A stretch of DNA of 64,000 nt from Piromyces finnis finn (Eukaryota; Fungi; Neocallimastigomycota), in assembly GCA_002104945.1 (NCBI GenBank), contig MCFH01000055.1, positions 311,654 to 375,653 of the forward strand. The letters are read 5' to 3'. A program made the position numbers and the translations under genes. A model generated the notes under the pieces. It had not been told where the DNA came from, searched no databases, and was given only the letters and a program-made list of their open reading frames with translations. This document shows, in pieces, positions 1-64,000 of this stretch. Positions within the stretch are counted from its first letter, which is position 1, and each line of letters begins with the position of its first letter.

Positions 1-1934
1 TTATCGCTTCTAAGATATTTTACTTTGGATGATAATTCATTAGTAGTTTTATTCAGCCAATTTCCAAATTCTTTGAAAACATCACTTTTATTCTTGACAA
101 ATATTACCCATCCATATCGACTGTAATCATCTAAGATACTTAAAAAGTATACGTTGTCATGAATTGATGGTGTGATTGGACCTACCAAATCGATGTGTAC
201 TAGTTCCAAAACACTTGATGCTCTACTATCTGACCTTTTATGAGGGATTTCTTTCATTTTGCTTCTCATGCATATTGTACAATTGTGAATATTGTTCTTT
301 TCATCATTATTGTTGAAATTCAGATGCCCTATTCTTCTATGCCAGTATTCACCATTGTTTCGTACATTATCGCACATTGAGTAATTATTAACTACATTAC
401 CTTCTTTGATGTACAAATTGAATACATCATATTCATTTGCTTTAACTTCGTATACATTATCTGTTTTCTTATCTTTTATATATGCAAATACATTATTGTT
501 CTTCTCATCAAAGATTATTTGGTAGCCACTTTTAACTAACTTGGCAACAGAAATTAAATTTCGTTTTACATCTGGGATGTACATTACATCTTCTAATTTT
601 ATTGGTTCTTCATTAATAGATCCATTTACTTCACCCATATGTGTTGACTTTGTAGTCGCTCCATTTGCATAATTGATTGGTTCTACATGTTCAAAAACAT
701 TTTTGAGAATTCCTATATCTTTGGTAATATGATTAGAAGCACCAGAATCTAAAGTCCATGTAGTAAAACTTGTAGGTACATTTTCACAAGATACGTAATT
801 GCATGATTTATTATTACATTCATCATTGTTATTGTCAAATAATGCATTGTAATCAACTGTAAACAAATCTTGATATCCAACTTCTGGTTCAAAGTCTTCA
901 GTGGTTTGTTTATTTACTATTTCACCTGTTGCTAAAAATGCTTCCTTGCCTTTATTTTTCTCTTTTCTTAGCCTTCTTGTAACTTCTTCTGAAAGTTCTT
1001 TTTGAATACGACATTGTTTTACAGTATGTCCTTTTTGATGACAAAAATAACATGTAATGTTTTGTTTATTTTTGTTATTCCAATTTCTTTCTTCATTGGA
1101 CTTTTCTTTTCCTTTATTTGTATTTTTATTATGATTATTACTTTGTTTGTTGCGGTAGTATTTAGTACTTTCCTTTCTTTTATCACCTTTGTAACTACCT
1201 TCAACACTAAAGATATGTCTAATTCCGAAGGTTTCAGATTTCTCTTTCGGATCAAATTTGTTCATCTTATCTATCATTCTTGCTGTGTCCTTTTTGCATT
1301 CTTCCCAGTCTTCATGCTTAAGGACTGTGACTTTCCTATATTTTTCTGGTAAGGCTTGATACAGTAAACCAATTTTTTCTTCATCATCTATTTTCACATT
1401 TAGTTGTTCTAACTTATTAAAGTTGGAATTTAACTTATTTACAAATCTTGAGAAACTTTCTTTCGGGTCGTATTTTAAGGAGTTTGTTTCCTTAATAAGC
1501 CTATTCTTTCTTTCTATTTTATCCCCTAAATAAATGTCTTCTAATAGTTTCCACATTTCGTAGCTTGTTAAAGACCTATCTTGGATATCTTGTTGGCAGT
1601 TTGGGCCTAAAGTATACCTAATTAAAAATTGGATATTCCTATCTGTTTTTAAGTCATCTTCGGTTACGTTCTTATCATAGTAGGTATTGATTTCAAAAGG
1701 TGCCTTTAGATATTCTTCTCCGTCGATATCCATTCCTTCGTCACTTTTGATCTTTGGGGTTTTGTTTTCATCAACCCAATCTTCAAGACCATAATAATTT
1801 AAAATATTCCTCATAAACATTTGCCACGTTATGAAATTTTTATTGTTCAATTCATAAGTGACCTTTCCTAGCATAACGGTAGGATCGAATATAGGAATTG
1901 ATCCAGTATCTCCGTTAGATTTTCTTTTTGACAT
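1..1934 (-). mobile_element. Ty1/copia LTR retrotransposon gag-pol ORF (gag, Zn knuckle, protease, integrase N-terminal part); continues off the left edge
   Basis: Uninterrupted minus-strand frame from ATG at 1934 (MSKEKSNGDTGSIP...) to the edge. It contains the CCHC knuckle CYFCHQKGHTVKQC, the protease motif WTLDSGASNHIT, WHRRIGH...CTIC, and the integrase core ELVHIDLVGP...LDDYSRY...KYLRSD. The order protease then integrase is copia-type. No LTR or PBS was recognised. Confidence 0.93.
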
Positions 1935-2259
1935 ATTAAAAAAAAACTTACTTAAATATAAGAGCAATTGAGACTCTTAATCTGTCAGATAAATTTAGTT
2001 TACACTTAAATTTATTTATAAAACTATTTGGGTTTTTATAATCTTTTATTTATTTATATTTATTTTATAATATAAATATTGTAACTTTCTTAAAATCTTT
2101 TTATTAAAAAATAACCAAAGAATAAAAATGTAGTACAATATTAATTTATAATTTTATAAAATACAAATACATAAAAAATACATAAAATATTATTTTGGAA
2201 TGTATTTTATTTTCACAATTTTTGAATAATATGTATTATTATTTAATGTATATTATTAT

Positions 2260-2266
2260 CCAATCA
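2260..2266. promoter_or_regulatory. CCAAT box (CCAATCA) upstream of ADE2
   Basis: Exact NF-Y/HAP-type heptamer about 185 bp before the ATG. The same heptamer recurs at other promoters in the window. Confidence 0.45.
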
Positions 2267-2449
2267 ATAATCAAATCAAGATACATTTTGTTTAAAAATT
2301 ATAATTAAATTAAATACAAAAAAAAAATATCATTATTCTTTACTTTAAAAAAAAAAAAAGAGTATCATTACTAAATTATTATTTTAAAAATAAATTGATA
2401 AATTTATATTTTTTCTTTTTTTCAATTTTTTAAATAATAATAAATAAAC

Positions 2450-4585
2450 ATGGATAAGAAGGTTATTGGTATGAATAATTTATTTTATATTTTTATTTAA
2501 TTTTCTAAAAAAGAATAAAATAAATGAAAATTAAATATCAACATATCAATATGAATACTTAATCAAGGAATAAAAAAAAATATGAACTTATATATTAATT
2601 ATTTTAAATATAAATAGGAGTTCTTGGTGGCGGTCAATTAGGTCGTATGATGATGGAACCAGCCAACAATTTAAATTTAAAGGTTTGCATTCTTGATGCT
2701 AATGATGCCCCAGCTACTCAAGTTCAAGTTTCCGACCACGTTGATGGTGATTTCAAAGATGAAGCTAAGATTCAAGAATTAGCCAAGAAATGTGATGTTT
2801 TAACTATGGAAATCGAACATGTTAACTGTGATGCTCTTGAACGTATTGCTAAGGAAAATCCAAATATCGATATTCAACCAACTCCACAAACCGTTAGAAT
2901 CATTCAAGATAAATTCCTTCAAAAGGAACACCTTAAACAATTCAATATTCCACTTCCAGAATATGCTAGTGTTACTGATAAGCAATCAATTTTAGATATT
3001 GCCAACAATCAAGGCTTTGGTTTCCCAATTATGTTAAAATCCAGAAAGTTAGCTTATGATGGTAGAGGTAATGCTGTTATTAATAACGAAAATGAAATTG
3101 ATGATGCTATTAAGGCCTTAAACCCATCAGGTGCAAATGATGCTTTATATGTTGAAAAGTGGGTTCCATATGCTAAGGAATTAGCTGTTATGGTTGCTCG
3201 TAGTAAATCTGGTAACACTGTTTCTTACGAAGCTGTTGAAACTATTCAAAAAGACAATATTTGTCATATCGTATTCGCTCCAGCCCAAATTGATGGTTTA
3301 ATTCAAAAGAATGCAAAGGCTATTGCTGAAAAGGCTATTGCTTGCTTATATGGCGCTGGTATTTTTGGTGTTGAAATGTTCTATCTTGAAAATGGTAATA
3401 TAAATTATATATATATATATAACTTATTATTTAAATATTTATATTATAAAAACTAAAATAAAATAAAACATCTGTTTATTAGAAATTATGAATTAATTTT
3501 TTTTTTATATATTATTATATATTAATAATTATTTTAAAATAAAAAAAGGTGAAATTCTCGTTAACGAAATTGCTCCACGTCCACATAATTCTGGTCATTA
3601 CACTATTGAATCTTGTGAAACTTCACAATTTGAACAACATATTCGTGCTATTTTAGATATGCCATTAGGTTCTACTAAGATGAGAGTCGGTGCCGCTGCT
3701 ATGGTTAACATTCTCGGTACTGGAAATGGTGAAGAAGGTTTAGCTGATACTCTTCGTCCTTGCCAAGCTTCTATGACTATTCCTGGTGCTACTGTTCATT
3801 TATACGGTAAACGTGAATGCCGTAAAGGTAGAAAGATGGGTCACATCACTGTAACCGCCGATACCATGCCAGAAGTTGTTGAAAAGGTTGAAAAACTTTT
3901 AGAACATATGCCAAATGGTAAGAAATATAACTTCAGCATTTCACCAATGGTTGCTATTATTATGGGTAGTGATTCCGATTTACCAACTATGAAGCCATGT
4001 GCTCAAATCTTAAAGGACTTTGATGTTCCATTTGAACTTTCTATTGTTTCTGCTCACCGTACCCCAGAAAGAATGGTTGAATATGCAAAGAATGCTCATA
4101 AGAGAGGTATTAAGTTAATTATTGCTGCCGCTGGTGGTGCTGCTCACCTTCCAGGTATGGTTGCTGCTATTACTCCACTTCCAGTTATTGGTTGTCCAGT
4201 TGCCTTAAGAGTTCTTGATGGTGTTGATTCTTTATACTCTATTGTTCAAATGCCAGTAAGTATAATAACATTTATTTTTAATAGTTTTATGATTAGAAAG
4301 CTATTTTTTTTTTTATTAATAAAAATAAAATTTAACTAATGATGATAACTTCTTAAAAAATTATTTTATTTATACTCTATATAAATTATATAGCGTGGTG
4401 TCCCAGTTGCTACTGTTGCTATCAATAACTCCACCAATGCTGCTTTATTAGCTGTTCGTATTCTTGGTTCTTCTATTCCAAAATACTTAGATAAAATGGT
4501 TAAATACCAAACTAATATGAATGAAGAAGTTTTAGTTAAAGTTGATAAATTAGAAAAGGTCGGATGGGAAAACTACCAAAAGTAA
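2450..4585 (+). CDS. ADE2: Phosphoribosylaminoimidazole carboxylase (fused PurK-PurE)
   Basis: Exons 2450-2468, 2618-3394, 3549-4255 and 4394-4585, all GT-AG. Motifs: [69 protein letters not shown]. Confidence 0.97.
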
Positions 4586-5089
4586 ATTGAGTAATTTCTT
4601 ATTTCTTTTCAATAGCATTAAACTAATAACAATAAATAAAGCAGTTGATTAAAAATAATAATGAACTTCAACTTCCCAAAAAAAAAAAAAAAAAAAAAAA
4701 CAATACTTATATTGTTGCATAAAAAATCTATTATTAAAATGAAATAAATCGCTAATAAGTATTTATAAAAAAAAATAATAACAATAATACTAATTTAAAT
4801 TATAGATAACTGTATTCATTATATTTTTAAAAATAAAAAATAATAAAAAAAATATTAATAATAAAATATATATATATACATTTAAATATATGTAAATATA
4901 AGTATTTTATAATAAATAGTTTAATTATAATAAAAATGACCTTTTATTTATTCTATTATATTTATAAGTATTTGAATTTATTTAATTTGTAAAAATGGTT
5001 TTTAATTTCTATTTTTAAGCATTTATTTACATTCAAATGTCATTACAAAAATTATTTAGCAAATTATATTTAAATCAAAATTTATTCAT

Positions 5090-8744
<3,655 letters not shown>

Positions 8745-9018
8745 ATTAGTTTAATATTGATCTGAATATAATGTATTATCTATAATAAATTCTCTATTCT
8801 TTTATCATATTTATATATTAAATTTTATATTATTAAAAATTGATATTATAACAAATAATTCTATTATTTAATTAATAATAATTAAAATTTTGTATTTAAT
8901 TTTTATTCTTAATATTAATTTATGATTTATATACATATTTAGTTATTCAAAATGTATTTTTTTTTTTATAATTATATATTATATAATATAATATAATATA
9001 TTTAAATATAAATTACAT

Positions 9019-9025
9019 CCAATCA
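9019..9025. promoter_or_regulatory. CCAAT box in the DHX35/LeuRS divergent promoter
   Basis: CCAATCA within the 420-bp head-to-head gap. Confidence 0.45.
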
Positions 9026-9164
9026 TTTATGTCTATTATTGAAGATTTAAATTTAATAAAATGTTTTTTTTTTTTTTTGATACTACACTACAATACTGTT
9101 ATTATTAAATCAACACATAATCTTTTTTTTTCTACTTTATTAATAATAAAAGTATAAAAAAAAA

Positions 9165-12100
9165 ATGGCAACTGAAAAAAGAGAACCAAAAGGAGTAAGA
9201 GAAAAATAAAAAATAATAATAAAAGGCTTTTATAAAAAAAATAATAATGAATTTAATTTTTAAAAATGAATTTATATTTTATTTTATTTTATTTTATTTT
9301 ACTGTTATGCAATGATTCAATAATAATAAGATAAATTTGGATTTATTTTTATTTACTAAAAATAAAAATAAAAATATAATTAGTTGAATATAAATATATT
9401 AATAGTAAATGTTTATATAAATTAAATGAAATTTAGACAGCTAAAAGAGATACACTTCGTGATATCGAAGTTGAAATGCAAAAATATTGGTATGAAAACA
9501 AGATTTTCGAAGCCAATGCTCCAAAAGAAGGTGAAGAAAAGCAACCAAAGTTTATGGCAACTTTCCCATTCCCATATATGAATGGTCGTCTTCACTTAGG
9601 TCATTCTTTCTCTTTATCTAAGGTTGAATTTGCCATTGGTTATGAAAGATTAAAGGGTAAACGTACTCTTTTCCCATTTGGTTTCCACTGTACTGGTATG
9701 CCAATTAAGGTAATAATATTTATTAAACATTTTCTATTTAATATTTAATATTTATTTTTAAGAAAATCAAAATTTGAAAATTTTGAAAGATATAATTATT
9801 ACAAATAATTAATATAATATAAAATTTTATTAATAAAGGCTTGTGCTGATAAACTTAAAAATGAAATCGAATTATTCGGTCAAAACTTCGAAAAGTTCTA
9901 CGGTAAATGTTACATAATTATTTAATATGTTTTTATATTTTTATATTTTACATTTAAATGTTAATCAAAAAATATATTATAAATAATGATAAAAAAAATA
10001 ATAAAAAGAACAACAAAAAGAAGAAGCTGAAGAACAAGCTAAAGAAGAATCTGGTAACAAGCCAAAGGTATGAAATTAAAATAGTAAAAATTTAAATCCA
10101 TGGAATTTACATTAAAGTTTGTGTATTACATCTATTTTATATATATATATATGTATTAATAGCATAGTAAAGTTGCTGCTAAGTCTGGTAGTTACAAATA
10201 TCAATTCCAAACTATGTTATCCTTAGGTATTCCAATTGAAGAAATTCACAAGTTCGCTGATCCAGTTTATTGGTTATACTACTTCCCACCACGCGCTATT
10301 GTAAGTTTTTAAATAATAAAATTATATTTTCAATAAAAGTAAAATCTTATTGAAGAGAAAATTAAATTATATCCTTAAAAAAAATAGGATGATCTTAAAG
10401 ACTTTGGTGTTAAGGTTGACTGGCGTCGTTCCTTCATCACAACTGATGTTAACCCATACTACGATTCCTTTGTCAGATGGCAATTCAATAGACTTAAGAA
10501 CCACGAAAAGCCAAAGATTAAGTTCGGTGAAAGATACACTATTTACTCTATAAAGGATGGCCAAGCTTGTATGGATCATGATCGTAGTACTGGTGAAGGT
10601 GTTGGTGTTCAAGAATACACTGGTATTAAGCTTGAAATTATTCAAGATGAAATTACAAAGCCAGCTAGTGAAAAGGATACTTATGATGGTGTTCCAGTTG
10701 GTGATCTTCTTTCTAAGAACATTAATAAATTCGGTGGCCGTAAGCTTTATATGGTTGCTGCTACTTTAAGACCAGAAACTATGTATGGTCAAACTAACTG
10801 TTTCGTTGGTGTTGATATTGAATACGGTGTTTACCAAGTTAACGATAAGGAATGCTGGATTTGTACTGAACGTGCTGCTAAAAACATGGCTTACCAAGGT
10901 TTATTCGAAAAGAGAGGTGAAATTATTAAGTTATTAGACTTAAAGGGTAGTGACTTAGTTGGTATCCCATTAAAGGCTCCATTAACCTCTTATGAAAAAG
11001 TTTACACTTTACCTATGGAAGGTGTCTCTCCAAAGAAGGTAATAAAAATTATTGAATACTATATTAATTTTTTTTTAAGTTTATAAAATAAATTCTAATA
11101 ATATTATAATATTTTAAAAAAAAAATTACTATTATTAAAAATGAAATGATTTATAGGGTACTGGTGTTGTTACTTCTGTTCCATCAGATGCTCCAGCTGA
11201 TTACATTACTTTACAAGACTTAAAGAAAAAGCATGAATACTACAAAATTGATCTTAAGTGGGTTGAAGGTTTTGAACCAATTCCAATTATTAAAACTCCA
11301 AACTTTGGTGATTTAGCCGCTAAAACTGCTTGTGAAAACTTAAAGATTAGAAGTCAAAAAGATAAACAACAATTAGAAACAGCTAAGGAACAAGTTTACA
11401 AAGAAGGTTTCTACTCTGGTTCTTTAATTGTTGGTAAATACGCTGGTAAATCAGTTCAAGAAGCTAAAAATATTATTAAAAAGGAAATGGTTGAAGAAGG
11501 TTTAGCTATTACCTACTGTGAACCAGAAGGTCTCGTCATCAGTCGTAGTGGTGATGAATGTATTGTTAGTTTAATGGACCAATGGTTCTTAGATTATGGA
11601 GAAGCAACCTGGAAGTCTCAAGCTGAAAAGTGTTTAGCTCAAATGAATACTTTCAGTGAAGAAACTAGAAATGCTTTCCAAAAGACTCTTGACTGGCTCA
11701 ACCAATGGGCTTGTTCAAGAAGCTTTGGTTTAGGTTCTCGTTTACCATGGGATCCACAATATTTAATTGAAAGTTTAAGTGATTCTACCATTTACATGGC
11801 TTATTACACTGTTGCTCATATGCTTCAACATGGAGCTCTTGATGGCTCTAAGGTTGGTCTTGCTGGAATTAAGGCTGAAGAACTTACTGAATCAGTTTGG
11901 GATTACATATTTATGGATGATGCTCCATTCCCAGAAACTTCTATCCCAAAGGAAAAATTAGATTCTATTCGTCGTGAATTCCAATACTTCTATCCATTAG
12001 ATTTACGTTGTTCCGGTAAGGATTTGGTTACCAATCACTTAACTTTCTTCATTTACAACCACGTTGCTTTATTCCCAGAAAAATACTGGCCAAAGGGTGT

Positions 12101-13193
12101 CCGTTCTAATGGTCACTTACTTCTTAACTCTGAAAAGATGTCTAAGAGTACTGGTAACTTCATTACTCTTAGTCAAGCTATTCAAAAATTCGGTGCTGAT
12201 GCTACTCGTATTGCCCTTGCTGATGCTGGTGACACTATGGATGATGCTAACTTCGTTGAAGATAATGCCAATGCCGCCATTCTTCGTCTTTACACTCAAA
12301 AAGAATGGATGGAAGAAGTTATTAAGGGTATTGAAGAAGGTAAATTCCGTGAAGGTGAATACAACTTCAATGATCATGTATTCGAAAACGAAATCAATAA
12401 ATTCATCCTCGCAGCCGATTCAGCTTACTCTAATATGTACTATCGTGATGCCTTAAAGTACAGTTTCTTCGAATTACAAAGTTCTCGTGACCGTTACCGT
12501 GATGCTTGTGCTGATGAAAATATGCACAAGGATCTCCTTATGCGCTTTATTGAAGTTCAAGCTCTTTTATTAGAACCAATTGCTACTCACTTTGCTGAAT
12601 ACATTTGGAGAGTTCTTCTTAAGAAGGAAGGTACTATTACTACCGCTAAATATCCAGAAATTACTAAGCCAGTTGATGAAGGAGTTTTACATGCTTCAGC
12701 TTACATCCGTGATTTAATTCGTGATATTCGTGTTGATGAACAAAATGCTCAAAAGAAAAAGAAGAAGGGACCAGCTGTTAACTTAACTTCTAAGAATGCT
12801 AAATTATTTGTTGCTCTTAAGTACCCAGACTGGCAAGAAGAAAGTGTTGCCATTCTCAAGGAATGTTGGGATGAAGAATCAAAGTCTTTCACTAAGAACG
12901 AAAAGGAAGCTTTAGCTAAAAAGGGATTATTAAAAAACAAAAAGGTTATGCCATTCATTGCTGCTTTAAAGAAAAACGTCATCAACAACGGTTCTCATGC
13001 CTTTGATCGTAGACTTGACTTTGAAGAAATGGAAGTTTTAGAAGAAAATAAAAAGCTTATTCTTCGTTCTCTTAACCTTGAAAATATTACCATTGTTAAT
13101 AATGGTGAAGTTACTGAAGAAAACTCCACTCAAGACGAAGTTAGAAAAGCTTCTATGGCTGTTCCAGGAAAACCAATGTTCATTCGTGTTTAA
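9165..13193 (+). CDS. LARS1: Cytosolic leucyl-tRNA synthetase
   Basis: First exon 9165-9194 ([10 protein letters not shown]), then GT-AG exons. Motifs: HIGH-type [11 protein letters not shown], editing domain [13 protein letters not shown] and [28 protein letters not shown]. Confidence 0.97.
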
Positions 13194-13592
13194 ATTCTAT
13201 AATTAAAAAAAAAAAAAAAAAAGACATAATATTTATAGAAATATAAACAATTTTCATTGAATTTAGTTCAAAAAGAAAGAAGAAGAAAAAAAAAGAAAAG
13301 AAAAATATTGATTTTTTAATTTATAATAAAAATAATATTAATAAAGCAATCATAAAAGCATATATACATATAAAACAACATAATCATTATTGTTGTATTT
13401 ATATATATATATTCAAATTGTATTTTAAAGAAACAACAACAAAAAAAAATAAAAAAAAATAAATAAATAAATATGCAAGTAAATCAATAAAAAATATATA
13501 TAATATAAAATAAGTAATAATTATTAAGAATTGTGTGTTAATTCTAATGTTAAATAATTTGTTTGTGTTGTAATATTATCTGTATTATATAG

Positions 13593-13629
<37 letters not shown>

Positions 13630-14857
13630 TTATTTATTTTATTAAGAAATTATTCTTAAATATAATTTTTAATTATAATAATTGAATTTTTACATATTTA
13701 AATTTTTTGGTTTATTCTAAATAAACAGTAGTCTGTGCAACTAATAGAAATTATATTTTTAACTAATAATTAAATAATTAAATTTAATCTTTGAGACTTA
13801 GTTTCATTGGAAATCATATACAATTATTATACTGAAGTGTGTTATAGTAGCCTTCTTACTTTAATTAAAATTACTAGAATATATTTTACTTTTTTTTTTT
13901 TTTATTCATTTGTGTTTAATTAAATTTACTTTTAAATACATATGTATTATAATTTTAATTAAAATAATAATAATAATAAAGCTTTAAAATGGTTGTAACT
14001 ATTAATTTTTTTTTGTTTTTTTGATTTTATTAATGTTATTTACGAAGTCTTATATTTCATACATAAAGGTTTTTACAGCTTTTTTATAGGTTCAATAAAA
14101 CACTTTACGTACTAAATATATATATTCCATACAAAAAAATCGGATGGTTAAAAATTCAACAAATAATAAAACCGTTAAGGTTTTATTTTATTTATTTTTA
14201 TTTTTATATATTTGTTATTTTTATTTATTAACATTTATTATCTAATGCAATGTAATATTAAAATATAAATCAAATTAATTCAAAAGATATATTTAAACCT
14301 TCCATAAATAAATAATAATAATACTAATCAAGTATTTTATAAATTTATTCAATTATTTGTAATCATTTTTATTATATTACAATAAATATTTTGTAAATTT
14401 TATCATTTATAGAGTTTAAATTGTATTAATTATTATTTAATGTTAATTTCATAATATATTTTAAAATAAACCAAATGAATAATTATTTTATTATAATAAT
14501 TGTAATAATTGAGTAAAAATGAGAAATATGAGAAAAAAAAAAAATTATTAAAATATAATCTAACCATCAAAATATTATTACCTAACCTTTCAAAAATAAA
14601 GTATATAATGTGGAATAAGTTACACAAACTAATGAATGAAATTTTTAACTTAATTTTTAAAAAAAGGATAAATAAATATTTATTAATTATTTTTAAATAT
14701 AATATTAATATATTTTTTAAATATATTAATTATATTGTGTAATAATCTTTAATCTCTTTTTATAAAATATTTAAAATCTTTAATTCAAAATTGAGTATAT
14801 TTATTTATTTTATATTTTTATTTGTAAAATTTTAATAATAAAAATAAAAATTACGAA

Positions 14858-16712
14858 ATGAATAATAAGAGGATTCAAAATTTTTTAAATGAAAATATTC
14901 CTGAATGGTTTGAAGAAGAGCGTATGCAGACTCTATTTACTGCTTTTCGTGAAGTTAAAGATGAAAATTATGATAAATTGTTTATTGATTCTAATAATGA
15001 TAAAGTATTTTTTTGGAAAAATTTAATTTTTTTGCTGCAACAAGAAAAATTATTAAATCAAAATGACAATTTATTAACTTTTCCAGGAAAAAATTTAGAT
15101 CAAATTTTTGTTCGTAATGGTTTAACCCCTTCATGTATTGGTTCTGTTATCGTTAAGTGATATATTATATATTTTTTAATTATATATTTTTAGTGTTATT
15201 ATTTTTATTATATATTTTAATGTTAAATTGTAAATGACTATTTATATTTTTTTTTTATTAGAATGAATTACAAAAAAATGGTGAAATAATGGAATTAAAT
15301 AATTATAATAGTCTTACTGATTGGAAACTTATTAAGTTGATATTTAGTCCGATTACTTGGGGATTTTCAAAAATACTTGGAGTTAATGATAGTAGTAATT
15401 CTGAATTAAAAGATGTTATTTATCTTAACATTACAATTTTAAAGGTATTAGGAAGAATGTTAATTTTAATATCTATTATTAATTTTATATAATATTAATT
15501 ATTTGTTGTTATTATTATTATTAATTTTAATAGCAAATATGTGAAGAAATTTTAAATTCACATTATAATTTAAATTTTTATAAAATTGATAATTTAATAA
15601 CTAAAAATAATTTTATAAATAAATACAAAACAATTAATTTAAATGACAAAATTTTAACATTATCAGAATTTGATATTGAAATAATATTAAATCAATTACA
15701 AAGGGATAATAACATAAGTTTAATGATTCAAGATGATATAACTGTAAGTATGAATATTTTTATTTTTATTATTACTATTTTCTAATATATTTTTCTAATA
15801 TAAATATGTGATTAATTGTTTATTGTTATTGTTAATATATATATTATATAATAAATTCAGATGTTAAAATTTAAAGAAAAGAATTCTAAAAATAAAAATA
15901 TTGAATTCAGTAGTAGTGATATAAATATTTTAAAATTAAAAAATCAAATTGAAATGATTTCAAATCAAGTTAAACAAGATGAAGATAAAAAAGATAGGTA
16001 AATATAAATATACATAAGTTGATAAACATTTATATTATACTTAAATTTATTATATAATTATTCTTTTGAATTAGCATCCAGGCTAGGGTTATGAAATGTA
16101 TTGTAAATAAACAAAAAGTTCAGGCTTTATATTTATTAAAGGAAAAGAAAATAATACAATTATTCATTGAAAAGAAAATGTCTTCTTATAACACCTTACA
16201 AGATATTTTATTAAAGATTCAATCTTGTGAAAGCAATAATGACGTAAGTATTATTAAAATTGACAATATGATAATATATTATATAAAGCCATTAAACTTT
16301 TGTAGCTAAATAATCATATATATTTTTATAAAAGATTTTGAATGCTATGAAACTGGGTTCAGATACATTAAAGCAATTTATTGAAGAGAAGAATTTATCT
16401 GTTGATAGAATTGATGATGTTTTTACTTATATTGAAAATACTTTAATGGACTTTGATGAAATTGAGTCTTCTATTAAACAAAATCAATCAGTAATTAATA
16501 ATAGTGATGAAGAATTTGAAGAAGAACTTGATAAATTACTTAAAGAAGAAATCGCTAAAAAGAATAATACATTGAATATTATAAAATCTCAACATGAAGA
16601 AAATAAAATTGAAAATAAAATTGAATCAACTGATACATCTATTGACTTTATTCAAAATAATAATGAAAGTTTAGAAAAATTAAAAGAAAAAATATCAGCA
16701 ATAGCAATATAA
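14858..16712 (+). CDS. CHMP7: CHMP7/Chm7 ESCRT-II/III hybrid protein
   Basis: Six GT-AG exons that join in frame. The N-terminal RMQTLFTAF...FWKNLI...FVRNGLTPSCIGSV resembles the CHMP7 winged-helix region. The C-terminal Snf7-like part reads ILNAMKLGSDTLK...VDRIDDV...EEELDKL. Confidence 0.8.
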
Positions 16713-17126
16713 TATATAAATCACTACAATATTTAATTTTCATTATATAAAATAGTTTATAATATTTATATATATATATAATTAAGTAAATAAATATTCA
16801 TTTATAGATATATTTCAAATATTTTTTTAATATGTAAATCATAAATATTAATAATTTAATATAACTATTTATTTTTTTTTTCTTCATAATCATTAATAAA
16901 TATTTTTCATAACTATAAATTAAACTAAAAAAAAAAAAAAAGGAAAAAAAAATTACATGAAAAATAAATGTTGAATTTTTGTAAAAAGGAAAATAAGTGT
17001 ATATTTTATATATAATAATAATAATATTATTTTTTTTGATATTTAAATTTAACTGAAAATTAAACATAAATAATAATATAATACGAGAGCATATTTAAAT
17101 ATTTTTGAATACTTAGTTTCTAATGA

Positions 17127-17610
17127 TTATTTATTGTGACAACATTTACCCTTTTTTTTGTATTTTGGTTGTCTTTCATATGCATTTGGTTTATTATCAT
17201 CATCAGAACTCGAACTTGATTCTGAGGAAGAATCATCAAAGTTTCTTGGTTTAAAATAGATACAGCAAACTATATATTATTTTTATCAAATAAGAGGTTA
17301 ATAAATATATATATATTTTATTTTATTTCTTATTTAAAATAGTAATATTATTTTATATTATATGTATATTTTATTTTTAATAAAAAGTTATATTATATAT
17401 ATATAAACTATAAAAATATATACTTTTTGATTTTTTCTTTCCCATATTTTCATTATCTATAGTTTCATTTGTCCAACGAACATGTCTTTCATTTTCATTT
17501 TCTCCATGTAATATTAATGTTCCTGTAATTTGATTATTAGTTGATGTTGATTGCTCAATTATAATAGTTTCTGTTGCTATCTGATTTTGAATATTATTTT
17601 CTTCTTCCAT
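17127..17610 (-). CDS. YPI1: PP1 regulatory inhibitor-3 (Ypi1/PPP1R11)
   Basis: Two exons: GTLIL...RHVRW (RVxF/W motif)...IDNENMGKKKSK|ICCIYFKP followed by a Ser/Asp-rich tail. Stop at 17127-17129. Confidence 0.93.
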
Positions 17611-18248
17611 TTTTAATTTTATAATGCTTGCATTATTTTAATTTTTAGAAATGTTATATTAATTAACGAATAAGTTAGAAATATCTTTATTTCAAATATA
17701 TATAATATAGTATTTACTTTATTTCTCCGTATACATATATATAATTAATACAGGTTTAATTATTGAATAAATTTGAAATGTATTTATTTTTAAAATAATA
17801 TATATTTTATTATTTTATATATTTTATATACAAGGAAACTTTCAAAATATATAAAAATAAAGAAATACAATTTTAATATCTGTTATTTAAATGTGTTATT
17901 AAATATCAAAATTTTAAATATAAAAACTTTAAATTAATAAAATTATTTCAAAAGGATTAGGAAAAAAAAGTGGATAAGGTTCCATTTATTTTTTATATAG
18001 AGATATTATTAATTAAAATAATTAATTAATTATATAATTATATATAAATTCGTTTATTTTCTTACTTTATATACAATATTCCATTTCTTTGTATTAAAAC
18101 ATTTCATTATTTTTTAATTTATCTTATTTTTATTCAAAAATGCAATCGAATTAAATTTGATAGCGTAATACTTTAAAAAAAGCAAATAAAATATATATAT
18201 ATTTTTTTAATAAAATATTTAAGAGTAGGAAAATTTTGATTTTTAGAA

Positions 18249-21200
18249 ATGTCTGATATTATATATAAATGCGTTTTACAACATGATATCGATCAATTGC
18301 GTTCATTGTTGAAGAAACAACCTAATTCAAAGGATATTAATTATTATTCATCTTTTACTGGACAAACACCATTATTATTGGCATGTTCTCTTGATCATAG
18401 AGATAGTTTATTAGCATTAATTCAATGTCCATTGGTTAATGTAAATCTTCAAGACTTAGAGAGTAAATATATATTTATATATATATATATTATTAAAGAT
18501 GTATTATTATTATCATCATCATTATTATAATATTTAACATAATTTTATTTATTATATGAAAATATATAATAAATTAATATTTTTATGAAGGTGGTTATAC
18601 GGCACTTCATTATTGTCTTTATCATGGAAAATTACAATTTACAATTGACATTCTAAAATTACGTAGAGCTGATTGCAATTTAGCTTTAAAAGATAAAGAA
18701 GGAATGACATGCTTTGATTTATTAAATTCTTCTTTTAAGGCACTCCAAAAAGTTAAAATAGAAAATGAAAAAATAAATATTGTTAAAAATGGCTCAAGCT
18801 TTGATGTTTTAAATACTGAAATAATTAATTCTGATATAGATACTGATTTAGAAGACAAAAAAAATCATTTAAGTAATAATTCAGATGACAATAATTCTGA
18901 TAATGATTATAGTTTTTCAGATGATTCTGACATAAATAAAGAAAATACCGATTCTTTAAAATGTCAACCTTCAATGAGTTTATGGACTTGGGGTTCAAAT
19001 TCAAATTATGTATTGGGTCATAATAATACTGATAACAGAACCTCACCTGAAAGTGTTCGTCTTGATTTACCATTAAGAAATAATGATAAAGGAATACATT
19101 CAATACAATTATTTACACCATTAATTCATAAAACTACAATGTCAAAATTTCATACTGTTGTTAAAGTAGGAAATGAAGTACAATTGTGTGGTAAAATATT
19201 ACAAAAACGAATATCTCATCGCTTTTTTATTGTTTAAATATTATTATTATTATTATTATTATTATTATCATTATTTTATTATATTAATTTTATATATTTT
19301 ATATATTTATTAAATAATAAAATTATAATTTGAAGGTCATGGAAAAATAGGAAGACTTGGTTTTGGAAATGAAGCTACTCAATTTAACTTAAAAACATTA
19401 AGAATTGATAATTGTCAAATTCAAAATTTCTCGGTAGGTTACAATCATACTTTATTTATAGGAAGTAATGGTGAATTATTTACTTGTGGAGATAATACTT
19501 TTGGTCAATTAGGTATGATAGCGGTAGCTATATGATTGTTTATCTAAAATCAAAATATTAAAATTAAAAATTAAAACTATATTGAATAATTATAAATTAT
19601 AAAATATTATAAATATATATTAAAGGTTATGAAACTGAAAATTCTGTAATGGAAACAATGCCTAAGGAAGTTCAAAGTTTAAAAAATATTCCAATTATTA
19701 AGGCATCATCATGTAAATACCATAATCTTGCATTAGCAAGAAATGGAACTCTTTATTCATGGGGTTTAAATTTAGGTATCTAATAAATTATTTATATACA
19801 ATATACAATTATTATATATAAAAAATATAATATTAATTACTAATTGATTTATGTCAATATTAACTAAAGGTCAATTAGGACATCCAGCTAAATATGATAC
19901 AATAAAAACACCAAAAAGAGTATCATTAATTATTCAGCAAGATATTATTGATATAAAGACATGTGTAACGGCGTCAGCATGCTTATTATCTTCATATAGT
20001 GTTATTATTTTAGTAAATTATACTACTCAAAAATTAAATTTTGTTATTCCACCAAAACCTTTATATCAATTAACAGCTCAAAATTTTGAGGTATCAAATA
20101 GAAAGTCATATTTGAAGAAGAAAAATGTTCAAAAAACAAAAATAACAGCAATCGAATCAAATCAAAATAATAATTTTATAGCTTTATCAGAATCTGGTGA
20201 TATTTATACATGGAAGGTTGATATACCAAAGAGTAAAAGCAATAATGATGAAAAGAAAATTCCAGGAGAGAAATTAAAGCAAAAATCATCAATAAGTAAT
20301 ATTGCAGTAAATATAGGAAGAGCTGCAATTCCTGGTGAAATTGCATATATTTTGAATTCTAAAGAAACTGATCTTGTAAGTGTATCTGATGCTTATTTAG
20401 TATATTCTACAGAAAGAAATTATATGAAGCCTTTAAAAATTGCTATTGGTATTGATGGCAATATCTTATATTCTACTAAATTTGGAGATGCATATTTTGG
20501 TGTTCTAAAAAATAAAAGCGACTTTAAAGATATTGCTTTAAAATCAAATAGTAAATTTTATAAATTTAAAAAAATTCCTGCTTTGCAACATATTGTAGAT
20601 GTATTTGCTAATTCATCAGGTGCGTATGGTGCAATTAGATCAGATTATCGTCCGAAGTTGATACCAATAATTAAGGGAACTCTAAGTGAAGATATATCTG
20701 ATTTATATCAAACAACAGCTAATTTTATTGATAAAAAATTAATATACGATGGTATATATGATGTTATTTTTGAAACTTCAGACAACATTTATCATTATGC
20801 AAATAGTGCTATATTAGCTGCTAGATCAAACTATTTTTATGAATTATTTGTTTTGCAACAATATAAGAATAATGCATCCAGGATTGTTAATGCTAACAGT
20901 AATTATATCATTAAAGAATTAGATAATAATGATAAAAGTATTAAAACTGAAGTATTACATGAAGAAATTATTGATGATATTATTACATTATTTGTTACTA
21001 AATTAATGTCATCTAAAAATAATTCCTTGGATAATATATATCGAAATAATCTTTTTATTTTTAGCTTAAAAGATATTCATTCTCAGTCTCTTAGTGTTTT
21101 ATTGAAATTTATATATTCTGACGTCTTTGATAATATGATTATGAAACAAAGGTATATTAATAAAAATAGTAGAAAGCTTTATGAAGACTTTATTACACTT

Positions 21201-22996
21201 GCAAAACTTTTTGAATGCTATGATTCTCATAATAAATTACCGACAACAACATATAAACCGACGACTAATATATATATGTCAGAAGAGTTAACTCAAATTA
21301 ATAATGTTGTTCAATTTGATTATTCCAAACAACTTGAACGTATGTGGCATGATACAGGCTTGTTAAAATTATCAGATGTTATATTAAAATTGGATTGTAA
21401 TGTCAGTCTTCCAGTTCATCGTTCTATATTATCAAAACGTAGTAAATTTTTTGAAGTTATTCTAGCTATGGATTCAATATGGATCCATCGTGATAAAGAT
21501 TTTGATAATAAAATTATTATTGACTTTTCTCATGTGAAAATGGAATATATGTCATTTATATTACGTTATATATATGGTGATTTTGGCGTTGAACAATTTG
21601 AGAATAAATTCCAAAAGCATGTTGAAGAAAAATATAAAATCCCATGTAATAAATTGGATAATTATATTGATTTAATTGTTGAAATAATAATTTTAGCGGA
21701 TGAATTGATGCTTGATGAATTTATTGATATATGTAGTAGAATACTTGGCTCTGTATTGGATATAAATAATGTTGTTAATATTCTTCAAATTTCTGAAAAA
21801 TACAATGCTTTCAAGTTAAAAGCTTCATGTATTCAATTCATATGCTCAAATCTTATTACATTAATTGAAAATGGAAAAATAGATATTCTTGATCATGATG
21901 TTTTATATGAAATACAAGAATCTCTACAACAATTGCAAAATAAAAAATTCAAATTTACAAGAGGTGAAAACTCGTATTATAAGCGTATTAAAACTATGGC
22001 AGAAGAAGAAACTAATCAAAAGAAACTTAGAGAAAAAAGTAAACGCCAAGAAAAGAAAAATAGAAAGAATAGTACCAATAAAGAAAAGGAGAAAGGAAAA
22101 GAAATTAAAATTGAAGAAGAATTGTGGCAGCCCTCACAAGAAGATATTCAGGAACAAATTTTAATATATCAATTAGCGATGGCAGAACAGGAAGCTCGAA
22201 AAAATAATAATAATTCTTCAAATAATACTAACGGAAAAAAGAAAAAAAAGAATGCTAAAGGAAAAGATAGCGATAGTAGCAATGGTAATAATAAAAATAG
22301 TAACAACTATTCCAAGATAAAAGAGAATAAAGATTTATATGATTTATCATTTATTGCTGAAATACAAGATGAAATAGCGTCGAATTCCAATAATTTTGCT
22401 TCCTCCTCATCATCTTTGAATCTTCAAACCGAAAATAAAAATGTAAATGATTCAAATAGTTCAATTAATAATAATAAATCATCAAAATCTAAAAAGGTAA
22501 AATATTCTAAATTAGATATATTTTCACCTGAATCTACAAGGAAAAATGCATGGGAAATTACTTCTCCTACTAATTTGGATACTAAAAAAACTATTTCAAA
22601 TGTTGTTAGTGCAAGTCCAAAGAATACAACAACTTGGAATACATCATCTTTAACTTCTAATGCAAATAGTCAATCAAGTACTACTGTTAGTGGTTTGGCA
22701 TCTAAAGGTTGGGCTAATACAGTTCCAAATAAAAATAATAATGATAATAATAACAGCAATAATAAAAAGTTGATTGAAAAAAGTGAAAAGTAAATTTTAT
22801 TTAATATTATATTTGATATAAAAATCTTATATATAATGAATTTTATTTATATATATTAATCTATTTTCTATATAATTAGCAATAATAACGTTTTATCATT
22901 TAAAGAAATAATGAAGCTAGAACAAGAAAAGGTAAATTTTATTTTATTTTTTTTTATTTTTTTTTTTATGGTTACGGTTAAATATAGTTTTATTCT

Positions 22997-23038
<42 letters not shown>

Positions 23039-23500
23039 CATGTATATATAATAAAACAGGAAAATAATTCATCAACTTCTAGTATCAACAAACCATCTAA
23101 TTCATTTAAAGGTTTCCAAAAATTATCTCAAAAAGAACGTATAAAAGCATCAAAATTATTAGCGGCTGAAACTAGTGAGCCAACTGAGAAGGTAGCATGG
23201 GGTGGTGCTGGAATGATTAACAAAAATAAAGGACCGTCTATATTAGCATTACAACATAATAATGAAACTATAAATGGTTCATCGAAAAAATCTGCTACTA
23301 AAAATAATGCTTGGTCTAATAGATCCTTTTTAAATATTCAACAAGAACAACTTAAAACTCAAAAAGCACAGCAAAAGAAATTAAATAAATCTTTAATGCA
23401 AATCCAGACAGAAGAAAAAGCTATTGAAGCTATTTTATCATTTTATAAGCAAACAAGTAATCTTGAAAATGGTGAATGGTTCTCTGTTTCAACACTCTAA
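18249..23500 (+). CDS. IBTK: Ankyrin-RCC1-BTB protein (IBTK / S. pombe Btb1-like cullin-3 adaptor)
   Basis: Ankyrin repeats (GQTPLLLAC, DLESGYTALH), RCC1 repeats (WTWGSNSNYVLGH, FTCGDNTFGQLG, YSWGLNLGQLGH), two BTB-like regions (HRSILSKRSKFF) plus BACK, and a low-complexity tail ending SLMQIQTEEKAIEAI. Confidence 0.88.
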
Positions 23501-24239
23501 TTGCTTAATATCTTAATGATATTATATTATTTTTATATGAAACTAATACATATATTTCATATTTTCATATTTTAATATATATAAATATGCTATCTAAATT
23601 TTTTTATTTTTTATTTTTTATTTATTATAAGTATTTATACCTTTTTTTTTTTTTTTTTTTGAATTTTGAAAATAATTTCTAAATGTATAATGAACTTTGA
23701 AATAAATACATAATTAATTTATAAATTAATTTATTATATTATTATTATGCATGTTTAATAATAATATACGAATAATGATATACACATATATATAAATGAT
23801 GCATCGTTTTTTTAAATAAGGATTATTTATTAGCTATTTTTATTTATTAAAAAATATTTTTTATTATTGTAATTTATTCTTGTTATAATTTATTTCAACT
23901 TTTATTTTAATATTATTAATATTTATGAATTGAATATTTTTTGTTTATATTTATTACAAAAAATAAACTATTTTAAAAAAGAAATATACTTTTGTTAATA
24001 GCTATGTGTTGATAATTTAAGATTGTGTTTATGTTTTATACTTTCAGTTATTTGAATAATTTAATAATTTAATTATATTATTATTATTATTATTATTAAA
24101 TGATATTTTTACAATTTTTATTATTTTAATATTTTATTACTAAATTTATATATTTGATTTTTGTTTAATAACAATATCAATTTTATTATATTTGTATTAT
24201 ATATATATATATATTATTTTTTATATTTTAGATATATAA

Positions 24240-25093
24240 CTATGATAAATATATTTTTCTTATATTTTCTTGTGTGAGTTTCACAAGTGTTATTGGACAT
24301 CTTTGATTTTCTTCAATATAATTAAATATACAAGGATAACAAAAGGCATAACCTGTTGATGTTACTGCAGTATTTGTTCTTTTGTGATGACATAATGGGC
24401 AAATAGTTACATCGTCTGGAATTGGTAAGCCATCAGGATGTTGCTATTTTATGATTATTAATATTAATAATATGAACAATAATTAAAAATTTATTTATTG
24501 TAATAAAAAAATATAGTAATCATTGATAACAATTATATATATAATAATTTAGCAACTATATGTGTTATACCTCTAAAGCTTCAGGTGGTGTTGGAATATT
24601 AGATTGGTCTACAACTGTATTCGATTTAACTTGATTTGTCCACCATTCCATAAATTTAAAAGTTAGAACAAAAATAGGTAATGCATATTTTAAAAGTTCA
24701 AATCCCCTTGATGATACAGTTTTCATTATTTCTAAAAATTTTCTAGTGAACTTTACATCAGAGTTTTGAAGAATATTTCTTATAATTTCCATTATTTTTT
24801 CTTTATTTTCATGATTCTTTTTCTATAATGTTTTATTAAACTTAATTATTATTTATATATTTTATTTATATATTATATTTATATATTACTTAGAAATTAT
24901 ACACACATAATCTTCCATATTCATTCTTTGTATTTTTAATCCTATTAATTGAAGCCATGGGTTAAAATAATCAGTTTTATCATATAGATAACAGATTCTT
25001 TGTATAAAGAATGTTGTATTGAAAAGCATATTAACTAATGGATAATATTTTAAGAATTTTTTCTTCATATTTTCTTTTATTTTACTTTTTAAC

Positions 25094-25124
<31 letters not shown>

Positions 25125-26038
25125 TTATATTATATTATAATAGAGAATTAACAATTTTAAATAATTTAAATTACTGCATATAATTTGATACTTTTTTTGA
25201 ATAATATTTTATTAAATTTCTTACATTTTTTTCTTCATTAAAATCATATTGTTCTGTATAATTAGAGATTCCTCCTCCTAAATCTTCATATAATATATTT
25301 AACTTTTTTCTTAAATATGGTAATCCAATCTTTTAAATGTAGATTATATACGAATATTAAAATATGAAATTATAATTGTTTGAATATAATTAATTTAAAT
25401 TATTTTAAATATAAATTCATTAAAAATATAGTGTTAAAATATTTATATATATATATTTTAAAAATTACTAGAAATAATAAAGAATAATTTATTTGTTTTT
25501 GATTTAGGTCGGATTTTAAATATTTTTGTTTTGTTGGTGATATATTATTACTTAAACATGGTACTCTTTTAAATGAATAATAACTTTCTGTAAATGAAGC
25601 ATCTTTATATATAATAAAAATTTATAAGTTAATAATTATAATAAAAATAAAAATATTTAATTAAATTTTATTATCTCTTTTTTGAAATTTACTATATTTT
25701 TTTAAGTAATATCTTTCAATGAAAAACATAATTAATGAATAAATTTCCTGACTTCTATTAGCAATTCTAAGAAGATATCTAGGGTATCTTTGGGCATAAA
25801 TCTTTTATTTTATTAATGAAATATAAAAATAAAGATATTTATTATTATTATTTAATTTGTTAATAGAGGACTGATGAAGTTTAGGAATAATAAATTTTCA
25901 ATTGTTAATTTTAATTACAGATAATATGTATTCTATTGCTGGTTCAATAAGCTCATCCATTTTTTCCTGATTAATTAATTCAAAAAAAGAAGGCTTATTG
26001 GGATCGAAAAAAAATAAATTGAGGGAATTAACATTCAT
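24240..26038 (-). CDS. PEX12: Peroxin 12 (RING peroxin)
   Basis: PSFFELINQEKM...IYAQRYPRYLLRI...ERYYLK...ASFTESYYSFKR...IGLPYLRKKL...FKFMEWW, and the C-terminal degenerate RING CPLC...TGYAFCYPC...CPIT. Exons join via GT-AG introns. Confidence 0.93.
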
Positions 26039-26691
26039 TTTCTAAAAATTATTAATCTAAATCCTATATACTAATTTATACAGAAAAAATATAATAGCAA
26101 AATAAAAATAAAAATAAAATAAATAAAAAAAAATTATTTGAAATAGTTAAAATACTTATTTCTCTTGTAATTTGCGAATAATTTCAATTCAACCCATTTA
26201 ATAAAACCAACTAAATATTGCGAAAAACAAATATAAATTCATTATATACAATACATAGTATTTATAAATATTCTTGAGATAAAATAAAAACTTCCTCAAC
26301 ATTCACTAAAAAAAAATTAATATTTAAAAACTCCATAAACAAAAAATAATTTTCTTTTTGTATTTTATTACATAATAATTATAAAAATTATCCTCATAAT
26401 TCCTCTAAACTTCCAAATATATTTTTCTCATTTTGTTAAATTCCTTTAAAAATTAAAAACAACCATTGAATTAAATATTTTCTTTAATAAATATTTTTAT
26501 TGCAATTTATTATTTACTTTTATATTTCTTGTCTATATTATATATTCTCATTATAAATTCCAAATTTACTGACGCTTCACTTTATTTATTAATTTATAAC
26601 ACAAATTGAAATAATATGCTGTTTTTTTGAAACACAAAATATATCTTTATTTCCTTTAAATTAATGTAATTTTATATTCAATTTAATACAT

Positions 26692-27381
26692 TTATTGGAC
26701 GTAAGACCAGGTGCTATAAAAAAAATTATAAAAAATTTATTTAATAATTTATTACATTTATTATATATATTCATATAAGTAATAAAAATAAAAATCGATA
26801 TTTACTTCTTAAGGTAACCAGATTGAGTGGCTAATCTGTCAAGAGAATCGTTAGATTCACCTTGGGATCTGACATTACCAGAGAAGGCAAAGGTAGTGAA
26901 AGTCTTGGTGTAGACACCAGTTTCTGGGTCAACATCACCAATGTTGATTTGGACGGAAGCGTGGTCCTTAGCAGTGATAAGACGACCAGTGGCAGAGCTA
27001 TATTTTATTTTAAATAATATATTATTATTATCTATTTTATAATTTCATATTCCATTATCATTTTATTATATCTACTTGAAGTTAATACTAACCACTTTCT
27101 TGGGATGTAAAGATCAACGAGTTTTCCCTTATCGTTTTGCTATTAATTATTATAATTATAATTAAGTACAAATTAGTAATTAATCCATTGAGTAATTTAA
27201 TTTTCATTTCAATTTTTTAAAAATAGAAACAAAACAAACACACATATTCATCAATAATTAATCATCTTTCAAAATAAGAATATACTTTTTTCATAATATC
27301 ATTCATCATCAAAAATATAAAAACTCATAACATTAACATCATTTAAAAAAAAAATAAAGCATTCAAAATAATATATACCAT
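26692..27381 (-). CDS. RPS21: 40S ribosomal protein S21 (eS21)
   Basis: M|[16 protein letters not shown]|[20 protein letters not shown]...[10 protein letters not shown]|TWSYVQ*. The first coding exon is the ATG alone (27379-27381). Confidence 0.96.
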
Positions 27382-27499
27382 TTTGTGTTCTTATTCCTTA
27401 TTTAAAATAAATTAAATAATTTACTGAGAAAGAGGGAAATTAAGTTTTATTATTTTGCATTTCTTTTTTTTTTCGTGATAATTTTTTTCCACCTATCAT

Positions 27500-27506
27500 C
27501 CAATCA
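27500..27506. promoter_or_regulatory. CCAAT box upstream of RPS21
   Basis: CCAATCA about 120 bp upstream of the RPS21 ATG. Confidence 0.45.
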
Positions 27507-27860
27507 TTAATCAACAATATATCATGTGTATTTATGTATATATATATATTCATGAATCTTCATTTAAGAAAACATAAATTTATGAAAATTTGATTTATAT
27601 TTTATTTTTTATTTATTGTAATTCTTTAGTATAAATTATTTTATTTTAATATTTACTATTTTATTATTTTATTATTATTATTATTTAATATCTAATTTAT
27701 TTTATTTTAAATTTATGTGTTTTAGCAATTATTTCGGGGTTATTTATTTTATATTATTTATATTTTTACATTATAAATAAAAATGTATGTATATGTAAAA
27801 TTTTAATTCGTTTTTTTTAATAATGTTTCTAGTGTACTACTAGTTAATATTTAATTACTT

Positions 27861-28631
27861 TTATTTTTCAAAAGCATCAATAATAGCTTGGTACATTTCC
27901 ATTGCAATCTTTATTCTAACTCTATCCTCATCTGAATTTTCTGGTAATTGTCTTTCAGCTTCAATTAAATTTTGTTTAGTGGCAGATAAATCAATATAAT
28001 CCAATGGATAAGCTTCAGCAGCGGAAATACTCATTGATTTATCTGGATTAATAATTGCAAAACCTCCACTTACTATTTTTTTAAAAAAACAATAAGTTAT
28101 TAATTAGATAACAAATTTTTACTTTAAATTAATTACAATACAATATTACCAATAAATTTTTTAATTTCTTTATTTTGTTCAACTTCAACAAGTCCACCAA
28201 GAATACGTTGAGCAAAAGCATCTTGTCCAGCTTTAATTTCAACAGGTCCTTTTTCTGTTGTAAATTTTACTCTTTCAACTTGTTCATTGTTGAAAAGGCT
28301 CTTTATAAAAATGACATTTCAAATTACATTTGTTAATATATTTTAATTTTTCTTTATTCTTTATTATTATATTAATACATTAATAATTTGATTATTACTT
28401 TTTTTGGGGCAGAGAAATTTAAAGAAAATTGTTGTAAAGAGCGAGTAGCTATGACATGGGTAACTGTATATTTGATATATATAATTTTATTGATTAAAAC
28501 AACAAATTAATTATTTTTTCAATAAAAAATGAAACTTTAATTACTATGATAAATTAAGATGATATTTTATTACGGTTTGGTATTAATTTTGTTTTATTTA
28601 ATAATTTTAAAGAACTGTTAAATAAAGCCAT
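27861..28631 (-). CDS. ATP16: F1-ATP synthase delta subunit with N-terminal organellar presequence
   Basis: Four exons give MALFNSSLKLLNKTKLIPNLTHVIATRSLQQFSLNFSAPKKSLFNNEQVERVKFTTEKGPVEIKAGQDAFAQRILGGLVEVEQNKEIKKFIVSGGFAIINPDKSMSISAAEAYPLD...IIDAFEK*. This is colinear with yeast Atp16 (LKLQFALP...KKFFISGGFATVQPDS...AIEAFPL). Confidence 0.9.
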
Positions 28632-29281
28632 TTGATGAAAGGATATTTGACTAATTTTATAGATAAAAATAAAAAAGGAAGTATATTATGAATTTATTAT
28701 AAGAAATATTTTTTTTTAAAAAGATAGATGAATTTAATAGAAATTTACTCTTTCATTTATTAAAGTTTATTACAATATATTAATAATTTTAAGTGAATTT
28801 ATCCACATAATTTATATTTTCAAAAATTTTATTTTCGTTATTTAAATTAATATATTATAGAGTTTTATAATATATAGATTTAATATTTTATCTTTCTTAT
28901 GTAGAAGTAGAAAAAAAAATAACTATATAATAATTATAAAAATTTAAAAACAAAAACAAAAGCAAACACAGAAAAGGCAATTTAAATTTACTTTATATAT
29001 GTTTTTAGTATTCTTGCTTCTTTTTTTAATAACTAAATATCGAAGCAACATAAATTATAAATACTTAAATTATTAACGGACTATATATAACAAGTAAAAT
29101 AAAAAAATGCAGATAAACAAAAATAACAATTATTTTCTTTATTTATCAAATTTATTATATTTTAAATTTTTATATAAACTGATCATATATTTTAAATATA
29201 TACAAAATTATGAATACTATCAATGAAATTTTTTTCAGTAGTAGCTTTTGATAAACTTTAAATATAGAGTGCATAATTTAA

Positions 29282-31401
29282 TTATGAATTTCCCATAATT
29301 TGTGCTTTCTACAATTGAATATATATGTATAAAGTATATTATTATTTAATTATTATTAAATTAAAAATAAAAATAGCATTGATAATGCCATTTTAATTGA
29401 TATAATAAACTTACTAATGCCATGATATTTTCTCGTTGATCTGGTGGAAGACTACTTAATTGGTCTGGAGTTAAACTCATTACTTGCATTAATAATTGCT
29501 GAAAATTTATTAATTAATTAATTAATTATTATTAACTATCAACTGTTTTATATTATATAGTATTAAAAATATTTAGTACTTACTTTTTGTTGTTCTTGTA
29601 ACATATCACCACCTAAATTTATAATATTATTTTAATATTAATTTTTATATATTAGAAAAATGTAATATATTCTTACTACCATTAAATTGAGACAAAGTCT
29701 TGTTAACAGCATTCATATTCATATTTTGATTATTCATTCCTTGATTCTGTGTCATATTGGACATTTGATTTTGTTGTGACATTTGTTGATTTTGCATTGA
29801 AGCATTTGAATCATTCATATGAACTTGTAATATTCTCTTCATTATATTATTAATTATTGAATGTTAATTAATGCATTTATTCCATATATTTATAATTTAT
29901 AAACTTAGTAAAAATATTAACAAACAAACAAAAAAATCTACCTGTATTACATTTGGATCGACTATATTTAATGTTAATAGGGCCTTTATTTATATTATTA
30001 ATTATAATTAAGCTTAAATAAGTATATAAACAAATGAATAAATTAATTTATTAATATATTACTTGAAAAACTGCATATGATAATTGTGGATTCATTGTTA
30101 ATAAGTTTCTTGCTGCAACTGGATTGGTTTCGATAAGTGTCTTGTGGTAAACATAAATTAAATATTAAATATAAAATTAATATTCATATTATTATTAAAT
30201 TAGTATATTAACTTTATCTGTCATACTTTTATTTGTGACATTAATTCAAGTAATTCTCTTTGTGGAAGCATATTAACTGTATTTTGAATATTTTCTACAA
30301 TAGATTGATTTTGTTGATTTTGATTTTGATTTTGTTGTACATTTTGTGAAGTATTTTGCATGTTATTTGTTCTATTATTAAAATTCTTTCTATTCTGATT
30401 ATTAATAGTAAAAAATAATATTAGAATGAGAAAATAATAAAAAAAAGAAAATAATTGTTACAATTTCTGATTTTTTTAAAGGGTATGCTAATATGCTTAA
30501 TAATTAAAAAAAATATAAAAAAATATTATTTTATATATTACGTCATCATGTTGGAAATTATTATTTCCTGAATTGTTATTTACTCTATTACTATTATTAT
30601 TAATACTATTATTGTTATTGTTATTATTATTATCATGATTATCTTCCTTGTCATTATCAGCATAATCAACTCTTAATTCTCTTCCCCCAACTTCATAGGA
30701 ATTCAGTATTTATTTAAAATTATTTATATATAAATTTATAAATATATCACAAAAAATAATATAGGGTAGGAAACAACTTAATTTTAAATGGTATTAAGCT
30801 TTCCTCCAGTTATCTAAATTATTATTATTAATAATGATAATTTATCTTATCATTATTAAGAATTTTAAATCTTTAATAAATTACATTATTAATAATAAGT
30901 TATTTCATTCTTGCCAAGAGAAATACTGATATTCTCAACATTTTAGGGAAACATTAATGATTAAATATAATTTTATAAAATATTCCCTTTATTATGTTTA
31001 TAGTTTCTAACAGCACTTGCTGCAGTTTCAGCATCTTGATATTCACAAAAACCTATTTTTTATTGATGTATGATATTACTGAAATGAATTTTTATTGCTT
31101 TTAAAAAGTTTATATCATTTAATTTATATTTTAAAATACCATAACCACGAGGTTTTCCTGATTCTCTATCAAACACTAATCTTTTTATTATTGTTACAAT
31201 TGTTACAATATAATTGAATTAAATGAAAACGTTTTTTTTTTAAAAAAATTATTAAATTTTTGAAGTTTGAAATTTATATTGACATTTTTGTCCTTTGTTT
31301 TAATTTTTAATAAGTACCTAAATGAAACTACAGGACCAACTTCCTTAAAAATTTCAGTAAGTTGCTCTTCAGTGTAATCATCTTGAAACAACAATAATAG
31401 C

Positions 31402-31434
<33 letters not shown>

Positions 31435-31657
31435 TTAATAAAAATAATTTAATTTAAAAAATCGTGATAAATTGCTTAATTTTTATTCTTACATGGTATA
31501 TTTCCAACTTTATTATATAATTATTATATAATTTGTATGGTAAAGAAAAAATTTGATATCATGAAAAGAGTGTTAAATATTATTTATAAAAACATTTATA
31601 AATATAGTATAGTATAATTATACCAAAAACCACTCTAGTTGAACGTTGATGACTCAT
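29282..31657 (-). CDS. RNA15: Cleavage/polyadenylation factor Rna15 / CstF-64
   Basis: RRM VVFVGNIPYDYTEEQLTEIF...[48 protein letters not shown], a hinge region, and the C-terminal LLMQVMSLTPDQLSSLPPDQRENIMAL. One junction requires an AT-AC intron. Confidence 0.94.
30706..31001 (-). other. AT-AC intron (296 nt, phase 1) in RNA15
   Basis: Joining ...AGA AAC T (ends 31002) to TG AAT TCC (starts 30705) restores the conserved R-N-L-N. The removed segment begins ATAAAC and ends AATAC. An in-frame TAA at 30712-30710 blocks upstream AG acceptors. Confidence 0.8.
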
Positions 31658-31849
31658 TTTTATCTTTAGTAATTAAAATTTTATTTAGAGTGAATTTGAA
31701 ATAAAAAAAAAATAAATACTTATAATTTATGTATTTAAAATATTAATATGAATAAATATGTAAAATATTAAAATTCATTTAATCTAACCTAACCCTAATG
31801 AAATTGTATTTTATATTAAAAATCTTTCTTTATTATACAATCATTTTAG

Positions 31850-31856
31850 CCAATCA
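31850..31856. promoter_or_regulatory. CCAAT box in the RNA15/ArgRS divergent promoter
   Basis: AGCCAATCA centred in the 392-bp head-to-head gap. Confidence 0.45.
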
Positions 31857-32049
31857 TATATAAAATACAAAAATTTTTTTATGTATTAATTATTCTTTTT
31901 TTAAATATTTTTTTTTCTTTGCACAAATAAATAATAAAAAATATATATATAATAAAAGTATTATAATATTTTTTTTATTTATAATTTACAATTATTGTTT
32001 TTATATATATATTTAAAATATATTCATAAAAGTGATAATTTAATACAAA

Positions 32050-34490
32050 ATGTTTTTAGTATTTGAACAATCTATTTTACCATACGCTGAAGTATTAACT
32101 TATCTTTTAGCTAATGTTGAAAAGAAATTAAAGGTTGGTTTAGCTGCTTATGATGCTGACAATTCAGTTGTTCTTCATATTTTACCAACCGAAGAAGATG
32201 CCAATAAAAAGATGTTAATTGGCAAATGCAGTGTTTCTAGATATTTCGCTAGAATTGCTTCAAAGCCATTATATTCTTCATTAACTTTACAAAATCAAAT
32301 TATTGTTGATGATGTTTTAGATAATATTAGAAATGGTCGTGTTTCTGAAGTTTTAAAGGTTATTAATGCTGCAAATGGTAATTTCATTCTTGGTAATGAT
32401 ATTTCATTAGCTGATATTGTTTCCTATGATTTCTTTAAGGTTAAACCACAAAAGAAATCCTCTGAAGCTTTCAACAATTGGTTTAATAAGATTGACTCCT
32501 TACCAGAAGCTGTTGAAACTGAAAAGATTATTAAAGATGCCCTCAGTACTGCTGATGTTAATGATATTTTCAAGTTAAAGATTGCTGAACAACTTTCAGA
32601 ATTATCTGGTGCTGAAAAGAAAGTTATTTTCAATTTATTAACACCACCAGCTAAGCCAGAATATGGAGATTACTCAATCCCAGTTGCTAGATTACGTCTT
32701 CAAGGTAATCCAGTTGCCTTAGCTAAAGAATTCAGTGAAAAAGTAAATATTATTTTTATTATATAATTTTTAAATAGTAATTAAATTTAAATCGAGTGAT
32801 TATAGTAATGAAAAATATTTATATATGTTTACGTATACCTTTTTTAATATAATATTAATATTAATTATTTTTCTTCGAATTTTTAATAATTTTACTTATA
32901 AATCAATATATAATATCAATATAAAAAAAATTAAACAATATCTCGTTATTAAAATCCTAATAATCATAGTTCCAAACCAATGAATTCATTACTGCTACTA
33001 ATTCAATTGGTATGTTCTTAAACTTCTCTATTTCTAGAGACACTCTTCGTGATGTTTTAATTCCAAGAGTTTTATCTTTAAAGGATAACTATGGTACTAA
33101 CGCTACTGGTGCTGGTAAGGTTTCAGTTGTTGAATTCAGTAGTCCAAACATTGCTAAACCATTCCATGCTGGTCATTTAAGAAGTACTATTATTGGTAAC
33201 TTTGTACAAAATGTCTTAAAGGCCAACGGTCATAAAACTATTGGAATTAACTACTTAGGTGATTGGGGTAAACAATATGGTTTATTAGCTGTTGGTTACA
33301 AGAAATATGGTAATGATGAAGAATTAGAAAAGGATCCAATTAAGCATTTATTCCATGTATATGTTAATGTTAACAGAGATGCTTCTGAAAACCCAGCTGT
33401 TCATGATGAAGCTAGAGCTTACTTCAAAAAGATGGAAGATGGTGATGAAGAAGCTCTTGCTTTATGGTCTAAATTTAGAAGCTTATCTATTGTTAAGTAC
33501 AAGGAAATTTACGCTCGTTTAAATGTCAATTTCGATGTTTACTCTGGTGAATCTATGTATTCTGAAGGTATGGTTGAAGTATTAAATCAATTAAAGGAAT
33601 TAAATTTATTAGAATTATCCGAAGGTGCTCAAATTGTTAACTTAAAGCCATACAAACTTGGCGGTGCTATCATTGCTAAGACTGATGGTACTACTTTATA
33701 CATTACTCGTGATATTGCTGCTGCTATTGAACGTTATCGTACTTACAAGTTCGATTCTATGTACTATATTGTTGGTGCTCAACAAGATCACCACTTCCGT
33801 CAATTATTCAAGATTCTTGAATTAATGGGTATGCCATGGGCTAGCCAATGTCACCACATCAATTTCGGTTTAGTTAAGAGTAAGGATGGTCAAATGAGTA
33901 CTCGTAAGGGTACTGTTGTCTTCTTAGAAGAAATTCTTGATGCCACTAAGAATGAAATGCATGATGTAATGAAGAAGAATGAAAACAAGTACAAGCAAAT
34001 TGAAGATCCAGAATATGTTTCTGATGTTGTTGGTATGTCTGCTGTTATGACTCAAGATATGATGGCTCGTCGTGTTAAGGATTACGAACTTGACTGGAAC
34101 AGAATGTTATCTTTCGAAGGTGATACTGGACCATACTTACAATATGCTCACGCTCGTCTTTGTTCTATTGCTCGTAACCAAAGTCAATATGTTATTGACG
34201 AAAACACTGATATCTCTTGCTTAACTGAAAAGGAAGCTAAGGATCTTATCAACATCATTTCTCAATACCCAGAATTAGTTAAGTCTATTCCAGCTCAATT
34301 AGAACCATGTATGGTTGTTTCATACTGTATGAAATTAGCTCATGCCGTTTCTCAAGCCTTAGAAGCCTTATGGGTCCAAGGTCAAGAAGAAAATGTTGCT
34401 AAGGCTAGATTAGCTTTATACGCCTGTGCAAGAATTACCTTACACAATGCTTTAAGTATTTTAGGTATTCGTCCATTAGAAAAGATGTAA
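32050..34490 (+). CDS. RARS1: Arginyl-tRNA synthetase with N-terminal GST-like extension
   Basis: Exons 32050-32742 and 32970-34490. Motifs: EFSSPNIAKPFHAGHLRSTIIG, NYLGDWGKQ, MSTRKG, GDTGPYLQYAHARL. About 165 extra N-terminal residues precede the usual fungal ArgRS start. Confidence 0.96.
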
Positions 34491-37400
34491 GAAGGGTTTT
34501 AATTTATATCTAGTGTGTATTTTATTATTAAGATAATGATCATATCACCATTATCACAGTAAGAAATAAAATAAAATATAAAAAAAAACACCCTTTTCCA
34601 TAAAGATATATTTATATATATATATATTTAGAAAACAATACCACTATAATTTTTTCTTACAACATTGAATCCTATTTATATTTCACTAGGATCATTTGTA
34701 TTAAGAAGTATTAATTAATGTATCAAATCATTTTTTTAAAGAAAAAAAAAATAAATAAATCGAATAATATTAATAAAAATTAAAAATAAACTAAAATCCT
34801 CTTCTTTATTTAATGTATTTATAATATATTATAAAATTTAAATGTTTCAATTTTCCAATTTTTCATTTATCAAGTATTTTTGAAATATTTTTTTATATAA
34901 AACTGTTGAAAAGTTCTTTTCTAATTATTTGTTTAAAAGATAAAAATTTATTATTTTTATAGGAAAATATATGCATATATATAAATTAAAAAATAAAAGT
35001 GGAGCGTATTAATAAATATAAAAAAGAGATCATTATAAATTCTATTTTTGGTCAATTTTTTAATTTTTTAATTTTTTTTTTTTTTTACCAAATTTAATAT
35101 ATTTAGTATACATTTAATTTTAATTAAAAAAATTTTTTTTTAAAGTGTTATTTATTCACCTTTATTATAGTTATTTATTTATTTATTTAATCCTTAATAT
35201 TTATCTACTTTTAGGTTATTGTATAATGTTTTATAATATTTCTTTAATATATAAATATTTCATTTTTTTACTACATAGTTCATTATTTAACTTATTTATT
35301 TATATTCTAATTATTATTATTATTATTTACTTAAATATTAATTATATATTCATTTACTTTTTAATGAAAATTGATTTTCATAATAATTAAGGTTATTGTA
35401 GTGATTAATTAATATCATTTAAAGTTTATGATTTAATAAAAATATATTTGAAAGATTTGATGAATTACCTCTTTCTTTTGCTATTTTTTATTTAAAAAAA
35501 ATCTTTAAATTTTATTTATTATAAATTATGAAAAAATATTAATTAAAAATATATATATATATATAAAATTTTTATAAAATTTTTGGGTAGTTAGTATTTT
35601 TTTATTGCTATTTTTCCATATTTTTTTCCATATTTAATAAATAAGAATTAATAATAAAGATGATAAACGAATAATTTTTCTTCATTATGTTATAATATCT
35701 TTTTTATATAAAAGGAAATTTAGTCATATTTTCCATTTACACAATATTTCTCCTGTATAAAAATGAGTATAAACAAGTTTTTGAACAATTTAATTATATT
35801 TAAATTACCATATATATTATGAATATATCAACATAATAAAAAATATTTAATAATTATTTTAGGATTTATTAACTATATGCATTTAATAGTATTATTTTAC
35901 ATATATTTTCATTTTCATTATTCCTGATTATTGTTTTTATCTTTATAAGATATAAATAATATCAATAATGCAATGTTAAACATTTTTATTCTTTTAAATA
36001 TTCATAAAATATTTGTTAATAATTTTTATTTAAAGAATATCGGGGGGGTTTATGTTATATAATAATGCAAAGGGAAAATTTTTTAGATAAAATAATTCGA
36101 AAAAAAAAGCTAGATGATTATGAAATATCCAATCGTTTGATAATGAAGTAATAACATTTTATATATTTATTTATTATTAAATTTTCCAAATAATAATAAA
36201 TTTTTTAACATAAAACAATCATAAAAAATATTAAATATATTAATAGTGTATAAGATTATTAATATATTTCGTATATAAGATTTGTACCATTACCACATTT
36301 TTTTTAAGTATTGTGATAATAAATTTAAAAAAAAAATTAATGGTTAAAATTTATTAATACAAAACAAATAATTATTCCTATTTGATGTTTCAAATATTGT
36401 TATATAATCATATATTATATAAACTTTATATAACATGATGATAAGATATACCAGAGCGGAATCAATAGAAACTTTATTGTAGAAACAATATTATTAATTG
36501 AATGGAATATAAGGTATTAAATAAAATTAATAATGGGATAATAATATTAAAGGATTACAATAGAATTGAAAAAAATTATTGTGTATGTCTCATCATGATG
36601 TAAAATAGATTAATATAAGAATTTTTTTTCATTTTTTATAAAAGCCTGTTCAATTATATTTGATATATATAGTTAAAATTATATTTACTTTTCTATAATA
36701 ATTGTAAAAATTAAAAATGTATATATATAATAGAAATAGATATTAACAAAAAATGAGTTTTACTAAAACTATTAAATATTTAGTTATTAATATTTTATGA
36801 TAATAGCTAAATATTATTGCTTTTTTTTTTTTTAAATTAATAATAGCAATAGTTTAATATTATTATTTAGAATGATATAATATTACTATTACTTTTCTTT
36901 TATTTATAATTAATAAAATTATAAATAATAATAGTGTTGTTCAAAAATTAATTTAAAAAAGGGAGATGTCACATAAAATTTCCAAACTATTGATTAAAAA
37001 AAAAAAAAGAAAGCATTTTGAAGTGTATAAATTAATAGGATTAATTAAATAAACATTATATATAGAAAGTAAATGATGAATGAAGTAATGACAACATTAT
37101 GGAATATTAAAATTTTAATAAACAATATTATATATATTTAAAAACTTTTAATTAATTAGGATAAGATGTAGGTTAATGATATTATTACAAAATTATTCTA
37201 TTATGTTATTACAATCCTTAAATACTTTTTCGGTGTACGTGTTGTTCCAATTTGGAATGGATGTGATGAAAATAGAGAAATATATTATTTATAATTTATA
37301 TTAATAATAACTATTAATATTTAGTATCTAGTATAATATGTATATAATAAAAATATAATATTAAATATATATTTATTATAAATACTAATTATAATTGGTA

Positions 37401-38234
37401 AAATAAATATTTTATTATTATTATTATTGTTTTATTTTATTTTTATTTTTATTTTTTTTTAATAATCATATAGTTTTTTACACTTTTTTATTATAATTTT
37501 TATGTTAATTTTTTGTCAATTACTATTATTCATTATAATATTCCTGAAAATATTTTCATTATATTAATTTTTATATTTGTGTTATTGCATTATATTTTTT
37601 GTTCAATAATATATGATTAAAATGTATTAATAATATATGTTGTATATACTATTCAAAAAAAGATCAAATTTAATATTTATTTTGTATATATCATTTCTTT
37701 TAATTATTAAACTTTAAATTTCGGTGTTACATTATTCTGAAATTTTTTTGATTGGCGTAAATAAATTAAATGATTTTTATATATGTAATATTTTAATTAA
37801 TATATTAATAAATAAACTTTTATGGAAAATAGATGTAATAATATTAACACATTAAAATATATTAAATAAACTATGGTATAGTATAAATGATTTCAAACTT
37901 TATTTAAAAAAAAATACAATGTTAATTAATATTATTTTATTAATTTAATATTTTTATATAGGCTAAAATTCTTATATATTATTTTTATTGCATTGAATTA
38001 ATTTATTAATACAAATAAACGTTAATAAATAAGAAAGATTAATATTATTAATTTTGAGGTGATAATAAAATAAAAAATAATTTAAATTAAATTCCATAAT
38101 AGTATTTTAAACATCAATAATATTAAAAAGTTAATAATATTTAACTTGGAAATAATAAAGATTAAAAATTAATAAACGTGCTGTATCATAAAATATCTTA
38201 ATATTATCATAAATAAAAATTTATTTAAGGGTTG

Positions 38235-38275
<41 letters not shown>

Positions 38276-38613
38276 TTTAAAGTTTATAAAAAAGCAGGAA
38301 AATAAAGAGAATAAATATTAAAATGTTTTAAGTATTTAAGGTGCTGATTATTCAAAAATAAATGATAATGAAATTCAATATTATTTATACAAATAAAAAA
38401 TAATAAATAAAATTTTTGAAACAAATTAACTATTGTAAAAATCATAAAGTTGTTTCTTACAATTTTCAATATTTTTTTATCTATAATGCAGTTATAAATA
38501 ATAATAATAATAATAATAATACTAAATACTAATGTATATTGTATATTATATTAAAAAAAAAAAAAGAATTAATCCTATAATTTTACAAGTTAATTAAATT
38601 ATAAAATTGGAAA

Positions 38614-41071
38614 ATGCCTAAACAGACAGGTTCTAAAAGTTACACAGATATTGAATTATGCTTGATATTTAAAGAAATAATATATTTATTACCATATAAA
38701 AAGAGTGAATGGGAAAATATATATGAACCATGTAAACGAGCAGTTGAAATGTATAATAAAACCCATAGGGACCAATTAATAATACGAAAAGCAAAAGCAA
38801 TAGCAAGAAAGTTTGAAGATATGACATATTCGTCAAAGAAAATTGCTACAAATGAAATAGGAAATGATAGTAAGTTTTTTAAAAAAAATTAATTCAAATA
38901 ATTCAAATATATAAATAGGTTAAATATAAATATAATTATCTCTTTATTATGTATTATATAATATATAATATAATTTAAATTAACTTAATTATATTATTCA
39001 TTATTATCCTTTATTAATTATTTAATTTATTTATGAAAAAAAATAAACATTATAATATGCAACTTAATTATTTTATCATAAATATTACCCTTAAAAGATA
39101 ATTATAATACTTATACTCAGCTTTGCCATATTGCAACTCAAATAAAAGCATTATGTAAAATTAATTATTTATTTAAAGAAGGTCAGAAAAACTATAACTT
39201 AAATAAAATAGTTATAAAACGTAGAAAAAGAATACTACAATCTATAAATTCAATTGAAAGGAATTATTATGATAAAAAATATAGTGAAGATATTGAAGAC
39301 AATTCAAGTGAAAATGAAAACTCACCAATTTTGAAAAATTCAAAGTTTATTATAAATACTGTTAATAACAATAATTTTAATAATTCAAAGAATTTGAAAG
39401 AAAATGAGGTATTGATTATCATATTTATTTAAGAGAAAAAAATCAATAAAAGCAAAAAACTAATAATAAAATATATTATTATTTGAAATATTTTAATATT
39501 TTTATAGAGCTATAATGTAGGTTGCTTGGATGAAAAACAAAACAGTGTAAAATGTAATGTTTCTCTACAAAAAATGGAAGATATAAAATATATAAAGTCA
39601 GGTAATAATACTTTTATTTCCTTCTACTTTTAAGTATTCTCTTTTCTTTTATGCTAATTATATATATAAATATGTAAATGTTATTATATATGATTTAGTC
39701 ATGAATGATATCAAAGAAAATGTTTGTAAGATTAATGAGAAAGATGATTATGATAAAATTATTGAACAAAGCTTAACTACTATGAAAACTATAAGTAAAA
39801 TATTGGATGATGCTATAATATTTTGTAATATGATTGCAAATAGATCAAAAAAGGATGAAGAAATTATTGAAGATGGTATTCTTATTTTCTTTTTTATTTA
39901 TTATTTTTTTCCTGTAAATATATTGAAGATTATTAAATAATTTATTTTATAATATCTTTTTTTTTTATTATTTTTATTTATTATTTCTATTTTTTATTTT
40001 TTTTTTTATTTTTTTTTTTTAAAAAAAAAATAAAAATAAAAATAAAAAGACTTTTCGGATGATGTTTCAGTATTTTCAGATAATGAAGATACTTATACTA
40101 ATAGTAAAGATACTATCGATAAAGATTTAAATGATGCATTTCGAATTATTAATGAAGATGAAAAATCTTGTGAAACTGTTTATGATAAAAGCTTTTCAAG
40201 TGATTATATCAATGATGTTGAAAATGAATATTCAGTATCAAGTGTACAACAAAATAAGAAGCGTAAATATAAGAATGCTGATTCTGATGAAAAAATATCA
40301 AATAATAATAATCATATTGATAATAATATGACAAAGATTAATAATACTAATAATATTAGCATTAATAATAATTTCAATAGTAATATAAATATTAACAATG
40401 ATAACAATAATATCAATAGCAATAATATTAATACCATAAATCATAATGCAAATGGAAATCTGAATATTAATGATAATATAAATAATCAAAATCAAAATAG
40501 CAATGTTAATGATACTCTTAATTATAATTATAATAATTTTGATATAAGGAATAACAATATTAATGTTAATACTAATAATAATACATTCTATGAACAAAAT
40601 TCAGCGAACTTAAATAATTCAAATGCAAGTAAGAATATAATGTATAATTCTCCTAATGGCAATAGTAATAACTCAGGCGGATATAATATCCAACAAAAAA
40701 ACAATTATAATAATAATAACCTTAATAATATAACTAATAGTACTAATAATGGAAATAATAATTATAATTATAATAATAATATTATTAGTAATCAGGCAAA
40801 CATTAATAATAATGTTCATAATTTTTATAATCAAAATTATATTAATAATTATAATAACAATGGTAATAATCCTAATATTAACCCCAACTTAAATAATAAC
40901 AGTATTAATAACTATAACAATAACAATAATTATAATTATAATATTAATAATATGAATACTGGTTATATTCAAAACAATAATATTATTTATAATAACATGA
41001 ACACATATAATAATAACCCTACTAACAATTATGCCAATTCAAATATGAATAATTCTTATTTTAATAAGTAA
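38614..41071 (+). CDS. Uncharacterised protein: Myb/SANT-like (DUF6818-like) N-terminus and long Asn-rich C-terminus
   Basis: Five exons join in frame with GT-AG introns. The N-terminal GSKSYTDIELCLI...LPYKKSEWENI...YN...RKAKAIARKFEDM fits the remembered DUF6818 pattern. The last ~250 aa are Asn-dominated. Confidence 0.6.
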
Positions 41072-42130
41072 ACCAAACTTTATTGTACATATTAGAAAGA
41101 TATATTTTTCATATTATAAAATATTATAAATACTTTAATTTTTTTAATAACAAAAACTTTAAAAAATAGAAATAGAAATGTAAATAATAATTAATATTAA
41201 TATGCAACAATTTAAAAAATGTATTAATTATTATATTTAAATAAGTGAGAATATAATATAAAATAGAATTTACAGTGAATATATAGAACTAGACTTTTTA
41301 TAGATTTTTAAATATCAATATATTTTGTCCTACAAAGATTTATCTATATTCATTAATAGTATATTTAAGAATAAATTTAATATATAATCTTTATTCACGT
41401 TTTTTTTTTTTTTTTTATTTTATTTTATTTTTTATTTTGTTTTAATTTTATTAGTGTTACAATGTTACACTTATTACTTTTTTAAACACACGTGATTTTA
41501 ATATTTAATTAAATATTAAAAGAAAATAATAATTATTTAAAAAATAGATGTATCATTTAATCCTTAATAATATTATATTGATTATAATATTGTTATAATT
41601 ATATTAATAATATATATATTAGAATATTTATTAATTTTATATATATATATATAAAAATTAAAATGGAATAAAGGAATATTAAAGTTTTTTTTTTAAAATA
41701 AAAAAAAAAATATAATATAAATTTCAGAATATTTTTAATTAATTTATATTATAGTGATAATTTACAACATATAATATGTTAGAAATTATATATATTTAAA
41801 ATTTTTATTTTCATTAAATATTAAATATAATAAATATTAACTATAATCTTTATTATTTATTTATTTTTTAAATATTGAAATTATTATTATTAACTTGTAA
41901 ATTTATGTATTAGGAAATTACAAAATAATTAAAAAAAAAAAAAAAAAAATAATTAAAGTAGCTAATTTATGTAAATTTAATTAGTATAATTAAAATTGGT
42001 TAGAGTATATAACAATAATGAAAAAGAAAAAGGAAAAAATATATATATATATATTAATAATAATTATTAAATAATAAAAATAAAAATAAAATGAAAGACA
42101 AGAAAATCTAGGTAATCACAATCATTATTT

Positions 42131-45034
42131 TTAAAGAGCTGGTTCTACATAATTCTTTACTAATTCCCAGTAATGTGCTGCGTTGAATTTTTCAAGAGTT
42201 TCTTGTACCTTATATTCTGTTGGACATGGTTTAAATTTAAAGCCATTTTTAAATAATCTTTCTTTAATACTTCCTTCCCATACAAGGAAACATTTATTTT
42301 CTTTCTTTTCTTTTGGTTGTCCATCGCTTCCTTTTTCGTCATTTCCTTCATCCTCACCAGTATCCATCTTTTTGGAATCAGACCAATCAATTCTACGTAA
42401 CATTAATTTTTTATATTGCTTAATACCTTTAGGTCCTCCTTCAACAACAACCATACATTGAGTCGGACAAACAATAACTATACCTGTAAGATAAAGTTGT
42501 TGAGCATTAATATCCACTTTATATCTTTTTTGTCCATCAGACAAATCATTCACCCTTTTAGGAGTGAAAAATAAAATAATAATAACAATAATAATAATAA
42601 TAATAATAATAGTAATAATAATAATATAATATAAAATTAGAATATATCATTATTATGATGGCATTATATTTAACTATTTAAATTTATATACACATTTTTT
42701 TTATTTTACATTTAAAAATTAACTTACTTAAATACAGCAACTTGAACTACTTTACTTGTATCCTCCATAAGTTTTTTTTTTAACTTTTCACGTTTTTCTT
42801 CCTTGGTTAATTTCTTTTCTTCATTATGTTTTTTATGAGCATCTTGTCTACTCTTCATTTGTTCACGAACTTGAGCTTCTACCTTGGTTGGATCTAAAAT
42901 GGCTTCATTACCCAAGACTCTCATTAAATTAGAAATCTTAACCTTTGGTTGATCGGGTGGTAATAATCCCATACGAATCTTATCTTGTTTATCACGTTGT
43001 TCTTCTAAACGACGTTGACGGCGAAGCTTCTTTCTTTCCTGTTACAGACATAATACAGATTATAATGATGGGAGAAAATAAACAAATAAAAAAGATAATT
43101 AATTTATCATATAAATAATATTTTTATTCATTCATTTAATTTTTTTAATATAACAATTCGTATTTATTGATTATATCAATATTTCATTTTTACCTTTTTA
43201 GTTAACATTAATGGTTTTGGTGGTGGTGGGCCATTATCTACTGGAGGACTTATTTGTACTGGGTGTTGAATATATAAAGTAATAATTGAACCATTATCGG
43301 TATCAAAATTAATATTTTCTTCAATAGGTTCTACAATTTCTGGATTCTTCATAAGAGGAGCATCCCACCATTCAATATTTGGAGGAGCTTCTTTCTGTTA
43401 TTCGTTAAAGAAAATAAATAATGAAAATAAATTAGAAAAAAAAGAAGTTACTATTATTTATACTAATAATATTATTTACTACTTTTCTTTTATTGCTATT
43501 ATTATTAGTAGTAGTAGTAGTAGTAGTAGTAGTTAAATTTAAAACTTTTTATCTTTGAATTTTTTTTTTTTTTTTACCTTGACACTCATATCAGATACTA
43601 AATCCAATTCAACATCCATACCTGTCTTTTTTACAGAATCTGCAATTTCTTGCTTTAACTTTTCTAAACGAGCTTGAGTTCTCATTTGATTAGCTTGTTC
43701 TATATATTTACCTTTTGCATTAAAACGTAATGAACGAGATACTCTAGATTTTGGAGCAATAGATTCTACTGCAAGATTTGGATCATAATATGGGTTTTTA
43801 GAAGGATCAGCAAATGATTCAATATTTGGCTTTTCTACTTTCATTTGTTTCTTTTTGTTGGCTGCTTGTGCTACACGTTGATTTGCTTTTGTTGTAGCAA
43901 AGTTAGCTTTCGGAATTAAATTAAACGGTATTTTACTGGTATCTGTTTTATCATTTTTTTCAAAAAGATGTTGTAAGGAAGGGTGAGCTTCAACTTTAAG
44001 ACCTAAACCTTTTCTGCCTTGGTCACGTTCAGGCTAATAAAACATATATATTATAAATTATAATATTAAAATATTAAGGAAATCTTTTAGTTAATTTAAA
44101 AATGAATTTTTTTTTTTTTTTTTTTTTTGAATTATAATAATAAAAATAATTACAGCTTGTGTTATATTAGCCTTAATAAAATTCGAGGAATACCGATAAT
44201 AATATATATATATAATAAAAATTAAATAATTAAAAAAAAATAATAATAATAAATTTAGATACTCATTATAGATTTCTTTGATTTCATTTTCAATATTTTT
44301 TTACACTTACAAATTGCGGGAAATTACTAAGTCTAGCCATAGCTCTTTCTTTAGCTTCTTGAATAATACGAGAAGTATTATCTAGTACTGGTCTAGCGCT
44401 AGTTCCAACTGGATTCATTGGCATGATGAAACCTCCAGTAGAAGAAGAAGAAGTATTAAGTTGTGGATTCTTTTTTTCCAAATCCTTTAATCTTTCTGAA
44501 ATTTGCTTTCTAATTCTAGCAATTTCATCATCTTGCTATTTTTTCAATGTAATTATAAAATGTTTGGATTTTATTTTATAAACATTAATATATAAAATAA
44601 ATAAATTGGTAGAATAAAAAATAAAATAAAAGTGAAAATAAATAAATAATTAAATAATAATAATGATAATAATAAAAAAAGTTATATATACTTTATAATA
44701 TTAAATTTTTAATTTAACATTGAAAAATTAATAATTTAAATTTCATTTCTATTTTAAAAACAGTTTTAATTATAAAATTGTATTTAAATTTTATATTATC
44801 ATAGACTATATCAATTTTAAATGTATAAATATTTTATAGTCTTATAGTCTTATATTTAAATTATTGTGTTATAAATGTAAAATATACTTATATAAGTATA
44901 AAAAAAAAAAAAAAAAAAAACATTGAAATTTATTATTAAAAATGTACCTCAGACTTTGTTTTTGGAATTCCTGGTTTAAATCTTTTCGCTTCGTTTTCCT
45001 GATAATCATAATTTGGTCTCTTTTTTTGATCCAT
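42131..45034 (-). CDS. PRP3: U4/U6 snRNP protein Prp3
   Basis: Multi-exon gene including an 18-nt micro-exon (ANITQA). Motifs: NPYYDP, RFNAKGKYI, NIEWWDA, PPDQPKVKISNLMRVLG, YKVDINAQQLYLTG, VVVEGGPKGIKQYKKLMLRRIDW, LVWEG. Confidence 0.96.
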
Positions 45035-45780
45035 GTTTTTATTTTTATTATTATATAATTTTGAATGATTTTAAAGAATTGATTTATTAAATATATTTAT
45101 GTATAAATAGGTATAGAATATATTTGATAATAGAATAGAAATAAAAATAATCTTGAAAATTGTTTAATTTTTGAATTGAACAAAAAGAAAAGAAATAGTT
45201 AAATAAAATAAAAGAGAAAAAAAAAATAAAATAAAACAAAATAAAATAAAAATTAATGGTTAGTTAACCTTTTTAGAGTATTATTATTATAAATGATTGA
45301 TATTAATTATCTTTATTTATTATTACTATCATTATTATTATTATTCCTTTAAAAGTATATTATTAACCAATTATATTATTAATTCCATATCCAAATTTAA
45401 AATTTTACTTTAAATGATAGTTTTTACTATAGTATTAACTAAATGTTTAAATTGAAATTTCTAAAATTGGTTTTTAACAACTTTTAAAATATTCAAGAAA
45501 AAAAAAAAAAAGAAAAAAAGCAACTATTATTTATATGATAAAAATTAATTTCTATATTAAATTTAAAGCCACATATTTTTATTTTTTTATTGAATTATAA
45601 ATATAAAATATTCATCTTTTTAAATTAATAAAAGTTAAGCCATAATAAATGAAATAGTATTTATGTGTAATCCACCTACAAATTTGACATTCTTTATTCA
45701 ATATATATAATATATATATTGTAGAATTTTTTTTTGAAATGAACACTATATATATAAATCTATTATCATAAATTTTCAAT

Positions 45781-46842
45781 ATGACAGAAGTACTAACATA
45801 TTTATTAAATCCTTCTAAACTTGATACTAATGAAGTAATGTTATTGTTAAATACTTATAATTAAATAATAAATATTGTAATAATATGATTATTATTAATA
45901 CAGAATCAAAAAAAAAAAAAAAAAAAAAGATTTTAAGTTTTTGAAATTTCAATTCCATTTTAATTTTATATTATTATTAAAAATAAAATAAGATAAAATG
46001 AATAAGTGAATAAATAAAAATAAAAGTAAAAAAGATAAAGAAAGAAAAGAAAATATTTTAATTATAAACATGATTTTAACTTTTTCATTTTTTTTATAAA
46101 ATTAAAACTATAATTCTTTAATTCCAAAATTAAAGTTAAGTATTGAGGATGGTAAATTGCTTTTAAAAACATTTATGAAAAAAGCAAACTTTGTTAGTGA
46201 ACCTATCAATGATCCTTCAAAATTATCAGAAAGACAAATTTTATACTTAAAATTGTCCTATAAGGTAAATTGGTTTGATTTATTGGATATATTAATTCCT
46301 TTTTAAAAAAGGCCAAAATTTGATTCTGAAATTCTTTTTAATTATGAATTTTTTATTTTTAACCTTGTAATAAATTTTAATAATAATAACAATTTAAAAC
46401 AAAAAGATAATATCAAGATTTAAATATACCATACAAGTAATTGAAGAAATATTACCAATAGAGTCACAAGCATTTTTATTTATATATTATGTTATTTTGT
46501 TAGTACCTATATATCATTGAAATTTTTCACTAATTAATTAGTATATAATAAGAAAATATATATTTATTTGTTTTCTTGATTACTTCTTTTTTTTTATTAT
46601 TATTATTAACAATATTTATATAATAGTTCAAAGGATAAAATTAATGTCGAAGATGTTTGTAATGATCCGAATATATTATATAAACGTTGGCTAATAAGGA
46701 ACATATCAAAACCTAATACTCACCCAACAAATTATATTATAAAAGAAATTCGAAGCTTAGATGGAACAGACCATCATCTTCAAGACCTAAATGATATAAT
46801 TGAAAAGAATATTAATTATAATAGTAATCAAGAGGTAAAATT

Positions 46843-46876
<34 letters not shown>

Positions 46877-46925
46877 GCTGTTGTTATTGTTGTAAAATAC
46901 AAAAATATAAATTTTAAAATAGTTA

Positions 46926-46956
<31 letters not shown>

Positions 46957-49900
46957 GTGACCTAATAAAGCAAATGAAAACATACACAAATTACTAAAAA
47001 TTTCTTCAAATAAATTGTTTCTTATACATATTAAAAAAAAAAAAAAAAGGTACTTAGTAATTGGAAATGTCAATATCATATATTTAGTTTTTTATGCCAA
47101 TTGTCTTATGAAATTGGGAATTATTATATATATAAAGAAGACTTTGCAAATGCAGAAATTCATTTTAGACGTTGTGATACCCTTCTTCAATTAGGTGATA
47201 TTTATAATGATAAATTTTGGTAATTAACAACTCTTTATTAATCGCATCATTATCATACATATACTTATATATATATAAAATAAAAAAAAAAAAAAAAAAA
47301 AAACTAATAATATTTATTTGAATTTATATTTATTAATATATTATTTTTGTATTATTTATTTGATTATATTTAAACTAAAAATACATATAGTGATGTTGAA
47401 AAAACCCAAGTAGACGATTTATTATATGTATGTGAATTATTCAATAATTCATTAGATAATAAAATTAATAAAATACAAAAATTTATTGATGAAGAAACAT
47501 ACAATGAAGATTTAATTAATGTATTAATGGAAGATAATAATTCTGAAAAGAAATTGATATCAAAGGAAATACGACAATATTTAGTAGAGCAATCAAAGGA
47601 ACAACCAGTCATTTCCATAGGCATTGCTGTTGTGAATGCTTTAAACAACATTAATATTACTAGCGAACAAGATATATCTAAAGAAAAATTAGATATGATA
47701 AATCAACAGAATGGTAACAAGCATTGCTACTTTATTTTGATAATAAAAAAAAATTAATCATCTATTATTTTATTATTAATAATTTTTCTTATCGATATTG
47801 AAATCTCTATTAAATTTACAAATCTTATAATTTAATTTTTAATTATTTAATTTTAAAAAAAAAAAAAAGGCGAGCTTTTTATTCATATTTTATCAATGAT
47901 GACTTATTCAATGGATGTTAAGAGTTTATCCAAAGATCTTATATTTAAAATATTTAAAAAAGCTATGGAAGATAATATTAATAATAATATTGTAAAAGAA
48001 AAAATCATTAACTTTGTTTGTCAATTATGTTATTATATCGATAATACAGAATATTGGAATGATTTCTTTGAAAATATATCAAGTATAGATTTTATATAAA
48101 TATTCATATATATTATAAATAATTATTTTTGATAGACCATTAATATTTTATATATATAAATGAATTATATTTTATTGTAGATAATTATCCACAAGAATGG
48201 TCTATATTCCAGAGACTTAAACAAGTAGAAGCAGTAAGTATTCATCAACACCAATAATATAAAAAAATAAAAATAAAAATAAAACTAAAAACTCTTATTA
48301 ATAATATAATTCATTAATAAATAAAATTTATAAATTGATTAGATTAATAATTATGTAGTAAACAGTGAAATCTGGGGTTCTATTGGAAATAGTAGTATTG
48401 CTGAAGGTGAAACTGATTATATTGAAAATGTTGAAGTAAGTTAATAACAATAGATATTTTTAGTAGTTAATAATATGTGAAATTTTATTATTGTTGTTGT
48501 TGTTGTATTAATAATAACATGAATAATAATTGAATTACAAATTTTATAATATCAGTCATGTAATATAATGAGAAAATTAATGATATATCCAGAATCAGAT
48601 GATCTTATCAAAGCAACTTCTATTAATAGTGTTGATAAAGTAAAAATAATATAAAAAAATTTAATATAACCCTCTATGATACAATGAATACAAAAAGTTG
48701 TTAATTAACAGTCTATTATTATTATAATAATTATTTTAGATGGGTGTAAGTCTTGTTAAAGCTCTTTTACAACATGGTGAAAGATTTTATAACGAGGTTA
48801 GTAATAATTTTATTAATACTTAAATAAAGCTTACTTTTAAGTAAAAAATATATTAATAATATTAAAATAATAAATATATATACCAATTTTTTTTTCCTAA
48901 ATTGTAGAGTCAATATGAAAAAGCAATTCAGATATTTAATCGTTATGGACAATTTTTAGCAAATCAACTGGAAAGTGATAGTATTCATTTTCAACAAATA
49001 ATTAAAAATACTACTATTGCCCAATCTTTAGAAAAAATTAATCAATTTTATGATAATAATAAATTTCTTTTGATGATACCCTCAATGCAACAAAAAGACA
49101 CTGAGCAAGAAGATATTTTATGGAGTGATTTCATGAATATTTTCCAATATTCTGGACCAGTAGATTTAGAACTTTTGGTAATTTAATGATTATTAACATT
49201 AATTATTTAAAATAAATCATACCTATATTCATCTCAATTAATAGTCATATAAAATTAGTATTAAAATAGTTTTGTATTGATTTTTACTGATGATTAACAT
49301 TTATTAATTTTATCTTTCTAACTCTTAAAAAATTAGAAACGTATTTTAGGCACTGCTTTAAGAAACGTAAATATAAAATTTATAGAGGGATATATACGGT
49401 TTATAAATTCTTGGTATCAAGATAGTAAGTAAAAATATATATTTCTATGATTATTATTCTTTAATTATTAACTATTAAATTTATCTTTTAGATGCTGCCA
49501 TGATACAAGAAGGTTCTCTTCAAGCTGCTTATATAGATCAGCGACTTTGTAAAATATCGTTAATTATATCTCATCAAATTAAAAATTTAATTGAATCTGG
49601 TATTGATTTTTCAAATGATGCTAGTATTAATGGTAAAAATAAAAGAAAAAGAAATGATACCTATTTTTCATCTAAATCATTATTAAAGTTCAAAAAATAA
49701 TAACAATTCTGCTCCCTTTTATTATTTAATTTCTAGATGATTCAAAATATTCACAACTTCAAGAAAAAACTATAGAAGAATTACGTATATTCTGTTTTAG
49801 ACTTTTTGATTGTTTATTGCCAAATACTTCTTTATATGATATCAAGGTAGATGTTATGTTTTTATAATACTTAAATATGTTGTTTATTAATGTTTATTAT

Positions 49901-51389
49901 TAATATTATTATTATTTTATTATTGTGTTTTTATATTTATTTAATATTGTATTAGACTCTTTTAACAGCATTTTCCGATATATTGAAAAATGCAAAAAAT
50001 ATTAATATCTCTACCTTTATTGGAGGATGTATTGCAGGAATTCTTCATCGTGTTGGTTTATTGGTAATACTATAGTTAGCTTAAAAATAAATAATGAAGT
50101 TTTTATCCAATTTTAACAATATATATAATTTTTGGAATAATATAAATAGATTAATCTTGAGTCTTTTGGCATTAATGCAGTAATTTCAGCATCACCCTTA
50201 GCACCAGACATTGTTAAATCATGGGCAAAGTAATAATATTGATAATATATTATATATTAAAAGTATTTCATATATAAAATATATATTAAGATTTTTCTTT
50301 TTTCTAATACTGTTTTCTTAAACAACAAAAGTGCACAATATGTATTGAAGATTTTAAATTCAAAACCTATTAATGATACTATTTTTAAAGAAAATGTTGA
50401 AACTATAAAAGAGTTTATTATACCAATTTTAATGCAAAATATATATTCCTCGATTCTCTATGAACAAAAGCATGTTGATTGTACAGGTCTTTTTTGTCTT
50501 GCTGATTTATATTTTATTAATCAAGACTATGATAATTCTTTGAAGTAAAAATTATTAATAAATAATAATAATACGCTAAATAAAAATAATAATAATGATA
50601 ATAACATATTATCTATTTGTATTTCCATTTTTGTAAAATAACAATCAATTTTTTTATATCATTAAAGATACTTCTTAAATGCATTATCGTTACTTTCATC
50701 TCAATTTACACATATGGAAAAATTAGAAAATATTTGGTATTCAAGAATTACTTCACAAATTATACAATGTTGTATAAATAAAAAAGAATGGTTACTAGCA
50801 TGTATTTTGTATCAATTTAGTTTTAAAATTGATTATATATCAGCCTATAATTTAATTCAAAAGTCAATTAATGAAAATCAAATTTACCAAGAAATTAAAA
50901 TTGGTAATATTTATATAATTGATAATAAGCATGAACCAACTGAACAAACGTTTACTTCATTAAATTTCTTTTGGGATCTTTCTCTTATGGAATATTGTAT
51001 AGGTAATATTAATATCTTTTTTTTTTTTTTTTTTCCATATTATAATAGTATATATAATTTATTTATTTTTATTTACATAAAAAAAAAAATGAAATATCAT
51101 TGGCTTATTTTATTTAATAGATTGTTTTCAAAAAAGAGGCATGCTAGATGAAACAAATAAAATAGTAAGAATTTTTGAAGATTTTAACTTGAGATAATTC
51201 ATAAAACAAAAAAATAATAAAGTATTAATAATCTTTTTATTTCAATTATATTTTAATAATAATCCGATATTATAGAAAGAGCATATCTCAAATACTTATT
51301 CAGTGGACGAATCTACCCGAAAGATTATCATATCCAAAATACAAAAAACATTTTTAAGATACTTGACAGAAAAAGTTATTAGCATTTAA
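45781..51389 (+). CDS. INTS8: Integrator complex subunit 8 homolog
   Basis: About 20 GT-AG exons that I could join in frame. LYKRWLIRN, CQLSYEIG and the C-terminus (SQIIQCCIN...LACILYQFSFKIDYISAY...FFWDLSLMEYCIDCFQKRG...KTFLRYL) parallel human INTS8 (KRMIKCC...VAILCQFLREIDYKTAF...YIWDVTILEYLTYLHHKRG...KKFLQAM). The comparison is from memory. Confidence 0.85.
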
Positions 51390-52250
51390 TATTTTATTAA
51401 TCACGAAATAAACTTAAAATGTATAATGTAAAATATAAATAATGTATATGCAGTTCAATATAAAAATATATTAATCATAAAAAACAACACTCTTAATAAT
51501 ATTAGAATATTAATATTATATATATCTTTTTTTTTTTAATTCTTTACGATTATTAAATTTTATACTTTTATATTTTATATATATTAGCATCTTCAAAATT
51601 TAATAAAATTATTAATTATTATATGTTATATACTTGCTTATTTATTCATTTATTTTTAATATTCAATTATTCAATTATAAATTATTATAAATTAATTTAA
51701 TATATTTAGGTTAGGTTTTGAATAAAAATATTTTTTTTAGTAAATAATTTTTTCATAGAAATTAAGGTTTATTAAGATCATTAAACTTTTTCAAAAATTT
51801 TCTATTTTTAAGATATAGGGAGCAATTAATGGATAGTAATTATAATTTATTCATATAAAAAATTCCTTATACGTCAATTAATTATTATTATAATTATATA
51901 ATATTATTAATTATACTTGATAATATATTTCAATCATCTTATAATTATTCATTATTTATTATTATTATTATTATTAGTATTACAATTCAAATCATTCTAC
52001 ACAATTAAACAACTTTGTTTTAATCTTCAATATTTAAGGCATTCACAAGGATTAAAAAATAATAATAATAATAATAATAAATTTTGTTCTATTTTGTTAT
52101 TATTGTTGATTAATATTAAAATAATTAAAATATTATATTTAGAGGAAACGTTTGACAAAAAATAATAAAAATAATAATAATTAAAAAAAAAAAAAAAATT
52201 AAAAATAAAAGTATTTCACAATACAAAACGAAGAGAATTAATAGAATAAA

Positions 52251-53528
52251 ATGCAATATACAACATCACTGGAAATTGAAATTCCACAATATTCTAAAAG
52301 TAATATTGTAAAAAATGAATACGAATCAAATATGAAAATAAAAGATAAATATGAAAAAGAAATTAAGTTGTTAAAGAATCAAATAGAAATCTTAAATACT
52401 AAATTAAAATTTTCGGAAAAACGAAATGCAGAATCAGGAGAGCAATTAGAAATGGTAAATAAACAAATGAAGGATAACGATGATGAATTAGTTAAATTAA
52501 GAAATCAAAATAACTCATTAAAAAGAGAAAATGTTACTTTAAAAGATAATAATTTATCTATTAATGTTCAAAATACCCATTTAACTACAGATTTCAATGA
52601 AATTGCAACACATTATGCTCATTTGAAAGAAAAATATGAACAACTATCGAAAGATAATGAAAAATTAAAAAAAACCAATATTTCTCTTTCCGACAAGTAT
52701 TCGGAACTAACCAAAGAATACAATCATATTTCTTCTCAATATTTGAAAATTAAAGATAAAGTAGAACAAATCGTAAAAGAAAATACAAAAATTATTTTTG
52801 AAAATAAAAAATTAAATCAACAAATACAAGAATTAATTGAAGAGATTCAGAAGTTAAATGATAATGCAAAAGATTTAGCCAATACCAATGATAAATTAAC
52901 TGATGATATTAAAGAAATGACTATAGATATTAAAAATTTAACTATAGAATTAAAGTCTCTCAAGAATCAAAATCAAACTCTCCAAATAGAGAATTCAGAG
53001 TATAGGGAAAGATGCTCACGAAACTCTAAGGAAATTGAAAAATATCGCTTAGAAAATACAAAATTAGCCAATCAATTAAAATTGGCACTTGAAGAAAATT
53101 GCAAACTTCAAAAAATGAATACCAATTTAAATATTGATAATAAGCAATTAATGTCGCAAAACGAGACACTTATTCAAGAAAATGATATTATTAATAAAGA
53201 GGTTGGACAACTTCGTAAAAAAATACGTGAACTTAAAGAATTAAATGAAAAGTATTGCGATGAAATTAGTCAACTTCATAGTGAAAATGAGCGTATGTGT
53301 GGTGAACGTGCTGTATTAGAAGGAAGAATTAAGAGAGGTCTTAATCAAATTAATGAAATCCAACGTATGAATAAAAATTTAGAAGATGAATTAAATACCA
53401 AACAGCAAGAAAAATATAAATCCCAAATAAGTCAACATTACTTATCTTCCACAACAAAAAATATAAAAAAAAATAAAAATCCAAATTCGGAATTTAATTT
53501 AGAAATTAATTTTAAACCTACAAAATAG
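52251..53528 (+). CDS. Long coiled-coil protein of unknown function (5' exons may be missing)
   Basis: 425-codon ORF with continuous heptads (xxENxxL / xxNxxL). An acceptor-like TTAATAG lies 6 nt upstream of the ATG, so the true start may be further 5'. Confidence 0.7.
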   Translation: MQYTTSLEIEIPQYSKSNIVKNEYESNMKIKDKYEKEIKLLKNQIEILNTKLKFSEKRNAESGEQLEMVNKQMKDNDDELVKLRNQNNSLKRENVTLKDNNLSINVQNTHLTTDFNEIATHYAHLKEKYEQLSKDNEKLKKTNISLSDKYSELTKEYNHISSQYLKIKDKVEQIVKENTKIIFENKKLNQQIQELIEEIQKLNDNAKDLANTNDKLTDDIKEMTIDIKNLTIELKSLKNQNQTLQIENSEYRERCSRNSKEIEKYRLENTKLANQLKLALEENCKLQKMNTNLNIDNKQLMSQNETLIQENDIINKEVGQLRKKIRELKELNEKYCDEISQLHSENERMCGERAVLEGRIKRGLNQINEIQRMNKNLEDELNTKQQEKYKSQISQHYLSSTTKNIKKNKNPNSEFNLEINFKPTK

Positions 53529-53766
53529 AATTAATACTAAAATTAACAACATTAAACCTATATAAACGAAAACAAAATATTGTTTTTTTTTAAAAAAAAA
53601 TTGATAATTTATTTATTTATTTATTTATTTATTTATTTTAGAGTTGTAACACATTTTTTCCTACAGATATGGAATAAATTTTTGATTTTATTAATAACTA
53701 TTCTATATAATTATAATTATACAGAAAAAGTTTATAGTATTTTTGAATATTCATATGAAAAAAGTT

Positions 53767-53798
<32 letters not shown>

Positions 53799-56700
53799 GC
53801 TAAATGAGAAAGTCAATTTTACTTTTTAAATATTTAATTATATATGTATTTTTTACATATATAAATATTTTAATTATATTAATATTCTATACAAGTTTTA
53901 TAAGAATATTAAATAAATTGAATAAATATTATATATTTCATTTAACATTTTTTTTTGTCTTTTAATTTTTTGGTTACCTTTTTCATTTATATATTTAAAA
54001 GTAAACATAAGATAGATATGGTGTAAGTAAATATTTTTTTTTCACTATTTTAATTATTAAAAATTTTATTTTAAAAATATTAAAGGGTTGGATTTAATAT
54101 TATATTGAGAAATTATTTAATTTTTAATAATAATAAAAGAAAAAGAAAAAAGAAACTAATAATAATTATATATTTATATAATACGTGATAATAATAAAAC
54201 AATTAATTTTAGAATTAAAATTTACATTAGTTATAAGCAACTTTTAATATTTAAATATATTTTATATTTTAAAAAATATTATTATTTGAAAAAATTAAAA
54301 TATTACAAAAATAATATTAATAAAATTAATAACCTTTAAGACATAATATTATACCATAATAATATAAATATTCTAAATATTTTTGAGTAGTTCATTAAAA
54401 AAAAGTAATTTTTTAAATCATTTATAATAAATGTTGTGTAAGTATTAATAAAATTTATAAAATATTATTATTGTATTAATACTAGTAATTTTAGTATTTG
54501 TTAAATTTTATAATAGTGGAATTAAAATTTATACTTTCTACTTTTAATGCATTTAAAATTATATAGTTAATTTACGAAAAACTCTTTTTATATTATTATA
54601 TTCTGTATTATATACTCTTTCTTTTTCTTAACTTTGGTAAGGTTGTTTCAAATCACTAATATATAACTTATTTATTTACCATAATTTTAAATAAAATAAA
54701 TATTTAATTTAAATATAATCTATTTTAATAAATGATATTAATAATATAAATATAATTTAAAAAATAAATAATTATCTTTAAATTTAATATTTTCATGTTA
54801 CACAGATATTAATCAGTTTATGTTTTATATTAATTTATGAATTATTATAATTTAAATAGATATTTCAAAAAAAAAAAGAAGTTTCGAAAGAAAATGAAGA
54901 ATAAAAAATATAAAGTTTTAAAAAAGTAAAAATACTACTTTATACTTTTAAAGTATAAATTTTTACTTAATTATAACTTATTTAATTAAATAATAATAAA
55001 TAAATAAATAAATAAATAAATTACTATATTATATGTGTAATTTTTCTTTATTTTTCTTATTAATTTAATTACTTCTATTTATTGTATATATTGCTAAATA
55101 ACATATATATATAATAAATAACATTTAAACTAAATAATATAATGAATTAGTTTTAAGCAAAAAATAATTTTCACATAATATGAATGAATGAATAACAATA
55201 AAAAAATATATATTTTTAAGAATATTAGTAATATAGTAATATGCACATAATAAATAAATAAAGAAATTTATAATCAATCTTTTTAGATTATATCTCTTAA
55301 AAGATATTTAAACTTTTATAGACTTTTTATTACTTTTGTTGTCAATAATTATGGCATTATAAAAAGTACGACATAAAATGTAAAGTTAAAAGAAAAAACT
55401 ACTATTAAGTAATTATTTTTTTTAAAAAAAAAATAGTGTTGATTCTAAAATAAATAATGAACCTAAACTTATTTTAAGAGAATTTCATAAAAATTCTTAT
55501 TATATTTTTCTTTATTCTATTTTACTATAACCCTAATTTTATATTTTATATTTTTTATAGATTAGGATTTTTTTTTATTTGATAGAACTTTAATTGATAT
55601 TAAAATATTTAAATTATTATTTTGTAATAATTTAATAGAATATCTAATTGTAAAATAAAAATAATATTAAAAAGTTAAAACATTAATATTTTGTTAAAAC
55701 CAAATCAAATTATTCATATTAATCTCAGTTTCCTTAAAAATATTTAAGAACTAAAATAATATTCATTGATTTTAAAAAGAAATAAAAATGATCAGTTTAT
55801 TTACAATTTTTACATCGAAATTTGATGTATAAATAAGGTTCTGATTAATATAGTTAATAATTATTATGTTAAAAATATACACATACACAAAAAAAAGGAA
55901 ATTTTTCTATCTTAAAATTGTAATGAAAATTTATGAAATTATTATTATTTTATCATTATACAGTTACATCTGTCTATTTAAAAAGTAAATGTTTAAAAAT
56001 ATTTTATTACTTCAAAAATAATATTTTTTTTTGTATCTTTCTATGTTATTATGAAAAAAAAAAAGAATATGAAAAAGATATAATGTAATTTTTTCTTTAT
56101 TTTATATATTTTAAAATTTAGATTTTATTGGTAAAACTATCTTTTTTTTGGAATTTTATTAAAAAGGGTATTTAATATAAATAAAAGTTTCATTAGAGAT
56201 TTTGAAACTTTCTGGTTTATTTTATAGTTTATCAACTCCATATTTTCATTTTTTTATTATTTTTTTTCAATTTCAAATTTCATATTTTTTTTAACTTTTT
56301 GTATGTTAAACTTTTATTAGACATTTTTATTAATAAAAATTCTATATATAAAAGGAAATTTTATAATTTATTAATAATTAAAATTTAAAACAATTTAAAC
56401 ATTTTATTGGAATACAAAAAAAAAAAAAAATATATATATATATTTTTTTTTAAAAGAAACCTTTATTATAGTTTTTTCCAAAAAATCAATACATAAAATA
56501 AGGAATTATGTAATAAATTGGTTTACCAAAAATAATCTCTTCCAGTCTAATTGTCTATCATTTATAATAATTTAAATAACTAAAAATTTCATATAAAGTT
56601 TGTTAATCCACATTTAAACTTTCAATAGTTACGTAATGCTTTAAAAATTCAAACCTGAATAATTTTATACATAGAATATAAAATATATTTAAAAAAATAT

Positions 56701-57283
56701 AAAAACTTGTTATGGCTATAAAATATTTTATATATAAAATCAATATTTTATAGTTATAACAAGATAATAATTATAATGAAATATTTGATTGAAACTTTTT
56801 TATAACAGGACTATAATCATTAAAAACTATCTTATTAAAATGTTTTTTTTTTAAATATAATTATAAAACTTTAATAACAAATTTAAATTTAAAATATTTA
56901 TATTATCCAATAATATTAATTTATTTTATATTGATTTATACTATATCTTTTATATCTTTTTTTTTTTTTTTTTTAAAGCTTTATAATATTCCTTTGTAAT
57001 TAAAAGGTACTATAATAATATTATAATGATTCAATTCTTTTAACTATGCAAGAATATATTATTGTATTTTAATAAACTTTTTAAAATACACTACAAAATT
57101 ACTATAAAATTAGTATATGTATTAATACAATATTTATATATTGATTTAATAAACATTTTTTTTAAACTAAAATTAATTTATTTTTTATTAAAACTTTAAT
57201 TTTCAAAAAAAAAAAAATAAAATATAATTTATAATGTTATATATGTTATATATATAAACATATATATAAATCGAGTATTTTTA

Positions 57284-57466
57284 CCAATCACATATATTTA
57301 AATAGCATTCATATATATAACAGAATATAATCATTATCCAATCATCAATATATAAATATATTGTGTAACAACTACTAATATAAAATTTATAAATTAAAAA
57401 TTTAAAAAATATTAGTGGCTTAATAATACTATTTTAATTGATTATTGTATTTTTTAAAGCCAATCA
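57284..57466. promoter_or_regulatory. Three CCAAT boxes upstream of eIF5A
   Basis: CCAATCA at 57284, 57338 and 57460. Confidence 0.5.
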
Positions 57467-57771
57467 TTAATTAGATCTAAAAGCCAGTTCAATTTTGAAA
57501 AAAAAAAAATTAGAATAGTAAATACTATATAAATTTCAAAATTTCTTTAAAATTTAATCCCCACACATAATTTTATATTATTAAATCAAAGGTAAATTTC
57601 AAAAATAAATAAAAATAGTTTTTTAAGTATTAGTAAAAAATAAATGAAAATTTAGAGTGTTAAAGAAATATTTAATAGTTTGAAGTATTGTTAAGATTAA
57701 AAAAAAAAAAAAAAGAAGGCAATTGAATCTAATGAAATTATTAAATTAATAATTTATGAAATAGAATTAAA

Positions 57772-58329
57772 ATGGCTGAAGAACACGATCACACCTTCGA
57801 AGAAGCCGATGGTAATATTTAATTAAGCAATTAAAAAATATATGTAAAAGAAAATAATAAAATATTAATTGTAAAAATTTAATAAAATAAAATAGCCGGA
57901 GCTTCCCTTACCTACCCACTCCAATGTTCCGCTCTCCGTAAGAACGGTTTCGTTTTACTTAAGGGTCGTCCATGCAAGATCGTTGATATGTCTACCTCTA
58001 AGACTGGTAAGCACGGTCACGCTAAGGTTAACTTAGTTGGTATTGATATCTTCACTGGTAAGAAGTACGAAGATATGTCTCCATCTACCCACAACATGGA
58101 AGTTCCAAACGTCAGACGTACTGAATACACTCTTTTAGATATTGATGACGGTTACCTCAGTCTTATGACTTCCGATGGTGATACTAAGGATGATATCAGA
58201 AAGCCAGCTGATCCACTTGGTGCTGAAATCGAAGCTGCTTTCGAAGAAGGTAAGGAAATCATCGTTACCATCATCCAAGCTATGGACGAAGAAGCTTGTA
58301 TTGCCTGGAAGGAAGCCCCACAATCCTAA
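57772..58329 (+). CDS. EIF5A: Translation factor eIF5A
   Basis: Exons 57772-57811 and 57896-58329: [31 protein letters not shown]...[13 protein letters not shown] (hypusine site). Confidence 0.98.
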
Positions 58330-58753
58330 GCGATTTAATAAAATTATCTTTATCGAAGTATTAAGGTAAAAATTCCCTTGATACAGAATAAAATTCTTAA
58401 CAAGAAAACCAAAATCATATTTATAAATTCATAGAAAAGTTAATTCAAAATAAAAAAGCAAATATAAAAATAATATTAAATTGTTATTATAAAATATTTA
58501 AATAATATAATATAAAAATGATTTAATAAATAAAAAAAATAGAAAATTCAAAAAAGAATAATGTCGTTTTTATGAAAGTGTTTATATATATTAGTGTAAA
58601 TCTTAATACTTGTGAATAAGAATATTTTTAGTAAATATATGATTTAATTTAAAAGTATAAATTATGACGTGTTTATTAATTTTTATGGTTAATGAAAAAA
58701 AAATGTAAATTTAAAAATGCTTTATATATTTTTAAATAATTATATTATCAAAA

Positions 58754-58836
58754 GCCGGGATGGCCGAGTTGGTCTAAGGCGGCGCACTCAAGATGCGTTT
58801 TCGAAAGAAGCGCGAGTTCGAATCTCGCTTCCGGCA
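58754..58836 (+). tRNA. tRNA-Leu(CAA), intronless, long variable arm
   Basis: Acceptor stem GCCGGGA/TTCCGGC plus discriminator A; D-loop with TTGG; anticodon arm GCGCA-CTCAAGA-TGCGT; variable arm with a GAAA loop; T-arm GCGAG-TTCGAAT-CTCGC. Confidence 0.97.
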
Positions 58837-58843
58837 AATTTAA

Positions 58844-58867
58844 TTTTATTAAAGTATTGGTCTTTTT
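58844..58867 (+). terminator. Probable Pol III terminator T-runs (T4 at 58844-58847, T5 at 58863-58867)
   Basis: Oligo-T runs directly downstream of the tRNA gene. Confidence 0.6.
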
Positions 58868-58871
58868 CATT

Positions 58872-59352
58872 CCCTCTTGGGAACGTGCCTTCATTTATTT
58901 AATAAATGTAATTTCTCAAGGGGGTCTACTCATGCTCATGGTACTGAGAGAGTAGAAAGAATTAAATCCAAGTATTGCGCAATGGATGCTTGGTGCCCTC
59001 TTAGGAATGTGCCTTCATTTATTTAATAAATGTAATTTCTCAAGGGGGTCTACTCATGCCCCTCTTGGGAACGTGCCTTCATTTATTTAATAAATGTAGT
59101 TTCTCAAGGGGGTCTACTCATGCTCATGGTACTGAGAGAGTAGAAAGAATTAAATCCAAGTATTGCGCAATGGATGCTTGGTGCCCTCTTAGGAATGTGC
59201 CTTCATTTATTTAATAAATGTAATTTCTCAAGGGGGTCTACTCATGCTCATGGTACTGAGAGAGTAGAAAGAATTAAATCCAAGCATTGCGCAATGGATG
59301 CTTGGTTAGTCTTCAAGGGAAAATTATTAGGACTAAGCTCATGGTACTGAGC
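58872..59352 (+). repeat. Complex tandem array of hairpin-forming units (A 63 bp x4, B ~61 bp x3, plus terminal hairpins)
   Basis: A at 58872-58934, B 58935-58995, A' 58996-59058, A 59060-59122, B 59123-59183, A' 59184-59246, B' 59247-59306, then a unique hairpin and GCTCATGGTACTGAGC (59337-59352). Copies differ by only 1-3 nt. Confidence 0.95.
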
Positions 59353-59951
59353 GATTAAAAAACATTTTATTCATCAAATTTAAGTATTTGATGAATAAGT
59401 GAATGTTTGATTTTTCAGGTAAGTTTGTATAGTATTTAATTAGAAGAGTAATACATTTTGTTGCTGTATTTTTTCTTTTATTCATGTATTCATGTAGTAC
59501 TACTCTTCTCTTGTAAGAATCCAATGTAGTCAACTTTAGCATTTGCATTGTACTTTTATATTCATGTAGCTATTGTTGTATTGTTTCTTGTAAGAGACTG
59601 ATTCACTCTACATCATGTAAAAATACTATTCACAAGCTTTCTGGTGTCGACATTCTTGATTCAAATTTTTTACCAATTTAAATATTTAATGAAAAGTAAA
59701 GTCAAACAAGTTTAGTGTCAAAAAGCGATTCGAATTTACTAACAACAAACCAAAACTAGAATTTTTAAAGAAAATTTACAACTAGAATTCAAAAAATAAG
59801 AAACTTTAAACAAAGCATCGTAACAATTTTTGTACTATCCAGTACTTTTAAGAAGAGAGAGAGAGACAGATTTTTTTCCATATACGTTATATTTGTAATT
59901 TTTATTAGTATTTATTTTATATTCAATATTTTTTAATTAGAATTTATTATC

Positions 59952-62900
59952 ATGTCAGTCCTTTATATTAAAGATAAGAATTATATCAGACGTGGTACCC
60001 GGTCTTATGGTATCCCCTTAGATGATATTCGCTCCTTCTTTATCCGTGGTATTCGATCATGGTCAGTAAATATGCTATGGGAAAAACTCGAGGTTATTCT
60101 AGAAGATAAATTTAATTCAGTTATTAGTGTTAAATATTTTCAAACTTTCAATGATCACTTTTTCTTAGTCAAGGTTCATGGTTCATCAAAAGATTGTATT
60201 AAAATCTTACACATGTTAAAGAAGAAACTTTCAGTTACCTCAATTTCCTTTTCAGCTCGTAGTAGAAGGAATCACAAATACACTTTTTCCACTCTCAAAC
60301 GTAAAATTTTAGTTTCTAATAAACATCAACATTCTATTCAACAATCATTTCAACAATCAGTTCAACAATCAGTTCAACAATCTCATCAACAATCCGATCT
60401 TCAACGAGATCTTCAACAGGATCTTCAACAAGTTTCCCATCATGAAAATATTCCAGATCTACAGCAAACACAATTTCAATCTCAACATTCAACAATTAAT
60501 TCTAATAGTTCTATCAACTCTGATAACAGTTCAATAGTTGATAGTTCTTCAGTTTCACAGCCATCTAGTAATAGTTCTACTTATTCCTCTGATGCATCAT
60601 CCATTAATAACGATGACTTTAATAATAATAATAATAGCAACGATTCTTCCTCATCCAACAAGCCTGATAACTTTTCTTTTTGTCTTAGTTGGAACACCAA
60701 TGGGTGGAATCATGAAAAGAGAGATAGTATTAGCTATTTCACAGCTATTTTCAAACCATTATTCTTATGTTTCCAAGAAACTGGTAATGGTTCTGGATCG
60801 AATACAGATTATCCTTGTCGTGTTACTTTGCGAAACTATAGACACTTTTTCAAGAAAGCTGACGAATCAGTTCCGGGAATGAGAGGTTTATATTTAGGTT
60901 TTCACAATTCGTGTCAAGCCTCACTTGAAAACTTCTCTGGAAAGTATATTATTTCTATTTATACTTTTAGTCTCTGGAATAGATTCAAATGCTCGATTGG
61001 AAATGTTTATATGCCTCATAGTCATCACAACATCTATGTTGATCATGCAAAGTTAGAAGTTCGCTTGTGGTTACAAACTCATTCATCCCATCCATCGATT
61101 CTTGTTGGTGATTTTAATATGTCTAAAGTAAAATTATCCAACTGGTTATCAACTAATGGATTAGGAGATTGGGAAATTCTTCCGCTTAGAGGGTCTACTA
61201 TCTCTTGGACTCGAGGTGAACAATCTTCCGACATTGACCATGCTCTTATCAATTCGAAGATGAAAGATCTTATTCACTCAGGATCATTTATAAATAATTT
61301 TTATCCTGTATCAGACCATAAGCCACTTCTTATTAATGGTAAAATTATTCCTATGGAAGATTTTTCTAATGACTTTAACGTTCCTAAGAAAATTCTGAAA
61401 TGGAATAGATTAAAATGTATTGAGGAAAAGGAATCTATTCTCAGTCATAATAAATTCCAAATACTTTCAGCAAAATTCAACGATCCTAATGTTTCTACAG
61501 ATGATCTTTCCAAAGAATTTACTTCAACTGCTTTTTCAATTGCAGACGAGCTCAGTATTACCTCAGCAAATAATGTTATAAAGTCTTCATTTCATATTTC
61601 ACAACAAATTTTTAATCTCCAAAAAATCAAAATGAAGTTGTATAAGAGATTTAAAAAAGAAAGAATTTATGATATAGATGAATTTATTAAAAGAATTAAA
61701 ATCTACCGTAAGCTCATTGATTACATCCACAAAAGATGTAATGAATTTAGGAAACAAGAATATCTTCATTGGATTAAAACAGGATGTGAGTATATGAAGA
61801 GTCATAATCCTAAGAAGGCCTGGAAATGGATCAAGAAAACTGCAAAAATTGGAAAAGATTCTTTCTTTATTGCTCAACCAATTAAAAATAAAAATGGAGA
61901 GTTAGTTGTTGCTACGGAAGAACAACTAGATGTGTGGCATGATCATTTCGAAAATCTTGCATCAGATCCAAGTGGCGTAAGTCTTGATTTGGAGCATTGG
62001 TATGAAGAACCAACGAATAAACGTTTTTCACTCCCTATGCTTGATGAATGGGATATCAACCAAGATATTAGTATTGATGAAGTCAAGTCAGCTATCCTCT
62101 CTACTCCGAATTATAAAGCATCAGGTCCGGATGGTATTCCAATTGAATTTTACAAAGCATTAATTCCATCAAGTAATGATTCTAATAATGCTACAGATAA
62201 TAATTCTTCCGGTAATACCACTTCAGATAATGATTCTTATGGTTTAAATTTTATTCTTAAATTATACAACCGTATTTGGGATGGAGACTTCCCCAACTCA
62301 TGGAATGAATCCAGTATTGTTTCTATTCCTAAGAAGGGAGATTTGACAGATTGTGATAACTATCGAGGTATATCACTTATCAATAATGGTATTAAGTTGA
62401 TTTCCAAAATTGTCACCACTAGAATCTCAGAATATGGTCTAAAGAATAATTTCATTAGACCTGAACAATTTGGTTTTCGAAAAAAGGAAGAAAGTATCAG
62501 TCTTTTCATTTCAATCCAAGAAATATGCCGTAGACGTCAATTAGATAATAAAGAGACATATTTGGCCTTTTTAGATCTCAGGAAAGCATACGATTCAGTC
62601 CCAATCGGTAATATTCTCCATAAATTAGATTGTTTAGGAATCCGAGGTAAGAGTTTACAATTCATCAAAAATTTATATTTAACATCTAAGGCTAATGTCA
62701 AATTAGATGGACAATTCTCGAAATCTTTTGATGTGAAGAAAGGAGTCCGTCAAGGATGCCCTCTTTCTCCTATTCTCTTTAATCTCTTTATTAATGATAT
62801 ATTTAAAGAGTGTGAAGATCTCGGAGTCAGTTTAGGTGACACTCGATGCTGTGGTGGACTTTTTGCAGATGATATAGTTATTTGTGCTCCAACAAGAGGA

Positions 62901-64000
62901 TGCTTAAAAAAGATGCTTAGAAGAGTTAATGAATGGGCCTTGTATAATGAAATGGAATTTGGTATCCAGAAATGTTCAACGATGGTGATTCGTCCTGAAT
63001 CAATAGAAAATCAGAACAAGAGAGATCCAACATTTTACTTAGCAGGACAACCCATTCCAACTACTGATTGTTATACTTATCTTGGTGTTCCATTTGATAA
63101 GAATCTGTCCCTTAAACCAGTTATTAAAGCTCTTAATAACAAGGTTTTGAAAGGACTTTTCTCAGTCAGTAAATTCTTAAGAAATCCTAATATTCCTATT
63201 CCCTTCAAAAAGCTAGTACTTAACTCACAAGTGATTAGCAGAGTTTCATACTTTGCACCATTACTTGGATCCAACAAAGCCAGGTCTAGGATTGCACAGA
63301 AGCATGTTAACAAAGGAATACGATGGGTTGCCGGAGTTCATAAAGCTGTATCGTTTATATCTTTATACTCTATCTCAAAAGATTTGAATATTCCTCCATT
63401 GTCAGCCAAATGTGCATTAGCTCAGGTTAGATGTTTTAACAAATGGAAAAACTCAAATTGTATTATCTCACACCTTGTCAATTACATTCCTAAATTTAGA
63501 AAATACACGTGGTGCAAATCAAGTAGGACACTTGATAAAAAACTAAAGAAACATGGAGATGTTAAAGCAGTTAAAAACTTTTATTGGAAAGATCTCAAAG
63601 GGAATTCAATCAAAGCGCAATATTATGATGATAATAAGTTTATTGATACTAAAGATTTTATTAAATTATGTTATGAGTACCCAGAGTTTGCCTATGGCTT
63701 CTACTGGCTATTGAAAGCAAGAAGCGGATACAAGTTGGATGCTAGAGTTGCCAAAGCTGCCAAATTTGTTGATCCAGTTTGTCCTAACTACTGTCCATGT
63801 TGCAAGTGTGGAGATCAAAGTATTAAACATTGGTTATTAGATTGTCCAACATTTAGAGATATCCGTATTAAACATTATGATTCCATAGTCCAGCTATTAA
63901 ATTTTTTCAGTCAACGTAATTCCAATAGTCCTATCAATAATAATGAAATTGATAATATCAGTAGAGATAGTAATAATATTAATAGCAATAGTCCAATAGT
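59952..64000 (+). mobile_element. Non-LTR retrotransposon (LINE), single ORF: RRM-like, Q/S/N linker, APE endonuclease, RT, Cys/His knuckle; runs off the right edge
   Basis: Frame is open from ATG 59952 to the edge (>1349 codons). APE motifs: SWNTNG, FQET, NVYMP, LVGDFN, DIDHAL, SDHKP. RT motifs: KASGPDGIP, PKKGDLTDCDNYRGISL, QFGFR, FLDLRKAYDSV, GVRQGCPLSPILF, LFADD, YTYLG. Knuckle: CPCCKCGDQSIKHWLLDC. Confidence 0.96.

Follow-up and report, generated by a model that had tools for sequence, protein, structure and literature searches.

The window, by which we mean the whole stretch of 64,000 nucleotides of Piromyces finnis DNA that was analysed, carries at its right end a tRNA-Leu(CAA) gene, a short trailer and, immediately behind it, a tandem array of short repeats followed by a leader and a long open reading frame, all on the plus strand (Table 1). 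The segment 58872-64000 represents the initial 5.1 kb of a poly(A) LINE that is young and about 5.85 kb long. This element begins 35 bp behind the end of the tRNA gene and four bases past the TTTTT run of the trailer. The window ends where the contig ends, and both the 3' end and the target-site duplication of this copy are unassembled.

The landmarks of the original prediction were recovered. ARAGORN and Rfam agree on 58836 as the end of the tRNA gene, the terminator ending at 58867 can be read directly, Tandem Repeats Finder reports the array from 58872 onwards, and the APE-RT reading frame expected some 600 bp further on starts with the ATG at 59952, 645 nt past the array, and is open to 64000.

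Table 1. Features at the right end of the window
Feature	Position	Strand	Evidence and remarks
tRNA-Leu(CAA) gene	58754..58836	+	ARAGORN and Rfam RF00005, 57.5 bits; landmark before the element
tRNA trailer	58837..58871	+	TTTT 58844-58847, TTTTT 58863-58867; read directly
5' monomer array, order A-B-A-A-B-A-B	58872..59306	+	Tandem Repeats Finder; precedes same leader/ORF
Unique 5' leader	59307..59951	+	begins as degenerate monomer
Single ORF, first 1,349 of ~1,508 codons	59952..64000	+	cut by contig end
Conserved N-terminal domain, ~105 aa	59952..60278	+	alignment; AlphaFold2 pLDDT 83.9
APE-type endonuclease domain	60684..61325	+	Pfam PF03372 (Exo_endo_phos), aa 245-456
Reverse transcriptase domain	62325..63092	+	Pfam PF00078 (RVT_1), aa 792-1047, E 7.6e-36
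FADD box of RT	62862-62873	+
C-terminal CCHC zinc knuckle	63780..63845	+	aa 1277-1298

Anatomy of the element and its protein

In other copies of the element the ORF could be read to its end and comprises 1,493-1,522 aa. About half of the full-length ORFs of the family are intact. The encoded protein consists, in this order, of an N-terminal domain, the APE endonuclease, the reverse transcriptase and the CCHC knuckle. The catalytic motifs QETG, GDFN, SDIDH and SDH of the endonuclease are invariant in an alignment of 17 homologs, the FADD box of the reverse transcriptase is likewise present and invariant in the alignment, and so are C1281, C1284, H1293 and C1298 of the zinc knuckle in the family alignment. 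The N-terminal domain is predicted to adopt a ferredoxin-like beta-alpha-beta-beta-alpha-beta fold; searches for relatives of this domain with Pfam, ESM Atlas, Foldseek and VIA-align returned only the generic ferredoxin-like fold.

The element has the features of an APE-type poly(A) LINE, namely APE and RT motifs, a poly(A) tail, short target-site duplications and a CCHC knuckle after the RT, and it is devoid of LTRs. Its 3' end reads ...GATGCCGTT and is followed by 16-59 A (24 copies). The separate ORF1 that belongs to a strict definition of the L1 clade was not found: there is one ORF of about 1,508 aa, and the leader upstream of it does not contain any ORF of at least 50 aa with coding character. 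By sequence, the best solved relative is human L1 ORF2p (E 8.6e-33 vs 9e-18 for R2), and this higher score among the solved structures is the one indication of a putative affinity to the L1 clade. Human LINE-1 frequently gives rise to 5' chimeras by template switching, a trait shared with the P. finnis LINE. Both elements also have an APE endonuclease, a poly(A) tail and duplications of about 15 bp, those of the P. finnis LINE beginning with A. Unlike human LINE-1, the P. finnis element lacks a separate ORF1, and its ORF has the predicted ferredoxin-like domain at the N-terminus and a conserved C-terminal domain.

The closest homologs, found on gut metagenome and JGI contigs, are 54-69% identical; the only close match with a name, Orpinomyces, has 43%, and thereafter the identity falls to at most 32%. 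Relatives with 43-54% identity lie on eight short metagenome contigs, none of which carries a tRNA gene, and the one that was checked for a 5' array (L051) does not have one.

The 5' monomer array

The array in the window is composed of two kinds of unit, the A unit, a hairpin unit of 64 nt, and the B unit of 60 nt. A units start at 58872, 58996, 59060 and 59184, B units at 58936, 59124 and 59248. Tandem Repeats Finder detects periods of 64, 124 and 188 nt, with 96-99% matches for the long periods. At 59059/59060 the array shows a non-canonical restart in which an A unit directly follows an A unit.

According to the original prediction, the sequence from 58872 onwards belongs to a single young element whose 5' end is modular, a view to be abandoned if array and ORF did not occur together. 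This view holds: array, leader and ORF were found together at 30 of 30 loci, always in this order, and the copies are 96-99.9% identical. The tandem array belongs to the element and forms its genuine 5' end. The number of units per copy varies from 2 to more than 7, and the units are linked to the element body in every case.

What is new here is the way in which the units restart. They restart exactly at base 1 of the A unit behind heterogeneous pieces of the element itself. In a census of 106 A-unit starts 42 were canonical; before the others stood A plus at most 9 nt (23 cases), a cut monomer (7), a fragment from the body of the element itself (15), a poly(A) stretch (3) or flanking DNA (16). 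About 40% of the A-unit starts (45/106) lie behind a non-canonical partner, either a monomer that has been cut or a fragment derived from the leader, ORF or 3'UTR of the element itself. Restarts at base 1 after such heterogeneous self-derived pieces point to template jumps of the reverse transcriptase building the 5' array. As judged from the DNA, base 1 of the A unit would be the 5' end of the RNA, and the reverse transcriptase would jump from this end onto other RNAs of the element, by which the monomer array could be both built and remodelled. The monomers may in addition serve as a promoter with its start at base 1 of the A unit, as the coincidence of the 5' ends with this base suggests.

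The monomer gives a good predicted fold, with a z-score of -4.9. A common variant of the A unit, G8A, disrupts a base pair that no second change restores, and the hairpin therefore lacks support from covariation. We also considered whether a known ribozyme (HDV-like or hammerhead) or another RNA family is present at the 5' end; an Rfam scan of 58650-60000 with E-values up to 10 returned the tRNA and noise only.

Serial end-to-end template jumps have been documented biochemically for non-LTR reverse transcriptases, R2 and its relatives (PMC8594491). The fillers and restarts described here are what would be expected as the genomic footprint of such jumps. In contrast to the biochemical work on R2, the jumps of the P. 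finnis element are read in natural genomic copies, where they are frequent (the 45 of 106 starts mentioned above), and they appear to feed the element's own 5' array.

Tandem monomers in variable number are also known from mouse L1 (A, Tf and Gf families), likewise a poly(A) LINE, whose 5' UTR they make up. The P. finnis LINE resembles mouse L1 in having such variable 5' monomers. They differ in that the P. finnis monomers, 124 nt long when A and B are combined and about 68 nt when A stands alone, are unrelated in sequence and begin anew precisely at base 1 behind fillers of varied kind, which points to the mode of growth of the array. We know of no such junction census for mouse L1.

Copies in the genome and their insertion sites

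Matches to the 41-mer 59304-59344 with at most three mismatches were counted in the whole genome, and by this measure at least 286 copies with an intact 5' end are present. As coordinate ruler for BLAST we joined the 5.1 kb of the element present in the window to the terminal 716 nt from another copy, with which it shares 99.9% identity; this composite served for mapping only. The LINE is probably still active.

Target-site duplications could be read at three loci (L033, L039, L045); they comprise 14-15 bp, as expected for target-primed reverse transcription, and all start with A. Most insertions have gone either into AT-rich sequence or into an older copy's poly(A) tail. The genome has an A+T content of about 80% and offers very many possible insertion sites. 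At 10 of 20 loci one copy directly follows the poly(A) tail of another, head-to-tail, and several copies, including the one in the window, lie at or near contig ends. Tail-to-head chains of poly(A) LINEs are formed by HeT-A and TART at the telomeres of Drosophila (PMC13534243). Unlike these, the P. finnis chains are scattered and internal to contigs and give no sign of a telomeric role; a copy that inserts into an existing poly(A) tail, or a jump onto such a tail, accounts for them.

Five of the 286 copies (about 2%) are located 35-85 bp behind a tRNA gene, all on the strand of the tRNA, and 281 have no tRNA gene in front. The five different tRNAs comprise Leu, Thr, Ser and initiator Met besides a further one, and the distances are +35, +36, +50, +50 and +85. 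Four of these tRNA genes were called by ARAGORN and the fifth was deduced from its T-arm and acceptor pattern. The count of five is a lower bound, since the search pattern demands the exact start of the monomer; pattern controls gave 0 matches. Under uniform insertion 0.13 such copies would be expected for 1,000 tRNA genes (P 3e-7) and 0.39 for 3,000 (P 5e-5). A more generous model that places every insertion at a T5+AA site predicts 0.7-4 tRNA-adjacent copies, so that the excess over what the sequence alone provides may be small or may need another factor. Among the sampled loci 4 of 37 adjoin a tRNA gene, and in 73.9 kb of flanking DNA outside the element the only four tRNA genes are those standing 35-85 bp before an element on its strand.

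If an element were obligately tRNA-targeted, nearly every copy should have a tRNA gene no further than about 150 bp away, which is far from what these counts show. A fixed side and orientation at many different tRNAs is found for the tRNA-adjacent subset only. The original prediction of targeting to the zone behind tRNA genes therefore stands in part: a preference for this zone exists, and it is minor, not obligate. As an obligately tRNA-targeted system the element fails the test that was proposed along with that prediction, because most full-length copies are placed regardless of tRNA genes. The copy tree does not contain a specialised tRNA subfamily either; the tRNA-adjacent copies are scattered in it.

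In four of the five tRNA cases the duplication would start with AA(A) right behind the T-run of the terminator, the nick positions at these copies being deduced and not seen. A pattern search for the 3' junction and duplication of the copies in the window, behind tRNA-Ser and on contig C152 yielded no match, and none of the tRNA-adjacent copies gave a recoverable 3' junction or duplication; the window copy runs off the end of its contig. At the window locus the upstream copy of the duplication is presumably formed by the last 14-21 nt of the trailer, ending ...GGTCTTTTTCATT, and the first nick would, given such a duplication, fall at +15 to +21. Between the initiator tRNA-Met and its element (L043) lies a GC-rich piece of 48 nt, either flank or filler, which has no match in Rfam and is unique in the genome.

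Explanations for the position behind tRNA genes

Taken as a whole, the data are in our opinion probably best read as a young LINE with an array made by template jumps, for which tRNA genes are an opportunistic hot spot rather than a dedicated target. The endonuclease would nick the bottom strand at the point where the T-run of the terminator gives way to A-rich sequence, the chromatin at such genes being open and strongly transcribed. This T-run/A-run geometry of the nick could fix both the distance and the orientation behind the tRNA gene. The duplications away from tRNA genes are not situated behind long T-runs, and for this reason a hot spot driven purely by sequence is not well supported.

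The same observation speaks for a dedicated targeting as in Dictyostelium TRE3, as sequence alone is a poor account of the tRNA-adjacent subset. One of the protein's domains, perhaps the N-terminal one, could contact a component of the Pol III apparatus, be it TFIIIC, TFIIIB or the termination complex, and so direct some of the integrations into a fixed zone behind tRNA genes. The reviews PMC5911963 and PMC5006619 report insertion downstream of tRNA genes for dictyostelids only, and the geometry of the P. finnis copies equals that of TRE3, which inserts 40-150 bp downstream of tRNA genes and with the same transcriptional orientation (PMC5911963). Five independent tRNA species are involved, strictly on the same strand and in four of five cases at +35 to +50, and a conserved N-terminal domain is available as a candidate. 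The two elements further share the order of APE, RT and zinc finger and an oligo(A) or poly(A) tail (PMC5911963, PMC5006619). TRE3, an L1-type LINE, has two ORFs, unlike the P. finnis LINE with its one. For TRE5-A, insertions of a genetically tagged element near tRNA genes have been profiled (PMC3159450). TRE3 copies are, however, "always" found near tRNA genes and 61% of the D. discoideum tRNA genes carry a TRE (PMC5006619), whereas in P. finnis only the small fraction of copies given above is tRNA-adjacent and, of the 63 tRNA genes with the best scores, 1 is occupied. Moreover, no targeting subfamily exists and the position of the terminator T-run also predicts orientation and distance. We therefore regard dedicated targeting as possible but rather unlikely. 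A joint scenario, in which protein-guided, TRE3-like integration behind Pol III genes evolved independently in an early-diverging fungus and the array was built by the element itself through RT jumps leading from the 5' end of the RNA onto short 5'-terminal element RNAs, likewise appears unlikely to us.

That a copy in a LINE-rich genome adjoins a tRNA gene by mere chance would agree with the large majority of copies lying elsewhere and with the multitude of insertion sites in such A+T-rich DNA, but it is very improbable: five copies fall into one 51-bp window and one orientation, far above the uniform expectation, the four tRNA genes of the flanking DNA all stand at the same side of an element, the pattern controls are empty, and the five loci involve different tRNAs and trailers, unlike copies of one duplicated segment.

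Still less credible is a retro-copied chimera, in which the reverse transcriptase jumped from the 5' end of the LINE RNA onto a pre-tRNA and tRNA, trailer and LINE were inserted together, as in U6/L1 chimeras. Template switching at the 5' end of the RNA is indeed very frequent with this reverse transcriptase, the TTTTT of the window trailer ends close to the element, and the tRNA-Leu(CAA) paralogs elsewhere in the genome (n=5) share with the window gene exactly the stretch from -3 to +11, which reaches as far as the first TTTT. Yet the 24 nt from +11 to the element and the 190 nt upstream of the tRNA gene are unique in the genome, which means that there is no source gene with that trailer elsewhere, and the Thr, Ser and initiator Met loci run past strong T5-T17 terminators before the element begins.

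Expression of the element by Pol III read-through, which the original prediction had offered as an alternative and for which the common strand and the mere 35 nt between tRNA and element would speak, can practically be dismissed, since T4 and T5 terminators lie in between, 24 runs of at least T5 are present on the sense strand of the element (six before the ATG, the first at 59411), no tRNA gene precedes 98% of the copies although they are just as young, and the element has a monomer array of its own.

A fungal LINE here shows the geometry of TRE3 in a small but clear subset of its copies. This subset represents either an emerging or merely opportunistic preference for tRNA genes or a caution that targeting can be mimicked by nothing more than T-run/A-run sequence and open chromatin. 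To our knowledge the origin of tandem 5' arrays in mammalian L1 is still unexplained. The P. finnis family is young enough for the array junctions to remain readable, and these junctions suggest that template jumping can make tandem 5' monomers; if the joint scenario were true, it would provide a concrete mechanism for the rise of LINE 5' monomer arrays. For P. finnis itself the element is a main force in shaping the genome, and probably one that is still at work.

The element and its copies

The window (G000:C184:311654-375653) reaches the terminus of its contig, which is 375,653 bases long, and therefore the copy of the element behind tRNA-Leu(CAA) is truncated by the assembly end and its 3' end is unreadable. 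The end of the tRNA gene, the end of the T-run, the start of the array and the ORF were re-derived and all lie where the original prediction had placed them. By ARAGORN, tRNA-Leu(CAA) is the sole tRNA gene within the 64-kb window. Owing to its hypusine-site motif the small ORF further upstream reads as an exon of the housekeeping gene for eIF5A, which would end about 425 bp 5' of the tRNA-Leu gene.

Features of the tRNA-Leu(CAA) locus and of the adjoining element copy
Feature	Position	Strand	Source
eIF5A-like ORF, 113 aa	57988-58329	+	hypusine-site motif
tRNA-Leu(CAA)	58754-58836	+	ARAGORN; Rfam 57.5 bits
Trailer T-run, TTTT	58844-58847	+	sequence reading
Trailer T-run, TTTTT	58863-58867	+	sequence reading
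Tandem array	58872-59306	+	Tandem Repeats Finder, periods 64, 124, 188 nt
A unit, 64 nt	starts 58872, 58996, 59060, 59184	+	
B unit, 60 nt	starts 58936, 59124, 59248	+	
ORF, 1,349 codons without stop as far as base 64000	ATG 59952	+	ORF reading
Exo_endo_phos	aa 245-456		Pfam
RVT_1	aa 792-1047		Pfam

The array occurs at many places in the genome, with 53 scored matches and 376 candidates at first look. Each of the 30 loci fetched carries behind it the same leader, the unique stretch between array and ORF, and the start of the same ORF; consequently, the array is the 5' end of the element. This constant association, together with the 96-99.9% identity of the copies to the window copy, bears out the claim of one young element with a modular 5' end. 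A 41-mer at the array/leader junction has 286 genomic occurrences with at most three mismatches, and its reversed-pattern control has none. From twenty 10-kb stretches the full element was found to comprise about 5,845 bp, counted with the array version of the window, and to end in ...TTTGATGCCGTT followed by 16-59 A. Of about 18 assessable copies, eight have an ORF of 1,493-1,522 aa and a ninth has one open to the end of its locus; in the others it is interrupted.

The window ORF has the endonuclease motifs QETG, GDFN, SDIDH and SDH, the FADD box of the reverse transcriptase and, C-terminally, a CCHC knuckle, all of them invariant across 17 homologs. Among solved structures the best match is human L1 ORF2p (E 8.6e-33; R2, E 9e-18). 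In a large protein collection, the closest homologs (54-69% identity) stem from contigs of gut metagenomes and of JGI, and the sole named close one is from Orpinomyces (43%); beyond these, identity is at most 32%, with matches including Smittium, a microsporidian and Galdieria. The N-terminal 105 or so residues form a conserved domain with a predicted beta-alpha-beta-beta-alpha-beta fold (AlphaFold2 pLDDT 83.9); in fold searches its matches were all of a generic ferredoxin-like type (RAM, ACT, RRM; highest Z 8.3). Three copies with both flanks unique (loci L033, L039 and L045) show target-site duplications, each 14-15 bp long and starting with A. The element is an ordinary LINE of the APE, poly(A)-tailed type, mobile by target-primed reverse transcription.

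In 10 of 20 long loci the next copy starts directly at the end of the poly(A) tail of the preceding one, several sampled 5' ends adjoin the poly(A) tail of an older, truncated copy, and further copies are situated in unique AT-rich DNA. The head-to-tail chains possibly arose by insertion into A-tracts; alternatively, the enzyme may have hopped from the 5' end of one RNA to the tail of the next.

Two arrangements were observed besides. At locus L046 (C57:301061-311060, minus strand) the same block lies on either side of a full-length copy, at 2402-3000 and 8309-8906. In this block the last 394 nt or so of the element and A16-17 are joined to 144 nt of non-element DNA (132/144 identical). A very long duplication may be the cause, or else unequal exchange, or a read-through transcript onto which the enzyme jumped. 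Loci L024 (C177:330931-334181) and L025 (C50:20865-24115) carry the same composite on different contigs, namely a truncated copy with poly(A), then 123 nt of the ORF and a full-length copy. Either the segment was duplicated or the assembly is redundant here; the ORF of the C50 copy has an early stop.

The monomer array and proposed template jumping

The units of the window array are ordered A-B-A-A-B-A-B, reminiscent of the tandem 5' monomers of mouse L1. Regardless of unit number, most full-length copies start exactly at CCCTCTTGGG, that is, at base 1 of the A unit. We made a census of the sequences directly upstream of 106 A-unit starts at 37 loci. In 42 cases this is the canonical end of a B unit, and in 23 an A unit to which 0-9 variable nt have been added, usually ...CTCAT. 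A cut B unit precedes five starts and a cut A unit two, and at 15 starts there is a sense-orientation fragment of the element itself, from its leader, ORF or 3'UTR. The remaining starts follow an older copy's poly(A) (3) or non-element flank (16). Every joint has base 1 on its downstream side, with a varying partner upstream. Such a pattern is the footprint expected of an RNA 5' end combined with template jumps: base 1 would be the 5' end of the RNA, and a reverse transcriptase reaching it would jump to another element RNA and go on copying. Non-LTR reverse transcriptases are known to make serial template jumps (PMC8594491).

The window array contains one such restart (A/A at 59059/59060). An extreme case is a 210-bp mini-copy right behind tRNA-Thr (locus L047, 3001-3212, contig C223), composed of three tandem 32-nt A starts, the last 85 nt or so of the 3'UTR and A32, with the joint at TTTATTTA microhomology; a full-length copy adjoins immediately downstream. 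One junction recurs in 23 places (L031-L050): a fresh A start follows past nt 66-72 or so of the monomer, where the A unit is extended by CTCAT and 0-3 variable nt. Jump acceptors in the form of abundant 5'-terminal RNAs, about 68 nt long, would fit this junction.

Three hairpins are predicted for the monomer RNA, with a folding energy of -42 kcal/mol and z -4.9, and no known ribozyme or RNA family in Rfam matched the array. Because the frequent G8A variant disrupts a monomer pair without compensation, the hairpins stand as a predicted fold that covariation does not back.

Copies behind tRNA genes

With ARAGORN, introns allowed and not, tRNA genes were found in 4 of 37 distinct sampled loci: Leu (the window), initiator-type Met, Thr and Ser. 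All four lie just 5' of the element and on its strand, and no further tRNA was detected in the 73.9 kb of non-element flank of these loci. A genome-wide pattern search (a T-arm motif, then an exact monomer start 40-100 nt on) returned the same four, two obvious false hits and a fifth copy at C152:296374-296489, behind a candidate tRNA whose T arm and acceptor end look tRNA-like and precede T-runs; controls gave 0. Among the best 63 Rfam tRNA genes and 100 listed leader positions, one tRNA gene (C223:121680) coincides with the element.

Relative to the tRNA 3' end, the first base derived from the element lies at +35 for Leu, at +36 for Thr, at +50 for Ser, where 26 nt from the ORF of the element itself follow, at +50 for the C152 copy, and at +85 for the initiator Met, or +34 if an intervening 48-nt GC-rich piece is filler. 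This piece (locus L043, 2950-2997; C159:195948-195995) lies between trailer and element, is unique in the genome and has no Rfam match. The 3' junctions of the tRNA-adjacent copies were searched for and none was recovered.

Under uniform insertion of 286 copies and a 51-bp one-strand window, 0.13 hits are expected at an assumed 1,000 tRNA genes (P 3e-7) and 0.39 at an assumed 3,000 (P 5e-5). The excess behind tRNA genes is real, and it is small, 281 of the 286 copies being elsewhere. A specialised tRNA-targeting subfamily was rejected, as four tRNA-adjacent copies are scattered in a tree of leader and ORF start, the window copy being sister to a copy without a tRNA gene.

A first look gave 2,914 rough tRNA candidates in the genome. 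Thirty-three tRNA genes share an identical Rfam score of 69.9 bits (contigs C176, C4, C190, C184 and others), many of them clustered on few contigs; the tRNA gene family may be unusually amplified.

Cause and strength of the hot spot

Rather than a dedicated tether to tRNA genes, we favour an opportunistic hot spot, in which suitable sequence would combine with the openness and heavy transcription of these genes. Sequence choice by the endonuclease alone could account for the pattern: in four of the five cases the presumed duplication opens with AA(A) right behind the T-run, a junction that equals an L1-type TT/AAAA site in the orientation of the tRNA and at terminator distance. T5+AA sites number 219 per 58.7 kb of window background, or about 2.1e5 per genome, and 0.7-4 hits would be expected if all insertions used them and each tRNA gene offered one. 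However, the duplications away from tRNA genes do not come after long T-runs, and sequence alone is therefore a poor general model.

A pre-tRNA/LINE chimera was rejected. Five other tRNA-Leu(CAA) genes (C188, C153, C8, C167, C135) share only -3 to +11 with the gene in the window (58751-58847, 94-97% identity); likeness stops at the first TTTT, and the remaining 24 nt of the trailer and 190 nt upstream are unique in the genome. In the other cases of tRNA-adjacent copies the DNA extends beyond T5-T17 terminators ahead of the element start. These are therefore genomic tRNA loci with the element inserted behind. The block common to the paralogs is about the size of a Pol III transcript and could represent conserved flanks or RNA-mediated dispersal of tRNA genes. 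Expression by Pol III read-through, suggested originally, was discarded, as the sense strand holds 24 runs of at least T5, six of them ahead of the ATG, and nearly all copies have no tRNA gene.

Insertion downstream of tRNA genes is reported to be known only from dictyostelids (PMC5911963), and a full-text literature search for Neocallimastigomycota, retrotransposon and tRNA yielded no paper on such an element. TRE3 copies of Dictyostelium are 'always' near tRNA genes, and TRE are found on 61% of D. discoideum tRNA genes (PMC5006619). The Piromyces element shares the geometry of TRE3 relative to the tRNA gene, but its preference is about fifty-fold lower per copy, and it is consequently not an obligate tRNA-targeted family. 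Of the predicted tRNA targeting, the orientation-specific excess stands and the targeted family does not. In the young, L1-like LINE described here the monomer array appears to renew itself, and the region behind tRNA genes is a minor, orientation-specific hot spot for the element.
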